The translations under genes and the position numbers were made by a program. From a bacterium (GTDB taxonomy: Bacteria; UBA8248), in NCBI GenBank assembly GCA_965207065.1, contig OZ242260.1, forward strand, positions 2,976,001 through 3,040,000: a stretch of 64,000 nucleotides of DNA, given 5' to 3'. Below are positions 1 to 64,000 of the stretch, piece after piece; position 1 is the first letter of the stretch, and every line of letters begins with the position of its first letter. The notes under the pieces are model-generated. The model did not search any database and was not told where the DNA came from. It saw only the letters and a program-made list of their open reading frames with translations.

Positions 1-39
1 CATGGTGAACGGGAGTTCGAATAGATTTTGTTCACCATG
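1..39. other. Intergenic hairpin (CATGGTGAAC/GTTCACCATG, 10-bp perfect stem) upstream of the first ABC permease
   Basis: Positions 1-10 are the reverse complement of 30-39. Similar hairpins follow the binding-protein genes at 16766 and 22090. Confidence 0.5.
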
Positions 40-175
40 TCGCCGGGCCGGGACTGGCGTCTTTCCAATGGAAGTGCGAGAAAACATGACTAGGCTGGTC
101 CGATCACGTATCCGGTATTAGTCTCGCGCGACGCTGATTGTCCCTGGTCGCTGAGGGTACAAATGAGATCTGACC

Positions 176-1072
176 ATGAGTGATTTTTTGCTCGAATTCG
201 TAGAGATCACCCAGACCATCGGCGACGGCCTGTTCTTCGGCACGACCTATGCGCTGATCGGTATCGGCTTTTCTTTGATTTTCGGCGCCATGCGGAAACT
301 CAACATGACCTACGCCGCGGCGGCTCTGGCCGGGGCGTACGTCGGCCTGGCCGCGTTCACTTTCGTCAGCGCCCCGGCCCCGGTGGTGATCCTGATCTCT
401 GCGCTCGCATCGGGGCTGATGGGCGGCGCCGTGTATATTACCTGCTTCAGGTTCATACCAATCCACAACCACCTGGCCGCCTTGATGGCTTCTATCGGGG
501 CGCTGTTCTTCATCGACGAGATCGTCGTGCATACGACCGATGGTTCGCCGCTTACTTTTCCGGCTTTGCTCGACGACGTGATGCTCGAACTGGGCCCTTA
601 CGGGATACGCGGCGATTTGCTGTTCGTGTTGGCGGTGAACATCGTCAGCACAATCGGACTGCTTTACGTGCTATACCGAACCCGGCTGGGCCTGGCGACG
701 CGTGCGGTGTCTCAACAGGACGTGGCGGCTCAGCTCTGCGGCATCGACGTCCACCGGACAAATGCCATTACTTTCGTGCTTGCGGGCTTGCTCGGCGGTA
801 TTGCCGGTTCGATGACGGCGTCCGCGGTCGGCGTGCTGTCGCCGCTGATCACCGTGCCGCTCACGGTCAAGGGCCTCATCATCGCGGTGATCGGAGGACT
901 CGGCTCGATTCCCGGAGCCATTGCGGCCGGGCTGCTGGTCGGCGGGATGGAAAATGCGTTCCTGTATTTCCGGGGCGTCAACGAACGCGATATGTACGTG
1001 CTTCTGTTGTTGTTCATCTTCCTGGTATTCCGGCCCGACGGTCTCTTCGGATCGACGGTAGACCGGGACTAG
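176..1072 (+). CDS. livH: Branched-chain amino acid-type ABC transporter permease (LivH-like), module 1
   Basis: Hydrophobic 298 aa; YALIGIGFSLIFG, TRLGLATRAVSQ, GGLGSIPGA and FRPDGLFG motifs. Confidence 0.9.
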   Translation: MSDFLLEFVEITQTIGDGLFFGTTYALIGIGFSLIFGAMRKLNMTYAAAALAGAYVGLAAFTFVSAPAPVVILISALASGLMGGAVYITCFRFIPIHNHLAALMASIGALFFIDEIVVHTTDGSPLTFPALLDDVMLELGPYGIRGDLLFVLAVNIVSTIGLLYVLYRTRLGLATRAVSQQDVAAQLCGIDVHRTNAITFVLAGLLGGIAGSMTASAVGVLSPLITVPLTVKGLIIAVIGGLGSIPGAIAAGLLVGGMENAFLYFRGVNERDMYVLLLLFIFLVFRPDGLFGSTVDRD

Positions 1073-1078
1073 CCGCCG

Positions 1079-1993
1079 ATGTCGTACTATCTCGGTCTCG
1101 CCCAACTCATCGGGATTCATACACTTCTCGGCCTGTCCGCGTATGTCCTGATGCTGACCGGACAGCTCTCATTGGGCCAGGCCGGTTTCTTTGCGATCGG
1201 AGCCTACTCCGCAGGCATTCTCACCGTCATCTTCGAGTTGCCCATTCTTCCCGCACTGCTCGCGGCCGCGCTCATCGCCGCCTTCTTCGCGTTCATCGTC
1301 GGCTTTCCCGCCCTGAGGGTAAAGGGTCTGATGCTGGTGGTCGCGACCATCGCGTTCGGCGAGTTCGTTCGTCTGTTCTTCTTCAACCTGAGCTGGCGCG
1401 TGCCGCGCGGCGACATCGAAGTCGGGCCGGACAGCACCAACGGCTTCCGCGAGATCCGGTACTTCGTGGCGAACGGTTGGTCGCCGTGGGAGATCACGAC
1501 CTTCGTCTGGACGTTCGTTATCCTGGTCATGATTGCGCTATGGTGGATGGACCGTTCGCGCGCCGGCGCGGTGTTGCGGGCGGTCGGCGAAGATGAACTC
1601 GCGACCCAAAGCGTCGGCGTCAACCTCACCGCGGTAAAGGTGACGGCCATGACCGCAGGCGGCTTCATCGCCGGAATTGGTGGAGCCCTCTACGCACACA
1701 CGGCGACCTACGTCGATCACCTCACTTTTACAGTGCTGCTTGCGACCTTCGCGGTCTCCTATCCTATCCTCGGTGGCCTCTCGAGCGTGTTCGGCACCCT
1801 GGTGGCGGTCATATTCATTCAGGGCGTACTCGTGGAAGGACTCAGATTTCTGGGGGATTGGCGCAACATCGTGTTCGGGTTGCTGATAATCTTAGCGATG
1901 AACCTGAAACCCGATGGTCTGTTCGACGCCCGCACGACCCGTATCCTGAGGCGCGCTATCGGTCTCGGCGGGCGGGAGAAGTCCGATGCTTGA
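1079..1993 (+). CDS. livM: Branched-chain amino acid-type ABC transporter permease (LivM-like), module 1
   Basis: TGQLSLGQAGFFAIGAY, LRAVGEDE, ILGGLSSVFG and KPDGL motifs. Confidence 0.9.
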   Translation: MSYYLGLAQLIGIHTLLGLSAYVLMLTGQLSLGQAGFFAIGAYSAGILTVIFELPILPALLAAALIAAFFAFIVGFPALRVKGLMLVVATIAFGEFVRLFFFNLSWRVPRGDIEVGPDSTNGFREIRYFVANGWSPWEITTFVWTFVILVMIALWWMDRSRAGAVLRAVGEDELATQSVGVNLTAVKVTAMTAGGFIAGIGGALYAHTATYVDHLTFTVLLATFAVSYPILGGLSSVFGTLVAVIFIQGVLVEGLRFLGDWRNIVFGLLIILAMNLKPDGLFDARTTRILRRAIGLGGREKSDA

Positions 1994-2762
1994 GCTACGC
2001 GGACTCTCCAAGCACTTCGGTGGTGTCAAAGCCGTCGAAGAGCTGGACATCACCGTGAACGAGGGCGAAATCTTCGGGCTGATCGGCCCCAACGGCTCGG
2101 GCAAAAGCACGACCATCAACCTGATCTGCGGCGTGTATCAGGAAACGGCCGGTACGGTACGGTTCCACGAGGAACTGATGAACGGCAAGCCGCCGCACCA
2201 ACGCCTGCGAGCGGGAATCGCCCGAACGTTCCAGAATATCCGCCTGTTTCCGAACCTCACCGTATGGCAAAACTTGTGGGTGGCGCAGAACTCGCCCCAG
2301 GATATCGCCACGCAAGGCTTTCTGTCACGCTGGTTCGGCGCTACCCGCCGAACCAGGAAGGAGATCGCCACCCTGCTCGAACTCGCCGATTTGGAGCACA
2401 AAAGCGATGAACTCGCATCCAACCTCGCATTCGGGGAGCAACGGCGGCTGGAGTTCGCTCGCGCCGCCGCCGCCCGTCCAAAGTTGTTGCTGCTGGACGA
2501 GCCCGCCGCCGGCATGAACCGCCAGGAGATCCAGGATCTGAGCCGGCGCATTCGTCGCATGCGCGATTCCGGCGTAACGATCCTGCTCGTCGAGCACGTG
2601 ATGGAACTCGTCATGGGCGTGGCGGAGCAAATCGCCGTTCTCAATTTCGGGCAGAAAATCGCATCCGGGACTCCGGGCGACGTTCAGCGCAACAAGGCCG
2701 TACAGGAAGCTTACCTGGGGACGTCCGACTCGGATGCCCCCTCTCTCGATACGGGCGCTTGA
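1986..2762 (+). CDS. livG: ABC ATP-binding protein (LivG-like), module 1
   Basis: Walker A GPNGSGKST, ARTFQNIRLF, LLLLDEPAAG, C-terminal EAYLG. Confidence 0.92.
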   Translation: MLELRGLSKHFGGVKAVEELDITVNEGEIFGLIGPNGSGKSTTINLICGVYQETAGTVRFHEELMNGKPPHQRLRAGIARTFQNIRLFPNLTVWQNLWVAQNSPQDIATQGFLSRWFGATRRTRKEIATLLELADLEHKSDELASNLAFGEQRRLEFARAAAARPKLLLLDEPAAGMNRQEIQDLSRRIRRMRDSGVTILLVEHVMELVMGVAEQIAVLNFGQKIASGTPGDVQRNKAVQEAYLGTSDSDAPSLDTGA

Positions 2763-2766
2763 GAAC

Positions 2767-3483
2767 ATGCTGAGCGTTCGGGATCTCGTCACCTCCTACG
2801 GAAAAGTCCAGGCGCTGCGAGGCATCAGCCTGGATGCGGCCGAGGGAGAAATCACGTGCCTGCTCGGCCCCAACGGCGCAGGCAAAACGACGACCATGTT
2901 CACCATTGCAGGCATCCTTTCCCCCGCATCCGGCTCCGTCGTTTTGGGAGGCGATGACATAACGCGACTGCCGGCCAGCAAGGTGGTCTCAAGAGGCCTC
3001 GCTTTGGTGCCCGAGAACCGTCTTGTCTTTCCGTACATGAACGTCGAGGAGAACCTCCATGCCGGCGCCTATGCCCGGCGGGCTTCCGCGGAGGAGGTCG
3101 CGGCAGATGTCGCGTACATGTACCGGCGGTTTCCCCGCCTGGAAGAACGCAAGGGTCAGCTTGCCGGCACCCTGTCGGGAGGCGAGCAGCAGATGCTGGC
3201 CATCGCCAGGGGCCTGATGAATCGCCCCAAGATTCTGCTTATGGACGAGCCATCCATTGGGCTGGCGCCGCTGATCGTCAGGGAGATATTCAACATTATC
3301 CGCGAGTTGAATGCGGAAGGCGTAACGATTTTTCTGGTCGAGCAAAACGCCCACATGGCGCTGACTGTGGCCCACAAGTTCTACCTCATCGAAAACGGAG
3401 AAATCACATTTTCAGGATCGCCCGGTGAACTCGAAGAGGACGAGGTGATTCACCGGGCCTATCTCGGGTCGCAGAAAGAATAA
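2767..3483 (+). CDS. livF: ABC ATP-binding protein (LivF-like), module 1
   Basis: GPNGAGKTT, LVPENR, LSGGEQQMLA, DEPSIGLAP and VEQN motifs; start placed at ATG 2767. Confidence 0.92.
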   Translation: MLSVRDLVTSYGKVQALRGISLDAAEGEITCLLGPNGAGKTTTMFTIAGILSPASGSVVLGGDDITRLPASKVVSRGLALVPENRLVFPYMNVEENLHAGAYARRASAEEVAADVAYMYRRFPRLEERKGQLAGTLSGGEQQMLAIARGLMNRPKILLMDEPSIGLAPLIVREIFNIIRELNAEGVTIFLVEQNAHMALTVAHKFYLIENGEITFSGSPGELEEDEVIHRAYLGSQKE

Positions 3484-3510
3484 AAATACCGGATTCGTGG
3501 GAGCCGCGTC

Positions 3511-4410
3511 ATGATCGATTTTGTCCAGAACACGGTCGACGGCATGATGTTCGGTTCGTCCTACGCGCTTCTGGCGATTGGCTTCACGATCATCTTCGGC
3601 GTAATGCGCCGGATCAACCTCTCCTTCGGCGCCACCATCATGCTCGGCGCCTACATCGGCACGTGGCTGCATGTGCATCATCAGGTCAGTGTGTGGATCG
3701 TCGCCTTGACGACGCTGGCGAGCACCGTCCTCGTCGGCATCTATGTCGAGCGCTTGTGCTTTCACGCCATCCGCCGCAGCGCCGTACTCGCGTCGATGGT
3801 GTCGAGTTTCGTGATCTGGATGCAGTTGGAGGAAGCCGCCATTCATCTGCTGCCCGAGCGCACCTATGCCTTCCCCGCTTTGTTCGCAGCAGTTTCCTTC
3901 GAACTCGGACCCTTTCTGTTCCGCGCGGAACAGACCTCGATGCTGGTGCTGGCGATGATCATGGTAGGCGCTTTACACGTCCTGTTGTATCGCACCCGTT
4001 TCGGCCTGGCGTTGCGAGCGGTTTCGGAAAACCCGCTGGCCGCCGCCTATATGGGCATCAATGCGGCATGGGTCACGCTGTGCACATTCGCTCTGGTGTC
4101 CCTGATGGGGGGGGTGGCAGGCTACGCCATATTATCCACGGATGCGCAGATAACCCCCTTCTTCGGCTTGTGGGCCACTTTCAAAGGTCTCATTGCGATG
4201 ATGCTGGGCGGAATGGGTTCGCTGCCGGGCGCGATTCTGGGCGGCTTGCTGCTGGGCGTCGTCGAAGCCCACGCGCTGTGGTATCTAGGCAACGAATACA
4301 AAGATCTCAGCGCATATCTGCTGCTGTTCGGGATGCTGGTGCTGCGGCCCGGCGGCCTCATGGGTCAACGTATTCTGAGCCGCGAGGCTCTCGCCTTTCG
4401 GCGGGTTTGA
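3511..4410 (+). CDS. livH: Branched-chain amino acid-type ABC transporter permease (LivH-like), module 2
   Basis: YALLAIGFTIIFG, TRFGLALRAVSEN, GGMGSLPGA and LRPGGL motifs. Confidence 0.9.
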   Translation: MIDFVQNTVDGMMFGSSYALLAIGFTIIFGVMRRINLSFGATIMLGAYIGTWLHVHHQVSVWIVALTTLASTVLVGIYVERLCFHAIRRSAVLASMVSSFVIWMQLEEAAIHLLPERTYAFPALFAAVSFELGPFLFRAEQTSMLVLAMIMVGALHVLLYRTRFGLALRAVSENPLAAAYMGINAAWVTLCTFALVSLMGGVAGYAILSTDAQITPFFGLWATFKGLIAMMLGGMGSLPGAILGGLLLGVVEAHALWYLGNEYKDLSAYLLLFGMLVLRPGGLMGQRILSREALAFRRV

Positions 4411-4413
4411 GCG

Positions 4414-5322
4414 ATGGACGATTACGTCGTCACGGTGCTGTCGAACATCGGCATGATCTCGTTCATCGCGCTGTCGGCCTATCTGCTCTTGCTGACCGGC
4501 GAGATCTCCTTCGGCCAGCAGGCCTACTTCGGGCTGAGCGCGTACGCGGCCGGCGCTGCGACCGCCATGTTCCAGATGCCGATCTGGGCGGGCATTCTCG
4601 TCGGCGCGTGCGCGGCCGGACTCGTGGCGATGGTCGTGGGGGCTCTGACGCTGCAGCTCAGCGGTCTCTACTTTTCGATCGCGACCCTGGCTTTTGCGGA
4701 GATGGCGCGCCTGATCCTGCTGATCGTCGAAATTCAGGTCGATGTCGATGGAGAGATGGTGGGTCCGGAGGGCGCAAACGGATTCCACGGCATCCGCTGG
4801 ATGTTCGAGCGCGACATCAGCCTGACCGAGTTCATGCTCCTCATCTACGGTTTGCTGGCGCTGACGTTGATCTGCTTGCTGCTGGTCGAGCGCTCCCGCC
4901 TGGGTTCCATCCTCAGAATGCTCGGTTCGGATGATCTGCTGGCCGAGATGCAGGGCCTGAACACCGTGCGCTATCGTATTCTGGCGGTGGGCATGGCAGG
5001 AGTGATCGCGGGGGTCGGCGGGGCTCTGTACGCCCACTTCACCACCTATGTGGAGCCGCAGTTCTTCAACGTCATGCTGGGCGTGCATGCCCTCGCCTAC
5101 GGCCTGATCGGAGGCCTTGGCACGGCGTTCGGACCGCTCATCGGTGTCGCCATCGATATCGGTTTCCTGGAAGCGATTCGCTTCATCCAGGGCTACCGGA
5201 TGATCGTGTTCGGCGGCCTGGTGGCGATACTGTTGATTTTCATGCCGCGCGGCATTCTCGACGAGGAGCGGGTGCATCGATTGAAGGCCCTGTTCTCGAG
5301 GCGGAATCATGCTCGCGCTTAG
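4414..5322 (+). CDS. livM: Branched-chain amino acid-type ABC transporter permease (LivM-like), module 2
   Basis: TGEISFGQQAYFG, GLYFSIATLAF, IGGLGTAFGP and MPRGI motifs. Confidence 0.9.
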   Translation: MDDYVVTVLSNIGMISFIALSAYLLLLTGEISFGQQAYFGLSAYAAGAATAMFQMPIWAGILVGACAAGLVAMVVGALTLQLSGLYFSIATLAFAEMARLILLIVEIQVDVDGEMVGPEGANGFHGIRWMFERDISLTEFMLLIYGLLALTLICLLLVERSRLGSILRMLGSDDLLAEMQGLNTVRYRILAVGMAGVIAGVGGALYAHFTTYVEPQFFNVMLGVHALAYGLIGGLGTAFGPLIGVAIDIGFLEAIRFIQGYRMIVFGGLVAILLIFMPRGILDEERVHRLKALFSRRNHARA

Positions 5323-6067
5323 GAAGGTCGAAAAACGTTTCGGCGCTCTGGCCGCGCTCGACAACATCGACCTCGAGGTCGCGGCCGGAGAGGTTCTGGG
5401 CGTCATCGGCCCCAATGGATCGGGCAAGACGACGCTTCTGAACGCCGTGACCGGCGTGTACCCGCCGAGCGGCGGGCGCATTTCCTTTCAGGGCGCGGAC
5501 ATCACCGGTTGGAAAGGGCACCGGATTGCGCGCCTGGGAATCGCGCGCACTTTTCAGAACATCCGCTTGTTTCCGACCATGACCGTCTTCGAAAACGTGT
5601 GGGCCTCGCAGCACAGCCGGGTTTCCGGTGGACTCCTCGCCCTGTTGCGAAGCCGCCCTGCGCGCAGTTGCGGCGATACCAGAAGGGTCGAGGAAATGCT
5701 GGAATTGGTTGGACTTCTAGAAGATCGGGAAGTGCTGGCGAAGCACCTCCCCCTGCCGGCGCGTCGTCGCCTGGAGGTCGCCCGTGCGCTGACGACCGAT
5801 CCGCCGCTGGTGTTCCTCGATGAACCGGCGGGCGGCATGACTCCGGCCGAGACCGCAGACATGGCCCGACTCATCCGCGAAGTCGTCGCTCCGAACCGCA
5901 CCTGCGTGGTGATCGAGCATAAGATGGCGCTGATCGCGGGCGTTTGCACCCGTCTCTGCGTGCTCGATTTCGGCCGCAAGATAGCGGAAGGACTCCCGGG
6001 CGAGGTGCTCGCCGACGCGAACGTAAGGCAAGCCTATCTGGGCAGCGACGGTGCGCTCGATGCTTGA
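5309..6067 (+). CDS. livG: ABC ATP-binding protein (LivG-like), module 2
   Basis: GPNGSGKTT, ARTFQNIRLF, LDEPAGG and QAYLG motifs. Confidence 0.9.
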   Translation: MLALRKVEKRFGALAALDNIDLEVAAGEVLGVIGPNGSGKTTLLNAVTGVYPPSGGRISFQGADITGWKGHRIARLGIARTFQNIRLFPTMTVFENVWASQHSRVSGGLLALLRSRPARSCGDTRRVEEMLELVGLLEDREVLAKHLPLPARRRLEVARALTTDPPLVFLDEPAGGMTPAETADMARLIREVVAPNRTCVVIEHKMALIAGVCTRLCVLDFGRKIAEGLPGEVLADANVRQAYLGSDGALDA

Positions 6068-6794
6068 ATTGCGCCGGTTGAGCGTTTCTTACGGCGGCAT
6101 CCTCGCGGTCGATGAAGCGTCGTTGGAAGTCCGGCCCGGAGAGATCGTTTCCATCATCGGCGCAAACGGCGCCGGCAAGACTTCGATCCTCAATGCGATC
6201 TCGGGCATCGTGTCGCCGGAGAAGGGCGAAATTCTCTTCGAGGGTGAGTCGATTGGCGGCCTTCCGGCGCACGCCGTCGTCGCTCGCGGCATCGTACAGG
6301 TTCCCGAGGGGCGGATGATCTTCGGAACCCTGAGCGTGGAGGAGAATCTCCAGGTCGCCGCCCATCAAAGAGGCCGGTTCATATTGCGGCGCCGCAGCCG
6401 CCCGAGCCTGCGGCGCTTGTTCCCCGCCCTTGCGGACAAACTGGATAATCCGGCCGCCGGCCTGAGCGGCGGCGAAGCGCAGATGCTGGCGCTTGCCCGC
6501 GGGCTCGAGTCAAGGCCCCGGATGCTGCTGCTGGACGAACCCTCGCTCGGCTTGTCGCCGAAGTTGGCGGAGGAGGTATTCGGGCTGATCTGCAGGCTGC
6601 GCGAGCAGGGGATCACCATCCTCCTCGTTGAACAGAACGTCAGGCGGACTCTGGCGCTCGCCGACCGGGCCTACGTTCTCGAAAGCGGACGGATTACCCT
6701 CCACGGGTCTACGGTGGAACTGATGTCGGACGAGCGGCTCGTTTCGAATTACCTGGGCATCTCCGCTCCTGAACCATCCAACCCGGACCGATAG
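6060..6794 (+). CDS. livF: ABC ATP-binding protein (LivF-like), module 2
   Basis: GANGAGKTS, QVPEGR, LSGGEAQMLA, DEPSLGL and VEQN motifs; start placed at ATG 6060. Confidence 0.9.
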   Translation: MLELRRLSVSYGGILAVDEASLEVRPGEIVSIIGANGAGKTSILNAISGIVSPEKGEILFEGESIGGLPAHAVVARGIVQVPEGRMIFGTLSVEENLQVAAHQRGRFILRRRSRPSLRRLFPALADKLDNPAAGLSGGEAQMLALARGLESRPRMLLLDEPSLGLSPKLAEEVFGLICRLREQGITILLVEQNVRRTLALADRAYVLESGRITLHGSTVELMSDERLVSNYLGISAPEPSNPDR

Positions 6795-6805
6795 GAGGCG
6801 CAGCG

Positions 6806-7279
6806 ATGTTGAAGACTCGTTTGTTCATTGTTTTCGTTGTCGGTGGACTGGGACTGTGGCCGATGCAGACTGCGGTGGGCGTGCGAATAGCGGCCGAGGT
6901 GGAATGCAAACCGGCGGAGCAGAAATTGGTCTACGACTGCATGATCACCCTCAAGGGCAAGAAGAGCGGCATGCCCGTAGCCGGCGCCGAGTTCACGGTC
7001 GGCGCCGATATGCCGTCCATGCCCGGCGCCCACAACGTGCGTCCGACGCCCGCCGAACCGCATGGAACCCCAGGAACCTATCGGGCGCGCATCCATCTCG
7101 AAATGACGGGAGAGTGGGCGCTCAGGCTTGATTTCACCAAGCCGGCTCGGGACCGTCTGATCAAGAAACTCCATTTCGGTGGAATGAAAGGGCGCGACGG
7201 GAGCAAATCCGGTATGTCCCATCACGGCAAAGGCAAGGAAATGAAGCACGGAGGTCACGGAATGAAACCGAATAAGTGA
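6806..7279 (+). CDS. Exported FixH/YtkA-like protein with His/Met-rich C-terminal tail
   Basis: GGAGG RBS; N-terminal hydrophobic segment; ADMPSM, PGTYRA and LEMTGEW resemble YtkA/FixH folds; tail GMSHHGKGKEMKHGGHGMK. Confidence 0.65.
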   Translation: MLKTRLFIVFVVGGLGLWPMQTAVGVRIAAEVECKPAEQKLVYDCMITLKGKKSGMPVAGAEFTVGADMPSMPGAHNVRPTPAEPHGTPGTYRARIHLEMTGEWALRLDFTKPARDRLIKKLHFGGMKGRDGSKSGMSHHGKGKEMKHGGHGMKPNK

Positions 7280-7544
7280 CCGGAAAAATCGGCGCGAACG
7301 GATCTGGCGGCTCGCCTGCGATTTAGTCAGGCTTCCAGCTTGTTGACCATCAATTCGTGGCGCACTCGACGGTAATATGATGCTGATGCGACGCTTCGGT
7401 GGGTGTGAAGCAGTGAAGTTGTCAGAATTTACAGAGGCTCAAGAACAACCTGAATATCATTCCTGGAGATATTGCCCGCCGCCTGGAAATTTCCTTTTCT
7501 TCCTGACAACCCTGGCTCATCTCGATGATTGCCTCGGGCATCCT

Positions 7545-7813
7545 GCGAGCGGCCGCCGGTTGAGCCGCCCACGGCCAGGGACTACACTGAGGCCGGTCTG
7601 CCCTGGTTCGATTACTACGACGCAGACGCGGAGGCCGTTTCGGGGAGCAATGTTCTAAAGTCCCTGAAGAGTGTAGGGCAGACCGGTAAGGCGAAAGGGG
7701 AGACGCCGCTGCCGGAGAACGAATCGATCGGCGCGTGCCGCGTCGTCAGTCTGCGGGATGTCAGAGGGCGCAAGGTACGGGAGTATCCCACCGGAGAAGT
7801 CGTTGATTCGTGA
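7545..7813 (+). pseudogene. Probable 3' fragment of a conserved hypothetical protein (PPTARDYTEAGLPWFDYY motif)
   Basis: The motif resembles the C-terminus of a longer uncharacterised protein family (from recall). No credible start, RBS or N-terminal part lies upstream. Confidence 0.5.
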
Positions 7814-7902
7814 AGCGAACGAATAGAATTCGATTCATGCCGCAGCCTGTGCGATGAGGTGTTCCGCTCTTCATCGCGCCGGTTCCATCCGTTGAGGGAA
7901 AG

Positions 7903-9108
7903 ATGTCCGAATCGCAAGCCGCAGCACCTTTGAGCGGGTTCCGGGTGCTGGATTTCACCCAGGTCGTCGCGGGCCCTTTCTGCGCCACGATGCTGGCCGA
8001 CATGGGGGCCGAGGTGGTGAAGATTGAGCGCCCAGGCCACGGGGACGATACGCGCCGCATCACCCGCTACAAGGACCGCGAGGAGCACGAAGATTATTTT
8101 TATGCGAACAACCGCTCAAAAAAGAGCATCGCCATCAACATGAAGACCGAAGCGGGCAAGGGCGCGGTGCGCGCTCTGGCGGGCGAGGCCGATGCGATCA
8201 TCGAGAACATGGCGCCCGGAAAGCTGGCCGAACTCGGCTTGGGCTTTGAGGATGCCCGCGCGGCGAATCCCGGAATCGTCTACTGCTCGCTCTCGGGCTT
8301 CGGGCAGAGCGGCCCCTACCGCGACCGGGTGGGGCTCGACCCGATACTGCAGGCCGTCTCGGGCGTCATGAGCGTAACGGGCAACGAGGACCCCACCCAG
8401 ATAGGCGCGCCGCTCGCCGACGTGCTGGCGGGCATGTTCTCCGCCTACGCCATCGTGAGCGCGCTCCACGCGGTCAAGCGCGAGGGGGAGGGCCGCTACA
8501 TCGACGTGAGCATGCAGGACGCCATGGTCGCCGCCCTGGGGCCGCGCATGGGCGAGACGCTCCAGGCGGGCGTTTCCCCCGGGCGGCACGGCAACGAGAA
8601 CCCCATGCGGGTGCCCGCGAACACCTACCGCACGAGCGACGGAGAGTACGTGACCGTCATCGTGCAGCACGACGGCTTCTGGCCGGGCTTTTGCCGCGCG
8701 CTGGAGGTGGAGGACTGGCTGGAGGATGAGCGATTTTCGACGGCGCGGGCGCGCGTGGCGAACCGCGACGCCATCAACGAGCGGGTGTCCAAAATTTTCG
8801 CATCGCGCACAATGGCCGAGTGGGAACAGCGCCTGGAAGCCGAGCGCGTGGGCTTCTCCGCCGTGAACGACTACGAGCGCGCGCTCGCAGACCCCCAGGT
8901 CGAGCACCGGGGCCTCATCAGGCGCGTCGAGCATCCCGTATCGGGAGAGATTCGCGTGGTGGGCGCGCCGTGGATCATGAGCGGGGCGCAAGCCGAAGTG
9001 AAGCCGCCGCCCCTGCTCGGCCAGCATACCGCCGAGGTGCTTGAGCAGTGGCTCGGCTGGCCGGAAGAGGAAATCGCGCGTTTCATGGTAGGGGAGGGGG
9101 TAAGGTAA
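7903..9108 (+). CDS. CoA-transferase family III (CaiB/BaiF)
   Basis: PLSGFRVLDFTQVVAGPFCATMLADMGAEVVKIE, NRSKKSI, SGFGQSGPY, catalytic Asp region APLAD, PPLLGQHT. Confidence 0.93.
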   Translation: MSESQAAAPLSGFRVLDFTQVVAGPFCATMLADMGAEVVKIERPGHGDDTRRITRYKDREEHEDYFYANNRSKKSIAINMKTEAGKGAVRALAGEADAIIENMAPGKLAELGLGFEDARAANPGIVYCSLSGFGQSGPYRDRVGLDPILQAVSGVMSVTGNEDPTQIGAPLADVLAGMFSAYAIVSALHAVKREGEGRYIDVSMQDAMVAALGPRMGETLQAGVSPGRHGNENPMRVPANTYRTSDGEYVTVIVQHDGFWPGFCRALEVEDWLEDERFSTARARVANRDAINERVSKIFASRTMAEWEQRLEAERVGFSAVNDYERALADPQVEHRGLIRRVEHPVSGEIRVVGAPWIMSGAQAEVKPPPLLGQHTAEVLEQWLGWPEEEIARFMVGEGVR

Positions 9109-9134
9109 GGGAGAGATAAAAAAAACCTTGGATT

Positions 9135-9155
9135 TGATAGCATAATATGCTAGCA
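9135..9155. promoter_or_regulatory. Putative antitoxin operator (TGATAGCA-N5-TGCTAGCA)
   Basis: Perfect palindrome TAGCATA-A-TATGCTA at 9138-9152, overlapping CATAAT, in an AT-rich stretch about 50 bp before the antitoxin start. Confidence 0.6.
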
Positions 9156-9205
9156 TTTTCTTGGTATATGTAACAGCTGCATGTAGAAGAGAAGGAGGCT
9201 ATGCG

Positions 9206-9463
9206 ATGAGCGCTACGATTACCGTTCGAAATATGGATGATGGGGACAAGGCCTGGGTCAGGCGTGAGGCGCAGCGTATAGGGGTCTCGATGGAGGAGTT
9301 CGTTCGCCGTCTCATCCACGAAAAGCGGGAAAAGGATGAAAGCCGCGCCAAGCCCTCCGAGATATTCAAGCGATATTTTGGCCCTGAATATGGCGTTGAA
9401 CTGCCGCCGCGTGCCCGCTACGGCTATCGCCCGCTCGACCTGAGCGATGGAGAGGAGGCGTGA
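9206..9463 (+). CDS. FitA-like ribbon-helix-helix antitoxin
   Basis: GGAGG RBS; MSATITVRNMDD...GVSMEEFVRRLI...GVELPPR; overlaps the PIN gene by 4 nt. Confidence 0.85.
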   Translation: MSATITVRNMDDGDKAWVRREAQRIGVSMEEFVRRLIHEKREKDESRAKPSEIFKRYFGPEYGVELPPRARYGYRPLDLSDGEEA

Positions 9464-19177: not shown

Positions 19178-20307
19178 TGGACCTCGCGCTTCGCATCGGC
19201 GTTCCGGTCGTCGCCCTGATAGGGGTGACGTTCTGGCTGTTGCCGGTGTCGGCGGCGGTGGAATTGCTCGGCATCCTCGCCTTGCTGCCGTTCATCGTAT
19301 GGGTTTTGTCCAGACTGCCCGACCGGGTGAAGCTCGGCCTCCAGCCGTTTTTCGGCGTCCGGTACGCCGCCCCCGTGATTTTCGCCGTGGGTTTAAGCCT
19401 GCCGTTCTGGGCAGGGGATTTCGAGCTCAGGTTCTACAGCGAGATGCTCATCCTGGGCCTGCTGGCGATGAGCCTCGACGTGATGATGGGTTTCGTGGGG
19501 CTCGCCAGTTTCGCGCACGCGGCGCTTGCGGGCGTCGGGGCCTACGGCGCCGCGATCATGCTGACCAGATTCGGATGGACCCCCTGGGCGGCGATAGGGT
19601 TCGCCGTCGTCCTGGGAACGGCGCTCACGACCTGCATGGGCGCGTTTTCCGTGCGCGTGCGCGACATCTACTTCGGCATCATCACGCTGGTGTTCGGCAG
19701 CGTGGCGTTCATCGTCGCGAACTCGTGGGTCTCGGTGACCAACGGCGAGGACGGCATGACGATAGACCTGCCCACGCTCGGGTTTTTCGGGCTGTTCGGG
19801 GTCGAAACCGGGGAGTTTTCGCACTTCTGGTACCTGACGTTCGGCGTGGTGTTCTTATCCTATCTTTCCCTGCGGGCTTTTCTCCGCTCGCCGGTCGGTC
19901 TCGTGTTCATGGGCATTCGCGAGAACGAGCGGCGCGCCGCCTACCTCGGCTACAACGTGAACGCCTACAAGATATTCAACACGGCGGTTTCGGGGTTCTT
20001 CACTTCGGTGGCGGGGGTGCTGGTGCTTCTGAAAAACGGCATCATCGGCACGGAGCAGATGGACGTGATCCATTCGGGGGAAATCGTCATCTGGTCGGTC
20101 GTGGGCGGGCTCGGAACGCTCATCGGCCCCTTCGTCGGGGCGAGTTTCGTCCATTACCTGAACGATTTTCTGGGCGAATACACCGAGCGGGCGATCCTGG
20201 TCATCGGCCTGTTCTTCATCATCACGATTTTGCTGGCCCCCAGGGGCATCGTCGGCTCGATCATCGAGGTGTGGCGGGTGCAGCCAGGGGCCGGGAGCGA
20301 GGAGTAA
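19174..20307 (+). CDS. livM: ABC permease (LivM-like), module 3
   Basis: GLASFAHAA, TNGEDG, IRENERRA, VGGLGTLIGP and APRGI motifs. Confidence 0.9.
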   Translation: MMDLALRIGVPVVALIGVTFWLLPVSAAVELLGILALLPFIVWVLSRLPDRVKLGLQPFFGVRYAAPVIFAVGLSLPFWAGDFELRFYSEMLILGLLAMSLDVMMGFVGLASFAHAALAGVGAYGAAIMLTRFGWTPWAAIGFAVVLGTALTTCMGAFSVRVRDIYFGIITLVFGSVAFIVANSWVSVTNGEDGMTIDLPTLGFFGLFGVETGEFSHFWYLTFGVVFLSYLSLRAFLRSPVGLVFMGIRENERRAAYLGYNVNAYKIFNTAVSGFFTSVAGVLVLLKNGIIGTEQMDVIHSGEIVIWSVVGGLGTLIGPFVGASFVHYLNDFLGEYTERAILVIGLFFIITILLAPRGIVGSIIEVWRVQPGAGSEE

Positions 20308-20364
20308 AAACCCTTCCTGAGCGGTGTTGTTGAAAAGGTCCTTTTCAGGGGTAGAGGAGGGGCC

Positions 20365-20465
20365 CCTCTCGAATGGAAAAGCAACCCCCCTGTCCCCCCT
20401 TGTCAGGGGGGTAAAGGCGATGCCCCCGATGAGAAGGTGGAAGAAAAGCCCCTAGATGCGGGAAA
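20365..20465. repeat. Dispersed palindromic repeat, copy B
   Basis: AAAGCAACCCCCCTGTCCCCCCTTGTCAGGGGGGTAAAGGCGATG...TGGAAGAAAAGCCCCTAGATGCGG matches 14403-14520. Confidence 0.8.
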
Positions 20466-20470
20466 ACACT

Positions 20471-20496
20471 GTCATTCCGGCGAAAGCCGGAATCCA
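20471..20496. repeat. GTCATTCC-type REP-like hairpin
   Basis: ATTCCGGC-GAAA-GCCGGAAT; its tail GGAATCCATTT is mirrored by AAATGGATTCC at 20678-20688. Confidence 0.7.
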
Positions 20497-20941
20497 TTTT
20501 ATGATTTTGCTTTCGTTTTCGCATTTGATTCCGACTCGCGGGAGGTCAAACACGACCGAGGAGGGAGCGTTTGCCGCCCCTGGATCCGGAACGGATGAGG
20601 CGGATATGTGAGGCGGCGTTCGTATCCTCCTCGCCGGGAGCGAGAACGTCCGGGCGAAAGGCCAAAGACAAAGGCGAAAATGGATTCCGTCGAACCCTCA
20701 ATCATCAATCGGGTTCGACCTCCCGCATCGGTCGGCTCCGACACCAGAATGACGAGCAAAGGCGGTGGTCAATTCCGATCGGGGAGGACTTTTTCAACAA
20801 CCCCGTATTTGACCGGGTTCACACGCTCAACTCCGTGACAATGCGCCTGCTCCGGCTATCTGGGTGGCGGGAAAAGTTGTATATTCAGTTATCCGAAAAT
20901 TGAGGGATATGGAACCGGCTCTCTTACAAAAGGAGATGGAT

Positions 20942-22063
20942 ATGAAACGAAACCTGAAAACCTGTTTTTTCCTCATTCCTCTCGTCATGATCCTGGCGGC
21001 GGCTTTCGTTGCGCCCGCCTTCGGCGCGACCCCGATTTCGCCCCAGGAGAAAAAGCTGATTCCGCTCGCAAAGAAGGAAGGAGCTGTCACCTTCCTCCAA
21101 ACCTCCTTCAATAACCCGACAATCCGGCGCATACGCGCAGCCTTCACCAAGCATTATGGCTTGGGAAGCGGCTTCAAGCTGAACTCCATCCAGAAAGGTA
21201 CGGGGCCCACCGTGTCCCAGGCACGTCAGGAGATACGGGCGAACAAGTTCAGTTTCGACGCGGTCGCCGTCGCCTCTGCTGGCTTCTTCATCGGCGCCGC
21301 CAGGGCGGGGGCTTTCCTACCCCTGGACAGCGGCCAGTTGAAGAACCACGAGGAAAACGCAAAAGCGCGCGGGGTTTTCTATGATTACCCCCATTTTATC
21401 GCCCCTTTCTCATACACCTTTCAGCCCGTCTGGAACTCGGGGTGCCCCGGCGTAGAGGATTTGAAGGTCAACTCCTACAGTGACATCCTGGACAACCCCA
21501 AGCTGAAAGGGAAAGTTATCGCCAGCGACGTCACCAAGAGCACCTCCTACTCCCTCACGACCATCGGCCTGATGGAGAACGGATTCGACGTGCACGGGAT
21601 GTGGAAGAAGCTCAAGGCTCTCGACCCGCTCGTGGGTTTCCGCACCTCGGCGAAGCTGCAGTTGATGGCGAACTGCGAAGGCGCCGTAGACATGTGGAAC
21701 CTCACCGGCCGGATGATCCAGATAATCCGCAAGAAGCCGGACCTCGCCAAGGTCCTGCGGTGGGGCACCTACAAGGAAGGCCAGGTTCTCTTCGGCATGC
21801 AGGCGGGCGTCGTCAAGGGCGCGTCGAATCCCAACGCGGGCAAGCTGTTGATGGATTTCCTCCTGACCAAAGAGGCGGTGGACATCGTCGCCGAGGAGGA
21901 AATCAGCTTCTACTCCATGCTCAAAGGCTACAAGCCGCCCGAGTCCGTCAAGAAGTACATGATGGATTTCGACAAAGTAAAAACCCTCCCCATCAAGGAT
22001 CAAACTGCTGCGGCGAAGAAGTTCAAGAAAATGCGCAGAGAGTGGCAGCAGGTATTCCGTTAA
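20942..22063 (+). CDS. ABC substrate-binding protein (AfuA/FbpA-like cluster)
   Basis: Signal peptide; AKKEGAV, LKGKV and ASNPNAGKLLMDFLLTKE motifs; AAGGAG RBS. Confidence 0.85.
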   Translation: MKRNLKTCFFLIPLVMILAAAFVAPAFGATPISPQEKKLIPLAKKEGAVTFLQTSFNNPTIRRIRAAFTKHYGLGSGFKLNSIQKGTGPTVSQARQEIRANKFSFDAVAVASAGFFIGAARAGAFLPLDSGQLKNHEENAKARGVFYDYPHFIAPFSYTFQPVWNSGCPGVEDLKVNSYSDILDNPKLKGKVIASDVTKSTSYSLTTIGLMENGFDVHGMWKKLKALDPLVGFRTSAKLQLMANCEGAVDMWNLTGRMIQIIRKKPDLAKVLRWGTYKEGQVLFGMQAGVVKGASNPNAGKLLMDFLLTKEAVDIVAEEEISFYSMLKGYKPPESVKKYMMDFDKVKTLPIKDQTAAAKKFKKMRREWQQVFR

Positions 22064-22089
22064 TCGCTAGCGGCATGCCCCGGCTCCGG

Positions 22090-22120
22090 GGCCGGGAGAC
22101 GAGGCAGTCGTCTCCCGGCC
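22090..22120 (+). other. Intercistronic stem-loop (13-bp perfect stem) after the binding-protein gene
   Basis: GGCCGGGAGACGA-GGCAG-TCGTCTCCCGGCC. Confidence 0.7.
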
Positions 22121-22147
22121 TCTGAACCACTTGATCGAGGGGAGAAC

Positions 22148-23896
22148 ATGGCTGGCATATCCGGTTCGGAGGCCGTTCCCAGGAACTACCTGAGCCACCT
22201 TCGGAACTTGTTTCAGGCTGAAAATCTGACCACCGCCATCGTCAGCATAATCGTCACGGTCTTGGTGGTGACCCCCCTGATCGCCCTGGTGGTGGGAAGC
22301 TTCCTCGTACTGGACGATCTGGGCTTCGGCGCGGAGTGGGGCCTCGAGAACTACCGGGAGATGTTCCAGGATCCCGTCATCCGCAGAGCCTTCTTCAACA
22401 CCCTCTTCGTGAGTACGGGCGCCACTCTGCTGGCCACCTTCATGGGCGTATCTCTCGCCTGGATCAACGCCCGGACGAATTGCCCCCTGCGGGACAGGCT
22501 CGAGCCGATGAACCTGATCCCTTTCTTTCTCAGCCCTTTCGTCGGGGCGATCGCCTGGCACAATCTCGCCTCGCCCAAGGTCGGGATGCTGAACAATCTG
22601 GCGCGCGACCTGTTCGGGATAGAGGGCGCCCTCCTGAACGTGAACAATCTGTTCGGGATCATCTGGGTGACGGGGATATTCTTTACGCCTCTCATCTATC
22701 TCTTCGTCGTGGGTTCGCTCAGGCGCATGGATCCCTCCCTCGAAGACAGCGCGCGCGTGACCGGGGCGGGTTTGCTCCGCACCACCCTGACCGTCTCCTT
22801 GCCGCTCGTAGCGCCTGGCATCCTTTCGGGCGCCATCATCGTCTTCGTCACGAGCGCAGGGGAATTCGGCGTGCCCTTCAAGCTGGGCGCGCCCTACGGC
22901 TGGGAAACCCTGACCACCCAGATATTCACCAAGGCCGTGGGTGATCAGGCGAACACCTATATGGGCTCGGCCATGAGCATGGTCCTCGGCGTTATCACGG
23001 CCATCTTCATCTGGGTGCAGCGGCGCATCATCGCGCCCCGGGAGTTCACCACCGTGACCGGCAAAGGCTTCCGGCCCAACCTCATCGACCTGGGCCGGTG
23101 GAAGTGGGCAGCCTTCGGCTACAACGTCTTCTACATTTTCGTCACCGTCGTACTGCCCATCTTCAGCATTCTCGTGGTGAGCCTCCACAACGTATGGGTG
23201 GGGAAGATCATACCGGCGGATTTCACTTCACTGAATTACGAGCGAATCCTTTTCTTCTGGACGCCAAATGTGATTCAGCCGGCGACGAACGGCATTTTGA
23301 ACAGCTTCATCCTCGCCATATCGGGTTCTACGATCGCGATGATCCTAGCCGTCATTCTTTCCTTCCAGATTCATCGCCGCCGGGGCAGGTTTGGCGGTCT
23401 GCTCGATTTCCTGTGCGCCGTGCCCGTGGGCTTTCCGGGCATCGTGCTCGGGATGGGAATACTCATCGTCTACATCAAGACGCCCATCTACGGCACCCTC
23501 TGGATACTCCTCCTCGGCTACGTCACCCGGTTCTTCCCTTACGGACAGCGTAACGTGGCCTCCGTCATGCTCGCCGTCTCGGAAGAACTCGAACAGAGCT
23601 CCCGGCTCGTCGGCGCCTCCTGGGCGACGACGCTCAGGCGCATCACCATCCCGCTTCTCAAGCCGGGCATTTTCGCCGGCTGGCTCCTCATGTTCCTGAT
23701 CTTCATCCGAGAACTCTCCATCTCCATCATCCTGTTCACAGCGGGTACGGAGACCCTCTCCACCGGCATCTACTACCTCCAGGAGTACGAGACGGAATCG
23801 CTCACCTGCACCCTCTCCGTCATCCAGACTTTCGTCCTCCTTGCCTGTGTCCTCCTGTTTCGTAAGATAGTGGGCAGGGAGGCGCTCGTAGCCTGA
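22148..23896 (+). CDS. Fused ABC permease (FbpB/AfuB-like)
   Basis: Two EAA-like loops (LEDSARVTGA, LEQSSRLVGA); FTTVTGKGFRP linker. Confidence 0.9.
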   Translation: MAGISGSEAVPRNYLSHLRNLFQAENLTTAIVSIIVTVLVVTPLIALVVGSFLVLDDLGFGAEWGLENYREMFQDPVIRRAFFNTLFVSTGATLLATFMGVSLAWINARTNCPLRDRLEPMNLIPFFLSPFVGAIAWHNLASPKVGMLNNLARDLFGIEGALLNVNNLFGIIWVTGIFFTPLIYLFVVGSLRRMDPSLEDSARVTGAGLLRTTLTVSLPLVAPGILSGAIIVFVTSAGEFGVPFKLGAPYGWETLTTQIFTKAVGDQANTYMGSAMSMVLGVITAIFIWVQRRIIAPREFTTVTGKGFRPNLIDLGRWKWAAFGYNVFYIFVTVVLPIFSILVVSLHNVWVGKIIPADFTSLNYERILFFWTPNVIQPATNGILNSFILAISGSTIAMILAVILSFQIHRRRGRFGGLLDFLCAVPVGFPGIVLGMGILIVYIKTPIYGTLWILLLGYVTRFFPYGQRNVASVMLAVSEELEQSSRLVGASWATTLRRITIPLLKPGIFAGWLLMFLIFIRELSISIILFTAGTETLSTGIYYLQEYETESLTCTLSVIQTFVLLACVLLFRKIVGREALVA

Positions 23897-23984
23897 TCCG
23901 TCGCCGTACGGCCCGATATCGTTTTTTCGACATGTCCAGTTTCGGCGCTTTTTGCGTCGATGGAGCATATGAAGGAGGTTCGTC

Positions 23985-24872
23985 ATGACCGCGCAGACCA
24001 TCGCCATCATCAGTCCGGGGGAATTGGGGAGCGCCGTAGGCGGCGTTTTGAAGGAAAACGGATTCGCCGCCGTAGCCTGCCTTTCGGGACGCAGCGCGCT
24101 CACGCGCGAGCGGGCCCTGGCGGCGGGGTTCCGGGAGGTTCCGACCATGGGAGCGCTATTGGAAGAGGCGGACCTGGTGCTCTCCATCATGCCGCCCGCC
24201 TGCGCGGTGGACGCGGCCAGAGAGATAGCAGCGGCCATGAAAGCCACCGGCCATCGTCCGGTTTATGTCGATTGCAACGCCATATCGCCCGATTCCACCC
24301 GCCAGGCCGGGAAAATCATCACGGATGCGGGAGGGGTTTATATCGACGGCGGGATCATCGTCGGTCCGCCGCCCTGGGAGGAGAGGGTCCCTGTTTTCTA
24401 CGTGAGCGGCGAATGCACCGACCCGATGACCGCACTGGACGGAAAGGGTATTTCCGTGCGCGTGGTCGGGAGCGAGATCGGCCGCGCATCGGGCCTCAAG
24501 ATGTGCTCCGCAGCGCTCAGAAAGGGAACCCTCGCGCTGCAGACCGCCGTTCTCATCGCCGCCGAGGCGATGGGGCTGGGCGAGGAATTTGAAAAGGAGA
24601 TGCTCGGCAGCCGCGAGGCCCTCTACCGACAGATGGAATCGGGAACGCGGCGCCTCCCCTCCGTGGCGGCGAGGTACATCGGCGAGATGGAGGAGATAGC
24701 CGCGGCGTTCTCCTCCGTCGGCGTCACGCCGAAGTTTCATCAGGGCGCCCATGATGTCTACCGGCTCCTCTCCGGGACGCCGTACGCCACCGAGACCCCG
24801 GACACGATAGACGGCGGACGCTCGCTGAAAGAAGCGGCGCGGACCTATGTGAATCACCTGCCGATGGAATGA
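23985..24872 (+). CDS. NAD(P)-dependent oxidoreductase, beta-hydroxyacid dehydrogenase-like (DUF1932 type)
   Basis: IISPGELGSAVG, YVDCNAISP, ASGLKMC and RYIGEMEEIA motifs; AAGGAGG RBS. Confidence 0.85.
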   Translation: MTAQTIAIISPGELGSAVGGVLKENGFAAVACLSGRSALTRERALAAGFREVPTMGALLEEADLVLSIMPPACAVDAAREIAAAMKATGHRPVYVDCNAISPDSTRQAGKIITDAGGVYIDGGIIVGPPPWEERVPVFYVSGECTDPMTALDGKGISVRVVGSEIGRASGLKMCSAALRKGTLALQTAVLIAAEAMGLGEEFEKEMLGSREALYRQMESGTRRLPSVAARYIGEMEEIAAAFSSVGVTPKFHQGAHDVYRLLSGTPYATETPDTIDGGRSLKEAARTYVNHLPME

Positions 24873-24991
24873 TAGAGCTGAGTTCGGCGCATCAGGATTA
24901 TCCCTGTCGGCGCCTCGCGTATCGAAAGCGCATCCTTTGCCGATTGCTCGCGTCAAACCCTCTCCCCCTGCGGGTCAATACGTCCCGGACT

Positions 24992-25340
24992 GGGGCTGTT
25001 GAAAAAGCCCTCCTCGCTCGGAATTGACCACCGTCGGCGAGGTAGCGCACTTCGCCCTTGAACAAAATTGCCAACCAACGAGAGAGAAGCGAATCACTCC
25101 CCCCTTGAGGGGGAGTCGAAGAGGCCGAGCGGTTTGTGCGAAGGCCGATTCGGTGGGGGGACATGCCACGGATAAAATCTCCCCCCACCAACTCGCCTGC
25201 GGGCTTCGCCCTTGTCTCGTTGACTCCCCCTCAAGGGGGGAGTGGTTGGTTGGCGTTCTACAAGGGTGGAATGAAGTCACCTCTCTCCTGGGCCGGCTCC
25301 ATACGCCGAATCACGAAATCAGGGGTTTTTCAACAACCCC
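24992..25340. mobile_element. MITE-like element with TIRs enclosing a long palindrome
   Basis: Ends GGGGCTGTTGAAAAA and TTTTTCAACAACCCC. Internal perfect 23-bp IR at 25095-25117/25222-25244 and 10-bp IR at 25070-25079/25245-25254. Confidence 0.75.
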
Positions 25341-25381
25341 TTGTCAGGGGGTATAAAAAGGCGATGCATTCCCGCCGGGCA

Positions 25382-25495
25382 GGGGCTGTTGAAAAACCCG
25401 TTTCGAATCCGGGCGTATCTATTACCTACCGGGGAGTGAACTTCAAGACCCTCGAGGGATCAAACCCAACCTTTTCGGGGTTTTTCATCAACCCC
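25382..25495. mobile_element. Short MITE-like element of the same TIR family
   Basis: GGGGCTGTTGAAAAACCC ... GGGTTTTTCATCAACCCC. Confidence 0.65.
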
Positions 25496-25565
25496 GGATG
25501 GGTCGGAATCGAGTCGCGCATTTGCCCGCATTTGCGAGGAAGGGGATTTACGGACGTGCGCGTAT

Positions 25566-25761
25566 CGTACGGCTCCCTCTCCTCGTGCGGGAGGGAGCGC
25601 GCCGTGAGCGTGCCCGGTTATCCGGCGCGCGGGAGACGCGAATCGCAGGCGCCTGGTTTCGAGAGGGCTTTTGGGCGGTGTGGTTGCCGCCCCGGGATTC
25701 GCGTCCGGCCCGACCATTGCTCGGGCGGCGTCCGGTGAGCCGGGCGGGCGATGGCCGTGCG
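25566..25761 (+). ncRNA. Candidate multibranched structured RNA or structured repeat of unknown class
   Basis: At least six nested helices, including a perfect 10-bp GACGCGAATC/GATTCGCGTC; non-canonical pairs are G-U on the + strand; no convincing ORF. Confidence 0.35.
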
Positions 25762-25799
25762 CGCGAAGACCTCGAATACCTGAATAATTCAATAAAATA

Positions 25800-25837
25800 A
25801 GATAAATTCACGGGGTTTTTAGATAAATTCACGGGGT
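25800..25837. promoter_or_regulatory. 17-bp direct repeat (AGATAAATTCACGGGGT x2, 21-bp period), putative regulator site
   Basis: Exact copies at 25800-25816 and 25821-25837 in an AT-rich region upstream of the SDR pair. Confidence 0.55.
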
Positions 25838-26046
25838 ATTTCCGAAAATTAATGCGCCCCTGTCAGTACTCGAAACGAAATCATCTATCCGGCGCAAGTC
25901 GTTGTTATATATAGGTAAATGAAATATCATCCTGGACCGTAAGCGCAGGGCTGGTCGGATGGGCCTCTCTCGCGTAGAATGCGGTGCACGGAGCCAGGGA
26001 CGAGCCGTAACCTGTTGAATAATCACTCTTTGGAGGATCGCGCGCC

Positions 26047-26847
26047 ATGCTCGAGGGCAAGAAGGTCATCGTCACGGGAGGGGGAAGCGGCATCGGCCGC
26101 GCCACGTGCGTCCTCGCCGCCAGCGAGGGGGCGGACGTCGCCGTGGCCGACATCAACCCCGAAACCGCCGCCGAGACGGTCTATATGGTGGAAAAACAAG
26201 GCGCTAAGGCTATCCTCATCGAGATGGATACGGCGAAAAAAGCGGACGCCGAGCGCATGACGGCCGAGGCCGTAGACGCTTTCGGGACAATAGACGGCCT
26301 CGTCTGCTGCGCGATAAAGCTCGTGCCCGGAAAGCTGGAGGAATTGCCAGAAGCCGACTGGGACATGGTGATGGACATCGGGCTCAAGGGCTATTTTCTC
26401 TGCGCCCAGGCGGCGGGACGGGTGATGCTGGAGAAGGGAAGCGGCTCCCTCGTCTTCGTCTCCTCCATCGGCGGCATGCAGACCTACCCCCTCGCGGGCG
26501 CTTACAGCGTATGCAAGGCAGGGGCGATCATGCTCAGCAAGCTCTTCGGCGTGGAATGGGGCGATCGCGGCGTTCGCGCGAACACCGTCTCGCCCGGCCA
26601 GGTGCGCACCCCGATGACCGAGGCCATGTTCCAGGACCCGGAAATCGCGGCGGGGCGCGCCTCCGTCGTGCCGATGGGCCGCGTGGCGAGCCCTGAGGAC
26701 ATCGCGGAGGGATGCGTGTTCCTCCTCTCGGACCGGGCGAGATACATCACGGCAGCGAACCTGCCCATCGACGGCGGGCAGGTGGAGAGCAAGATGATTC
26801 ATACGCCCGGACGTAACTGGGGCGGCAGGAAAATCGAGTATAAATGA
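26047..26847 (+). CDS. Short-chain dehydrogenase/reductase
   Basis: TGGGSGIG, YSVCK, VRANTVSPG and IDGG motifs. Confidence 0.92.
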   Translation: MLEGKKVIVTGGGSGIGRATCVLAASEGADVAVADINPETAAETVYMVEKQGAKAILIEMDTAKKADAERMTAEAVDAFGTIDGLVCCAIKLVPGKLEELPEADWDMVMDIGLKGYFLCAQAAGRVMLEKGSGSLVFVSSIGGMQTYPLAGAYSVCKAGAIMLSKLFGVEWGDRGVRANTVSPGQVRTPMTEAMFQDPEIAAGRASVVPMGRVASPEDIAEGCVFLLSDRARYITAANLPIDGGQVESKMIHTPGRNWGGRKIEYK

Positions 26848-26867
26848 CTTGAGAGAGGAGGTTCCTT

Positions 26868-27647
26868 ATGGGCCGTTTCGATGGAGATGTCTGTATCGTC
26901 GCAGGTGGCGCCCGGGGCATCGGCGCCAAGACGTGTGAAATGTATGTGGAACAAGGCGGCCGGGTGCTCATCGGCGACGTGAACGAGGAACTGGGCGTCG
27001 AGTTGGAAGCCAGTCTCGGCAAGGAGAAGGCGGTATTTCAATCGCTCGACGTGACGGATGAGGCGTCCTGCCAGGCGGCGGTGGAGCGCGCGGTGGGCGA
27101 GTTCGGCGGCCTGAACCACCTCGTGAACTGCGCCATCAAGATGGACCCCGCCCCGCTGGTCGATCTGCCTCTGGCGAGCTGGAAAATGGTGGTGGACATC
27201 GGCCTCACGGGCATGTTTCTGATGTGCCAGGCGGCGGGCCGCTGGCTGATTGAGAACGAGAGGCCGGGCGTCATGGTGAATTTATCCTCGAACGCAGGGG
27301 TCCAGCCTTACGGGATGTCGGGCGCGTACAGCACGGTGAAGGCGGGCATCATCATGCTTTCCAAGCAGCTGGGCATCGAATGGGCGCGCAAGGGTATTCG
27401 TGTGAACGCCGTATGCCCGGGCCACACGGAAACGCCGCTCACCGCCTATCTGCAAGACCCCGAGATCAAAAAAGGCAGAAGCGACGTGACGCCCCTCGGC
27501 CGCGTGGGCCAGCCGGTGGATATCGCGCACGGCATTTTATTCCTGCTTTCCGAGGAATCCGACTGGATCACATCTTCGCGCCTCGACATCGACGGCGGCA
27601 TCCTGAACAGCGTCTACAATCACATGCCGGGCAGGAGATGGGACTGA
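26868..27647 (+). CDS. Short-chain dehydrogenase/reductase (paralog)
   Basis: AGGARGIG, YSTVK, IRVNAVCPG and IDGG motifs. Confidence 0.92.
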   Translation: MGRFDGDVCIVAGGARGIGAKTCEMYVEQGGRVLIGDVNEELGVELEASLGKEKAVFQSLDVTDEASCQAAVERAVGEFGGLNHLVNCAIKMDPAPLVDLPLASWKMVVDIGLTGMFLMCQAAGRWLIENERPGVMVNLSSNAGVQPYGMSGAYSTVKAGIIMLSKQLGIEWARKGIRVNAVCPGHTETPLTAYLQDPEIKKGRSDVTPLGRVGQPVDIAHGILFLLSEESDWITSSRLDIDGGILNSVYNHMPGRRWD

Positions 27648-27724
27648 AAACGGGTGATTGAGAAATTGGGCACGCCCTGCTAGGCTGTTGCCGTAGTTTC
27701 GACCGCCCCTGATGCGAGGCCGCA

Positions 27725-28156
27725 TTGAAGACAACCCCATTCTTGTTTCGCCCCGCTTACTGTCTCTCGGTCGTTGTTGCGGGCGCATTCTTTGCGCTTG
27801 CCTCCGTTTCGTCGACGCACATCGTGCGCGGCGCGGTGGGGGCCTCCGCCATCACCGCCGCCCTCGTTCTACAGCCATCCATTGTGGAAGCCAGGCGTTT
27901 CGGTGGGGGCCGTTCGTTCGGCGGGTTCGGGCGCATGCGCTCCTTCGGCGCGCGTTCGTTTTCGAGACGAGGCTATGGACGGGGCTACAGCCGGGGGTTC
28001 GCTGGCCGGCGCGGACTCGGCGGTTTCGGCATGGGAATGGGTTTGGGAATGCTGGGAGGATGGGGATTCGGCGGGATGGGTCTTTTCGGTCTGGGCCGGA
28101 TGCTGCTCTTTCCCCTCATCCTGATTTTCATTATGCGAATGATGTCACGACGTTAA
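27725..28156 (+). CDS. Gly/Arg/Phe-rich membrane-anchored hypothetical protein
   Basis: EARRFGGGRSFGG..., low-complexity RG/FG region and C-terminal TM helix; start uncertain. Confidence 0.65.
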   Translation: MKTTPFLFRPAYCLSVVVAGAFFALASVSSTHIVRGAVGASAITAALVLQPSIVEARRFGGGRSFGGFGRMRSFGARSFSRRGYGRGYSRGFAGRRGLGGFGMGMGLGMLGGWGFGGMGLFGLGRMLLFPLILIFIMRMMSRR

Positions 28157-28187
28157 AATTTTCCGTCACTGAACAAGGAGTTTCCAG

Positions 28188-28469
28188 ATGAAGAAATTCG
28201 CGATAGCAACTACGATGAGTCTCTTGACGCCCGCCGTGGCCCTCGCCCAGGGCGCGCCCCGTATGGGTATCGGCACGGGCCTGTTCCTTTCGATCGTCTA
28301 TGGCCTGGTCGGTATCGCTCTGTTGATGATCGGGTACAAGATTTTCGAGTGGATCACGCCCTTCTCGGTAAACGATGCGCTTTCGAAAGATCAAAACAGG
28401 GCGGTCGGGATCGTCGTGGGCGCGATTTTTCTGGGCGTGGCGGTCATCGTTGCGGCGGCTTTAGGGTAG
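28188..28469 (+). CDS. DUF350 family small membrane protein
   Basis: YKIFEWITPF...LSKDQNRAVGIVVGAIF motif; AAGGAG RBS. Confidence 0.85.
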   Translation: MKKFAIATTMSLLTPAVALAQGAPRMGIGTGLFLSIVYGLVGIALLMIGYKIFEWITPFSVNDALSKDQNRAVGIVVGAIFLGVAVIVAAALG

Positions 28470-28547
28470 TTGGGGATAAGTGTTGCTGCCTTTTTGACAC
28501 TGGCGTCGAGAACCTCTGACCGAGAGTGAAGAAGCGGGCCTGGCGTG

Positions 28548-29249
28548 ATGACAAAACTCAAGGATAAAGCGGATTTCAGGGTGTCACTTGCCGATCCGCT
28601 TTTTTTCTCTTTACAGGGTGAGGGCGCGACCATCGGTCGACCGTCCGTCTTCATTCGTCTCATGGGCTGCTCTGTGGGCTGCGTGTGGTGCGACACGAAG
28701 TATTCCTGGTCGGGACCTCCGGTGGAGGAGAGATCGATTGCGGAAATCCTGGGTTTTTGTGAGGAACATGAAGGCGCCCAGGTGGTGGTGACGGGGGGAG
28801 AACCTCTGGAATCCCCGCAGTTCCCAACGCTAATTAAGGCCCTCCATGCTGCGGGCTTAAGGGTGGAGGTGGAAACGGCGGGTCACGTACCACCGTCTGA
28901 AGACCTCCTCGAACGGGTGGACCAGTGGAACGTCTCGCCCAAACTACAGTCGGCCCAAATCCCGGAGGAAAAACAGCCGACTACCCTCGACTGGCTGCGC
29001 CGAGCCAAAGAACCCTATCTCAAATTCGTGGTTCACCGGGCGGGTGAACTCGATGAAATCGAGGATGTTCTCGATCAGTACGGCTTTTGTGATTTTCCGC
29101 GGAATCGCATCATCATTTCGCCGGGAGGAAAAACGCGCGAGCAGATGGAGCACAGACTGTTCGCCCTGGCGGAGTCTTCAATGAATCGAGGCTTCCGGTT
29201 CACCCCCAGGTTGCATGTGATGTTGTGGGGGGACAAGCGCGGGGTCTAG
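28548..29249 (+). CDS. queE: 7-carboxy-7-deazaguanine synthase (radical SAM)
   Basis: FFSLQGEG, FIRLMGCSVGCVWCDT, VTGGEP, NVSPKL and TPRLHVMLWGDKRGV motifs. Confidence 0.92.
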   Translation: MTKLKDKADFRVSLADPLFFSLQGEGATIGRPSVFIRLMGCSVGCVWCDTKYSWSGPPVEERSIAEILGFCEEHEGAQVVVTGGEPLESPQFPTLIKALHAAGLRVEVETAGHVPPSEDLLERVDQWNVSPKLQSAQIPEEKQPTTLDWLRRAKEPYLKFVVHRAGELDEIEDVLDQYGFCDFPRNRIIISPGGKTREQMEHRLFALAESSMNRGFRFTPRLHVMLWGDKRGV

Positions 29250-29288
29250 CTTCCGGCTGCAGGGAATTTCGTAGTGTCCGATGAAAAG

Positions 29289-29323
29289 AAAACGCCCCCC
29301 GACATTCGCCGGAGGGCGCTTTT
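29289..29323. terminator. Probable bidirectional intrinsic terminator between convergent queE and AOR genes
   Basis: AAAACGCCCCCCG...CGGAGGGCGCTTTT. Confidence 0.65.
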
Positions 29324-29339
29324 GATCTAGCTCAGTTGC

Positions 29340-31238
29340 TCAGGCGGGAAGGGCGATTCCCTCTTCCTCGGTGAGCCTGTCCCAATTCGCCTCGGTTCGT
29401 TTTTTGAGTTCATCCATGAATTCGCGTGTCATGAAGCTGGGCATTTTGACGTTTTCATTCGCCCCTTCATAGACGCGGGAGGGCACGTCGTATTCCTCGT
29501 CGGTATAGCCCACCTTTTTCTCCAGCAGGCGTCCTCTCAGGTAGGAACGCCGAATCGCCTGGTTCACGTCTTCTTCCGTCAACGAGACGCCGAACATATC
29601 GTTCAGGCTGTCGACGATATTCTCGTTGGGCGCGCCCGCGAATTTGCAAGTGCCGATGAGGTCGTCCCTCGTATAGTAGATGCCGTTCTGGATGGCGTTT
29701 TCCCAGTAATCGATGTCCGTCTGCTGGCCGTCGAGGATGAGGAGCAGGAACGTGCGCATGCTCATGTGGCCGCCTGCCAATGCCCAGGGGTAGCCGGGGT
29801 TTGTTTCGGGCAGATAGGCCGGGTATTCGAGGCCCTTGCCCTGCATAGCGAAGGATAGGTCGCCACACTGCTGGGCCAGACGCATGGTGCCCTGGGCCAG
29901 TTCTTCACACTCGCCCGCCGCTGCTTTGCGGATCAATTCATCCATCTTCCTGGCGTCGCCGAAGCGGATGTCGTCGAGCACGGGTTTGTCGGGGTTTTTC
30001 TCGTTCCACTCCATGGCGTAGCTTATGGTAGCGCCCAGGCTGATGGCGTCGTAACCCATCCGGTCGCCCAGTTCGACGAGATCCAGGGATTCTTCCGCAT
30101 CGTAGACGCCGCAGTTCGCCGTGATGAGGTCGAGCGGTTCATAGTCGAACTTGACCCTGAATTTTCCTTTTTTCGCCCGCCTGCCTTCGGCCGTCTCGCC
30201 CTCGGGCCTGTCGTAGATGTTTTTATGGCACGCGATGCCGCACTTGAAGCAGGATTCATCCTTGATGACGTAGGGTTCTTCAAAGCTGCCCCGGTACAGT
30301 TGAACGGCGTCATCGTTCCCCGGCGCCCAGAAGTTCCTCTCGGGCAGACAGCCCATGGGGTGGAGACCCGCGATGTTTCGCCAGGTTCCACCGCCGCCGT
30401 CCGCCTTATGGGCGTCTCGGTAGTTTTTGGAACCTGCGCCCCGTGAGATGACTTTGTTGGCCTCTTTGACGACATTCGTGACGGCGGCTTTGTCGTCTGG
30501 CGACTGCGCGACGATGGCGATGAGGTTTTTGGAACCCATCACGCCGCCGAAGCCGCCGCGTCCGCAGAACCTCGGCTTGCATTCCCTCGTTTTGAGCTGG
30601 TTTTCCGTGCTCAAGACAATGGACGCCATGCGGTTCGTCTCAAAATTCTCCCCCGGCGGGCCGATGACGGCGAAGTGCGCATCGTCGTATTCATCGGCGA
30701 GCGCCATCATTTTTTCATGCGAGTCTTGGCCCACAAGAGGAGAGGCGTCCACGAGTTCCAGGCTCGGCGGGCCGCCCAGGGTGTCGCTCTTGATAACCAG
30801 TGTGACGGGCTTCTCGCTCCTGCCGGTAAAGATGATTTCATCGATGCCCGCGCAGGCAACCTTGGTTCCGAATTTGCCGGAGCCTGCCGAGTACATAGCG
30901 GAAGGTGCGCCTGCGAGCGTGCTCTTGAGCGGACTGTAGCCGCCAAAGAACGTCCTCAGCCCCGTCATGAGGTTCGTACCAGAAAAACAGCCAAGTTCCA
31001 TGACGAGCGGGGCGGAAGGGGCATAGGGGTCAGATACGTCGTGATGGGAGAGGATTTTGAAAATCCTGCCGATCCCGCCCAGAAAATCCTCCAAATCCTC
31101 ACAGGATTTGTCTTCAATCGTGATATTTCCACTGTCCAGCTCAACGGTAGCGCTTCTATACTTGTAATCAGTTGCCGAGTTATTCCCGTTTCTGGCGTCT
31201 GTCCACATTTTTCTGCCTGCCTCCGATGAATATGCCAC
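29340..31238 (-). CDS. Aldehyde:ferredoxin oxidoreductase family (W/Mo-bis-pterin, 4Fe-4S)
   Basis: FLGGIG, YSPL, IGPPGEN, GRGGFGGVMGSKNL, CFKCGIAC, DRMGYDAIS, KGLEYPAY and DLIGTCKF motifs. Confidence 0.9.
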   Translation of the reverse strand: MAYSSEAGRKMWTDARNGNNSATDYKYRSATVELDSGNITIEDKSCEDLEDFLGGIGRIFKILSHHDVSDPYAPSAPLVMELGCFSGTNLMTGLRTFFGGYSPLKSTLAGAPSAMYSAGSGKFGTKVACAGIDEIIFTGRSEKPVTLVIKSDTLGGPPSLELVDASPLVGQDSHEKMMALADEYDDAHFAVIGPPGENFETNRMASIVLSTENQLKTRECKPRFCGRGGFGGVMGSKNLIAIVAQSPDDKAAVTNVVKEANKVISRGAGSKNYRDAHKADGGGGTWRNIAGLHPMGCLPERNFWAPGNDDAVQLYRGSFEEPYVIKDESCFKCGIACHKNIYDRPEGETAEGRRAKKGKFRVKFDYEPLDLITANCGVYDAEESLDLVELGDRMGYDAISLGATISYAMEWNEKNPDKPVLDDIRFGDARKMDELIRKAAAGECEELAQGTMRLAQQCGDLSFAMQGKGLEYPAYLPETNPGYPWALAGGHMSMRTFLLLILDGQQTDIDYWENAIQNGIYYTRDDLIGTCKFAGAPNENIVDSLNDMFGVSLTEEDVNQAIRRSYLRGRLLEKKVGYTDEEYDVPSRVYEGANENVKMPSFMTREFMDELKKRTEANWDRLTEEEGIALPA

Positions 31239-31341
31239 ATGGAATTCTAGAGTTATATTATTTGCGATTGATTGTTTTTCTCAGCCCGTGATTATTCCGT
31301 GTTTTGCCTTGTTGGGCAAGCCGACGGACGTGGTAAGGATT

Positions 31342-32928
31342 TTAGAAAGCTACAGGCTCTTGAAATTCTCCAAAAACGCCACGGAGCACGTCCGTTATCT
31401 CCCCGATAGTGGCATATGCTTCCACCGCCTCGGAAATCGCCTCCATGAGATTCTCATCGCCTCGGGCGGCGTCTTCCAGGCGTTTGAGACTTAGTTCTGC
31501 CTGTGAAGTGTCTCGCTCTTTCTTCAATTTATTCAGTTGTTTCTTCTGACGCTCTTCAAGCGCAGGATCAATCGTGAATATTTCTTGTGCGGGAGGCTCC
31601 TCCCGCATATATTTATTTACGCCGACGATAGTCTGCTCATGTGCATCCACCGCTTTTTGCCAGCGGAAAGCGCTCTCTGCTATCCATTTTTGCACTACGC
31701 CTCTTTGAATGCACTCAACCATGCCGCCGCGTTCTTCCACGTCTTCAATAATTTGCGCCATTTCATTTTCCATGCTTGCAGTTAAATTCTCCAGATAATA
31801 TGAACCACCAAATGGGTCCGCCACATCGGGGACGCCGCTTTCATGGGCAATGATCTGCTGGGTGCGCAGGGCGAGAAGAGCGCTATCTTCGGTCGGCAAG
31901 GCCAGTGCTTCGTCATATGCACAAGTAAAGATGGTTTGGGCGCCTCCGAGCACGGCGGAAAGTGTCTCGTAGGTGACTCTGACGATATTGTTCTCGGGTT
32001 CTTGTGCAGTTAGCGTACTCCCGCCACAAACGACGCCGAAGCGGAATAGCCAGCTTCTCTCGTTTATAGCGCCAAAACGCTCACGCATGATTTTTGCCCA
32101 AAGCGTCCGCATGGCTCTGTATTTGGCGATTTCTTCGAAAAAATCCATGTGGGTGTAAAAATAAAAACTGAGCCTGGGGGCGAACTCGTCGATATCAAGT
32201 CCGCGGTCCAGACATCTCTCTACGTAAACGATGGCGTCCGCGAGCGTAAAACCGCCTTCCTGGACGGCAGTTGCGCCGGCATCCCTGAAATGAGCTCCTG
32301 CAGCGCTGATGGTATTGAACCTCGGAGTGTTTTTCACCCCGTATTCAACAGTATCGACGATCAGCCTTAAGGATGGCTCGGGCGGGAATATCCATGTGCC
32401 GCGGGAAACATATTCCTTCAGAATGTCGTTCTGGATGGTGCCGGTTAGTTGAGCGGGCGAAACGCCTTGTTTCTTGCCGACTGCGACGTACATGGCATAA
32501 AGGATGGCGGCCGTTGAGTTGATGGTGAAGGACGTGCTGATCCTGTCGAGCGGAATATCTTGAAAAATGGTCTCCATATCCGCCAGTGAGTCGATGGCTA
32601 CCCCGACTTTGCCGACTTCGCCGGATGATTTTTCATTGTCGCTGTCGAGTCCCAGTTGTGTCGGGAGGTCGAGGGCGACGGAAAGCCCGGTGTTCCCCTC
32701 GTCTAGTAGAAAGCGGTATCGCTGATTCGTATCTTCGGCGGTTCCGAAACCCGAATACTGGCGCATCGTCCACAAGCGTTTTCTGTACATCTCGGGGTGA
32801 ATGCCGCGCGTGAGAGGATATTCGCCTGGTTTGCCAGGGGAATTGCCCGGAGGCAAATCTCTCAGGCCGTACGTGTTTTCAACGGCGAGACCTGAACGAG
32901 TTTTTATCTGTGGGGGTTCTTTTCCCAT
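31342..32928 (-). CDS. B12-dependent acyl-CoA mutase, substrate-binding large subunit (methylmalonyl-CoA mutase family, no cobalamin-binding domain)
   Basis: PGEYPLTRG, WTMRQYSGFG, GLSVALDLPTQ, GTIQNDILKE, YDEALALPT and DPFGGSYY motifs; no DxHxxG. Confidence 0.92.
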   Translation of the reverse strand: MGKEPPQIKTRSGLAVENTYGLRDLPPGNSPGKPGEYPLTRGIHPEMYRKRLWTMRQYSGFGTAEDTNQRYRFLLDEGNTGLSVALDLPTQLGLDSDNEKSSGEVGKVGVAIDSLADMETIFQDIPLDRISTSFTINSTAAILYAMYVAVGKKQGVSPAQLTGTIQNDILKEYVSRGTWIFPPEPSLRLIVDTVEYGVKNTPRFNTISAAGAHFRDAGATAVQEGGFTLADAIVYVERCLDRGLDIDEFAPRLSFYFYTHMDFFEEIAKYRAMRTLWAKIMRERFGAINERSWLFRFGVVCGGSTLTAQEPENNIVRVTYETLSAVLGGAQTIFTCAYDEALALPTEDSALLALRTQQIIAHESGVPDVADPFGGSYYLENLTASMENEMAQIIEDVEERGGMVECIQRGVVQKWIAESAFRWQKAVDAHEQTIVGVNKYMREEPPAQEIFTIDPALEERQKKQLNKLKKERDTSQAELSLKRLEDAARGDENLMEAISEAVEAYATIGEITDVLRGVFGEFQEPVAF

Positions 32929-32935
32929 CTTGCGA

Positions 32936-33715
32936 TTATCTCCCCTTGAAAACGGGGTTTCGCTTTTCGAAAAATGCTTTTACCGCCTCATCATGATCTT
33001 CTGACACCCAAAGATCTGCAAATAGCGACGATTCCATACCCTTCGTTTCATTCAGTGTATTTTCTAATCCGAATAAGAGCAATTCCTTCAAAGAGCGGAT
33101 AGCCGTCGGCGCGCTTTTGGTAATTTCATCCACCATCGCTTTCGCGACGCGAAGACCGTCTCCTTTGTGTACCACGGCGTTGGCAAGTCCCATCTTGAGC
33201 GCATCTTGGGGGCTCAGTTCTTTGCAGGTGGTCAACAATTCCATCGCGCGTCCATAGCCGATAGCGCGGAGAAGACGACCCCCGCCTCCCCAACCCGTCA
33301 TGAGGCCGACGCGGGCTTGCTTGAAGCTCATGTAGGCGTGTTCTTCGATTATTCGCATGTCACAGGACATGGCGATTTCGGTCCCACCGCCCAGAGCGTA
33401 TCCATTCAAAACGGCGATGACAGGCACTGGCAATTCGGACAGACGCCCCAGGATTCCCTGCATGCGTCTGCTCATCCCCAGACCCGCCTCGTGAGATTCA
33501 AATGACTGTAGCCACTTCAAGTCGCCGCCTGAGCAGAACGCCTCCTCGCCCGCACCCGTGAGGACGACGGCTCTCAGTTCTCGAGATGCTTCGAGGTTGA
33601 CCAGGGCGTCTGAGAGCCCCTGCATGATTTCTTCGTTGATGGCGTTGCGAACGTTTTTTCTGTTGAACTTCAGGATGGAAAGTCCGCCCTCGGCTTCATG
33701 AATAAAATCGGGCAT
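32936..33715 (-). CDS. Enoyl-CoA hydratase/isomerase (crotonase) superfamily protein
   Basis: AFCSGGDL, NGYALGGGTEIAMSCDMRI and AFFEKRNPVFKGR motifs. Confidence 0.9.
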   Translation of the reverse strand: MPDFIHEAEGGLSILKFNRKNVRNAINEEIMQGLSDALVNLEASRELRAVVLTGAGEEAFCSGGDLKWLQSFESHEAGLGMSRRMQGILGRLSELPVPVIAVLNGYALGGGTEIAMSCDMRIIEEHAYMSFKQARVGLMTGWGGGGRLLRAIGYGRAMELLTTCKELSPQDALKMGLANAVVHKGDGLRVAKAMVDEITKSAPTAIRSLKELLLFGLENTLNETKGMESSLFADLWVSEDHDEAVKAFFEKRNPVFKGR

Positions 33716-33771
33716 GAGACCTCCTGCTGATTTCGTCTACTAGAGCCGAGGTAAGGTGTAAAACTAAGGTC

Positions 33772-34716
33772 TTACCAGTATTTCTCGTAATGGATGTTTC
33801 CCTTTGTCTGGCCATAGTCCATCGTGAAGCCGCGATCTTCCATGATCTGAATGACGCCCGGCGCGCCTTCGGGCCATATTTTCTCGCCTTCCCGAACTTT
33901 CGGGATACCGATCATGTCTGGGTTTCCGCACAAGAACAGATGCGTGTTCGCAGGGTCCATCTTGCGGCCGATGTTTTCCTCGAACATGCCCGTGGCCAGA
34001 TAATCCTGCACATATATCTTGTTGTTGATGGTATCCGCCTCGCGCGTGGTGAGCGCGTGATATGAGAGCGTGGGATATTTCTTCTCGAGTTCTCTATAGA
34101 GGGGTTCGTATGCAAGGTCGTTATTGTATCGAACGACGTTGATGCTGGCGATTTGCCCTTTGTAGCCCGTGCGAAGAAGCTCCCAAATCATGTGGTTATG
34201 CGGACCTTCTCCCGTCCCCGTGCCTGCGAAGACGACGAGAGAATTGTCATCGTTACGAATATCGTTCATGCATTCGAGCGTGTATTCACCAGTAAATTTC
34301 TGGCCCATGTGAATACGATCGCCAGATTTCAGGAGGAAGAGCCTCGGGGTAAGAAGAGGCGCGGGCTCTCCTTCCGCACCGATGACCATGACGATGTAGA
34401 ATTCCAGAAAATCCAAATCATCCGGCGGAAACAGTTCTCCCGCTCCGTTGACTACAGGGTGGGACACGGAATAGGCGCGTCTTCCCAATCGCCTGATTCT
34501 CTTCTCGTCGAGTTCTTTTTCCTTGACAGCGTCTTCGTGGCGAGGCTCCCAATTTCCTAAGCCCAGCGTCGTATATTGCCCTGATTTATATTCGGGAAAG
34601 TCGAAATCGGGTTTTACGCGAAAACATGCGAGCATCTCATGCTGCCAGACGATATCCACGACTGTGGCGTTGTAGTGTTTTTCCCTTAACTCTAGTTTTG
34701 TTGCATCATCAAGCAT
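33772..34716 (-). CDS. fpr: Ferredoxin(flavodoxin)--NADP+ reductase
   Basis: GQYTTLGL, RRAYS, GTGTG, LCGNPDMI and C-terminal HYEKYW motifs. Confidence 0.87.
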   Translation of the reverse strand: MLDDATKLELREKHYNATVVDIVWQHEMLACFRVKPDFDFPEYKSGQYTTLGLGNWEPRHEDAVKEKELDEKRIRRLGRRAYSVSHPVVNGAGELFPPDDLDFLEFYIVMVIGAEGEPAPLLTPRLFLLKSGDRIHMGQKFTGEYTLECMNDIRNDDNSLVVFAGTGTGEGPHNHMIWELLRTGYKGQIASINVVRYNNDLAYEPLYRELEKKYPTLSYHALTTREADTINNKIYVQDYLATGMFEENIGRKMDPANTHLFLCGNPDMIGIPKVREGEKIWPEGAPGVIQIMEDRGFTMDYGQTKGNIHYEKYW

Positions 34717-34835
34717 TCATTCCCTCATCGGATGTATAAATCATTCTAAGATAGTGCATCACAGCCAAACTGCAGGCGAATACTACCCAATTCGCTTGAG
34801 AAGATATAGCCTTGAGCCACATTTTTTTCAGATAA

Positions 34836-35561
34836 TTATATCGTGATCGCCTCGAACGATACCGCAAATTTGTATCCGGCATGCTTCCCTGTTTCGATGG
34901 CCGCCTGGGTGAGAAAAGCGACAGAGTCGAACCCTTGCGCGAGATTGTCGATGTAGAGCTTATGGGCTTGTAAGGATGCGATTCCTGTATCGAGGTGCTC
35001 AGTGACATCCACGGCAATTGTGGATTCAGGAGAGCCGCTGAGCAAAATCATTCGAACGCCCGTCCAGGGTTCGAGTCCTTCGTCCAGTAGTTCGGGAAAA
35101 ATCCAGCGGTTTCCAGCATCGCGGCTCGCGTCCATCACGCCATAGGCGAGCCAGCGATGATCCGCCATGTTCAACGGGCCGCCCGGCCAGGTGAGGTGGT
35201 GGGAAAGCGTGATCACGATTTCAGGTCGGTAGGTTCTGATTTTCCGGGCGAGTTCGCGTCTTAAATCCAGATTGTACTCGATGATCCCATCCGTATAGCC
35301 CAGGAATTCGACATTTCCCACACCGACGATGGCGGCGCTTTTTATTTCTTCCTCTTCTCTCGCGGGGCCGGCTTCTTCCGGCGACATCCCGTCGATGCCC
35401 GCCTCGCCACTCGTCATGAGAATGTATGAAACTTCCTTACCTTGGGCCGTCCACCTTGCGACCGCGCTCGAGGCGCCGAATTCCATGTCATCCGGATGAG
35501 CCACGATGGCCAACGCTCGCTGCCAATTTTCATCGAGAGTAAGTAGTTTGTTCGCCGTCAT
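34836..35561 (-). CDS. PIG-L/LmbE family deacetylase
   Basis: VAHPDDME, TSGEAG, LGYTDG and ADHR motifs. Confidence 0.9.
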   Translation of the reverse strand: MTANKLLTLDENWQRALAIVAHPDDMEFGASSAVARWTAQGKEVSYILMTSGEAGIDGMSPEEAGPAREEEEIKSAAIVGVGNVEFLGYTDGIIEYNLDLRRELARKIRTYRPEIVITLSHHLTWPGGPLNMADHRWLAYGVMDASRDAGNRWIFPELLDEGLEPWTGVRMILLSGSPESTIAVDVTEHLDTGIASLQAHKLYIDNLAQGFDSVAFLTQAAIETGKHAGYKFAVSFEAITI

Positions 35562-37783
35562 TTTTTCACCTTTTTCACAAAAATGGGGCTGCTCCAGGCG
35601 AATGCTCCGTCTTCTTGCATCAACCTGATGAAGTAGGGGTTCCAGCCGTCATGAAAATCACTTTCATCGACGTCGAATATGACGTTCGTGTGAGGGTTCC
35701 CAGGCGTTGGGCTGATGCGCTGCACTTCCACTTGTTGGCGAACGCCGCCTGCATCCACCACATAGGGAATGGCCCCGATGGTATCGAGATTCACATCAAA
35801 GGAAACGACGTCGGTTTCAAAAAAAAGCGTTGCGCCTTCTCCGCCTGAAATACGGAATTCGACGCCGTCCGCATCCCCGGTCGTTCGGCTCAACCACCGG
35901 ATGCTCTGCTCATCGGCCGACTGTATGCCTTCCTCAAGATTATCCACTTGCCAGTCTCTGGGCTCTTCGATTCTCCCTTTACCGACCCGCAAACCTCCGT
36001 GCCAGTGGGTTTGGCGGTTGCGCTGGTGTATGCGGGCGCCGCTCCAGGAGACTCGAAACCAGACAGAATTTTGGGCAGCCGTATCTTTAGGGCGATAAGA
36101 GCAGATGGTTTGTGAGGCGCGCTTTAGCTCAATCGACTCAATCCCGCATTCGCCCGTTGCGCGGACTTTGAACACGGGCGGATCGGTGGATTCGAACTCC
36201 TCTCCCATAAAATGTTCGCCAGCCGAAAAGGAGAGATGAATTTTCTTGCCCGTCGTCGCATAGACGCGCCTGGCCTGGATCGCTTCCCAAAGGCTCTCGC
36301 GCGTGAGTTCTGTTGCATAAATGCAGGCGTAACCGCCATAGACTCCGAAAATAGCCGCTCCCGGGTAGCTCGCTCCCGGTCGACCCTTGTGCCCATCGCT
36401 CCCTGCCGTGATGCCCACGCGCCAACCCTTTTCCAGGGCTTCCTCCACGAACCATTCGAATCGTCCCCAGGAAGAATATATTTCCATGACGCGCTCAAGT
36501 TCTGCTTGGTGATAGTCCAGGCTCGCCCGCCGGCCCCCGATATGGGGGACTAAGGTGACGTCCCGGCTGCCTTCCAAGGCGCCGTAGAGTGCATCTAGGG
36601 GATACCTGTCCTTTTCCTGATCTGTCCAGTCCTCCAGTTGCCAGTGGCTGGTACGGTGCAGAGGGCCATCGTCGCCTAGATACATGACGTTCCTGTCCCC
36701 GCCCATACCCGTCACGGCGGACCATTCAACGCCCAGGAACGTAACGAAGCGTCCAGGTTCGTTGTATTTCCTCGTGGTCGCTCGAATGGCGCTCCAAGTG
36801 TCTTTCGTGACTTGAAAATCATTCCCCTGATGGCAGGAAAATTGCGCTCCGGCCATGTTACGGGCAAATGCGAAGTAGTCATCGACGGTGTTCGTGCCTA
36901 CCGTTTCCTCGCTTTGGCCGTGCAGATCGCCCCAGAATGGCCGCCACTGGTGGGTTTTCTCCATGGCGTATATGTAATTGCTGTATGCAGGAGGGATGTC
37001 GCCCCCTGCGTCACCTCGTATGCGCCCCCATTCCCCGGATTCCCAGAACAGATTCTCCAGGCGGACAACTGCTGGTTCGCCACGCTTGAATTGAACGGTT
37101 CCTGGCAGCCCCTCGCAGATTCCGCCCTCGGCAGCGAGCGAAACTTGCGCATCTATGCCGCGGCATGGATTTCCCCAGATGTCCTCGAGTTTCACCTGCA
37201 TCCAGGATGTCTCATCGGGTGCCTGTTCGGTCGGCCCGTGAATGACGAGGCGGGCGGGATTTCCCGGTACGATGGAAAAAGCGGGCGTATCGGCGGCTTC
37301 GATGAATCGATTCGAGCCGAAGCAATCAACGAAAAGCCTGAGGCGGAAATTTTTTTCGCAAAAGGTTTGAGCGCGGGTTCCCGCTCCGCCCCCGCTACGG
37401 TCTCCCAGAACGATAGTTACCGTATCGCCTTCCGCCAGATAGCTATCAAATACATCGATGGCCAGGCCTTGCTGCCAGGGCCTGATGTTCGATTTCGGAT
37501 CCCATCTAACCCTGAGCGAGGCGCTCCCGCTCGTACTTACACTCGCATAGTGAGGCTCACCGGGCGCGTCGGTTTGCGGCTTGGCCCAATCACTGGCGAA
37601 ACGTCGCGAAAGGACGATAGTCCCGCCATCATCCACGCCGTATCTGCCAACGTGGTAAGTAAGCTCCCACGTGCCCCATGCGCCTGCTTCCACTTCACCG
37701 GCGGGAGCGAGTTCGCTCCATCCCACCCATTCGCGAACCCAGGATTCACTCTTTCCGTGTCTGCCGTCAGGTGTCGTATCCAT
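35558..37783 (-). CDS. DUF3604-type PHP-domain metallohydrolase
   Basis: FWGDLHGQS, GVEWS, GGDRNV, PHIGGR, GSDGHKGRPG, ARRVYATTG and AWSSPIFV motifs. Confidence 0.82.
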   Translation of the reverse strand: MDTTPDGRHGKSESWVREWVGWSELAPAGEVEAGAWGTWELTYHVGRYGVDDGGTIVLSRRFASDWAKPQTDAPGEPHYASVSTSGSASLRVRWDPKSNIRPWQQGLAIDVFDSYLAEGDTVTIVLGDRSGGGAGTRAQTFCEKNFRLRLFVDCFGSNRFIEAADTPAFSIVPGNPARLVIHGPTEQAPDETSWMQVKLEDIWGNPCRGIDAQVSLAAEGGICEGLPGTVQFKRGEPAVVRLENLFWESGEWGRIRGDAGGDIPPAYSNYIYAMEKTHQWRPFWGDLHGQSEETVGTNTVDDYFAFARNMAGAQFSCHQGNDFQVTKDTWSAIRATTRKYNEPGRFVTFLGVEWSAVTGMGGDRNVMYLGDDGPLHRTSHWQLEDWTDQEKDRYPLDALYGALEGSRDVTLVPHIGGRRASLDYHQAELERVMEIYSSWGRFEWFVEEALEKGWRVGITAGSDGHKGRPGASYPGAAIFGVYGGYACIYATELTRESLWEAIQARRVYATTGKKIHLSFSAGEHFMGEEFESTDPPVFKVRATGECGIESIELKRASQTICSYRPKDTAAQNSVWFRVSWSGARIHQRNRQTHWHGGLRVGKGRIEEPRDWQVDNLEEGIQSADEQSIRWLSRTTGDADGVEFRISGGEGATLFFETDVVSFDVNLDTIGAIPYVVDAGGVRQQVEVQRISPTPGNPHTNVIFDVDESDFHDGWNPYFIRLMQEDGAFAWSSPIFVKKVKK

Positions 37784-37789
37784 TATGAG

Positions 37790-38800
37790 TCAACTGTCTT
37801 GTTTGTCGTTGTTTGAATTTAGTTCGGCTTGTTTTTTTCTCACATCTTGCGCTTTATGTGGTTCTGTAGTTTTGGGCAAGTGGTTTTTGAGGAATACCAA
37901 CGCGAGCCGTATCGAGTCTTCTCTCTCGCGAGGAGTTCTCCTTCTGAGAACGAAATTGTGGCCGGTGCCCTCGTAAAGTTTCAATTGAGCGTTGCCTGAC
38001 CCTCTCTCGCGCAGCTTTCTCATCATCGTGAATGATTGCTGCACGGGAATGAGCCCATCCGCCACGCCATGAAACATCAAGGTGGAAGCCTGCGTGTTCT
38101 GTATCTTGTTGGCGGGGCTGTGAAGTTCCAGATATTCTTTCCAGCGCAGCAAATCCTCTGTCGCCAGAGCGAGGACCACGGAATTGATGCGCTTTTTGAT
38201 GAGAGCCTCATAATCATATGGACCATAATAGGCTACCACGGCCTTCACGACCGGAAGCGACGCGGCCGCACGGAACGCCTTGTCCGCGCCTAGCGAGAAT
38301 CCGATGAGACCGACCTTGTTTTGTATGCAATGCGCGCTTTTCGCAAAAGCGGAAACGGCTCGGTTGATGTCTTCATTCTGGCGTTCGAAATTCGATTTTC
38401 GTTGGACGAAAGGTGTTCTGAGACCCTCGAGGTCTACCTGGTGCACCGAGTAATAATTGATGACCAAGGATGAGAATCCATGGCTCGCGAGTTTTCGGGC
38501 GTAGCGGATGTATGCCCGCCACCAACCGCCTTTTCCGTGCAGCAATACGACGCAAGGATATCTCCCGGTTCTCGAGGGACGCACCAGATATCCTGTCATC
38601 GAGGCGGTTTCGATGCTCGATGGCAGTTCGACGTAGCTTCCCTTGTGGTCGTAGTTTCCAGCAGGAGCAGGCGCCAGGTTCAGCGTGCGGGGCCGGGCGC
38701 AGCTTGTCACCATCAACACGACTAAGATGAAAAGCAAGAGGGCTCTTATGCGGATGATCTTGAAGAAGCGATGAATTATGCTAAGTACAGATCGAATCAT
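37790..38800 (-). CDS. Dienelactone hydrolase-like alpha/beta hydrolase, probable lipoprotein
   Basis: Lipobox VTSC; LLHG, GFSLG (Ser), FHGVAD (Asp) and GTGHNF (His). Confidence 0.82.
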   Translation of the reverse strand: MIRSVLSIIHRFFKIIRIRALLLFILVVLMVTSCARPRTLNLAPAPAGNYDHKGSYVELPSSIETASMTGYLVRPSRTGRYPCVVLLHGKGGWWRAYIRYARKLASHGFSSLVINYYSVHQVDLEGLRTPFVQRKSNFERQNEDINRAVSAFAKSAHCIQNKVGLIGFSLGADKAFRAAASLPVVKAVVAYYGPYDYEALIKKRINSVVLALATEDLLRWKEYLELHSPANKIQNTQASTLMFHGVADGLIPVQQSFTMMRKLRERGSGNAQLKLYEGTGHNFVLRRRTPREREDSIRLALVFLKNHLPKTTEPHKAQDVRKKQAELNSNNDKQDS

Positions 38801-38922
38801 GCGAAACCCAGTTTTTGCACGGCGGCAAAAGAATCGGCAGGTTCATACCGTCTCTGAGAATAGTCCGGGAGGACGATTTCGGCAACATCTCGGCGAATTT
38901 AGTTTATGTGAAGGAGGATTGA

Positions 38923-40263
38923 ATGTCGGCGGTGATTGATTTCCTGCGATCCAGGAGAGAGCAGAGGCTGGCGGAACTCATCGAATACCTCAAGATACCC
39001 TCTATCAGCACGTTGGGCGTCGGTGTCGAGGAGGCGGCTGCGCACCTGGTGGCGTTGATGCGTAGCGCAGGCATCGAGGCGCAGATTCTGCCGACCGAGG
39101 GTATTTCTCTTGTATACGGAGAGGTGAAGGGGCCTCCGGATGCGCCCACGATGCTCATCTATGGCCACTATGACGTTCAGCCGGCCGATATTTCCGAGGG
39201 TTGGCGTTCCGAACCATTTGAACCACAGGTGCGAGATGGCCGCCTTTATGCTCGTGGTTCAGGAGACAACAAGGGACAGCATTTCGCCCAGATCAAGGCG
39301 GTTGAAGCTTACCACCAGACGAACACGAAAATGCCCATCACCCTCAAATTTTTGATTGAAGGGGAAGAAGAGATGGGTTCGCCTAATTTGAGAAAATTCA
39401 TACAAGCGAACAAGGAGTTGTTGAAAGCCGATATCGCCTGCTCATCCGATGGCTCCGTACATCCATCGGGCAGGCCGACGCTCTCTTTGGGCTGCAGAGG
39501 ATTGCTTTATATCGAACTAATCTCGCGCGGCGTCGGAAAAGACCTCCATTCCGGGGCTTATGGAGGGCCGGCGCCGAACCCGTTCTGGCGCCTCATGGAG
39601 GCTGTGCAATGCCTGCGAGATGATGAGGGAAGGGTGCGCGTGCCGGGGTTTTATGAGTCAGTGCTTCCGATAGGGGATGCGGATCAGGATGCGCTGGAAG
39701 GAATTCCTGATCCGGAGGCGGAGCTACGGGCCGTCATTGGAGAAGGCGCCTCCCGTATTCCGGATCTTTCCGCTTTTTACAGAAAAGTTCTCACCCATCC
39801 GAACCTGAACATTTGTGGATTTCAAGGAGGGTATTCCAACGATGGCATGAAAACGGTCCTGCCAGGTTCCGCGCGGGCCAAGCTGGATTTCCGCCTCGTC
39901 GTGGAGCAGGACCCGGACAAGCTGTTCGGGGATGTGTGTTCATTTTTGAGAGCAGAAGGTTTCGATGATATCGAAGTACGCAAGATGGCCACGTTCGACC
40001 CGAGCAAAACGCCTGCGGACAACCTCTATGTACAAAAGGTGATCCAAGCCGTCGGCGGTTACGGGGTTGAACCGGTCATCTATCCCAATTTCGGCGGCAG
40101 CGTTCCCGACAGCATGTTCACGAGAGACTTAGGGGTTCCGTCCGTCTGGTTCCCCCTTGCCAACGCGGATTCGAACGCTCATGCGCCTGATGAGAACATT
40201 GACGTAGAGATTTTTCATCGTGGATGCGAGATTGCGGCGACTCTCATGGGAGGATTCGCTTGA
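38923..40263 (+). CDS. M20/M25/M40 family metallopeptidase
   Basis: YGHYDVQP, ARGSGDNKGQ, IEGEEEMGS, DLHSG and AHAPDEN motifs. Confidence 0.93.
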   Translation: MSAVIDFLRSRREQRLAELIEYLKIPSISTLGVGVEEAAAHLVALMRSAGIEAQILPTEGISLVYGEVKGPPDAPTMLIYGHYDVQPADISEGWRSEPFEPQVRDGRLYARGSGDNKGQHFAQIKAVEAYHQTNTKMPITLKFLIEGEEEMGSPNLRKFIQANKELLKADIACSSDGSVHPSGRPTLSLGCRGLLYIELISRGVGKDLHSGAYGGPAPNPFWRLMEAVQCLRDDEGRVRVPGFYESVLPIGDADQDALEGIPDPEAELRAVIGEGASRIPDLSAFYRKVLTHPNLNICGFQGGYSNDGMKTVLPGSARAKLDFRLVVEQDPDKLFGDVCSFLRAEGFDDIEVRKMATFDPSKTPADNLYVQKVIQAVGGYGVEPVIYPNFGGSVPDSMFTRDLGVPSVWFPLANADSNAHAPDENIDVEIFHRGCEIAATLMGGFA

Positions 40264-40763
40264 AGCACCCGCTCTGGACGATAGGCCACAGCAACCACTG
40301 CGCGGAGAAATTCCTTGACTTGCTAGCTCGTCATGAGATCGCATGCGTTGTGGATGTTCGCAGCATCCCCTACAGCAGGAGAAATCCACAGTTCAGTAGA
40401 GAGAAGATGAGACAAAGCCTCTCATCGCGAAATATCGCATACGTCTGGGAAGGAGAGGCGCTGGGCGGGAAACGCAACTTTAGTGAAAACCCAGAATTCT
40501 TTGACTCTGATGGGCGCATCGACTGGAAGAAAGTGAGGCGTGATGAGAGTTTCATCCTTGCGATGGAGCGCTTGAGAAAGCAAGTGGGAAAAGAACCCAC
40601 GGCGGTTCTTTGTGCGGAGGAGAACCCGAGAAACTGTCATCGCCTGCATCTGGTATCGGCGGCCTGGACGGAGAGTTGTGACGAAAACATTTCGCACATT
40701 CGCGGGCACGGGCGTGTGGAGACACACGCGCAAATGGTTCCGCAGCCCGAATTGTTTTGTTGA
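40260..40763 (+). CDS. DUF488 family protein
   Basis: WTIGHSN, VDVRSIPYSR, LGG and LCAEENPRNCHR motifs; TTG start overlaps the upstream stop. Confidence 0.88.
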   Translation: MKHPLWTIGHSNHCAEKFLDLLARHEIACVVDVRSIPYSRRNPQFSREKMRQSLSSRNIAYVWEGEALGGKRNFSENPEFFDSDGRIDWKKVRRDESFILAMERLRKQVGKEPTAVLCAEENPRNCHRLHLVSAAWTESCDENISHIRGHGRVETHAQMVPQPELFC

Positions 40764-40836
40764 TAATTCTCCCATACCCTGTCGATAGGCGTCTTTTCGC
40801 GGCCAGTGAGCTTTCATCCGTTCATATGAGGAATTC

Positions 40837-42909
40837 ATGAATCAGCCCCTGCAGAAGAACCGCCTCGCACAGGAGACGAGCCCGTACCTCTTGCAGCATC
40901 AATACAATCCGGTGCAGTGGTATCCCTGGGGCGAGGATGCGCTCCGCAAATCAAGAGAAGAGAACAAACCCATTTTCTTGTCCGTCGGCTATTCCGCCTG
41001 CCATTGGTGCCACGTGATGGAGCATGAGAGTTTCGAGGATGAGGGGATCGCTGAAATACTGAACAAGCATTTCGTTTCCATCAAGGTGGACCGGGAAGAA
41101 CGGCCTGATATCGACGGTATCTATATGGAAGCGGTGCAGATGATGACGGGCCAGGGCGGTTGGCCGATGAGCGTTTTCCTGCTCCCGGATTTGAGGCCCT
41201 TCTTCGGGGGCACGTATTTTCCGCCGGATGACAAATGGGGGAGGCCCGGCTTCAAAAACGTGCTCTTGAGGCTGGCCGAAGTTTATCAAACGAGACAGGA
41301 CGATTTGCATACGAACGCAGAAAGCATCACTGCGAATCTGCAGCAAATGGGGGTCGTAACGCCTGCGGAAGGTGATTTGAAAACGGAGTGGATCGACCAG
41401 GCCGCTCAGGAACTCAAAGATCGATTCGATTCCACCTGGGGCGGTTTCGGGAACGCTCCCAAATTCCCGCCCTCCATGGCGCTGATGCTACTTTTAAGAA
41501 AATGGAAGCGGTCCCCGGATCAGGAATTGCTGAAGATGGTCGAGATAACGCTTCAAAGAATGGCGCTGGGCGGGATGTATGATCAACTCGGCGGCGGTTT
41601 TCACCGCTACAGCGTGGATGCTTACTGGCTCATTCCGCACTTCGAGAAAATGCTTTATGACAACGGCCTTCTCGCCAGAGTCTACCTCGAGGCCTACCAG
41701 GCGACGGGAAGCGCGTTTTACCGCTCCGTGGTGGCGGATACCCTCGATTACGTTTTGCGCGAGATGACCAGCCCGGGCGGGGGATTCTACTCCGCGCAGG
41801 ACGCCGACAGCGAGGGTGAGGAGGGCAAGTTCTTCGTATGGCGTCCTGAGGAGATAGAAGAGATTCTCGGCAAAGAAGAAGCTGACATATTCTGCCGGTT
41901 CTACAGCGTGACGGAAGAGGGGAACTTCGAGGGCAAAACCTCCGCCTTGTTCATTCAGAAACCACCTCGCGTTTTCGCTGAGGAGTCGGGGATCACGGAG
42001 GAGAAGCTCTTTGAAGTCTTACAAAGAGGGCGCGCAAAACTCTTCGCCGAGCGGGAAAAACGTGTGAAACCTGGTCTGGACGATAAAATTCTTACGAGTT
42101 GGAACGGGCTCATGATCGGCTCGATGGCTATGGCGGGCAGGATTCTGGAACACCCCCCCTATGTGGAAGAAGCGGGCAAGGCGGCGGATTTTATTTTGAA
42201 CAACATGCGCGATGAACGCGGATTGCAGAGAAGCCACCGGGAGGGTGTGAGCAAGTTCAACGCGTATCTGGATGATTATGCTTTTCTGATCCTGGGCCTG
42301 GTAGATTTGTACGAGGCGAGCTTCGAGCCCCGGTGGATTCGAGCGGCCTCTGATTTGGCGCGGGAGATGATATCGCGCTATTGGGATGATGAAGGGGGCG
42401 CATTCTTCTTTACGGCCCACGATCATGAACAGCTCATCGTGAGGAAGAAGATGACGCAAGACGGCGCCGTTCCGAGCGGGAACTCGATGGCGGCGCTGGC
42501 GTTACTGAAGCTGGCGAAACTCTCGGGCGAGACGGAATTCGCAAAACGCGGCGAGGAAGTTTTGCGCTCGTTCGGCGATTATTTGGGCCGCGTTCCGGCC
42601 GCCTTCCACATGATGCTGGTGGCGCTTGATTTTCATCTGGATTCCCCGGTGGAGGTGGCGATTGTCGGTGAGAAAAACGCAGAAGATACACAAGCGGCCC
42701 TCAGGGTCGTTGATTCCCGCTTCATTCCCAATAAAGTATTGGCTCTCAAGTCCGAATCATCAGGCGAAGAAGCAGATGCCACAGTGCCTCTGCTCGATGG
42801 AAAGGCCATGGTGGAGGGACGAGCCGCCGTCTACTTGTGTGAAAATTTCACGTGCAAGGAGCCTCTTACGGACCTAAGCGCAATTGAGAAAGCGCTCGAG
42901 AGCGGTTGA
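40837..42909 (+). CDS. Thioredoxin domain-containing protein (YyaL/SPATA20 family)
   Basis: [37 protein letters not shown] and DADSEG motifs. Confidence 0.93.
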
Positions 42910-42914
42910 ATCGT

Positions 42915-43577
42915 TCATTTCGCCCGTACGATGAATGCCCCGTACCCGTTGCGCTGCAGCTTTTCCACCAATCGCTTCGCTTTACTCTCGCCGACAAGGC
43001 CTTTGATCTGCACGTGGTAGTGGGCGTAGTTTCCATGCCACCCGGGCCGAATTTCCGACGTTGTGCCGTTTCTATGAAAGTAATCGGCGAATTCTTGCGC
43101 CTCCGGTTTTTCCATAAACCCGCCCACCAGGATCATCCACTTGGGGTTCGGCTCTCGGGGAATATAGAGGGGTTCAATGGAAACCTCGGTGGTGCCCCTG
43201 CGCAGCATCCCGATTCTACGGGCCGCCTCTCGAGAAAGGTCGATAACGCGGTTTATGAAAAAAGGCCCACGATCGTTGATTCGCACTTGCACTACCCGCC
43301 CATCGTCGCTTCTACGAACTCTGACGATGGAACCGAAGGGCAGGGTGCGGTGCGCGGCGGTGAGGGCGTGCATGTCGTAGGTTTCACCATTTGCCGTTTT
43401 GCGCCCGTGGTAGGGATTGCCATACCACGAGGCGATGCCGTGGGTACCGCCCCCTTCGATGTCATCACTCCTTTGAGTGGGCAGAAAGCTGCATCCACTC
43501 AGGAGAAAGGAAATTGCGAGGCTGATGATAAGAGCCCGCAAGGGGAGAGCATACGAAGGGTTGGTCATTAAATTCAT
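42915..43577 (-). CDS. rlpA: Septal ring lytic transglycosylase RlpA family lipoprotein with SPOR-like domain
   Basis: Lipobox LSGC; GIASWYG, TAAHRTLPFG, INDRGPF and IDLSREAA motifs. Confidence 0.9.
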   Translation of the reverse strand: MNLMTNPSYALPLRALIISLAISFLLSGCSFLPTQRSDDIEGGGTHGIASWYGNPYHGRKTANGETYDMHALTAAHRTLPFGSIVRVRRSDDGRVVQVRINDRGPFFINRVIDLSREAARRIGMLRRGTTEVSIEPLYIPREPNPKWMILVGGFMEKPEAQEFADYFHRNGTTSEIRPGWHGNYAHYHVQIKGLVGESKAKRLVEKLQRNGYGAFIVRAK

Positions 43578-43700
43578 CGGGATACGTCTGGGGCGGATTT
43601 CGTAAAAAGACGAAGTTATTATATCAGTTTCATCCGGCGCTGCCATAGAAGCGCGTCTTTCGGACGAATTTTGCAAAATCGCGGTTATCGTGGCCTCATG

Positions 43701-44342
43701 CTAGTTTCGGTGCCTGGAGAATGCCTCACCAATGCTCATGCCTTTATCGAGTTCCGCGATGATTTTTTCTTCGATTTCCGCCAGCTCATCCATCTTGTCG
43801 ATGACTTCTTCGAGCCTTTCCCCGGGGATGACGACAACGCCGTTGACGTCGCCAAGAATGATGTCTCCCTGCCTCACCGCGACGCCCCCGCAATTGATCG
43901 GCTCTCCCACACTGATGGGAACCGTATACCCACCGCTGCCGTGAACCGATACCCCTCTGGCGAATACGGGAAAACCCGCCTGGCGGTGTTCTTCGATGTC
44001 CCTTGCCCTGCCGTCCAGGACGACGCCACCTAAATTCATCACCTTCGCGCGCGTGGTCATCATCCCGCCCCAGTTGGCCGTCGTGACTCCGGGCGGGATG
44101 CTGATGACGACGATGCTCCCCTCGGGCGCCGCGTCGATGTGGTGTACCTCGCGTTTGGGCAGCGGTCCGCCGCCGGCGGGAACCATTCGAACGTTATGGG
44201 CTTCCCCCACCATCCTGTAATCCGGGTCGGGCGACAACAGGATGATGTCGGGCATGTGGCCCCTGATTTTCAATTTGTCAAAAGCGTCCGCTACCTGACA
44301 GGCTGAATAGCCCCTTAAGCGATTTACCAAGTCATTGCTCAT
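43701..44342 (-). CDS. RraA/HMG aldolase family protein
   Basis: VADAFD, ANWGGMM, DGRARD, FPVFA and GDIILGDVNGVVVIP motifs. Confidence 0.9.
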   Translation of the reverse strand: MSNDLVNRLRGYSACQVADAFDKLKIRGHMPDIILLSPDPDYRMVGEAHNVRMVPAGGGPLPKREVHHIDAAPEGSIVVISIPPGVTTANWGGMMTTRAKVMNLGGVVLDGRARDIEEHRQAGFPVFARGVSVHGSGGYTVPISVGEPINCGGVAVRQGDIILGDVNGVVVIPGERLEEVIDKMDELAEIEEKIIAELDKGMSIGEAFSRHRN

Positions 44343-44427
44343 GAAATTCTCCTGAATCAGTCGTGCCGGAAGAAATTGGCGTCAAATTGTGAAGGGAATG
44401 ATACTCGTTTCGTCGAAAGATTGGGGT

Positions 44428-45180
44428 CTAAAAACGGAATTCCGTAAAGCGTACGCCATCCGGGTCGAGTTCCTCCAGGGCATCCAGTTCTTCGGCGCTT
44501 GGCGCGTGGGTTTGCGCCACGACGCTCGGGCGTTCCAGTTCGAAGCCGGTATTCTTGATCACTTCATCCACCGAGTGTCCAGGGTGAACACTGGCAATCT
44601 CGAGCCCGGTGGATTTTTTCTCGAACAAGGCAATGGGCGTCACCAAGTGGCTCAGTCTGCCTGATTGGGTAGAGAAGTCGACCCGGGGTACGAGAAATCG
44701 CCTGTCGTGCACAGTTCGCCATATGACGGTGCGTTTCACCTGAGGCATGATGACGGCGCCTCCCCCTCCACCGGGAAGCCTCACTTTCGGCTGGAACGGG
44801 TCGCCGATGTAGCTCATGTTGGCTCGCCCTTGTTTGTCGAGTTGAGCGGCTCCCAGGAAAGCCATGTCCACCCCGCCGCGCGCAAAAAGATCGTACATGT
44901 CCGGGTTGTAGAACATAGATGCCGCACCGTGGCAGAGTTCAGGGTCGGCCGTGCTGTTCGGCATGAAGCGCGGTTTTGGGTCCACCGAACCAGCGACTTC
45001 TATGAGCGAGCAATTGGGGGCATGTCGTTTCTTGGCCAAAAAGATCGCGATCATGGGAAGCGGGGAGTTAACCCCGTGAAACACATTCTCGCCGTCTTCG
45101 ATGAGGCGCGAGAGCGTGACGGCCATCTGGTTTCCGGCGCGGATTACGTGCTCGGGCAACGAGGCCAGGCGGCTGCCCAT
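44428..45180 (-). CDS. Class I CoA-transferase-fold beta subunit (GctB/PcaJ-like)
   Basis: FLGAAQLDKQGRAN, RLPGGGG, LVTPIALF and SVHPG...NTGF motifs. Confidence 0.88.
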   Translation of the reverse strand: MGSRLASLPEHVIRAGNQMAVTLSRLIEDGENVFHGVNSPLPMIAIFLAKKRHAPNCSLIEVAGSVDPKPRFMPNSTADPELCHGAASMFYNPDMYDLFARGGVDMAFLGAAQLDKQGRANMSYIGDPFQPKVRLPGGGGGAVIMPQVKRTVIWRTVHDRRFLVPRVDFSTQSGRLSHLVTPIALFEKKSTGLEIASVHPGHSVDEVIKNTGFELERPSVVAQTHAPSAEELDALEELDPDGVRFTEFRF

Positions 45181-45182
45181 CG

Positions 45183-46010
45183 CTAATTTGTCACCGCATC
45201 TTGTGCGTGTGATTCGTCGGTGCTGGCCAGATATTCCCGAAGCCCGTTCTGGCTTTGGGTCAAGGTCATGTAACGACTCATTTCAGTTTTGTCGACCCCA
45301 TAGTATGGGTGGCAACTGCAGGGAGACGCCCCGCCCGGCGTTTCCACGACTGCTTTGACGAGGAAGCCTGGAATAGTGGTTCTCTCCGGTTCCGCTGCGA
45401 TCTCTTCAGAGCCAACGATTTTTTCGGTCGTGAGAATGACCCCTTTTTGCGCCGCGCGCGTCATTTCAACGTCGAATTGCTGGTTGCCCAGGATTTGCGC
45501 GTTTCCCTGCGGGTCAGACTTCTGGACGTGTATCAATGCCCAGTCCGGCTTGAGAGCGGGAATCGCATAGAGTTCCTCTTTCGTGTAGGGGTCTTCCATC
45601 GTGAAGATGCCGCTTTGCTCCGGGATGTCGCTCCCGTCGAAACCGCGAATGGGCTGGAAGGGAACGCCGTAGGCTGCGGCCCGCAGCCCAGCAAGAACGC
45701 TGGCTCAGGCGTGCTCGGTCAGGCCGGCAAGTCCTTTCTCTATCGCCTTCCGGTAGTGAGGCGCCAATCCGAATTCCGCCTCGAAGGTGACGATGCCGCT
45801 GATGATTCTCTTCACGGCCCCTGCGGCGCAAAGGAGATCGGCGTCGTAACCGGGAGAGGGTTTGATGAGCGTGAGATCCCGAAGGTCCGCGCGCGCGATT
45901 TCACGGATGAGGGCGGCGGGCGTTCTGTGCAAGAGGGTGCCGCCGGGACTTATTGCGTCTCCTCCTTCAATGAGAGAAACGGCTTCTCGTAAGGACATTT
46001 GCTTGCTCAT
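45183..46010 (-). CDS. Class I CoA-transferase-fold alpha subunit with in-frame TGA at codon 102; candidate selenoprotein (275 aa on readthrough)
   Basis: ORFs 45705-46055 and 45183-45599 are in the same frame, joined by ...LTEHA[TGA]ASVLAGLRAAAYGVPFQPIRGFDGSDI...; downstream PDWALIHVQKSD..GNA and PGGASP motifs. Confidence 0.8.
45666..45692 (-). promoter_or_regulatory. Candidate bacterial SECIS element
   Basis: mRNA GCUG-GGCUGCG-GGC-CGCAGCC-UA-CGGC at +13 to +39 after the UGA; 7-bp perfect upper stem; G-starting apical loop at +24. Confidence 0.55.
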
Positions 46011-46242
46011 GGCAGCTTCCATCCACTCGTTTTGGGCGCATGATGTGGGCAACACAAATTATGGGGCATAGTTTAACAAATGTTGATGATTTGTGCTTGC
46101 GCTCATGCGCCTTCATGCCGTCAGAGAAGTGAATTTGACGCATTCATTGACCGAGAACCCGGTGTGGCGTAAATATCGATGAGATGAGAGTTGCTCTCAT
46201 GCGCAAGTATACTTCCAGATGAATCAATCGAAGGAGCATGGA

Positions 46243-46755
46243 ATGCCACGGATTTCCTTGTTAGAGCCCGAGCAGGCGGAAGCATCCGCGAAACGCATCA
46301 TGGAGAATCTGAAAAAACAATTCGGTGTCGTGATTCCGCCTGTGAAGGCACTGGCCCACAAACCGGATTTTTTGCGTTCTTTGCTGAGCTTGACCACGGT
46401 GGCGGACGGCCCGGGGGAGATCGACGTCGGCTTCAAGGAAATCTTGAACATTCGCGCATCGGTGCTCAACGGGTGTCATTTTTGCACCAACATGCATTCC
46501 AACATGGCAAGGATGCACAAGGCAGGAGACGAGAAGACGAAAGCCGCGCAAGAGGGTTCCTCGAGTGACGTCTTCGATGAGAAGGAGAAGGCGGCGCTTC
46601 GCCTTTGCGAGGAGAGCACGCAGGGGGTGAGCGTTTCGGACGGGACGTTTGAAGCGCTGAAGGCACACTATTCTGAAGCGCAGATAGTGGAGCTTCTCGG
46701 CGCCATCGCACTCATCAACACCTGGAATCGACTGATCGTGGGAATGGGCTTTTAA
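46243..46755 (+). CDS. Carboxymuconolactone decarboxylase / AhpD-like protein
   Basis: KEILNIRASVLNGCHFCTNMH, EKEKAAL, QIVEL and NTWNR motifs; AAGGAG RBS. Confidence 0.9.
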   Translation: MPRISLLEPEQAEASAKRIMENLKKQFGVVIPPVKALAHKPDFLRSLLSLTTVADGPGEIDVGFKEILNIRASVLNGCHFCTNMHSNMARMHKAGDEKTKAAQEGSSSDVFDEKEKAALRLCEESTQGVSVSDGTFEALKAHYSEAQIVELLGAIALINTWNRLIVGMGF

Positions 46756-46802
46756 TACGAAGACCTAAATAATTACCAACCATGTAGGCTGCGAACGAGA
46801 TT

Positions 46803-47981
46803 TTAGAGGCTTAATGCGGCCCTGCTGACCGTGAGTTCGGTTTCTCCGAGAAGCTCCGATGTCGTGAGTTTACCGCTCATCACCGCTATCAGTTCTTTTT
46901 CGAGCAGATCTCTCGCCTCATCGATTCGCATCGTCCCCTCCATGACGCCGCTGATGTCCACGTCGATGTTCTCGGCCATCGACCGCGCGGTACGGGGATT
47001 GCCGGTCACTTTGATGGTGGGAGAGATGGGATGGCCGATGGGGTTGCCGATTCCGGTCGAGAAAACGATCGCCTGCGCTCCGCTGGCCGCCAAAGAGGAA
47101 ATGTTCTCTACGCCCGCGCAGGGAGCGTCGGCGAAGATGGTGCCTTTCTTCGAAGGACGCTCTCCCACACCGACGACTTCGACAATGGGGTGACTGCCCG
47201 CTTTCTTGATGGCTCCCAGGCTTTTCTCCTCGATGGACGACAGACCGCCCCGGATGTTATCCGGCGCCGGGTTCGAGCCGATGAAGTCGACGCCGATGCT
47301 TTCGGCGTAATCGACGGCGCTCTTTGCGGAATCGATGATTTTTCGCGCCGTTTTTTTGTTTGTAGCCCGGCGGGCGAGTAGATGCTCGGCGCCCACGATT
47401 TCCAGCGTCTCGGAAAAGATAACCGAACCCCCCGCTTCCACGACTCTGTCGGCGACCATGCCCGTCACGGGGTTCGAGATGACGCCGCTGGTCGTATCCG
47501 AGCCTCCGCATTCCGCCCCGATGGTGAGTTCGCCCAACTCACAGCGGACTCGCTTGGCCGATGCGAGATGGGCGGAAAGTTTCGTGGCGAGTTCCACGAC
47601 ATGCGAGGTGGTGCTGAGCGTGCCTCCAATCTCCTGGATGTTCACGGCTTCTATGGGCATCCAGGGAGACGTTTTTGCGGCTACTTCCGCGATGGCGTTG
47701 GCGCTCTTGGGTTCGAGGCTCACGATGATGGCGGCCCCGACGTTCGGGTGGGCGGCGGTGTGTCCCATAACCCGCCAGTGTTGCGTCTCGTCCTCGCCCA
47801 TCAGGGCGCGTCCGAACGAGGTGTTGACAGGGGTGGCGTCTCGCACCAGCGAACCGATTCTGCGGACGATGGGGTTGGAATTGTCCATTCCGCTGACGAT
47901 GGCGAGATGATTCCGGCCACCCGGAGGACCTTCAAGTCTCCTGTAGCCCCAGAAAGTGGGAGTTGCTTTTTTCCGGGCCAT
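46803..47981 (-). CDS. UxaA/GarD/SuyB family lyase, large subunit (sulfolactate sulfo-lyase beta-like)
   Basis: FWGYRR, HPNVGA, ECGGSDTTSG, FSET, GGLSSIEEKSLGA and FSTGIG motifs. Confidence 0.85.
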   Translation of the reverse strand: MARKKATPTFWGYRRLEGPPGGRNHLAIVSGMDNSNPIVRRIGSLVRDATPVNTSFGRALMGEDETQHWRVMGHTAAHPNVGAAIIVSLEPKSANAIAEVAAKTSPWMPIEAVNIQEIGGTLSTTSHVVELATKLSAHLASAKRVRCELGELTIGAECGGSDTTSGVISNPVTGMVADRVVEAGGSVIFSETLEIVGAEHLLARRATNKKTARKIIDSAKSAVDYAESIGVDFIGSNPAPDNIRGGLSSIEEKSLGAIKKAGSHPIVEVVGVGERPSKKGTIFADAPCAGVENISSLAASGAQAIVFSTGIGNPIGHPISPTIKVTGNPRTARSMAENIDVDISGVMEGTMRIDEARDLLEKELIAVMSGKLTTSELLGETELTVSRAALSL

Positions 47982-47983
47982 GC

Positions 47984-48256
47984 CTAGCCTCTTGTGCTCT
48001 TGATGTTATGGACGTGAACGTGACAGCCTGCGGGTATTTCTTGTGTGGCGGTGCCGATGACCTCGCCGTATTTGAGCACTTTTGCGTTCGAGCGGATCTT
48101 GCGCAGCGCAATTTTGTGTCCAAATGGAATGGATTCAGTTGCGGATAGCGTGATTGTCTCATCCCCGCCTTCGATTTCCACGCTATGCCCTGAGGAGACG
48201 TCCTCGAGAACAGTGGCCACGTTGTCTTTCGGGTGCATCACCAGCGCTCGGCTCAT
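47984..48256 (-). CDS. SAF-domain small subunit of the UxaA/SuyA family
   Basis: HPKDNVAT, IPFGHKIAL, KYGEVIG and HVHVHNIKS motifs. Confidence 0.88.
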   Translation of the reverse strand: MSRALVMHPKDNVATVLEDVSSGHSVEIEGGDETITLSATESIPFGHKIALRKIRSNAKVLKYGEVIGTATQEIPAGCHVHVHNIKSTRG

Positions 48257-48277
48257 CGGCTGTTCTCCATGGCGGGT

Positions 48278-48619
48278 CTAGTCGTCGCTTCCGACATTAC
48301 CGGGGAGCCTCAACCGCAGCCGCTCGACGGGGCGGCCGTTTTTCAAGTGTTCCTCGATGACTTCGGGAACGTCCTCCACCTTTACGCCCGTGTACCAGAC
48401 GCCCTCGGGGTAGACGACCAGGGTGGGGCCCATCGTGCACGGACCCAGACAAGTGGCGCCTGCCATGGCCGTATCCGAGGCGAGTTCGTCATCCGAGCCA
48501 ATCGCCTCCGTGATCGCTTGCGCGACCTCGATGCTGCCCTTGCTCTGGCAACAGCCCATCGGGTGAGTCGGCGGGCGTTGATTGATGCAGACGAAAACGT
48601 GTCTTTTGATGTGTTCCAC
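48278..48619 (-). CDS. Thioredoxin-like [2Fe-2S] ferredoxin
   Basis: HVFVCINQR...GCC, CLGPC and VYPEGVWY motifs; GTG start. Confidence 0.9.
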   Translation of the reverse strand: MEHIKRHVFVCINQRPPTHPMGCCQSKGSIEVAQAITEAIGSDDELASDTAMAGATCLGPCTMGPTLVVYPEGVWYTGVKVEDVPEVIEEHLKNGRPVERLRLRLPGNVGSDD

Positions 48620-48820
48620 GATTATCCTCTTTTCGAATTATGGGTAGTCACTTTTGGAATTGTTCAGAGCGAGGCTTCGAAATCTTCCAACATCATCCCT
48701 GAATGACTTTGCCAGGAGAGGATGATACGCTCCGCTCACTAGAAGTCAAGGGATTCGCCGCTTTCGGATTGAGGGCAAGTCGAGTTGGTCGTCTTGGCCT
48801 GGAGTGAGCCTGTTTCGATA

Positions 48821-51568
48821 ATGTTCAAGGAATTTCCAAGCGACGTTAGCGAAGTTTTCTCCGAAGATAGAAAACCTCTCACCTACCGGATGAAGAGCGG
48901 CCCCACCTGTCTTTTCCTGCCGGACTCCACCGCTCCCGCCGTGAGTGTTCAGGCATGGCTTCGTGTCGGCAGTCTTACGGAAACGGACCCGAACGAGGGC
49001 ATCTCCCATTTCCTGGAGCACATGATATTCAAGGGTTCGGATAATCTCGAAGTAGGGGAGCTCGCCTCTCTGGCCGAGTCTTCCGGCGGAGACATTAACG
49101 CCTTTACGACGAGCGAAACCACCCATTACGACCTGATATCGATGCCGGATGAATTCGAAGGGTGTCTCGAAGCATTACTCGATGCCCTTTGGTGGCCGCG
49201 ATTCGAGGAGAGCGAAGTCCGCCAGGAACGACAGGTTATTCTCTCGGAATTCAATCGCACTTATGAGCAACCCGATCACTTGCTTCAGTATCACCTCTAC
49301 CGTGAGGCATACGGCCCCCGGCATCCTTACGGCCGCGCCATTTTGGGCACGCGGCAGACGCTCAAGAACATAGGCGCGGCAGAGTTGAAGAAATATCACA
49401 AGCGATTCTATGCGCCCTCATCCGCCGTGCTGGTGTTTGCCGGAGCATTTGACGTTATGCGGGTAAAATCCATTTTGAGAAGAAGGCAAAAGGGCTTTCT
49501 CGCCAAATGGCCAAGACCGCAGCGCAGGAAAATGCCGAAAGTTCCCCGACCGGCTCCCCTGAAAGCAGGTCCGCGCGTCGTTGTTCGGCGTGGCCGCTCG
49601 GGAACGGCGCACCTGGAACTCGCTTTCGAAATTCCTCCTGTGACGAACCGGGATGCTCCCGCGCTGGAAGTTCTTGGCATCGTTCTCGGAGCGGGCGAAA
49701 GCTCCCGCTTGTATGAACATCTTTGCATGGACACGTCGCTGATGTTTGATGTTTCTGCCGATGTCTATCTTTCCGGCGGGCCGGGGCTGTTTTTCCTGGG
49801 TGGATATACGGCTCCGGAAAACGCCGAGAAGGCCATAGAGCAAATTCTTCAGGTAGCGAAACAAATCATTGAGGACAGGCCGCTCACCCCGGATGAGTTG
49901 GATAAAGTGCGGATGAATTATCTGACGGGCCTGGAATTCAGGCGAGAGAGAATGACAGGCCGCGCTCATGTGGCGGGCTATTCCGAGTTGATCACTGGAG
50001 ATCCGAATTATTACGTGAAGTACATGAAAAAGGTGATGGCCCTGGATGCAAATGATGTCTCTGACGTGGCGAGGCGGTATCTGTCATCATCAAGATTAAC
50101 AGCGGGCGTATTCTTCCCCAAGGGAGAAGCGCCGCGAGTCGGGGTGCGAAGGATTCGAAATGCGATATGGAACGGATTCGAAAATCATCTTGAGCGAAAC
50201 CAGGATAACACGAATGGAAACCAGAGTGTAACGGAAAAATCTGCCGCGTCTAGTCGTACCCGCACCGTTTCACGAATGAGAAGCTCCCCCAAGTATGCGA
50301 GTCGCTCTAGTGACAAGAACAAGCCGATTGAGAAAAAGCTTCCGGGTGGCGGGCGGTTGGTCATGCTGCCAGATGGCGGCCCGCTGGTTTTCTCAATGCG
50401 AGCCGTATTCCTGGGAGGGCAAAGAAATGAATCCGCCCGCCAGGCCGGACTGCACGCCTTGATGACGTCCGCCGCTCCCATGGCGACGGAGAATTGTCCA
50501 TCTTTTATCCATACCAAAGAGGTCGAGGGTTTGGGCGCCAGTATCAATGGGTTTTCGGGGAGAAATACGTTTGGGCTAACGGCTTCCGGTCTCAGCGCGG
50601 TTTTACCCGAAGTGATGGAAAGATTCGTGGAAGTAATTTTTGCGCCCGCTTTTGATGAGGGTGATGTCGAATTCACTCGCGCGGAATTAAGTGCGGAGCG
50701 CGACAGCGAACTTGATGATTTGGGGCAATGGTGCCGGTTCAAGGGCTATCAGCTACTGTATGGCAAACACCCGTTGGGCCGTCATCCACTCGGGACTAAC
50801 AAGACGATGGCCGCATTCAACCGTAATGTTTTGAGGCGGGAATGGCGTAAAAGAGTAACGCCTGCGGAACTTGTCATCACGGCGGCCGGGAATTACGACA
50901 CTTCGTATCTGGAAGAACATCTCTCTAAAATGCTAAAGCCCTGGGCCGCGAGCGCTCCGCTTAAAACACCTGTTCTTCAGCCCGCTACGCCCAGAAGCCT
51001 CTCAAGAAAGCGCTTTCGCTCATATCAGATTGATGGGGCCTCGCAAAGCCATATTCATATGTCGTTTTTGGGAACGACTTTTCATGATCCAGCCAGACAT
51101 GCGCTTGCCGTTATAACAGCGGCCTTGGGGAGTCAGGGTGGAGGACTATTTCTGGAATTGAGAGAAAAGCGAGGCCTTGCCTACGATATAAGCATTTCCT
51201 CTTACGAGTCTCTGGACCCGGGGCCGATTTCGATTTATGCAGCCACGCCTGCGGGCAAGGAAAATTTCGTTATTGACCTCATATGGCAAGAAATTACCCG
51301 TGTAAGCACAGAGGGTCTTGGTGAAGAAGCGTTTCAGCGGGCGAAGGCTTATCTTGTCGGTGTGTTGTCTCGCAGCCATCAGCGGGCTTTTGCCCGAGCG
51401 GCCGACCTGGCGGGCCGATTCGTCCATGGATTGGGATGGGAGACGCTTGAAGAAACTAAGCGCCAGATTGAACGGGTGGAAATAAACACCGTCAGAGAAG
51501 CCGCACGTCATTTTATGAAGCCGAGCAAAGAATGCCTGGTGATCGTATCGGGCAATACTTTGAAATAG
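48821..51568 (+). CDS. M16 family (pitrilysin-like) zinc peptidase, fused two-module type
   Basis: GISHFLEHMIFKG (HxxEH), INAFT, HPYGRAILG and LFLELREKRGLAY motifs; start uncertain (48785/48821/48890). Confidence 0.9.
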   Translation: MFKEFPSDVSEVFSEDRKPLTYRMKSGPTCLFLPDSTAPAVSVQAWLRVGSLTETDPNEGISHFLEHMIFKGSDNLEVGELASLAESSGGDINAFTTSETTHYDLISMPDEFEGCLEALLDALWWPRFEESEVRQERQVILSEFNRTYEQPDHLLQYHLYREAYGPRHPYGRAILGTRQTLKNIGAAELKKYHKRFYAPSSAVLVFAGAFDVMRVKSILRRRQKGFLAKWPRPQRRKMPKVPRPAPLKAGPRVVVRRGRSGTAHLELAFEIPPVTNRDAPALEVLGIVLGAGESSRLYEHLCMDTSLMFDVSADVYLSGGPGLFFLGGYTAPENAEKAIEQILQVAKQIIEDRPLTPDELDKVRMNYLTGLEFRRERMTGRAHVAGYSELITGDPNYYVKYMKKVMALDANDVSDVARRYLSSSRLTAGVFFPKGEAPRVGVRRIRNAIWNGFENHLERNQDNTNGNQSVTEKSAASSRTRTVSRMRSSPKYASRSSDKNKPIEKKLPGGGRLVMLPDGGPLVFSMRAVFLGGQRNESARQAGLHALMTSAAPMATENCPSFIHTKEVEGLGASINGFSGRNTFGLTASGLSAVLPEVMERFVEVIFAPAFDEGDVEFTRAELSAERDSELDDLGQWCRFKGYQLLYGKHPLGRHPLGTNKTMAAFNRNVLRREWRKRVTPAELVITAAGNYDTSYLEEHLSKMLKPWAASAPLKTPVLQPATPRSLSRKRFRSYQIDGASQSHIHMSFLGTTFHDPARHALAVITAALGSQGGGLFLELREKRGLAYDISISSYESLDPGPISIYAATPAGKENFVIDLIWQEITRVSTEGLGEEAFQRAKAYLVGVLSRSHQRAFARAADLAGRFVHGLGWETLEETKRQIERVEINTVREAARHFMKPSKECLVIVSGNTLK

Positions 51569-51577
51569 ACTGACTTT

Positions 51578-52213
51578 CTAGCGATTGGTTTCTTGAATCT
51601 CGAGCAAATCTCCTTGTAGCTTTCTTAGCCGGCGGCGTAATTGAGCCATTTCCTCAATAATGTTTTCTTCTTTTTGATATGTGAGCAGCATTCGCTCCAG
51701 TTCCTTCAATTCAGCAGCCAGTCTGCGCCTTGCAGCGGGATTTTTCGAGCGAATCCGCACTTGTTCGATCTCTAGAATGCGTTGACGCAATTCTTCGAGA
51801 GTCATTGTCGTACGTGGTGGCAAAGGCATTTCTTTCGAGGTTGCATCTCGAGTAATTCCCCTGGTTGATTGCCGGACTTGGCCGGGCCTCAGGTTTTCCT
51901 CCATTTCTGCAGGAGTTCTGGAAGGAAAGCGATCATTCTTGCGGGGCGTTTCGGCGGGGCGGGCAACAGGTTTTCTATTGTTTTTTTCGTTCTTGGCTCG
52001 TGTTTCTCCGGTGTCTTCTCGTCCGTATGCGTGGTCTCGCTGGTATTTTCCGATGGAGATCAAGGTATTCGTAACGGCTCGCTGGGTCTTTACGTATGCG
52101 GATCGAACGGTGGTTTTCGTCTTCTCCCACACATCTTGTGAAGAATAGTTGCTTCCAGCACAACCCCCAGCCAGGATACTCAGCAACATGGCGGGTAAAA
52201 GAAAAAATTTCAT
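51578..52213 (-). CDS. Hypothetical lipoprotein with C-terminal coiled coil
   Basis: MKFFLLPAMLLSILAGGC lipobox; heptad-like E/R/L-rich C-terminus. Confidence 0.65.
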   Translation of the reverse strand: MKFFLLPAMLLSILAGGCAGSNYSSQDVWEKTKTTVRSAYVKTQRAVTNTLISIGKYQRDHAYGREDTGETRAKNEKNNRKPVARPAETPRKNDRFPSRTPAEMEENLRPGQVRQSTRGITRDATSKEMPLPPRTTMTLEELRQRILEIEQVRIRSKNPAARRRLAAELKELERMLLTYQKEENIIEEMAQLRRRLRKLQGDLLEIQETNR

Positions 52214-52226
52214 TTCAGAATAGAAA

Positions 52227-53942
52227 TTAGTTTGCGATCTGTTCGTATTCTTGCGTCTCATCCTGCTTGTCCATGCTCGATAGGCGGGAGGCTGCCTCGT
52301 CCACCAGTGGCACAAGGCTTTCGGGGGCTATGCCGCTCACGGCGATGCCGTCGAACCGGCGGCACAAGTTGGCCAGACGGATGTCATCCGTCTGGTCCAT
52401 TTTGTTGAATACCCGAATGAGAGGCGTGTCTTTTAGGCCAATTTCATCAAGGATTTTCTCCACGGCATGAAGGTTGTCCTCACAATGCGGAGAAGAGGCG
52501 TCGATCACATGAAGGAGAAGGTCCGCCTCACTCAGTTCCTCCAATGTCGAGCGGAATGCCCCTATCAACTCCTGGGGGAGGTCGTGAATAAAACCGACGG
52601 TATCCGTGATGATGACTTCCTGATCGCGCGGGAGCCTGAGTCTACGGCTCGATGTGTCCAAGGTGGCGAATAGGCGATTCTCGGCAATTACCTCGCTATT
52701 CGTTAAGGCGTTCAGCAGTGTCGATTTACCCGCATTGGTATAACCCACCAGAGAGAGAACCGGTACTTCACGACGCTGGCGGAGTTGCCTGCCTTGAGAG
52801 CGTTTTTTCTGCAAGTTTTCGAGTTCTTTCTCCACCCTTCGAATTCGTTCGAACGCGCGGCGGCGGTGAATCTCCAGCTTCGTTTCGCCCGGTCCCCTGC
52901 CGCCAATGCCACCGGTGAGTCTACTCAAGGCTGTGTGTTGAGAGGAGATGCGGGGCAGGGTATATCGCAATAAAGCCAGTTCCACCTGAAGTTTTCCCAC
53001 GCGGCTCTTCGCTCTTTGGGCGAAAATATCGAGAATGATTTGCGTCCGGTCGAGGATTTTCAAATCGGTGAATTCTGATAAGTTTTTAATTTGCGAGGGG
53101 GTCAACTCATTGGAGAAGAACAGCACCTCGGCCCCCACCTGCATCGAGTTCATGAGGACCTCCGCAAGCCGACCCTTACCGATGACGAAGCGAGGGTCCG
53201 GTTTTTTCCGGCGCTGGAGGATTTGTCCGCATGGGATGAAACCGGCCTCACGTGTGAGCAGGGACAATTCCTCGAACTCGGTCTCGGGAGAGCGGTTCGA
53301 TTTCTGCCCCGTATCGAGATGCACAAGCAAGGCGCGCTCTCCATCTTCGAGATCAATTGATGATTTTTGCAGTCGTGCGAATTCATTCTCGAGAGAGTTA
53401 ATGAGGGCCTCGATGTCGACCCGGGTCGATTCGAGGTTAGGGAACGACTGAATTTCCCAGGGAGCGCGATTTCCCGCGAAGGTCGAGTGGCCGTTGGCTT
53501 GCCCACTATCATCGGGAGGCCGGGTTGTAAGGTGGGCGAAATGGAAGCGGCCCGCATTCCCGTCTTCCACGACTTCTATAACTCCCATAGCGTCGAGTCG
53601 CAGGAGAGCCATGTCCGTCAGATCTTCCTGAGATAGCGGTGAGGCGTTCAAGTGGGTGTGTACGCACCGAAGTCCTCTGAGTCTGGCCATCCCGGCGCGT
53701 GCGCGGCCCAGTTCCGGTATTTCGATTCCACGCGCATCGCCGATAATCACGTAGCGCACTACACCGAGTCGATCGATGAGCAACCCAATCTGACGCGATA
53801 TTTCATAAGATAGATATGTTAATTCGCGGCCGAGTTCTAAATGAATGAATTGATCGGGTGGAATTTTGCGGCGGTATAGCCTTTCCAAAATTTTCATTTG
53901 CTTAGGCTTCAGCCCGGTGAGGCGACCATGAAGTCTAGCGAT
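52227..53942 (-). CDS. hflX: GTPase HflX (long form), probable ATC start at 53942
   Basis: LRGLRCVHTH, ILDIFAQRA, GPGETKLE, GYTNAGKST, LFATLD, DTVGF and NKMD motifs; the frame stays open 15 codons upstream of ATG 53897. Confidence 0.92.
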   Translation of the reverse strand: MARLHGRLTGLKPKQMKILERLYRRKIPPDQFIHLELGRELTYLSYEISRQIGLLIDRLGVVRYVIIGDARGIEIPELGRARAGMARLRGLRCVHTHLNASPLSQEDLTDMALLRLDAMGVIEVVEDGNAGRFHFAHLTTRPPDDSGQANGHSTFAGNRAPWEIQSFPNLESTRVDIEALINSLENEFARLQKSSIDLEDGERALLVHLDTGQKSNRSPETEFEELSLLTREAGFIPCGQILQRRKKPDPRFVIGKGRLAEVLMNSMQVGAEVLFFSNELTPSQIKNLSEFTDLKILDRTQIILDIFAQRAKSRVGKLQVELALLRYTLPRISSQHTALSRLTGGIGGRGPGETKLEIHRRRAFERIRRVEKELENLQKKRSQGRQLRQRREVPVLSLVGYTNAGKSTLLNALTNSEVIAENRLFATLDTSSRRLRLPRDQEVIITDTVGFIHDLPQELIGAFRSTLEELSEADLLLHVIDASSPHCEDNLHAVEKILDEIGLKDTPLIRVFNKMDQTDDIRLANLCRRFDGIAVSGIAPESLVPLVDEAASRLSSMDKQDETQEYEQIAN

Positions 53943-54143
53943 GGCAGGTTACTCCCCAAATCAAACGGGCAGAAAATTACGAAGCTGCGCCAGAGATTAT
54001 CTCCATTGCGTAAACAACAATCTATCAACAAGATATGCTAAGTTTGCCCGTAACACAATATGATTGACACTCCCAATGGTGTTCAATAGACTCTACGCCC
54101 TTTAGACACCGTGTTTGCTTGCTTGAAAATTTGGGGATCAGCC

Positions 54144-55511
54144 ATGGTGAACGAGCGTGATCCGAGACTTCTTCGCGTAGAGGACATGGTGCGTCGGCTT
54201 TTAAGGCATAAGGCCGATGCCAATCTCTCCAATGCGCTGGAAAAAATGCACGCGGCTGAAGTGGCGCAGATTTTTCAGCATTTTCTGCCCGAAGAACGCC
54301 AAGAAGCGTTTTCCCTCGTCCGAAACCGGGAACACCGCGCCTCCATTCTGACGGAATCGGATTCCCACATCGTACGGGAACTCCTCGAGCCGGTACCGAA
54401 CGATGACGTCGTCCCACTGATCAAGGAATTGGACAGCGACGACGCGAGATATATTCTGGAGACCTTGCCCGAGGAGCGTTCCCAGGAAATAGTTGCGCTC
54501 TTAGATGCGCCGGAAACGGAAGCCATACAGGACATGATGGCGTATTTGCCGGAAACCGCAGGCGCCATCATGACGGATTCATATGTGGCTCTTCCAGAGG
54601 AACTCACGGTTGATGAAGCCATCGCCCGGGTGCGAAAAGCCAGTGAAGTTGACTACATTTTCTATGTGTACGTCATAGACTCCAATGGTTGCCTGAGAGG
54701 GGTGATTACCCTACGGCAACTTTTGCTGGCGGATCCTTCCAAACCCTTGTCTGAAATCATGATCACCAATGTCTGGAGCGAAAACGTACATGCCGACCAG
54801 GAGCACGTCGCACGCGTCGTCTCGCGCTACAACATTTTGGCCATTCCCGTTGTGGATGACGACAACGTCCTGGTCGGGATCATCACGGTGGATGACGTGC
54901 TCGACGTCATCAGGGAGGAAGCGACCGAGGACATCTTGAAGATGGCGGGGACGCACTCCTATCAGGACGAGGTGACGTCGCTTTCCGCAAGGCGCCTTGC
55001 GTGGATTCGTTTGCCCTGGCTCTTTTTCAGTTGGCTGGGCGGCATACTCGCTGCTCAGTTAATCCATCAGTACTCAGACCAATTGAGTAAAATAGTGGCT
55101 CTCGCCGCATTCATGCCGGTGATCATCGGAATGGCGGGTAACGTGGGCACCCAAAGCGCCACAATCGTTGTCCGAGGTATAGCGACAGGGCGAATCGATC
55201 CCAAATCATGGCTTCGCGTTATCTCGAAAGAGGTGACCGTCGGGTCGCTTCTGGGCGTTTGTTATGGCCTGTTATTGGGATTGTTGGCGACGTATCAGTT
55301 CTCCTCAGTCGCGTGGCTGGGTTTTGTCGTGGGGCTTGCGATTTGTGTGGTGATGATGTTTTCTGCGCTTCTCGCATCGGTTCTGCCGCTCGTGCTCCAT
55401 CGGTTTCGCGTTGACCCCGCCGTGGCGACGGGGCCTTTTGTGACGACCGGAGTCGATGTCCTGGGGCTTTTGATTTACTTTAACATCGCTCGTTGGTTTC
55501 TTTTTTCATAA
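54144..55511 (+). CDS. mgtE: Magnesium transporter MgtE
   Basis: ETAGAIMT, CBS pair (IPVVD...GIITVDD), RLPWL, AGNVGTQ and DPAVATGPFVTTGVD motifs. Confidence 0.95.
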   Translation: MVNERDPRLLRVEDMVRRLLRHKADANLSNALEKMHAAEVAQIFQHFLPEERQEAFSLVRNREHRASILTESDSHIVRELLEPVPNDDVVPLIKELDSDDARYILETLPEERSQEIVALLDAPETEAIQDMMAYLPETAGAIMTDSYVALPEELTVDEAIARVRKASEVDYIFYVYVIDSNGCLRGVITLRQLLLADPSKPLSEIMITNVWSENVHADQEHVARVVSRYNILAIPVVDDDNVLVGIITVDDVLDVIREEATEDILKMAGTHSYQDEVTSLSARRLAWIRLPWLFFSWLGGILAAQLIHQYSDQLSKIVALAAFMPVIIGMAGNVGTQSATIVVRGIATGRIDPKSWLRVISKEVTVGSLLGVCYGLLLGLLATYQFSSVAWLGFVVGLAICVVMMFSALLASVLPLVLHRFRVDPAVATGPFVTTGVDVLGLLIYFNIARWFLFS

Positions 55512-55532
55512 CCGCTCATAGGTTTATCCGGC

Positions 55533-55955
55533 TTGGCTCTGTCTATCGATTTCCGTGTAAGGTATGCCGAAACCGACCAGATGGGAGTGGTGCATCACTC
55601 GGTCTATTATGTATGGTTCGAGCAGCTTCGAACAGAGTATTTTCGTAAAATCGGATTCCCCTACGGGCAGCTCGAAGAACAGGGCGTTTTCTTTCCCGTG
55701 GTGGAGAGCCGTTGTCAGTACAAGGAAGGCGCGCGGTATGACGGCGAGGTGAAAGTCACCGGCTGGTTCAGGGAGCCCGAGGGTATACGCGTGCGGATCG
55801 ATTACCTGGTGGAGCAAGTAGGGCGCGTTCTGGTGAAAGGCTATACGCTTCATGCGAGAACCGATTCGGGCGGTAAACCGAGGCGCATTCCGCCAGATAT
55901 TCTCCAGAAGATAACGGAGGAGGCCGTACCCATCTCGGAGGGACCGCATCTTTAG
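55533..55955 (+). CDS. Acyl-CoA thioesterase (YbgC/4HBT family)
   Basis: RVRYAETDQMGVVHHSVYYVWFE and ARYD motifs; TTG start. Confidence 0.9.
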   Translation: MALSIDFRVRYAETDQMGVVHHSVYYVWFEQLRTEYFRKIGFPYGQLEEQGVFFPVVESRCQYKEGARYDGEVKVTGWFREPEGIRVRIDYLVEQVGRVLVKGYTLHARTDSGGKPRRIPPDILQKITEEAVPISEGPHL

Positions 55956-56034
55956 AGCAGCGCGAACATTTTGAAGCAGGCGGAACGCCTGCATTGGAAT
56001 TCAAGAAACATATACCGAAAAATTGAGGAATTTC

Positions 56035-58644
56035 ATGCTCGGCGAATATAGTCCATCCAGTTATGAGGGGAAATGGCAGAATCTGTGGGCGGAGGAGAAG
56101 TTATTCGAGACCTCCGATCACCCGGGTGATAAGCCTACTTACTATTCCCTGATGATGTTTCCCTACCCATCGGGCGACCTACACATGGGTCACGCCTGCA
56201 ACTACACGATGGGTGACGCCATCAGCCGCTACCGGAAGATGCGCGGCTTCGAGGTCTTGCACCCGATGGGTTGGGATGCCCTGGGGCTGCCCGCGGAGAA
56301 CGCCGCCATCAATGCCGGCGCGCATCCCGCCGCGTGGACGAAAAAAAATATCGACAACATGAGACGCCAGCTTCGAATGGCGGGTCTCGCTTATGACTGG
56401 CCGCGCGAGATTTCCACCGCGCATCCGGGCTATTACAAATGGACACAGTGGATTTTCCTCCAGATGCTCGAAAATGGCCTGGCGTATAAGCGCGAGGCCC
56501 TCGTCAACTGGGACCCGGTGGATGGCACGGTTCTGGCGAACGAGCAGATTCACGACGGCATCGCCTGGCGCAGCGGCGCCAAGGTGGAAAAACGCTGGCT
56601 CAGCCAGTGGTTCCTGAAGATTACCGATTATGCGCAGCGCCTGCTGGACGATCTCGATGGTCTCGTCGGCTGGCCCGAGCACGTAAAGCAGCAACAAAGA
56701 AACTGGTTGGGGCGCAGCGAGGGCGCGCGGATAGATTTCAGACTCGAGACGACCGGCGAGACGCTCTCGGTTTTCACCACCAGGCCGGATACGGTCTATG
56801 GCGTCACCTTCATGGTCTGCGCGCCGGAGCACCCTCTAATCGATCAATTGCTGGAGGGGAATCCACAGGCGGATTCCATCCGCGAGGCCGTGGAAGCCAT
56901 GCAGACCCAAAGCGCCGCGGAACGCATGAGCGAAGACAGTGAAAAAACAGGCGTCGATACGGGTCATTTCATTATCAACCCCGTCAATGGAGACCGCGTA
57001 CCCTTGCTCGTGGCCGATTACGCTTTGATGGAATATGGCACGGGCATCGTGATGGGTGTGCCCGCGCACGACCAGCGCGATTTCGTTTTTGCGAGAAAAT
57101 ACGGGATCCCGGTCAAGGTGGTCATCCAGCATCCTGAAGGGGGACTCAATGGCGACACGATGGAGGAGGCATACATCGAAGACGGCGTCATGGAAAACTC
57201 CGGCCCATTCGACGGGCAGCCGAACCGCGAAGCGTATCCAAAGATGATCGATTATTTCGCGGAAAAGTGTTTCGGGGACAAGACAATCAACTGGCGCCTC
57301 AGAGACTGGCTCATTTCTCGCCAGCGTTATTGGGGGGTGCCGATACCCGTCATTTATGAAGAAGACGGCAGCATCACCCCTGTGCCGGACGATCATCTGC
57401 CCGTCATGCACCCGCGTGACGTCGAGTTCACGGGCCGAGGGGGGAATCCCCTGGCTCAGAGCGAGGATTTCGTGAACGTCATCAGCCCGAAAACAGGAAG
57501 GCCCGCCCGCCGGGAGACGGACACGATGGACACTTTTGTGGACTCATCCTGGTATTACCTGCGGTACGTCAGCCCGCGCGACGATAGCGCCGTGTTCCAG
57601 TCGGAAAACGTGAACCACTGGCTGCCGGTGACGCAGTACATCGGGGGCGCGGAACATGCCGTCATGCACCTGCTGTACTCGCGGTTTTTCACAAAAGTGC
57701 TCTACGATCTGGGGCTTGTTTCTTTCGAGGAGCCCTTTGAGAATCTGTTCACCCAGGGAATGGTTTGCAGGATGGCCTACTATGTGGCAGATGCGCGCGG
57801 CCGTGTTTGGGTACCCTATCAGGACGTGGACGAGGAATCTCTTATCGTTACGGCAGACGGCCCGAGCGGCAGCGGCTACGAAGCCGGGCAGAAGGTGCTC
57901 CCCGAGATGGCCTCGATGAGCAAGTCGAAGATGAACGGAGTCTCGATTGAAGAATGCACGGGAAAATACGGGGCCGATGCGGGCCGCCTGTATACGCTGT
58001 TCATCGGTCCTCCCGAGCGCTCGAAGGAATGGCGCGATGATGGATTGATAGGCGTGCACAGGTTCCTGCAAAGGCTTTGGGTTACGTTCGCGGAGCGGCT
58101 CGAAGCCTGGAGGGAGACAGATGCCTATTCCGGAGACGGGAGCGGGTTGACCGCATCCGGGAGAAAGCTCAGGCGCGACGCCCACGCCACCTTGAAGGCG
58201 GTGACGGAAGTTTATGAGCACTCCTTCTCCTTTAACACGGCGGTGGCGCGCATCATGGAACTGGCCACGTCGCTTCGCTCGGAGGCCGAGGCGGACAATG
58301 CGGTGCAGCGCGAGGCGGCCGAGATTCTGCTTCGCTGCATGGCGCCCATGGCGCCTCACGTGGCGGAGGAACTCTGGCAGGCTCTTAGCGGAAGTGGGGG
58401 AGAGGTCAGTATCTTCCGGGTGGCGTGGCCCCAAGTGGATGAATCGGCCATTGCCGCCGAGGAGAAGGAATTCGCCGTGCAAGTGAACGGAAAGACGAGG
58501 CGCACGTTCATGGCGCTGCCGGATGCGCCCGAGGAGGAACTGAAGGAAAAAGCGGAAGCCGTCACAGCTGGTTACATCGGTGATAAAGAGATCGTGAAGC
58601 ACATTGTCGTGCCGGGACGCCTGGTGAATCTGATTGTGAAGTGA
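56035..58644 (+). CDS. leuS: Leucine--tRNA ligase
   Basis: MFPYPSGDLHMGH, FTTRPDT, MGVPAHDQRD, DWLISRQRYWG, SMSKS and VQVNGK motifs. Confidence 0.97.
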   Translation: MLGEYSPSSYEGKWQNLWAEEKLFETSDHPGDKPTYYSLMMFPYPSGDLHMGHACNYTMGDAISRYRKMRGFEVLHPMGWDALGLPAENAAINAGAHPAAWTKKNIDNMRRQLRMAGLAYDWPREISTAHPGYYKWTQWIFLQMLENGLAYKREALVNWDPVDGTVLANEQIHDGIAWRSGAKVEKRWLSQWFLKITDYAQRLLDDLDGLVGWPEHVKQQQRNWLGRSEGARIDFRLETTGETLSVFTTRPDTVYGVTFMVCAPEHPLIDQLLEGNPQADSIREAVEAMQTQSAAERMSEDSEKTGVDTGHFIINPVNGDRVPLLVADYALMEYGTGIVMGVPAHDQRDFVFARKYGIPVKVVIQHPEGGLNGDTMEEAYIEDGVMENSGPFDGQPNREAYPKMIDYFAEKCFGDKTINWRLRDWLISRQRYWGVPIPVIYEEDGSITPVPDDHLPVMHPRDVEFTGRGGNPLAQSEDFVNVISPKTGRPARRETDTMDTFVDSSWYYLRYVSPRDDSAVFQSENVNHWLPVTQYIGGAEHAVMHLLYSRFFTKVLYDLGLVSFEEPFENLFTQGMVCRMAYYVADARGRVWVPYQDVDEESLIVTADGPSGSGYEAGQKVLPEMASMSKSKMNGVSIEECTGKYGADAGRLYTLFIGPPERSKEWRDDGLIGVHRFLQRLWVTFAERLEAWRETDAYSGDGSGLTASGRKLRRDAHATLKAVTEVYEHSFSFNTAVARIMELATSLRSEAEADNAVQREAAEILLRCMAPMAPHVAEELWQALSGSGGEVSIFRVAWPQVDESAIAAEEKEFAVQVNGKTRRTFMALPDAPEEELKEKAEAVTAGYIGDKEIVKHIVVPGRLVNLIVK

Positions 58645-58723
58645 AGGAGGACTCCGGTATCATTTTGGAGCGATAAATCGGGAATAATTCATAACGTCAT
58701 GAATTTTCGAGAGGAGATGGAAA

Positions 58724-59176
58724 ATGGCCGAGCGCCCGACCGAAATGGATGAATTTTTACAGGAACCCCACATGGCGAGAATCGCCACCACGAATGCGGA
58801 TGGTTCCCCGCACGTAATTCCGCTTTTGTATCTGTTCAATCCCGAGGATGCCAGTTTTTTCATCAGCACGGGTGAGGATTCCGTTTCGGCAAGGAATTTA
58901 AGGAGAAACCCGGCGTTTTCCATCTGCATCGACGATGATGAAGCTCCTTTCCGCGCTGTTGTCGTGGAGGGGGAGGCGCAGGTCTCCGAGGTGATGGGTA
59001 AAGACCACGAGGGGCTTAAAAGCGTGGTGGATCACTTTTTTGGGCCGGAGATGTGGGCGAATTACGTAAATACGCCCATCGCGCAGAAAATACGTGTGCG
59101 AATCACCATGGTTCCCAAGAAATGGAAATGGTGGGATTACCGCAGAATGTTGATGGGTTCGGTGACGGTAGACTGA
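58724..59176 (+). CDS. Pyridoxamine 5'-phosphate oxidase-like split-barrel flavin-binding protein
   Basis: ARIATTNADGSPHVIP, RNLRRNP and VVVEGEA motifs; GAGGAG RBS. Confidence 0.85.
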   Translation: MAERPTEMDEFLQEPHMARIATTNADGSPHVIPLLYLFNPEDASFFISTGEDSVSARNLRRNPAFSICIDDDEAPFRAVVVEGEAQVSEVMGKDHEGLKSVVDHFFGPEMWANYVNTPIAQKIRVRITMVPKKWKWWDYRRMLMGSVTVD

Positions 59177-59192
59177 GTTTGCCGATGGCTGG

Positions 59193-59230
59193 AAAGCCCC
59201 GGAGAGGAATCTCCGGGGCTTTTTTCTTTT
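59193..59230. terminator. Bidirectional intrinsic terminator
   Basis: AAAGCCCCGGAGA-GGAA-TCTCCGGGGCTTT followed by a T tract, between convergent genes. Confidence 0.88.
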
Positions 59231-60058
59231 CTATTTCTTTCTCGCCATTTGAATCATACGGGCAAGCTGAGCCGAACTGAGCGCGCCCGGGAAGAGTTGT
59301 TCTCCCACTACGAAGGCTGGTGTGCCGCGTATACCTAGCGAGCGCGCCAGAGCGCGGGTTTTGCCTATCTGGGCCTGGATGCCTGGCGCTTGCATGTCCT
59401 TTTTCAGGCGAGCCGTGTCGATGCCCACCGCTGTGGCGATTTTCATGATGCTCGCTTCGTCATAGGAAATTTTAGCCTTCATGAGAGCCTTGTGAAAAAC
59501 TATATATTTACCCTGTGCGCGTGAGGCGAGCGCCGCCCGGGCCGCCAATACGGAATTAGGTCCCAGGACAGGGAATTCCTTGTAGACGATGCGGATTTTG
59601 TTATCTTTTGCGAGCGCTTCATTTACGACTGGGGCCACACGTTTGCAAAACCCGCATCGGTAATCAAAAAACTCCACAATCGTCACATCTCCGTTGGGGT
59701 TCCCGCCAACGGGGTCATCGGGGTCCTCATAGATTTGTTTCCTGTTTCTCAGGATAGAGGTTTGGGCCGCAGCCAGGCGCTTTGCTTCTCGCTTTGTTCT
59801 TAAAGCCCTGATGGCCTCCTCAAGCACTTCAGGGTTTTCAATTAGATATTCTCGGATGATTTTCTCGATTTGCCTTTTGTCGATGCTTTGCGCCATGAGG
59901 GTGGGGGCGGGCGCTGCTTTTGGTTTGGCTTCGTTCGATGCGAGTGCTATTGCGGAGAGTTTCTCATTTTTGCTATTCGCGGATGAAAGCAGGAAAACGA
60001 CGGAGAAGAGTATTCCGCCGGCAAGCAATAGGGCGGTAAAGCCCGTTTTTTTCGACAT
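59231..60058 (-). CDS. DsbA family (ScsC/Com1-like) thiol-disulfide oxidoreductase
   Basis: IREYLIENPEVL, EFFDYRCGFCK, KEFPVLG and GIRGTPAF motifs; N-terminal signal or anchor. Confidence 0.92.
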   Translation of the reverse strand: MSKKTGFTALLLAGGILFSVVFLLSSANSKNEKLSAIALASNEAKPKAAPAPTLMAQSIDKRQIEKIIREYLIENPEVLEEAIRALRTKREAKRLAAAQTSILRNRKQIYEDPDDPVGGNPNGDVTIVEFFDYRCGFCKRVAPVVNEALAKDNKIRIVYKEFPVLGPNSVLAARAALASRAQGKYIVFHKALMKAKISYDEASIMKIATAVGIDTARLKKDMQAPGIQAQIGKTRALARSLGIRGTPAFVVGEQLFPGALSSAQLARMIQMARKK

Positions 60059-60202
60059 TCGAATGTCCTTTCATTCAGGTAAAGCGACTGAAGTACAAAC
60101 ATGGACCCGCACGCGCGAACCGCGCCCGCGCATGTTATGATGCCGCACCATTTTAGGCAAACGAATTAATTCTGCTCTGCATACGTTCTTGGAGGGATAG
60201 GA

Positions 60203-60712
60203 ATGGGTTGTAATGTCGCACGGCTTGGTCACATGGGAATCCACGTGAGTGATGTTGAACGCTCCATCAAGTTCTATCGTGAGGTGGTGGGGTTGAAGCT
60301 GACTGGCAAATGGGGTCCTCCGGATTTCTTTCGCCCGATCTGTTTCATGCGCTGCGCGGAGAAACACCACACCCTGGTTCTATTTGAGTTGCCAGATGAC
60401 GCCGTGAAAGCCGGGTTGACGAAGACCGACTCCGAGCATCGAACGGATGTCGGATTACACCATATCGCTTTTGAGGTTGATGACCGAGAAAATTGGCTTC
60501 TCGCTCAGGAACACGTGAAATCCTGTGGCGTGGAGTTTGTCTCGGGTCCCTATGTTCATGCGCATGAAGGGTTGGATGAGAACGGGTTTATCGGCGGTAG
60601 CGGGAGCCATGCTTTCTACTTTTTAGACCCTGACGGCAATCGGATAGAAATTTATTGCTGGATGATGCATGTCACCAAGCCGAGCGTTTCCGCTCCCAAC
60701 CCCGATCTTTAG
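60203..60712 (+). CDS. VOC (glyoxalase/extradiol dioxygenase) family protein
   Basis: LGHMGIHVSD...FY, HH, GLHHIAFEV and FYFLDPDGNRIEI motifs. Confidence 0.9.
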   Translation: MGCNVARLGHMGIHVSDVERSIKFYREVVGLKLTGKWGPPDFFRPICFMRCAEKHHTLVLFELPDDAVKAGLTKTDSEHRTDVGLHHIAFEVDDRENWLLAQEHVKSCGVEFVSGPYVHAHEGLDENGFIGGSGSHAFYFLDPDGNRIEIYCWMMHVTKPSVSAPNPDL

Positions 60713-60734
60713 AAACGGAAAGGTTTTTTCGCAC

Positions 60735-61787
60735 ATGAGTCAAGATAAAGAGCGCATCGTCAACGCAGACGCTCTGCGCGATTTGATGGAGCGCATCCTG
60801 ACGGCCGCGGGGTGTTCGCACGAGCAATCGATGGCGACGGCCGACGTATTGATAGAAGCCGACCTCAGGGGGTATTCCACCCACGGCCTCATTCGCCTGC
60901 CGAACATGATCCGGAGAATCCAGAGCGGGATGATTAACGCCAATGCCAGACCCCACGTCGTGCACGAGCGGGAGGGGTCCGCGCTGGTGGAAGGCGACCG
61001 CGCAATGGGACCCGTGGGCGCAACCTATGGCGCGAGCATTGCTGCCAGAAAGGCGGAAAAGGCCGGTTCCTGCGCCGTGGGTGTCGTGAACAGCGACCAT
61101 ATCTGCATGACGGGCTATTACGCTGAACGCATCGCCCGGGCCGGCTGCGTGGGGATTGTCGCCGGCGTCACGCAGCCGCTCGTGCATCCATTCGGGGGCG
61201 TGGAGCGCCTTATGGGCACGAACCCTTTTTCAATAGCCGTTCCAAAGGGCGGGGACGAGCCCGTACTCCTCGACTTTGCGACGAGCGCCATTCCTTACGG
61301 GATGATCTTGAAGGCGAGCGTCACGGGAGAGCCTATTCCGGAAGGCGTGGCGGTAGGGCCGGATGGAGAACCGACGACGGATGCCAAAACGGCCGCCTCG
61401 GGTGCGGTTGCGCCTTTCGGGGGGCACAAAGGCTATGGCCTTTGCCTGTTGATCGGTCTTCTGGCGGGGCCATTGCTCGGAGCCAAGGTCGGCAAGCCTC
61501 TCAGCCAGTCGGTGCAAGAGGGACATTACGACAAGGGGGATTTGTTCATTGCCATCGACCCCTCCGCATTTGGGGATCCGAAAGTGTTCAGGGAGATGGT
61601 CGATTTCCATGTCGCCGAGGTCAAGAACACACGCAAGGCTCCTGGCGTCGAGGAGATTCGCGTGCCGGGGGAACGCAGCTTCAGGGAAAAGGAAAGAAGG
61701 CTGCGGGAAGGAATCCCGGTGGATGATGGCGTGTGGAAGCAGGTGGGGCAGATCTCCGACGAGCTCAAAGTGGCGATGCCCGTCTGA
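60735..61787 (+). CDS. Ldh_2 family oxidoreductase (type 2 malate/L-lactate/sulfolactate dehydrogenase family)
   Basis: ADLRGYSTHG, MGTNP, LDFATS, GGHKGYGL and RVPGE motifs. Confidence 0.92.
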   Translation: MSQDKERIVNADALRDLMERILTAAGCSHEQSMATADVLIEADLRGYSTHGLIRLPNMIRRIQSGMINANARPHVVHEREGSALVEGDRAMGPVGATYGASIAARKAEKAGSCAVGVVNSDHICMTGYYAERIARAGCVGIVAGVTQPLVHPFGGVERLMGTNPFSIAVPKGGDEPVLLDFATSAIPYGMILKASVTGEPIPEGVAVGPDGEPTTDAKTAASGAVAPFGGHKGYGLCLLIGLLAGPLLGAKVGKPLSQSVQEGHYDKGDLFIAIDPSAFGDPKVFREMVDFHVAEVKNTRKAPGVEEIRVPGERSFREKERRLREGIPVDDGVWKQVGQISDELKVAMPV

Positions 61788-61942
61788 TGCCGATGCGAAT
61801 TACATGCTCCTGATGGCTCGCCTCAGTTGCGCTTCGTTTTATACCGAGGGCTGGTGTCTCCCGAAGAGATTTTTCATCGCCCGCGCTTGTGAGCGGGGGG
61901 CCTGGCGTCTCACGTCTCCGAGTGTGAGGGCGGAATTTTGTA

Positions 61943-62764
61943 ATGGCTGATTTTTTTGCTCGTGTCGTAACCTGGGTGGAACAAGAAAACCACAGGTTCA
62001 TCAGGATATTGCGAGGCTTGAGCGAGCAAGGGTGGCGCGCGTCCACCTTTTGTCCGGGCTGGTCTGTGGCCGACGTGGTGGCGCACATGACGCTGGGCGC
62101 GCGTTTTTATGCGCACGTTATCCCCGCAGGCGCCGCCGGACGCCTGGAGATGCCATTCGGCGCGGCGGATATGGAATCGTTCTGGTCGTACCGAAAAAAA
62201 GTGGGGGATGAACTCGTTGCGCTCTCGGACGAAGAGTGCATAGACGCTTTTGGCGAATCCGTCTGGGGGCTGCAGGAAGTCTTTGAGGGGGTTCAGCCTG
62301 ATAATCTTGACAAACAAGCCTGGCACTGGCTCGCCCCATGCCCGATTCGTACGTTTCCCGGGCAAAGGCTCTATGAACTGATTCTCCACGACTGGGATAT
62401 TCGGAATCAGCCCGATGGCGATTTGCATGCACCGTCCCTGCCCGTTGCGGTGGATTGTCTCCTCGAGCGTTTCCCCATCTTCTTCGGTGCGCGGGGGGAT
62501 AAGGATTTCAGCGGAACCATCTGCTTTGAAACAAACGAACCCGAACGCAAATGGGCGCTCCGCATCCAAGAGGGGAAATCAGAAATCTTGTTGTCCGATG
62601 ATGGGTATTGCGACGCGCGCGTCGTATGCTGCGGGAGCGACCTGGTTCTGCTCACCACGGGCCGGGCGAGCCTGGAGCATAAGGAAAGAGCGGGTCGCCT
62701 CCGTATCGAGGGCGACAGGGCGAAGGCTACCAGAGTGCTCGAGGTTTTGAGCCGGCCCTTTTGA
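61943..62764 (+). CDS. Maleylpyruvate isomerase-family (MDMPI/DinB-like) protein with C-terminal SCP2-like domain
   Basis: TFCPGWSVADVVAHM, ELILHDWDI and GRLRIEGD motifs. Confidence 0.85.
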   Translation: MADFFARVVTWVEQENHRFIRILRGLSEQGWRASTFCPGWSVADVVAHMTLGARFYAHVIPAGAAGRLEMPFGAADMESFWSYRKKVGDELVALSDEECIDAFGESVWGLQEVFEGVQPDNLDKQAWHWLAPCPIRTFPGQRLYELILHDWDIRNQPDGDLHAPSLPVAVDCLLERFPIFFGARGDKDFSGTICFETNEPERKWALRIQEGKSEILLSDDGYCDARVVCCGSDLVLLTTGRASLEHKERAGRLRIEGDRAKATRVLEVLSRPF

Positions 62765-62778
62765 CGCCCGCCGCGAGC

Positions 62779-63999
62779 TCAAGAGGTCCCTCGGGGCGTT
62801 TCATAGACGAACAGGCTCATGAAGATGCAGAACAGCAGGCCGATCGCTATCCCGGCGAATGGGATCATGTAGCTTCCCGTATAGTCGAAAATGAAACCCG
62901 CCAGCGGAGGGCCGATGAATCCGCCGAGACCAAAGAAAATTTCGAGCAGTCCGATAGTGGCGCCGAACGAGGGACCCCTGAACGCATCCGCGGACATGGA
63001 GGAGTAGCATACGCTCATTCCCCCGAGGCCCATACCGTAGACGAAAATAAAGACCCAGCCCATCAAGATTTTCGACGACACATGGGGGATGGAGAGCAGT
63101 ATCACTATTCCGCAGACCGTTATGAAAGAGGAGAGTCCCTGTGCGCGCTTCCTGCCGATGAAATCGCTGAGCCAGCCCATGGAAAACGTGGCGAGCATCC
63201 GGATCGCGCCCAGCATTCCGAAGAAAAAAGCCGCCAGAGCCGTGCTGTATTCGGCGTCGACCAGATACAACTGGAGTTGGCTCAATATAGAGTTGTTGTT
63301 CAACCCCATGAAGAAGACGATGATGAGGAGCGTCCAGAAATTTTTCTGCTTGCAAACCTGGCGAAACACTTGAAATAAGGGAGGGCTGTGCAATTTTTCG
63401 CTTGATTTGGTTGCTGAATGGGCGGGAGGTTCGGATTCCCCGTCGATGTATTGGTCCACATCCTCGGGCCCTCTTCGAAGTAATAGCGCCGTAATGGGAA
63501 CGACGATGAAAAGTACGGCAAAGCCGAAAATCAGATAGGTCAGGCGCCAGCCTTTCGTGGAGATCAACCATTCGATGAGCGGTATGAAAAGCAGTATTCC
63601 CGTCCCGCTGCCCGATAGGGCAAGCCCCGTGGCTAGACCCCGTTTTTTCTGAAACCACTGCGGCATGAGAGCGCTGTGCATCGCAAAGCCGCTCAGCGCC
63701 ATCCCGAGACCCACGAACAGGCAGGGAACGAGGTAGACGTGCCAGAGTTCGCTGATGAAATAGGCCAGCGTGAAGCCGACACCGACGAGAACAGACCCCC
63801 AAGGCATGACGGCGCGCGCGCCTTTTTTGTCGAACAAGTTACCCGTGAAGGGACTGACCAACGCGTAGCTGCCCAGCATCAGGGCGTATGCCCCGCCCAG
63901 GGCGCCGCGTCCCCAGCCGAACTCCTGAATCAGGGGAACTTGAAAAATGGAAAAAGAAAAACGCGCCGTTTGATGAAACGCCATGGCAGTGAAGGACGT
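62779..63999 (-). CDS. MFS transporter (5' end beyond the window)
   Basis: EFGWGRG, GNLFDKKGAR, WFQKKRGLATG, GWLSDFIGRK and GFIFDYTGSY motifs; the frame is open to the window edge. Confidence 0.9.
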   Translation of the reverse strand, partial: TSFTAMAFHQTARFSFSIFQVPLIQEFGWGRGALGGAYALMLGSYALVSPFTGNLFDKKGARAVMPWGSVLVGVGFTLAYFISELWHVYLVPCLFVGLGMALSGFAMHSALMPQWFQKKRGLATGLALSGSGTGILLFIPLIEWLISTKGWRLTYLIFGFAVLFIVVPITALLLRRGPEDVDQYIDGESEPPAHSATKSSEKLHSPPLFQVFRQVCKQKNFWTLLIIVFFMGLNNNSILSQLQLYLVDAEYSTALAAFFFGMLGAIRMLATFSMGWLSDFIGRKRAQGLSSFITVCGIVILLSIPHVSSKILMGWVFIFVYGMGLGGMSVCYSSMSADAFRGPSFGATIGLLEIFFGLGGFIGPPLAGFIFDYTGSYMIPFAGIAIGLLFCIFMSLFVYETPRGTS

Positions 64000-64000
64000 G

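Follow-up and report, generated by a model that had tools for sequence, protein, structure and literature searches.

Adenosylcobalamin-dependent acyl-CoA mutases with a handful of specificities are known to us: methylmalonyl-CoA, ethylmalonyl-CoA, isobutyryl-CoA, pivalyl-CoA and hydroxyisobutyryl-CoA, and phenylsuccinyl-CoA and hexylmalonyl-CoA have been proposed in addition. In methylmalonyl-CoA mutase (MCM, EC 5.4.99.2; P. shermanii MutB, 1REQ; human MMUT, 2XIJ; E. coli ScpA/Sbm), we take Tyr89 and Arg207 to hold the free carboxylate of the substrate, Gln197 and His244 to serve the thioester region, Glu370 the adenosyl ribose, and Tyr243 to sit beside the substrate C2. Positions 328, 330, 364 and 366 may face the adenosine cavity instead of the substrate. 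The opening of the pocket wall of ethylmalonyl-CoA mutase (ECM, Ecm/MeaA), which Erb et al. are said to have described in 2008, reportedly makes room for a bigger substituent at the radical carbon. In the isobutyryl- (ICM), 2-hydroxyisobutyryl- (HCM) and pivalyl-CoA mutases, Tyr89 has become Phe, Ile or Leu and Arg207 has become Gln. HcmAB, the 2-hydroxyisobutyryl-CoA mutase of Aquincola tertiaricarbonis (4R3U), consists of separate large and small subunits; in HcmA, Tyr89 and Arg207 have given way to Ile and Gln, and the GYH, RFHCQT and HTN motifs remain. Two further split enzymes act on bulky dicarboxylyl-CoAs: IaaGH of the Aromatoleum aromaticum auxin pathway, a phenylsuccinyl/benzylmalonyl-CoA mutase with the family-III CoA-transferase IaaL as partner (PMC8360864), and ActD/MatB of the actinonin and matlystatin pathways, which converts hexylmalonyl-CoA to 2-pentylsuccinyl-CoA (PMC5719088). 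The iaa route continues with an acyl-CoA dehydrogenase and not a crotonase, and ActD/MatB is found in biosynthetic clusters together with crotonyl-CoA carboxylase/reductase (Ccr) and an epimerase.

The mutase analyzed here is encoded in a 64,000-nucleotide stretch of a Nitrospinota-affiliated genome (the window, to which coordinates refer unless a contig is named). It belongs to a distinct and widespread clade that is experimentally uncharacterized, and no paper on this clade was found in full-text literature searches.

Results

The gene at 31342..32928 on the minus strand translates without interruption into a protein of 528 amino acids. Pfam family PF01642 covers residues 9-520 with profile positions 1-512 of 512 (E 4.8e-206, 685.7 bits, cut-off 22.1), the TIGR00641 score of 685.7 bits exceeds the cut-off of 303.8, and the top PDB matches are HcmA (4r3u, E 2.3e-154), which is the best-scoring solved structure, and human MCM (2xij, E 2.1e-139); the MCMs match over the whole barrel with E values of 1e-124 to 1e-139. 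The original prediction of a B12-dependent acyl-CoA mutase large subunit is borne out by the full-length PF01642 match and the TIGR00641 score, and the assignment draws also on the PDB matches, the residue mapping to 1req and the clade signature. The protein is the substrate-binding TIM-barrel subunit, with a complete barrel and no B12-binding domain, so that, compared with the MCMs, the enzyme is split and its B12 domain resides on a separate protein. Against NF006944, the NCBIfam MCM equivalog, it scores 583.6 bits, below the cut-off of 876. Every motif on which the prediction had been built is present in the translation, namely MRQYSGFG, KEYVSRGT, ISAAGAHFRDAG, FRFGVVCGGS and TIFTCAYDE.

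Active site residues were numbered from a phmmer alignment to P. shermanii MCM (1req_A), in which the chain index plus one gives the literature number; Tyr89, Arg207 and His244, the literature positions used as anchors, all fit this alignment. Tyr89 (Y58), Gln197 (Q166), Arg207 (R176), His244 (H213) and Glu370 (E340) are kept, and the radical 1,2-shift is presumably shared with MCM. Eight positions differ: Ser241 has become A210, Tyr243 A212, Glu247 D216, His328 G298, Gln330 V300, Thr331 C301, His364 F334, and Asn366 C336. Four further fixed changes separate the mutase from the MCMs. The retention of Tyr89, Gln197 and Arg207, and the replacements Tyr243Ala, His328Gly, Gln330Val and Asn366Cys, had been proposed by comparison with typical MCM motifs and are confirmed by the alignment. 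As mapped onto 1req_A, the predicted carboxylate clamp (Tyr89/Arg207) and the catalytic His244 are intact, and polar residues across the putative pocket (Ser241, Tyr243, His328, Gln330, Thr331, His364 and Asn366) are replaced by Ala, Gly, Val, Cys or Phe. The clamp separates the mutase from HcmA and from the isobutyryl- and pivalyl-CoA mutases; ICM-like (QF/AQK) and HcmA-like (QI/AQK) sequences lie outside the clade.

The clade was defined by the motif variants AGAHFRDAG, RFGVVCGG and FT(C/A)A together with placement in the tree, and the mutase has both the motifs and the placement. In a 165-sequence FastTree phylogeny, all 24 leaves bearing the motifs group together to the exclusion of every other leaf, with an SH-like support of 0.99, and the ECM-like, MCM-like, ICM-like and HcmA-like anchors are all outside it. 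The pocket pattern, which the original prediction could match to neither MCM, ECM, ICM nor HCM, is also that of none of the corresponding sequences aligned here, and the mutase falls outside all four groups in a clade of its own. Among the best 120 database homologues listed (60-92% identical to the mutase), Gly328 and Phe364 are found in all 120, Val330 in 119, and Ala243 in 119 with a single Ser, and this fixation rules out chance or a sequencing artifact; position 366 is Cys or Ala. At eleven positions, the residue of 121 clade members (fixed to at least 93%) differs from that of 39 canonical MCM-type sequences (fixed to at least 80%). All of the 39 have Tyr243, His328, Gln330, Thr331 and His364 (frequency 1.0), none of which the mutase retains; Asn366 is part of the HTN motif that was used to select the 39. 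Remodeled pockets are common in the mutase family: of 132 full-length representatives close to the query, only 36 have the standard motif set.

Clade members are found in Nitrospinota, Methylomirabilis, Binatia, Tectomicrobia and many Proteobacteria, and also in culturable Streptomyces. A genome scan listed 80 loci, of which 24 are clade members, all from one lineage, and 56 are MCM- or ICM-type. A metagenome scan, run with a search pattern common to all mutases, returned the clade motif in 5 of the 80 loci listed, two of which (L098 and L100) are too short or too badly called for use. The reading frame stays open, with 84-93% identity within the genus and 70-78% within the family, and an open-frame match of at least 70% identity is present in 33 of 51 sampled genomes of the phylum, which suggests purifying conservation in the lineage.

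The local gene order in this Nitrospinota-affiliated lineage is Fpr-like reductase, crotonase, mutase and AOR-like oxidoreductase. Seven nucleotides upstream of the mutase gene is that of a 259-amino acid crotonase-fold protein (32936..33715, minus strand; PF00378, E 1.6e-56), which adjoins the mutase in 24 of 24 related loci and also in further ones (L096, L097, L176 and L183-L186). It is orthologous to the crotonases encoded ahead of the mutase elsewhere in the clade, the partners being 30-58% identical. The first catalytic Glu is kept (GGGTE) and the second is replaced by Gln133, which aligns with the Glu of three solved hydratases; F131 and Q133 are invariant in the four partners aligned. 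A ScpB-type methylmalonyl-CoA decarboxylase was considered for this gene and rejected, for it has no specific likeness to ScpB (21-28% identity). The 314-amino acid protein encoded 56 nucleotides further upstream (33772..34716, minus strand; PF00175, E 2.4e-10) resembles Fpr-type ferredoxin/flavodoxin-NADP(H) reductases, with 8dos as best PDB match (E 8e-16) and the E. coli-type Fpr 1fdr also matched; the gene is upstream in 22 of the 24 related loci, the other two being cut by contig ends.

Downstream of the mutase gene by 103 nucleotides is that of a divergent, 632-amino acid member of the aldehyde:ferredoxin oxidoreductase (AOR) family of tungsten/molybdenum-pterin enzymes (29340..31238, minus strand; PF02730 and PF01314), which all 24 related loci have in the same position (76-99% identity). 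Its best PDB matches are AORs (9mqx, E 6.7e-34; 1aor, E 4.7e-32), whereas the BamB-type benzoyl-CoA reductase 4z3w is matched only in the N-domain with E 3.1e-9, and a BamB-type function was rejected. A terminator-like hairpin just after this gene (29289..29322, minus strand; 15 pairs, 9 of them G-C, with a T-rich tail) is, by its position and strength, likely the end of the transcription unit. The window as a whole has 14 terminator-like sites against 12.3 +/- 3.5 in shuffled sequences and 9 promoter-like sites against 5.8 +/- 2.2, neither number being above the shuffled expectation, and no cobalamin riboswitch or any other Rfam family was detected in it at the gathering threshold. Short contigs on the cluster derive from three RNA-labeled runs of two studies and from a fourth run, of a third study, for which the RNA label is a guess. 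The three RNA-labeled runs have contigs on the mutase gene at 95-100% identity, and the RNA-labeled contigs cover parts of all four genes with none bridging two, stretches lacking such contigs being uninformative. These contigs are a weak hint of expression of the cluster, DNA carry-over being possible.

A different context surrounds the clade mutase in cultured Paraburkholderia, Diaphorobacter, Sulfitobacter and Marinobacter, representing four proteobacterial families. There, a conserved operon comprises an IclR regulator, crotonase, mutase large subunit, B12 subunit, family-III CoA-transferase, MeaB-like GTPase and organic-acid transporter. The GTPase, annotated as a GTP-binding protein, is 33-40% identical to E. 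coli ArgK, the CoA-transferases adjoining clade mutases are orthologous and 50-75% identical to one another, and the transporters are of the TTT, TRAP and MFS types. The operon encodes the same four functions as E. coli scpA-argK-scpB-scpC (mutase, G-protein, crotonase-fold enzyme and CoA-transferase); however, its CoA-transferase is of family III and not ScpC-type, and its crotonase is not ScpB-like. The B12 small subunit, family-III CoA-transferase, MeaB-like GTPase and transporter do not adjoin the mutase here or in any of the 24 related Nitrospinota/Tectomicrobia loci. The original prediction noted neither the size and operon of the clade nor the lack of a small subunit beside this gene. 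A family-III CoA-transferase encoded at 7903-9108 of the window was rejected as the cognate partner, its identity to the operon-type enzymes being no more than 31-34%; about 19 paralogues of this family are encoded in the genome, the best reaching only 41%.

Four mutase large subunits and three stand-alone small subunits are encoded in the genome. The other large subunits are a canonical MCM-like protein with all standard motifs, an HcmA-like protein with the HcmA residues, and another variant paralogue. One of the small subunits is an orphan, encoded 133 kb from the mutase (G000:C1:2873880-2874692), and its DxHxxG motif (DGHDRG) is intact. It is 57% identical to a canonical MCM small subunit and 55% to a clade small subunit, values that do not assign it to either. 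The canonical MCM paralogue is likewise unlinked from any small subunit, and a second MeaB is encoded elsewhere in the genome.

Discussion

What kind of substrate might the remodeled pocket accommodate? On slightly better than even grounds, we favor a dicarboxylyl-CoA mutase for a bulkier, hydrophobic substituted succinyl- or malonyl-CoA, of which the protein described here would be the catalytic large subunit. A bulkier substrate is argued for by the replacement of polar residues with small or hydrophobic ones, by analogy with the His328Gly change of ECM, and by the operon context. The pocket would be reshaped and not simply enlarged, because several clade-specific changes (Met165Phe, Tyr210Trp, Leu325Phe and His364Phe) add bulk. 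In the proposed reaction, the CoA-thioester group would undergo the usual 1,2-shift, and the dicarboxylic acyl-CoA acted on would carry a hydrophobic substituent larger than methyl or ethyl, a 2-substituted succinyl-CoA being interconverted with a (substituted-methyl)malonyl-CoA. Such chemistry resembles that described for the split mutases IaaGH and ActD/MatB, and the clade may be the same family as one of these, the comparison being of descriptions and not of sequences.

In the Proteobacteria, the acid would be imported, activated by CoA transfer and rearranged by the mutase, after which the non-canonical crotonase, with its second catalytic Glu replaced by Gln, would process the product, possibly by decarboxylation, and deliver it to ordinary acyl-CoA metabolism. 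The decarboxylation step is a guess, because the crotonase lacks specific likeness to ScpB. In the Nitrospinota-affiliated genome, mutase and crotonase are flanked instead by the Fpr-like reductase and the AOR-family oxidoreductase, and the mutase would have to rely on a B12-binding subunit encoded elsewhere, most likely the orphan, and on an unlinked MeaB.

A more specific scheme, which we put forward tentatively and hold to be rather doubtful in its entirety, is that the clade forms the core of an undescribed, Sbm-like route of substituted-succinate decarboxylation that has been rewired in Nitrospinota and Tectomicrobia. A 2-alkyl- or 2-arylsuccinate would be taken up and activated by the family-III CoA-transferase, the mutase would form the substituted malonyl-CoA, and the crotonase-fold enzyme, of a new type with the Glu to Gln replacement, would decarboxylate it to an ordinary acyl-CoA. 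Candidate substrates would be alkylsuccinic acids of fungi and lichens, or products of fumarate addition that escape from anaerobic degraders of hydrocarbons. In the rewired version, the mutase-crotonase pair would be joined to the AOR-family tungsten/molybdenum enzyme and the Fpr-type reductase, with an aldehyde as the local source of the acid. A catabolic reading of this kind leans on operon partners that do not adjoin the mutase in this genome.

It is unlikely that the substrate is a dicarboxylyl-CoA differing from methylmalonyl-CoA in some respect other than a long alkyl or aryl substituent at the radical carbon. Examples would be a second C2 substituent forming a quaternary carbon (dimethylmalonyl-CoA type), a C5-C6 diacid with a double bond or a branch, or a polar substituent bound via water. 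The loss of Tyr243, if it is positioned as we presume, could free room at C2; a crotonase with a single Glu would be apt for isomerizing an unsaturated diacyl-CoA; and TTT, TRAP and MFS transporters are typical for small di- and tricarboxylates. A polar substituent, however, is opposed by the uniformly apolar replacements (Ala, Gly, Val, Cys and Phe). Substitution at C2 and at C3 are not separated by the present data.

The clade could also represent a split ethylmalonyl-CoA/methylsuccinyl-CoA mutase, employed for example in methylsuccinate or ethylmalonate catabolism, in which the additional changes are neutral or tuning; this we consider improbable. A crotonase-fold ethylmalonyl-CoA decarboxylase is known in mammals, and an enzyme of that kind would fit the partner gene. 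The sole ECM-like anchor in the tree is a fused, 666-amino acid protein of Tritonibacter mobilis (L093), which is unannotated and called ECM-like from its length, taxon and motifs. Its RYGVQV and QLPA motifs fit the statement, in the original prediction, that ECM carries His328Gly and Asn366Pro. Like the mutase, it keeps Tyr89 and Arg207, has His328Gly within an F-R-aromatic-G-V motif (FRYGV, compared with FRFGV) and has lost Asn366. Of the ECM signature (His328Gly and Asn366Pro with Tyr243, in SYH, and Gln330 kept), however, the mutase has only His328Gly: the clade has Ala, Val and Cys/Ala where the ECM-like protein has Tyr243, Gln330 and Pro366. The latter is moreover the most distant anchor, with a patristic distance of 2.15 compared with 1.35-1.62 for the others. 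The ethylmalonyl-CoA pathway is further disfavored because Ccr is absent from the genome above the cut-off (best score 105 bits against 378.55).

A second MCM isozyme with a drifted pocket is very improbable. The source records annotate clade members as methylmalonyl-CoA mutase (family protein), and the carboxylate clamp and His244 are intact. The mutase, however, falls below the MCM equivalog cut-off, has replaced all five residues that are invariant in the MCM-type sequences and shares its genome with a canonical paralogue, and the alternative residues are fixed at 98-100% across phyla, which points to selective pressure toward another kind of pocket. That the protein is a relic, either dead as a catalyst or regulatory, and a large subunit left partnerless, is barely credible: no B12-binding subunit, MeaB or CoA-transferase adjoins the gene here or in 23 close relatives, but the frame is open and conserved, all cofactor- and substrate-anchoring residues checked are kept, the orphan small subunit and second MeaB are available, and the canonical MCM paralogue is equally unlinked.

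The dedicated regulator and solute-binding protein that accompany the clade mutase in culturable hosts make the question of its substrate directly testable. A new specificity, if true, would provide a carbon-skeleton rearrangement of use in pathway engineering. The clade is annotated everywhere as MCM, and the enzyme is therefore probably mis-assigned where the metabolism of Nitrospinota, Methylomirabilis, Binatia, Tectomicrobia and many Proteobacteria has been reconstructed.

Identity of the mutase and its pocket residues

The mutase large subunit (31342-32928, minus strand) is an open frame of 528 residues without interruption that covers the whole PF01642 profile, the methylmalonyl-CoA mutase barrel (E 4.8e-206), and scores 685.7 bits against a cut-off of 303.8 with TIGR00641, which models the catalytic N-terminal domain of acyl-CoA mutases. 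It contains no B12-binding domain, and it does not reach the NCBIfam equivalog for true methylmalonyl-CoA mutase (MCM; 583.6 vs 876 bits). The closest solved structures are HcmA (4r3u, E 2.3e-154), human MCM (2xij, 2.1e-139) and P. shermanii MCM (1req, 1.2e-124). In a residue-by-residue alignment to 1req_A, where chain index + 1 gives the literature number (Tyr89, Arg207 and His244 fit), the enzyme keeps Tyr89 (Y58), Gln197 (Q166), Arg207 (R176), His244 (H213) and Glu370 (E340), and replaces Ser241Ala, Tyr243Ala, Glu247Asp, His328Gly, Gln330Val, Thr331Cys, His364Phe and Asn366Cys. In MCM, the kept residues serve as the carboxylate clamp, thioester contact and ribose contact. The original prediction had named the first three of the kept residues and the changes at 243, 328, 330 and 366, all correctly; that observation is confirmed, and its interpretation as a mutase for a bulkier substrate is partly supported.

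Searching 5.8 billion proteins with a word index gave 8000 scored matches, and motifs were read in the 120 listed homologues at 60-92% identity. Gly328 and Phe364 are present in all 120, Ala243 and Val330 in 119 each (one Ser replaces Ala243), and position 366 is Cys or Ala; the few source names given are Nitrospinota, Candidatus Tectomicrobia, Methylomirabilis/Methylomirabilales, Binataceae and 'Deltaproteobacteria'. When 121 clade members were compared with 39 MCM-type sequences selected by canonical motifs, 11 positions were fixed differently (MCM-type to clade): Met165Phe, Tyr210Trp, Ser241Ala, Tyr243Ala, Glu247Asp, Phe287Tyr, Leu325Phe, His328Gly, Gln330Val, Thr331Cys and His364Phe. Canonical motifs were the criterion for choosing the MCM-type set, so its motif residues are in part invariant by construction; the fixation of alternative residues inside the clade is not. 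The alternative pocket motifs are a feature of the clade and not an oddity of the window gene.

Phylogeny and family-wide pocket variation

In a midpoint-rooted FastTree phylogeny (LG+gamma, 490 columns, 165 sequences, 2 of the initial 167 having been removed because of gaps), all 24 leaves with the clade motifs group together to the exclusion of any other leaf (SH-like support 0.99). Two unnamed representatives whose motifs differ again make up the sister group (support 0.71). The MCM-like, isobutyryl-CoA mutase-like, HcmA-like (including Xaut_5021) and ethylmalonyl-CoA mutase (ECM)-like anchors all fall outside. The sole ECM-like anchor, an unannotated 666-aa fused protein of Tritonibacter mobilis, reads SYH / RYGVQV / QLPA, which exactly matches the His328Gly/Asn366Pro pattern originally ascribed to ECM, and keeps Tyr243 and Gln330; the clade has one ECM-type change in common with it but goes well beyond.

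The standard SGYH / R.H.QT / HT(N/D) set occurs in only 36 of the 132 full-length 50%-identity representatives nearest the window mutase. Remodelled pockets are thus common in the unexplored part of the family, which tempers surprise at the pocket of this clade. Dozens of unnamed pocket variants were seen (representatives P0123-P0271). Separately, a Sphingobium sp. TomMM7A plasmid (L095, AP027312.1 239091-242205) encodes an annotated 'methylmalonyl-CoA mutase' in which nearly all canonical pocket residues are replaced (TQV / CVGR / SAQL / RMMTSP / TTPL), with its own small subunit and MeaB, and with a P450 and a 7-alpha-hydroxysteroid dehydrogenase nearby.

Mutases and small subunits of the source genome

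The source genome, a 4.48-Mb single contig (G000:C1) related to MAGs labelled Nitrospinota, has four PF01642 genes, the window mutase included. One is a canonical MCM-type paralogue that has every standard motif and lies in a housekeeping setting, flanked by ymdB-like and alaS genes. Outside the window lies an HcmA-like paralogue (G000:C1:2613821-2618456, minus strand; QI / AQK, GYH, RFHCQT, HTNG), with a MeaB-like gene nearby and a small subunit 81% identical to Xaut_5018, apparently a 2-hydroxyisobutyryl-CoA mutase system in a Nitrospinota-affiliated genome. The fourth, also outside the window (L182, G000:C1:1802184-1803836, plus strand), keeps Tyr89/Arg207 and reads SATH / KFSTGN / NMAC; it adjoins a B12 small subunit, a family-III CoA-transferase, a crotonase and an acyl-CoA dehydrogenase, and groups with representative P0128 in another unnamed clade.

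Only three stand-alone B12 small subunits accompany the four large subunits. The orphan, with an intact DxHxxG motif, lies 133 kb from the window mutase, and its identity values do not point to the MCM-type protein, the window mutase or both; a second MeaB is likewise unlinked. No crotonyl-CoA carboxylase/reductase in the source genome reaches the cut-off, which argues against a role for the window mutase in the ethylmalonyl-CoA pathway. About 19 family-III CoA-transferase paralogues were found by tblastn, an unusually large set for a 4.5-Mb genome, and one lies in the window (7903-9108, plus strand).

A conserved neighbourhood with an AOR-family protein

The minus-strand gene order is DUF3604 protein, PIG-L-type deacetylase, Fpr-like reductase (33772-34716, resembling bacterial Fpr), crotonase (32936-33715), mutase and AOR-family protein (29340-31238), with gaps of 56 nt between the Fpr-like gene and crotonase, 7 nt between crotonase and mutase, and 103 nt between mutase and the AOR-like gene, directly 3' of which is a strong terminator-like hairpin. 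The AOR-like protein belongs to the aldehyde:ferredoxin oxidoreductase family, though remotely (9mqx, E 6.7e-34), and a BamB-like assignment was rejected. In all 24 related loci, whose mutases are 84-93% identical to that of the window plus two at 73%, the mutase lies between crotonase and the AOR-like gene; an upstream Fpr-like gene is present in 22, and contig ends cut the remaining two. DUF3604 and PIG-L genes are conserved in close relatives and absent from the Tectomicrobia locus L035 (73% identity), and the core unit of the lineage is therefore Fpr-like, crotonase, mutase and AOR-like. The AOR-like gene is the best conserved of the neighbourhood, with 90-99% identity in 22 close relatives (mutase 84-93%) and 76-77% in the two remoter loci (mutase 73%), yet its protein has no more than a remote relationship to any solved AOR. 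A match to the window mutase of at least 70% identity was found in 33 of 51 sampled genomes of the phylum.

Parts of the four core genes are covered by short contigs from three RNA runs, two of them metatranscriptomes of a single study and the third a poly-A run, and from a fourth run with a guessed RNA label; identity is 95-100%, except for one X19 contig on the AOR-like gene (90-95%); none of them bridges two core genes, and DNA in RNA libraries is possible.

The DUF3604 protein (35558-37783, minus strand, 741 aa) has a gene overlapping by 4 nt that of the PIG-L-type deacetylase (34836-35561, minus strand), which is directly upstream of the Fpr-like gene. Elsewhere in the window, a 305-aa protein (13477-14394, plus strand) is built of ankyrin repeats along nearly its whole length (Ank_2, E 9.3e-47), a eukaryote-like kind of repeat protein that symbionts are often reported to carry. 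A family I CoA_trans subunit-like gene (44428-45180), an RraA-like aldolase (43701-44342) and a galactarate/altronate-dehydratase-like gene (46803-47981), close together on the minus strand, may form a distinct group for the catabolism of acid sugars or diacids.

The clade operon in other bacteria and its crotonase

Clade members were located in cultured bacteria by tblastn of a plasmid collection: Paraburkholderia sp. 22B1P, P. largidicola, P. caribensis MBA4, Diaphorobacter sp. HDW4B, Sulfitobacter dubius, Marinobacter sp. M3C and Streptomyces sp. N50. Common to the four proteobacterial genera, which span Burkholderiales, Alphaproteobacteria and Gammaproteobacteria, is the order crotonase, mutase large subunit, B12 small subunit, family-III CoA-transferase and a GTPase of ~300 aa, which is MeaB-like (33-40% identity to E. 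coli ArgK). An IclR regulator heads the operon in Paraburkholderia, Diaphorobacter and Sulfitobacter; none was seen in Marinobacter, where IS elements lie upstream. After the GTPase comes a TTT, TRAP or TAXI-TRAP solute-binding/transport gene, or in Marinobacter an adenosyltransferase, and Paraburkholderia has an additional, divergent MFS transporter upstream. The Streptomyces locus holds mutase, CoA-transferase III and a glyoxalase-4 (epimerase-type) protein. Some of the proteobacterial arrangement recurs in metagenome loci: L096 has Rieske oxygenase, crotonase and mutase, then on mixed strands CoA-transferase III, luciferase-like monooxygenase and SDR; L097 has crotonase, mutase and B12 subunit; and L099 has SDR, mutase, luciferase-like monooxygenase and CoA-transferase III. 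The CoA-transferases adjoining clade mutases are orthologous (50-75% identical).

The crotonase partners are likewise orthologous (30-58% identity). In all seven aligned, the first catalytic Glu is present (GGGxE) but the second is not, and all seven have a Trp...His pair close to the C-terminus; neither ScpB nor the crotonase next to the other variant mutase has this pair. The four partners in the formal alignment all have F131 and Q133, the latter at the position of the catalytic Glu in three solved hydratases (5zai, 5jbw, 5z7r). These residues make it unlikely that the partner is an ordinary hydratase. It has no specific likeness to ScpB (21-28% identity).

Possible function of the clade

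What might these mutases rearrange? Full-text literature searches found no paper on the clade. What is established for the window mutase is its fold, the preservation of the clamp and the catalytic His, a set of fixed apolar replacements, a separate clade and conserved partners. A clade mutase would perform the family's radical 1,2-shift on a dicarboxylyl-CoA with a larger hydrophobic group. The parts list of the proteobacterial operon is that of the E. coli scpA-argK-scpB-scpC module, and in the operon-bearing bacteria it would be a catabolic module starting with CoA transfer onto an imported acid, which would then be rearranged by the mutase and passed to a crotonase-fold enzyme, perhaps for decarboxylation. 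In the source genome, the CoA-transferase, small subunit, MeaB and transporter that support this reading do not adjoin the window mutase, which counts against it. In the window's lineage, the acid might instead be made from an aldehyde, a guess drawn solely from adjacency to the AOR-like and Fpr-like genes.

Two reports describe IaaGH, a phenylsuccinyl/benzylmalonyl-CoA mutase with the family-III transferase IaaL (PMC8360864), and the split mutase ActD/MatB, for which conversion of hexylmalonyl-CoA into 2-pentylsuccinyl-CoA is proposed (PMC5719088); compared with the clade by description only, they show that the proposed bulky-substrate chemistry exists. Against a simple enlargement of the pocket, 4 of the 11 fixed changes add bulk, and some changed residues may instead line the adenosine site, which counts against the larger-substrate reading.

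The neighbourhood of the window mutase is specific to its lineage: it includes an AOR-family enzyme but no small subunit for the mutase. The clade as a whole appears to be a well-defined specificity class of B12 acyl-CoA mutase, for which we infer from sequence a larger substrate.

What the first reader, a model, noticed from the sequence alone, without database searches (positions are those of the whole stretch)
43701..46010. Beta subunit lacks the canonical catalytic Glu, suggesting a non-transferase activity in an operon with an RraA/HMG aldolase
Seen: the beta subunit reads APNCSLIEVAGSVD. Established (sequence from recall): GctB reads APDCHIIVESGLMD, with Glu54 as nucleophile. An ungapped alignment puts Val at that position and the Glu one residue earlier. 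AibAB/LiuBC (decarboxylase) and IpdAB (ring-cleaving hydrolase) are precedents for losing this Glu and changing chemistry. Inference: alpha(Sec), beta and the aldolase form an undescribed pathway in which Sec replaces Glu as the catalytic group.
Basis: partly seen in the sequence, partly recalled or inferred. Interest (0 to 1): 0.7.

Follow-up and report, generated by a model that had tools for sequence, protein, structure and literature searches.

The report
Selenocysteine CoA-transferase-like enzyme without catalytic glutamate
A two-subunit enzyme built like a CoA-transferase has lost the glutamate that such enzymes need and instead carries a conserved selenocysteine (cysteine in relatives) in its active site, so it probably performs a different, still unknown reaction on a CoA-bound acid.

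Summary
The beta subunit (44428-45180, minus strand) reads HAPNCSLIEVAGSVD. Val62 occupies the column of GctB's catalytic Glu and of AibB Cys56; Glu61 sits one residue earlier. None of 119 close beta homologues has Glu in that column.

The residue before it is not conserved (E, N, S, T, G or H). The partner alpha subunit has an in-frame TGA at codon 102, in the column where 6co6_A and 6coj_A differ (E/A; recalled as IpdA Glu105). In 172 relatives that column is Cys 130, TGA 13, Glu 23.

The TGA very likely encodes selenocysteine. Sec-type genes carry a specific hairpin (34 of 35, against 1 of 58 Cys-type). The genome has selA, selB, selD and tRNA-Sec, and Sec arose at least twice on the family tree.

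Relatives usually sit beside a family III CoA-transferase, an acyl-CoA ligase and an enoyl-CoA hydratase. I therefore read the pair as a non-transferase enzyme acting on an acyl-CoA, with Sec/Cys as the catalytic residue.

The link to the RraA-like gene is local. It is absent from one sister genus and from all 76 more distant loci. Substrate and reaction remain unknown.

The parts
45183..46010 (-). alpha subunit, CoA-transferase family (PF01144), 275 codons including one in-frame TGA
   Evidence: PF01144 at 6.2e-21. Best PDB sequence hits are AibA, IpdA and GctA at about 1e-32 to 1e-29. The stop TAG lies 2 nt before the beta ATG.
45705..45707 (-). TGA, codon 102 of alpha, read as selenocysteine
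   Evidence: TGA is at this codon in 18 of 18 related genome loci. It is also there in 11 more divergent same-family loci, 4 Burkholderiales genomes and 2 metagenome contigs. The column is Cys in 130 of 172 relatives. It aligns with the E/A difference between 6co6_A and 6coj_A. selA, selB, selD and tRNA-Sec are in the genome.
45672..45688 (-). SECIS-like hairpin GGCUGC-GGGCC-GCAGCC, starting 16 nt after the UGA
   Evidence: The motif GGCTGC-N2-6-GCAGCC is present in 34 of 35 Sec-type genes and 1 of 58 Cys-type genes. It is invariant at synonymous sites in 19 sequences. RNAalifold pairs these columns.
44428..45180 (-). beta subunit, CoA-transferase family (PF01144), 250 aa
   Evidence: PF01144 at 7.4e-19. 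The AF2 model has pLDDT 90.9. VIA-align gives AibB Z 30.0, GctB Z 26.3, IpdB Z 25.3 and CtfB Z 19.3.
44980..45024 (-). beta motif HAPNCSLIEVAGSVD: Val62 (44995-44997) in the canonical catalytic-Glu column, Glu61 (44998-45000) one residue earlier
   Evidence: Searches place the columns. In 120 homologue rows, column 62 is V 75 and I 44; column 61 is E 64, N 42, S 9, T 2, G 1 and H 1. In the model the strand spans 58-61 and V62 opens the loop.
44755..44781 (-). beta glycine-rich loop RLPGGGGGA (residues 134-142), retained
   Evidence: P136, G137 and G140 are invariant and G138 and G139 are at least 90% conserved in 94 rows. The variants all keep PGG. That this loop binds or polarises the CoA thioester in class I CoA-transferases is recalled knowledge.
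43701..44342 (-). RraA-like / HMG-aldolase-family gene, 85 nt downstream of beta; functional link unproven
   Evidence: PF03737 at 5.2e-31. No NCBIfam model reaches its cut-off. For synteny counts.
46219..46755 (+). AhpD/CMD-family CxxC protein, divergent from alpha
   Evidence: PF02627 at 5.1e-14. Weak hits to NCBIfam (seleno)protein YciW/AhpD-related models fall below cut-off. It lies next to alpha in 18 of 18 close loci and 7 of 14 divergent loci.
46803..48256 (-). split UxaA/GarD-type dehydratase: large subunit 46803-47981 and SAF small subunit 47984-48256
   Evidence: GD_AH_C at 1.8e-79, GD_AH_second and SAF. Present in only 3 of 14 divergent same-family loci and 1 of 76 distant loci (L068).

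Best explanation
The alpha and beta genes encode a heteromeric enzyme of the GctAB/AibAB/IpdAB branch of class I CoA-transferases that no longer transfers CoA.

- The beta subunit keeps the fold and the glycine-rich loop. Its nucleophile column holds Val62.
- The neighbouring Glu61 is a clade-specific polar residue, probably part of the substrate pocket.
- The only candidate catalytic residue conserved through the family is the alpha residue 102. It is selenocysteine here and cysteine in most relatives, and it is preceded by a conserved Glu at position 99.
- It lies in the column that in IpdA holds a Glu, mutated to Ala in one deposited variant.

Inferred: an acyl-CoA, most likely of a hydroxy-, oxo- or unsaturated di- or tricarboxylic acid, is made by another enzyme and binds across the alpha/beta interface. 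The selenolate/thiolate then acts on the acyl part. My preferred version is covalent nucleophilic catalysis, either addition to an activated C=C or attack on a carbonyl or thioester. Proton transfer to an enolate, as proposed for AibB Cys56, is the main alternative.

Shown: the columns, the conservation, the Sec decoding signals and the gene contexts. Inferred: CoA-ester binding, the catalytic role of Sec and the reaction class. The RraA-like gene is a neighbour, not a demonstrated partner.
For: 1. Val62 sits in the catalytic-Glu column. None of 119 homologues with a residue there has Glu.
2. Column 61 varies: E 64, N 42, S 9, T 2, G 1, H 1. A syntenic orthologue with RraA has Gly (L175).
3. 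The alpha column in 172 rows is Cys 130, TGA 13, Glu 23 and other 6. Glu three residues upstream is at least 95% conserved among the 143 Cys/Sec rows.
4. The Cys/Sec rows form one clade (SH-aLRT 98; 82 Cys and 9 Sec of 112 rows) with the Glu-type rows outside. Sec needs two changes, each inside a starred clade.
5. Sec decoding is supported:
   - TGA in 18 of 18 close loci.
   - The hairpin in 34 of 35 Sec genes against 1 of 58 Cys genes.
   - selA 579 bits, selB 386 bits, selD 334 bits (itself with one TGA) and tRNA-Sec 75.9 bits.
   - selA in 3 of 4 TGA-type Burkholderiales genomes.
6. The Sec column is the one where 6co6_A and 6coj_A differ E/A.
7. Of 42 relatives' loci of at least 6 kb, 33 hold an AMP-binding ligase, 26 a family III CoA-transferase and 16 an enoyl-CoA hydratase. 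The usual order is CoAT3-(ECH)-alpha-beta-ligase. This resembles CaiB/CaiC/CaiD logic and, in L056-L058 (ECH plus MDR reductase), LiuC/AibAB/AibC logic; both comparisons are recalled.
8. The nearest structures are AibB (Z 30.0, rmsd 3.2 Å, 239 aligned), GctB (Z 26.3) and IpdB (Z 25.3). Working transferases score Z about 19.
9. Precedents for losing the beta Glu with a change of chemistry: PMC7756340 passages (AibB Cys56 replaces the Gct Glu) and PMC5380842 passages (GCT Glu54-beta corresponds to Gly57-beta in IpdB, and no CoA transfer was seen).
Against: - No activity, ligand or coordinate-level evidence exists. The tools return no model coordinates, so the distance of Sec102 or Glu61 to a bound thioester was not measured.
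- Near the window's own cluster I saw no CoA ligase or family III transferase in the ORFs scanned against Pfam (28-59 kb). The acyl-CoA source is therefore unknown here.
- Neighbours here and in several relatives point to sugar-acid or hydroxy-acid metabolism: a UxaA-type dehydratase, RraA-like, PfkB kinase, LarA and PdxA-like genes. The substrate might not be a CoA ester at all.
- Glu61 is conserved in the window's own clade (64 of 120 rows) and could still be catalytic there.
- Selenocysteine is a poor general acid and is nearly always redox-active in known selenoproteins (recalled). A redox role is not excluded.
- The hairpin lies in codons for a conserved peptide (GLRAA).
- The single-sequence fold energy was not unusual (z -1.31).
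Confidence: 0.6

Rival explanations
1. AibAB-like decarboxylase or isomerase without covalent catalysis. The pocket bends a carboxylated or unsaturated acyl-CoA, and the alpha Cys/Sec only delivers or removes a proton at the enolate, as proposed for AibB Cys56.
For: - AibB is the closest structure (Z 30.0) and the best sequence hit (1.4e-35).
- PMC7756340 passages: calculations support Cys56B as general acid for the enolate.
- Burkholderiales Sec-type loci carry ECH plus an MDR reductase next to the pair, like LiuC/AibC (recalled).
Against: - The thiol is in the other subunit and another column than AibB Cys56.
- AibB C56A/S/N/V variants kept activity (PMC7756340 passage). In contrast, the alpha column here is kept as Cys or Sec in all 91 rows of the Cys/Sec clade of the 112-row tree.
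- Two independent Cys-to-Sec changes fit a nucleophile or redox centre better than an acid, given the low pKa of a selenol (recalled).
Confidence: 0.22
2. Ordinary CoA-transferase in which the shifted Glu61 still reaches the thioester and forms the glutamyl-CoA intermediate. Sec102 would be accessory.
For: - Glu61 is directly next to the canonical column at the end of strand 58-61.
- It is conserved in the window's clade.
- The glycine loop is intact.
- No other CoA-activating gene was seen next to this cluster.
Against: - Column 61 is N, S, T, G or H in 55 of 119 homologues, and Gly in a syntenic orthologue.
- No homologue has Glu in column 62.
- A canonical Glu-type pair exists elsewhere in the same genome (L135).
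- Relatives are flanked by dedicated CoA-transferases or ligases.
Confidence: 0.08
3. Sec102/Cys is a redox or regulatory residue, for example a selenenyl-sulfide with CoA-SH or with the neighbouring AhpD-like CxxC protein, rather than the catalytic group of the acyl-CoA reaction.
For: - Nearly all known selenoproteins are redox proteins (recalled; the family table in PMC13188914, seen only as passages around search terms).
- An AhpD/CMD CxxC gene is divergently adjacent in 18 of 18 close loci and 7 of 14 divergent loci.
- A thioredoxin-like [2Fe-2S] ferredoxin and a DUF255 thioredoxin-domain gene are nearby.
Against: - No second conserved Cys was seen in either subunit. None appears in the list of columns at least 95% conserved in alpha or among the invariant and at least 90% conserved columns of beta.
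- The CMD gene is not next to the pair in genus g9. Among the 76 distant loci it gave only weak hits about 6 kb away in 2 (L086, L101).
- The column is catalytic in IpdA (recalled).
Confidence: 0.07
4. The TGA is a true stop: a pseudogene or a split alpha subunit.
For: Gene callers split it. Close relatives appear in the protein database only as 166-167 aa C-terminal fragments.
Against: - The frame stays open on both sides, with 82-95% protein identity across 18 loci.
- The TGA is at the same column in two separate clades.
- Cys occupies the column in homologues.
- The hairpin is Sec-specific.
- The genome has full Sec machinery.
Confidence: 0.03

Closest known systems
AibA/AibB, 3-methylglutaconyl-CoA decarboxylase of Myxococcus xanthus (PDB 5MZW-5N03)
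   Same: - Best sequence and structure match for both subunits: beta 1.4e-35 and Z 30.0, alpha 2.8e-32.
- The beta subunit lacks the catalytic Glu.
- It acts on an acyl-CoA made by other enzymes (PMC7756340 passages).
   Different: - AibB has Cys in the canonical column; here it is Val.
- AibA has Gly where this alpha has Sec.
- Only about 32% identity.
- No LiuC/AibC-type neighbours in this window.
IpdAB, COCHEA-CoA ring-cleaving hydrolase of steroid catabolism (PDB 6CO6, 6CO9, 6COJ, 6CON)
   Same: - The beta subunit lacks the Glu: Gly57-beta, PMC5380842 passage.
- The alpha subunit carries the functional residue in exactly the column of Sec102, where 6co6_A and 6coj_A differ E/A.
- The role of Glu105 is recalled; the 2018 PNAS paper is not held.
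   Different: - Glu rather than Sec/Cys.
- On the alpha tree the Glu-type rows lie outside the Cys/Sec clade.
- Beta similarity is lower (Z 25.3, 21-23% identity).
- There is no steroid-catabolic context.
GctAB, glutaconate CoA-transferase of Acidaminococcus fermentans (PDB 1POI)
   Same: - Same two-subunit fold and the same HAP...G motif frame.
- Beta Z 26.3.
- The glycine-rich loop is kept.
   Different: - GctB has the nucleophilic Glu (..IIVESG..); here the motif is ..LIEVAG...
- GctA has Gln in the Sec column.
Bacterial selenoproteins with Cys homologues and a bSECIS hairpin
   Same: - In-frame UGA aligned with Cys.
- Hairpin 16 nt downstream of the UGA.
- selA, selB, selD and tRNA-Sec are present.
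   Different: - The fold is not a known selenoprotein family. The terms 'PF01144', 'acyl', 'glutaconate' and 'hydrolase' do not occur in the main text of the 2026 review PMC13188914.
- 'CoA' occurs there only for three other families (CoA-disulfide reductase, HgcA, a crotonase-type DsbA-like protein), and 'transferase' twice, for GST-like proteins.
- No NCBIfam model reaches its cut-off.

Membership tests
Class I CoA-transferase, catalytically competent (GctAB/ScoAB/AtoDA type) | Two PF01144 subunits or domains with the class I fold | tested here: met
   PF01144 in both ORFs. The beta model aligns to GctB at Z 26.3 and to CtfB/AtoA at Z about 19.
Class I CoA-transferase, catalytically competent (GctAB/ScoAB/AtoDA type) | Nucleophilic Glu in the beta subunit (ESG/ENG/EGG motif column) | tested here: not met
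   Val62 is in that column. None of 119 homologues has Glu there.
Class I CoA-transferase, catalytically competent (GctAB/ScoAB/AtoDA type) | Glycine-rich loop (GxGG) of the beta subunit | tested here: met
   RLPGGGGGA is present. P136, G137 and G140 are invariant in 94 rows.
Class I CoA-transferase, catalytically competent (GctAB/ScoAB/AtoDA type) | CoA transfer through a glutamyl-CoA thioester | not testable with these tools
   Needs an enzyme assay and borohydride or hydroxylamine trapping.
AibAB-type acyl-CoA decarboxylase | Cys in the canonical beta column (AibB Cys56) | tested here: not met
   Query V62 aligns with the C56 variant position.
AibAB-type acyl-CoA decarboxylase | Closest overall sequence and structure | tested here: met
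   phmmer 1.4e-35. VIA Z 30.0, rmsd 3.2 Å, 239 aligned, 32% identity.
AibAB-type acyl-CoA decarboxylase | Operon partners that make and consume the enoyl-CoA (ECH and MDR reductase) | tested here: not met
   Neither lies beside the pair in the window; the only ECH seen there is about 11 kb away. Both lie next to the Sec-type pair in L056 and L058.
IpdAB-type ring-cleaving hydrolase | Conserved Glu in the alpha subunit (Glu105 column) | tested here: not met
   The same column holds Sec/Cys. Glu-type alphas fall outside the Cys/Sec clade.
IpdAB-type ring-cleaving hydrolase | Steroid-catabolic gene context | tested here: not met
   The Pfam and NCBIfam names of the neighbours (RlpA, RraA-like, CMD, UxaA-type dehydratase and others) include no steroid-catabolic gene that I recognise.
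Bacterial selenoprotein | In-frame UGA aligned with Cys in homologues | tested here: met
   Cys 130, TGA 13 of 172 rows. TGA in 18 of 18 close loci.
Bacterial selenoprotein | SECIS-type hairpin just downstream of the UGA | tested here: met
   GGCUGC/GCAGCC stem in 34 of 35 Sec genes against 1 of 58 Cys genes. RNAalifold pairs it. The single-sequence energy z is only -1.31.
Bacterial selenoprotein | selA, selB, selD and tRNA-Sec in the genome | tested here: met
   All four score over their curated cut-offs.
Bacterial selenoprotein | Selenium in the protein | not testable with these tools
   Needs 75Se labelling or mass spectrometry.
RraA / HMG-CHA aldolase family (the neighbour gene) | PF03737 domain | tested here: met
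   5.2e-31, 108 bits.
RraA / HMG-CHA aldolase family (the neighbour gene) | Equivalog-level match to CHA/HMG aldolase | tested here: not met
   TIGR02798 scores 60.9 bits against a cut-off of 304.5; NF006731 scores 67.4 against 179. The best PDB hits are uncharacterised proteins.
RraA / HMG-CHA aldolase family (the neighbour gene) | Functional coupling to the alpha/beta pair | tested here: inconclusive
   Adjacent in 18 of 18 and 9 of 14 same-family loci. Absent from genus g9 and from 76 of 76 distant loci.

The most novel reading that the evidence does not exclude
This is a widespread, polyphyletic selenoenzyme family in the CoA-transferase fold. The alpha-subunit selenolate (thiolate in Cys forms) makes a covalent Se-C or selenoester intermediate with an acyl-CoA. 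It would be a non-redox, carbon-centred use of selenocysteine, giving a new reaction type beside the transferase, the AibAB decarboxylase and the IpdAB hydrolase.
Probability: 0.3. Interest if true: 0.85.

Novelty: new variant of a known kind. Interest (0 to 1): 0.62.

Why it matters
Class I CoA-transferases are defined by a glutamate that carries CoA. Only two offshoots are known to have dropped it and changed chemistry: the AibAB decarboxylase and the IpdAB hydrolase.

This pair belongs to a third, large offshoot:
- It is found in 43 of 51 genomes of its phylum sample.
- It is found in 8 of 201 sampled genomes of the order of G001, which I call Burkholderiales from the names of protein hits and one record title.
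- It is found in 68 metagenome loci.

The invariant residue of this offshoot is a Cys in the other subunit, and at least two lineages upgraded it to selenocysteine. Selection for selenium marks that residue as chemically essential and gives a ready experimental handle (U/C/A variants).

The family is annotated everywhere as 'glutaconate CoA-transferase', and its Sec forms are split by gene callers. Both its function and its genes are therefore currently misdescribed. I did not find it in the selenoprotein literature I could search.

Tried and rejected
- **Single-sequence fold.** Folding the 63 nt from 3 nt before the TGA gave z -1.31, no better than shuffles. I relied on the comparative test instead.
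- **First small hairpin after the TGA.** It pairs in different registers in different clades, so I do not count it.
- **First AF2 run.** The 20-row alignment A1 gave pLDDT 56 and was discarded. The 94-row run was used instead.
- **L027 and L028** from the genome scan. L028 proved to be a Glu-type alpha; L027 gave only 34% matches and no usable ORFs. Neither was used for the Cys/Sec family.
- **IpdAB structure paper.** The 2018 PNAS paper is not held, so the role of Glu105 is recalled.
- **Literature search for a Cys-type or Glu-less CoA-transferase-like enzyme.** It returned nothing.
- **The search of earlier findings.** Searches by place and by sequence gave nothing.
- **Complex prediction.** Not run. 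It accepts only code-11 proteins, so the Sec alpha cannot be sent. I also did not expect it to return residue distances.
- **NCBIfam names for neighbours of relatives.** Only the PIG3-type quinone oxidoreductase subfamily model passed its cut-off. No neighbour reached an equivalog cut-off, so no substrate could be named.
- **RNA-library contigs.** They cover only 45657-45834, 45257-45505 and 43610-43956. The uncovered parts say nothing, and such libraries can hold DNA.
- **ORF picking in high-GC loci.** It was imperfect: alpha or beta was missed in some rows. Neighbour counts are therefore lower bounds.


Full report
**What is there**

On the minus strand lie, in order:
- a thioredoxin-like [2Fe-2S] ferredoxin gene (48278-48619);
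- a split UxaA/GarD-type dehydratase (SAF small subunit 47984-48256, large subunit 46803-47981);
- on the plus strand, an AhpD/CMD-family CxxC gene (46219-46755);
- then alpha (45183-46010), beta (44428-45180), an RraA-like gene (43701-44342) and an RlpA gene (42915-43676).

Alpha ends with TAG two bases before the beta ATG. RraA starts 85 nt after beta, and RlpA 24 nt after RraA. Alpha and beta each match PF01144. No NCBIfam model reaches its cut-off for either.

**The observation**

Beta reads HAPNCSLIEVAGSVD (residues 53-67).

The column assignment rests on alignments that need no gap between the shared (H/Y)AP anchor and the motif.

1. phmmer aligns beta to five AibB PDB sequences that differ at a single position (C, A, S, N, V), and that position falls on V62.
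   - One search lists these entries as AibA/AibB and its C56V, C56N, C56S and C56A variants.
   - PMC7756340 (passages read) states that AibB Cys56 replaces the conserved catalytic Glu of glutaconate CoA-transferases.
2. The window's own genome holds a canonical paralogue (locus L135, beta ..HAPGVTILFEGG..).
   - Its best PDB hit is GctB (2.9e-43).
   - Its Glu aligns with the GctB Glu and with the AibB C56 column.
   - The same Glu aligns with window V62 by tblastn and by MAFFT.
3. In the 94-row alignment A2, column 62 is V 47, I 46 and E 1; the E is that paralogue.

So Val62 holds the nucleophile column and Glu61 lies one residue earlier, as reported.

In a confident AF2 model (pLDDT 90.9) residues 58-61 form a strand and V62 opens the following loop. 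I could not obtain coordinates, so side-chain directions were not measured.

**Is Glu61 a displaced nucleophile?**

Among the 120 best beta homologues (45-100% identity; one row has a gap here):
- column 62 is V 75 and I 44;
- column 61 is E 64, N 42, S 9, T 2, G 1 and H 1.

Glu is confined to the window's clade (49-100% identity); the large 45-51% group has Asn. A syntenic orthologue that still has RraA downstream has Gly (L175). A residue that varies like this while the rest of the site is kept is more likely a pocket or specificity residue than the catalytic nucleophile. I cannot exclude a role in the window's own clade.

The glycine-rich loop RLPGGGGGA is retained. P136, G137 and G140 are invariant in 94 rows.

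**The alpha subunit**

Alpha has one in-frame TGA at codon 102. phmmer against the PDB aligns this position with:
- Gly in AibA;
- Gln in GctA;
- the only position at which the IpdA chains 6co6_A and 6coj_A differ, E versus A.

From recall this is the published E105A variant of the catalytic Glu105. The chain index is 117, which fits a 12-residue tag. The paper itself is not held.

In an alignment of 172 alpha sequences the column is Cys 130, TGA 13, Glu 23, His 2 and one each of G, A, S and N. Those rows were the proteins of at least 240 aa plus genes read from loci. Among the 143 Cys/TGA rows the Glu three residues upstream is at least 95% conserved.

I built a tree of 112 rows. Rows at least 88% identical to a kept row were dropped, and it was a quick IQ-TREE search with SH-aLRT support only. 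It puts all 82 Cys and 9 Sec rows in one clade (98) with the Glu-type rows outside. Sec needs two changes:
- one clade holds the window, its relatives and two metagenome contigs (100);
- a second holds three Burkholderiales genes (98), sister to a Cys protein (99).

**Is the TGA selenocysteine?**

- TGA stands at codon 102 in 18 of 18 related genome loci, with the frame open on both sides.
- It also stands there in 11 more divergent same-family loci, 4 of 8 Burkholderiales hits and 2 metagenome contigs.
- Sixteen nucleotides after the UGA lies GGCUGC-GGGCC-GCAGCC.
  - The pattern GGCTGC-N2-6-GCAGCC occurs in 34 of 35 Sec-type genes. The exception keeps the pair as G·U.
  - It occurs in 1 of 58 Cys-type genes, although both types encode the same peptide there.
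  - RNAalifold on 17 Sec-type sequences pairs these columns. Overall 14 pairs are predicted, 3 of them with compensatory changes, mostly in a first small stem whose register is not constant.
- The genome has tRNA-Sec (75.9 bits), selB (386), selA (579) and selD (334, itself with one TGA), all above cut-off.
- selA is present in 3 of 4 TGA-type Burkholderiales genomes.
- Contigs from RNA libraries cover the TGA without change (45657-45834, two runs). This is only weak support for expression.

I put the chance of a true stop at about 3%.

**Context in relatives**

*Burkholderiales and metagenome loci.*
- A search of 201 Burkholderiales genomes found the Cys/Sec alpha in 8. A metagenome scan gave 68 loci.
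- Of the 42 loci of at least 6 kb, an AMP-binding acyl-CoA ligase is present in 33, a TctC-type receptor in 29, a family III CoA-transferase in 26, an enoyl-CoA hydratase in 16 and an IclR regulator in 14.
- The usual order is CoAT3-(ECH)-alpha-beta-ligase. ORF picking was imperfect, so these are lower bounds.
- Three Sec-type Burkholderiales loci (L056-L058; Pfam names checked in L056 and L058) add an MDR reductase. Four loci carry LarA/LarB/LarC and HupE next door.
- The NCBIfam best hits of the family III transferase are succinate-glutarate and succinyl-CoA:mesaconate transferases, both below cut-off.

Two dedicated CoA-activating enzymes beside the pair make a third transferase redundant. 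The layout recalls CaiB/CaiC/CaiD and LiuC/AibAB/AibC, where the enzyme in the middle transforms the CoA ester (recalled comparisons).

*The window's own surroundings.* The ORFs I scanned against Pfam between 28 and 59 kb include no such activating enzyme next to the cluster. A methylmalonyl-CoA mutase and an ECH lie about 11-13 kb away.

**The RraA-like gene**

- It follows beta in 18 of 18 close loci and in 9 of 14 more divergent loci of the same family, where beta is 59-78% identical.
- In those loci RlpA and DUF255 are conserved too, so this is general synteny.
- The UxaA-type dehydratase is present in only 3 of the 14.
- In genus g9 (5 loci) the order is alpha(Sec)-beta-alpha2(Cys). A divergent HyuA/HyuB pair, RidA, SDR genes, and in single loci an MFS transporter or a CoA_binding_2 gene lie around it.
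- In g9 an RraA orthologue at E <= 1e-20 is missing from 4 of 5 genomes (90-98% complete). The fifth has only a 31%-identical hit.
- None of the 76 distant loci has an RraA homologue. One has a UxaA-type dehydratase.

The RraA-like protein itself reaches no NCBIfam equivalog cut-off, and its best PDB hits are uncharacterised proteins. A shared pathway is possible but not supported.

**How it most likely works**

Shown:
- the fold;
- the missing Glu;
- the retained glycine loop;
- the invariant Cys/Sec with its upstream Glu;
- its coincidence with the column where 6co6_A and 6coj_A differ (recalled as IpdA Glu105);
- two gains of Sec;
- the CoA-activating neighbours.

Inferred:
- The enzyme binds an acyl-CoA at the alpha/beta interface.
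- Residue 102 is the catalytic group.

I favour covalent nucleophilic catalysis, because replacement of Cys by Sec has been selected twice and a selenolate is both a better nucleophile and a better leaving group. Proton transfer to an enolate, as argued for AibB Cys56 (PMC7756340), is the main alternative. The substrate is unknown; neighbours point to hydroxy-, oxo- or unsaturated di- or tricarboxylic acids.

**Comparison and novelty**

The pair fails the defining test of a working class I CoA-transferase. It also fails the residue tests of both AibAB (beta Cys) and IpdAB (alpha Glu), although it is closest to them.

As a selenoprotein it meets every test available here. I did not find it in the literature I could search:
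- Full-text searches for selenoprotein with CoA-transferase terms returned nothing relevant.
- The 2026 review PMC13188914 has no PF01144 or CoA-transferase entry in its main text; only passages around search terms were seen.
- Term searches of PMC12013277 and PMC2398784 were negative.
- I opened no paper's supplementary tables, and they could list it.

Three earlier notes of this scan describe the same Sec-alpha family in other genomes. They are AI notes, not independent evidence.

My rating is a new variant of a known kind, with interest 0.62.

Noticed in passing
own genome G000:C1 ~839-842 kb (L134) and ~144-147 kb (L135), outside the window: The genome holds three GctAB-like pairs. They are the Sec/Glu61 pair of the window, a Cys-type pair (alpha VEHAC, beta YLNIPGG) next to a PfkB kinase and two Amidohydro_2 genes, and a canonical Glu-type pair (beta ILFEGG, alpha His in the Sec column) next to UbiD and LysR genes.
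   Followed up: partly
L168-L172 (genus g9 of the same family), e.g. L169:7243-9667: Three-gene arrangement alpha(Sec)-beta-alpha2(Cys): one beta gene flanked by two alpha paralogues. A divergent hydantoinase/oxoprolinase-type HyuA/HyuB pair lies nearby, with a best NCBIfam hit to caprolactamase beta below cut-off. The metagenome contig L064 has the same layout.
   Followed up: partly
L076, L091, L092, L095: LarA-like, LarB-like and LarC genes and a HupE/UreJ nickel transporter sit directly beside Cys-type alpha/beta pairs. This hints at a 2-hydroxy-acid substrate.
   Followed up: no
own genome G000:C1:543537-544499: The selD gene itself contains one in-frame TGA, so it is probably a Sec-containing SelD.
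   Followed up: no
window 46219-46755 (+): An AhpD/CMD-family protein with NGCHFC (CxxC) is divergently transcribed from alpha. It weakly resembles NCBIfam 'YciW-related (seleno)protein' (78 bits against a cut-off of 310). It is conserved next to alpha in most same-family loci but not in g9.
   Followed up: partly
G211:C191:2407-3117 and G001:C7:72719-73468: Two further family members with one in-frame TGA inside the match: a beta-paralogue hit and a Glu-type-like alpha hit. Neither was examined.
   Followed up: no
L056:9037-10433 and L058:6859-7842: In Sec-type Burkholderiales loci, alpha and beta are separated by inserted genes. L056 has a UDG-family gene and an EamA transporter; L058 has an EamA transporter.
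   Followed up: no
window 29340-33715 (-): Genes for an aldehyde:ferredoxin oxidoreductase, a methylmalonyl-CoA mutase and an enoyl-CoA hydratase lie 11-15 kb from the pair. No link was examined.
   Followed up: no

Follow-up and report, generated by a model that had tools for sequence, protein, structure and literature searches.

The closest described relatives of the locus studied here are heterodimeric proteins of the CoA-transferase fold, in which binding of an alpha to a beta subunit is that of a textbook pair. The best structural match of the alpha subunit is IpdAB, the steroid ring-cleaving hydrolase of Mycobacterium and Rhodococcus (6CON, 6CO6, 6CO9, 6COJ), with 30–32% identity. Glu105 of IpdA is reportedly catalytic, as Crowe and colleagues are said to have found in 2018; to our knowledge, the beta subunit of IpdAB has no catalytic Glu. 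The best sequence match of both chains is AibA/AibB, the 3-methylglutaconyl-CoA decarboxylase of Myxococcus xanthus (5MZW–5N03). This enzyme, too, has no catalytic Glu in its beta subunit and was repurposed within the glutaconate CoA-transferase family; Cys56 of AibB stands where glutaconate CoA-transferases have their conserved catalytic Glu (PMC7756340). GctAB (1POI) has the same fold and the same two-gene layout (E 1.6e-31 for alpha and 1e-21 for beta). A relative from a cultured organism, the “CoA-transferase” pair encoded by the ethene/vinyl-chloride (etn) cluster on plasmid pNOCA01 of Nocardioides sp. JS614, represents the Cys form of the homologs, with 43% identity and the site motif ESCC; it thus carries Cys and not Sec, and its neighbours are a CoA-disulfide-reductase-like flavoprotein, an SDR, an ADP-forming acyl-CoA ligase, and etnE/etnABC. 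With catalogued bacterial selenoproteins, in turn, the locus shares the typical signature of one UGA, homologs with Cys, and a SECIS hairpin within the ORF shortly past the UGA, together with a selenoprotein-rich host lineage; according to a recent review, most of the catalogued families are thioredoxin-fold or otherwise redox proteins (PMC13188914).

The window, that is, the whole stretch of 64,000 nucleotides analysed here, carries a candidate selenoprotein gene of this fold (Table 1). When the TGA was read as U, translation of the minus strand gave a single frame of 275 residues from the ATG at 46010 to the TAG at 45185–45183, and no further stop was present. The U is residue 102 in the context TEHA-U-ASVLAGLRAAAYGVPFQP. 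On the minus strand, the site reads ...GAGCACGCC TGA GCCAGCGTT..., with the TGA at 45707–45705, and the codons around it are GAG CAC GCC TGA GCC AGC GTT. The Pfam match to PF01144 (CoA_trans) spans the UGA (residues 5–223, E 6.2e-21). The NCBIfam scan returned no family-specific or selenoprotein model, and only weak sub-threshold matches, to 3-oxoacid and acetate CoA-transferase subunits, were obtained. The first-pass annotation had described one frame broken by this TGA with no other lesion, which the 275-residue translation and the Pfam match across the UGA bear out. It had also proposed that selenocysteine is inserted at this codon. This proposal is strongly supported by the selenocysteine machinery of the host, the conservation of TGA or Cys at the site, the covariation of the hairpin, and the dN/dS values, and we estimate the probability that UGA102 is decoded as selenocysteine at about 0.93. 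Of the checks suggested in the first-pass annotation, those carried out were all favourable to its reading.

Table 1. Coordinates of the features of the candidate selenoprotein locus (positions within the window).
Feature	Position	Strand	Remarks
Alpha-subunit gene of a CoA-transferase-fold heterodimer	45183..46010	-	275 codons + TAG; putative Sec codon at 102; PF01144
In-frame UGA, probably read as selenocysteine (U102)	45705..45707	-	Basis: codons of orthologs, paralogs and metagenome loci; Sec machinery
SECIS-like hairpin (GGC apical loop on a stem of 8 bp)	45671..45689	-	Starts 16 nt past the UGA; codons 108–114 (GLRAAAY)
Beta-subunit gene, without the canonical class I CoA-transferase catalytic Glu	44428..45180	-	PF01144; best PDB match AibB
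RraA-like / class II aldolase-family gene	43701..44342	-	Same operon, downstream; PF03737, E 5e-31
CMD/AhpD-like gene with CHFC (CxxC) motif	46219..46758	+	Divergent; PF02627
SAF small subunit	48256..47984	-	Upstream of alpha
UxaA/GarD-like dehydratase large subunit	47981..46803	-	Upstream of alpha

The presence of the TGA was supported by independent reads. Fifteen runs from seven studies contained at least half of the sampled words, and the run richest in them may represent the source sample itself. The contigs of one other, independent run spanned the whole stretch and carried the same TGA, with 0 differences at 45705–45707. RNA-library contigs covered only 45257–45550 and 45657–45834; the latter, 178 nt in length, bridged the site with 0 differences, which documents its presence in the library and is not proof of transcription. 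Broken genes are usually recognised by a lone in-frame stop. However, the same TGA was present in 29 genomes, in 55 metagenome contigs, and in the independent-run contigs, no other lesion was detected, and the dN/dS values were about 0.12–0.16 on both sides of the codon. A pseudogene or a sequencing error is therefore exceedingly improbable.

Comparison of the site among homologs demonstrated that codon 102 is either TGA or a Cys codon across lineages. The alpha subunit was searched against 61 genomes, and 45 of them gave a match. The 30 matches with at least 65% identity came from 29 genomes, all in the family of the host, and each contained exactly one TGA, while matches with at most 53% identity were without a stop, with the exception of one partial match of 40% in G016. 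As a separate observation, one of the 30 matches also runs past its own TAA stop. The ortholog set comprised 29 of these 30 matches, the second copy in G006 being left out. TGA occupied codon 102 in 29/29 fetched orthologs, down to 65% identity, within the motif TEHA-U-[AP][ST][VI]LAGLRAAAYG. In the Cys-type paralogs from the same genomes, Cys (TGC or TGT) was present at the site in 24/24 cases. The database search gave close full-length homologs with Cys (E[HN]AC) and distant ones with Glu or Ser. The metagenome scan, in which an alignment of C-terminal fragments starting just past the site was used as the query, yielded 80 loci, 78 of them with upstream sequence; the codon was TGA in 55, TGC in 15, and TGT in 8 (23 with Cys), proportions that are biased towards Sec forms because the fragment alignment served as the query. 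The metagenome TGA forms could be sorted into ten motif classes, among them TENS-U-PVIYAGMRAAS, EHS-U-ATILAGMQAAS, and EHS-U-PGILAGLQAGAS.

A quick ML tree was constructed from 126 rows (64 Sec, 58 Cys, and 4 other); duplicates were removed, and a locus was used only if it had at least 70 residues upstream and at least 140 downstream. The topology implied at least six changes between Sec and Cys, and at least four changes were forced by well-supported branches. Thus, Cys homologs at the same column were found together with a TGA kept in the orthologs, a combination by which selenoproteins are recognised.

The host genome, which consists of one contig of 4.48 Mb, encodes the components of selenocysteine insertion. 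The selA gene (517 bits) adjoins selB (386 bits), selD has an in-frame TGA of its own in the motif VKAGG-U-GSKLGP, and a tRNA-SeC(tca) was found, so that the set named in the first-pass annotation (selA, selB, selC, and selD) is represented by selA, selB, selD, and the tRNA-Sec. In addition, BSepDB ranks UBA8248 among the most selenoprotein-rich lineages. UGA102 of the alpha gene would accordingly be a substrate for an ordinary host system, in which SelA, SelB, SelD, and tRNA-Sec decode the codon. It could also be supposed that the UGA is read as a standard amino acid, through near-cognate suppression or a changed genetic code. An in-frame UGA can be leaky, and nothing more specific speaks for such read-through. 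The tRNA-Sec is, in contrast, the only tRNA with the anticodon UCA, and TGA serves as a real stop both for the rlpA gene of the window and for the alpha gene, which ends in TGA in 9/29 orthologs. At the site, the homologs carry Cys and neither Trp nor Gly, and the conserved hairpin described below is specific to the TGA forms. We consider read-through by a standard amino acid to be very improbable.

Public gene predictions divide the gene at this codon. They contain a 101-aa N-terminal piece (P0129) and C-terminal pieces of 161–171 aa that start just past the site (P0008, P0037, P0088, and others; seven, of 161–170 aa, in the database search). Taken literally, these predictions describe a split gene, with a stop at UGA102 and a C-terminal part made from an internal start. 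However, the restart codon was not conserved: the first in-frame ATG, GTG, or TTG past the UGA was located at codon 105 in 2/29 orthologs and at codons 121–183 in the other 27, and in the alpha gene of the window it was codon 138. Residues 103–136 of the alpha subunit are highly conserved and under purifying selection; since the start codons lie mostly at 121–183, the best-conserved part of the protein would be missed by a restart. The median dN/dS was 0.156 upstream of the UGA and 0.116 downstream (9 orthologs, 27 usable pairs). A split gene would also leave the hairpin and the Sec/Cys pattern unexplained, and we regard it as highly unlikely. The in-frame UGA thus lies inside an intact, conserved ORF, as is the case in selenoprotein genes.

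A SECIS-like hairpin was identified just downstream of the UGA, inside the coding sequence. On the minus strand, its 5' arm occupies 45689–45682, the GGC loop 45681–45679, and the 3' arm 45678–45671, and the stem contains eight pairs including an outer G-U. The first G of the loop is the 24th nucleotide past the UGA, which corresponds to a UGA-loop spacing of 23 nt. The hairpin proposed in the first-pass annotation is real, and its loop G was correctly placed at 24 nt, whereas the stem of 7 bp proposed there lies inside the longer stem of 8 bp. According to the review, bSECIS elements have a loop of 3–9 nt with G in its first two nucleotides, a stem of 4–16 bp, a spacing of 16–37 nt, and an MFE of at most −7.5 kcal/mol (PMC13188914). 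The hairpin has a GGC loop, 8 bp, a spacing of 23 nt, and, for the hairpin alone, −12.9 kcal/mol, and therefore lies within all of these constraints. The suggested fit to the bacterial SECIS model holds in this respect, and it is further supported by covariation.

Folding energy itself was tried as evidence and rejected. The fold of 74 nt gave z = 0.01 against shuffles, and the MFE structure picks another pairing; the ensemble probability of the hairpin was ~11% in a context of 60 nt. No difference in the MFE of the 57 nt past the site was seen when Sec sequences (39) were compared with Cys sequences (21; p = 0.85), and the Rfam scan of 45500–45800 returned no SECIS family and one match at chance level. 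Since folding energy is uninformative in this GC-rich DNA, pairing in a fixed register and covariation were used instead. The register paired nt 19–26 with nt 37–30, numbered from the U of the UGA. Among 62 distinct Sec segments, 8/8 pairs were formed in 50 and 7/8 in 12, while the 20 distinct Cys segments formed 3–7 of the 8 pairs, mostly 5. The GGC loop was invariant among the Sec forms. Over the 62 distinct Sec sequences, 97.6% of the cells were paired, and 4/8 pairs changed on both sides (26 cells). None of 500 shuffles matched the observed pairing or covariation, and in the control, where the partner was slid by 1–3 columns, pairing fell to 35–50%. One compensatory pair, C-G to A-U in 15 sequences, results from the combination of Leu109Met and Ala113Ser, both of them non-synonymous. 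In addition, the minimum of synonymous entropy over the whole gene coincided with codons 108–114 (0.114 against a gene mean of 0.975; 7-codon windows, 29 orthologs). We regard this comparative evidence for the hairpin as decisive. Decoding of UGA102 would be directed by this element, with its 8-bp stem and GGC loop, starting 16 nt past the codon.

The position of residue 102 in the protein was compared with that in solved structures. By sequence, the closest solved relatives of the alpha subunit were AibA (E 3.2e-32), M. tuberculosis IpdA (8e-32), GctA (1.6e-31), and R. jostii IpdA. In the AlphaFold2 model of the alpha subunit (pLDDT 94.7), which has Cys substituted for Sec and comprises the alpha chain only, residue 102 opens the helix 102–114 directly past the strand 96–99. 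The Foldseek search with this alpha chain alone placed IpdA first (6con_A, E 1.5e-26, TMq 0.89), followed by GctA and AibA. In the HMMER alignment with M. tuberculosis IpdA (6con_A), U102 falls on the second Glu of the motif REMDEGML, so that both the IpdA motif given in the first-pass annotation and the alignment of the TGA with its second Glu were correct. Within the aligned residues 94–145, the R. jostii IpdA chains 6co6_A and 6coj_A differ solely at the equivalent of U102 (E versus A), and the title of PDB entry 6COJ is “IpdAB E105A COCHEA-COA complex”; U102 thus aligns with the residue mutated in a substrate complex. Unlike IpdA, which has Glu at this site, the alpha subunit of the window would have Sec, and its Cys-form homologs have Cys. 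The equivalent residue is Gly in AibA and Gln in GctA; therefore, not every relative uses this position for catalysis. The 150 best representatives of the family had E at this site in 62 cases, C in 27, G in 15, N in 15, and other residues in 24, and 7 were fragments without the site, one of them the 101-aa piece ending exactly at the UGA.

The beta gene begins 3 nt past the stop of the alpha gene and matches PF01144 with E 7.4e-19. Its best match in the PDB is AibB (E about 1e-35), and it is only distantly similar to the beta subunit of IpdAB (E 1.3e-6). The position of AibB Cys56 corresponds to V62 in the beta subunit of the window, with no indel between the HAP and GS anchors, and V or I was present at position 62 in 72/73 distinct segments from Sec and Cys loci. 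Residue 61, beside the canonical position, was N in 30, E in 25, T in 10, and S in 7, with Glu61 in the host lineage. Thus, both chains have the profile and the fold of class I CoA-transferases, and the catalytic Glu of the beta subunit, placed via AibB, was not found. The locus differs in this from GctAB, where GctB is described as holding the catalytic Glu (PMC7756340) and the family of the window has V or I. It also differs from AibAB, with Val62 in place of Cys56 and the putative Sec in place of the Gly of AibA; an AibAB-type system would further be expected to have isovaleryl-CoA biosynthesis genes as neighbours, and none were found beside the pair.

Site alignment, the structural ranking, and V or I in the beta subunit together place the alpha gene in a Cys/Sec branch of the GctA/IpdA/AibA group, and, judged by these comparisons, position 102 is a functional hot-spot in a group that lacks the classical transferase residue. 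We consider it likely that residue 102 is located in the active site, and insertion of Sec at this likely active site, taken as one claim and leaving the chemistry aside, is well supported by the comparisons. The enzyme is probably not a canonical CoA-transferase, although we hold this with somewhat less confidence. Alternatively, Sec could be inserted and yet be non-catalytic: the enzyme would still function as a CoA-transferase by way of a different carboxylate, such as beta Glu61, and Sec/Cys102 would act as a redox switch or in a structural role. The adjacency of Glu61 to the canonical position in the host lineage, the non-catalytic Gly and Gln of AibA and GctA at the site, and the location of Cys forms among acyl-CoA genes are consistent with this. 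However, residue 61 varies between N, E, T, and S across the family while its neighbour 62 is nearly always V or I, and the alignment of beta with AibB is free of indels in this region. In addition, the Cys forms often adjoin a separate family III CoA-transferase or acyl-CoA ligase, and a second transferase is therefore not needed there. Sec is costly and, in known families, is located at reactive sites, as stated in the review (PMC13188914). A non-catalytic Sec is thus unlikely, and an active-site Sec remains our preferred reading.

The gene neighbourhood was compared among the Sec and Cys forms. Since greedily picked context ORFs in this GC-rich DNA were polluted by antisense and off-frame ORFs, they were used only together with Pfam checks and tblastn of the neighbours of the window. 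The module of the CMD/AhpD-like gene, alpha(Sec), beta, and the RraA-like gene was kept in the lineage to about 65% alpha identity, and the CMD/AhpD-like gene was located beside Sec-alpha in several genera of the lineage. Among the loci of the searched genomes with genus labels, the UxaA-like dehydratase pair adjoined alpha only in the genus of the window; the sister genus had an alpha(Sec)-beta-alpha(Cys) tandem instead. In contrast to IpdAB, no steroid-catabolic genes were found near the locus, the neighbours being UxaA-like, CMD-like, RraA-like, and RlpA. Other Sec subfamilies had unrelated neighbours; because the context differs between the Sec subfamilies, no substrate can be derived from it, and PDB searches with the RraA-like and UxaA-like neighbours gave no clue to a substrate either.

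Cys forms of the Bordetella/Achromobacter type had an AMP-forming ligase on one side and either a family III CoA-transferase or an enoyl-CoA hydratase on the other. In Nocardioides JS614 (etn cluster) and in Acetoanaerobium noterae, the gene preceding the Cys form encodes a CoA-disulfide-reductase-like flavoprotein. Such a neighbour was considered as a pattern, but tblastn detected it in none of the Sec loci examined, and it amounts to no more than a lead, seen in these two Cys genomes. The Acetoanaerobium homolog, which lacked an annotation, was also considered as a cultured Sec form and set aside, since it carries Cys (NEHAC).

These features suggest, at the level of a working model, an acyl-CoA-dependent or thiol-cofactor-dependent enzyme with a selenolate or thiolate at position 102 and possibly with a disulfide-type turnover. 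The selenolate at 102 would act as a catalytic nucleophile or an acid-base group, the substrate being bound as a thioester of CoA or as a comparable thiol-cofactor adduct, and the enzyme would be of a repurposed lyase, hydrolase, or thiol-exchange type. The AhpD-like CxxC protein encoded next to it, or a conserved Cys233, may serve to maintain Sec102 in the reduced state. Cys233 was present in 61/64 Sec forms and 48/58 Cys forms, and Cys231 in 46/64 Sec forms versus 3/58 Cys forms, counts over rows that are not phylogenetically independent. The CMD/AhpD-like CxxC protein is a possible thiol-disulfide partner. Covalent or redox selenium chemistry at this site is conceivable, though we lean against it. 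More doubtful still is the fullest version of the model, in which the CoA-transferase fold would have in this protein its first selenoenzyme and its third catalytic solution, the selenolate forming a covalent Se-acyl, Se-alkyl, or Se-S intermediate that is resolved by a dedicated thiol-disulfide partner. Candidate partners in such a scheme are the AhpD-like CxxC protein at this locus and the CoA-disulfide-reductase-like flavoproteins beside two Cys forms.

The family was not recognised in the catalogues consulted. The 119 families and subfamilies of prokaryotic selenoproteins in Table 1 of a 2026 review include none assigned to PF01144 or to the CoA-transferases, and in the text of this review the terms “PF01144”, “glutaconate”, “oxoacid”, and “IpdA” had 0 occurrences each (PMC13188914). 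The main texts of BSepDB (111 families) and deep-Sep contain no “CoA”, “transferase”, or “glutaconate”; their supplements or online list may bear on the novelty of the family. The 2007 paper on the Olavius symbiont contains no relevant mention, and a literature search for selenoprotein or selenocysteine with CoA-transferase gave nothing pertinent. On the literature examined, the alpha subunit would therefore represent an uncatalogued selenoprotein family with an ordinary bacterial insertion mechanism.

In conclusion, this selenoprotein family appears to be missing from the catalogues and yet is not rare, as indicated by the number of its Sec motif classes and metagenome contigs and by the repeated switches between Sec and Cys. 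Public gene calls split its genes at the UGA into pieces of 101 aa and ~165 aa, which amounts to a systematic mis-annotation by the prediction pipelines. For a so far uncharacterised Cys/Sec branch within the GctA/IpdA/AibA group, the site indicates which residue is likely to be catalytic. In addition, the SECIS element overlaps the conserved AGLRAAA motif, and in some subfamilies the Leu to Met and Ala to Ser substitutions together make up one compensatory base-pair change; the overlap is a clear case of protein and RNA constraint acting on the same bases. If the covalent-selenolate reading is true, selenium would enter acyl-CoA or C–S bond metabolism in widespread uncultured bacteria of soils, sediments, and symbioses.

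Sec-form and Cys-form alpha subunits of the CoA-transferase fold were found side by side in some of the loci compared, where a Cys-form alpha adjoins the Sec-form alpha-beta pair. In the sister genus, the two forms stand in tandem (loci L041, L044, L045, L120, and L121), and in loci L140–L142 the Sec-form pair and the Cys-form alpha are convergent. The genome carrying the window contains two more alpha paralogs, both uninterrupted by a stop codon, namely C1:840885-841694 (46% identity), which has Cys at the site equivalent to residue 102, and C1:145830-146612 (38% identity). A partial match (40% identity) at G016:C3:194103-194543 includes one TGA; genome G016 belongs to the same genus and is without the Sec ortholog. 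The selD gene of the window's genome has a hairpin of its own downstream of the in-frame TGA.

A Cys-form relative was identified on plasmid pNOCA01 of Nocardioides sp. JS614. The site in this pair reads ESCC, that is, two neighbouring Cys residues, and the pair is preceded by genes for a CoA-disulfide-reductase-like flavoprotein and an SDR.

Genes surrounding the operon and genes elsewhere (window positions unless a contig or locus is named)
Feature	Position	Strand	Remark
CMD/AhpD-like gene, CHFC (CxxC) motif	46219-46758	+	divergent from the Sec gene
UxaA/GarD-type dehydratase, split: 90-aa SAF subunit and 392-aa large subunit	46803-48256	-	directly upstream, same strand
DUF255 thioredoxin-like (DsbH/YyaL-type) protein, 690 aa	40837-42909	+	near the operon
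selD, itself a selenoprotein gene (VKAGG-U-GSKLGP)	C1:543537-544499 (L011)	-	in the window's genome
Uncharacterised "CoA-transferase" pair, ethene/vinyl-chloride cluster	L168 (Nocardioides sp. JS614 pNOCA01) 6977-8718		Cys-form relative

The CMD/AhpD-like gene adjoins the Sec gene in several genera; its NCBIfam match, "YciW-related (seleno)protein," was weak (78 bits vs. a cut-off of 310). The separation of SAF and large subunits is the arrangement seen in two-subunit UxaA/GarD-type dehydratases. The DUF255 gene is a further thiol-redox gene around the Sec operon.
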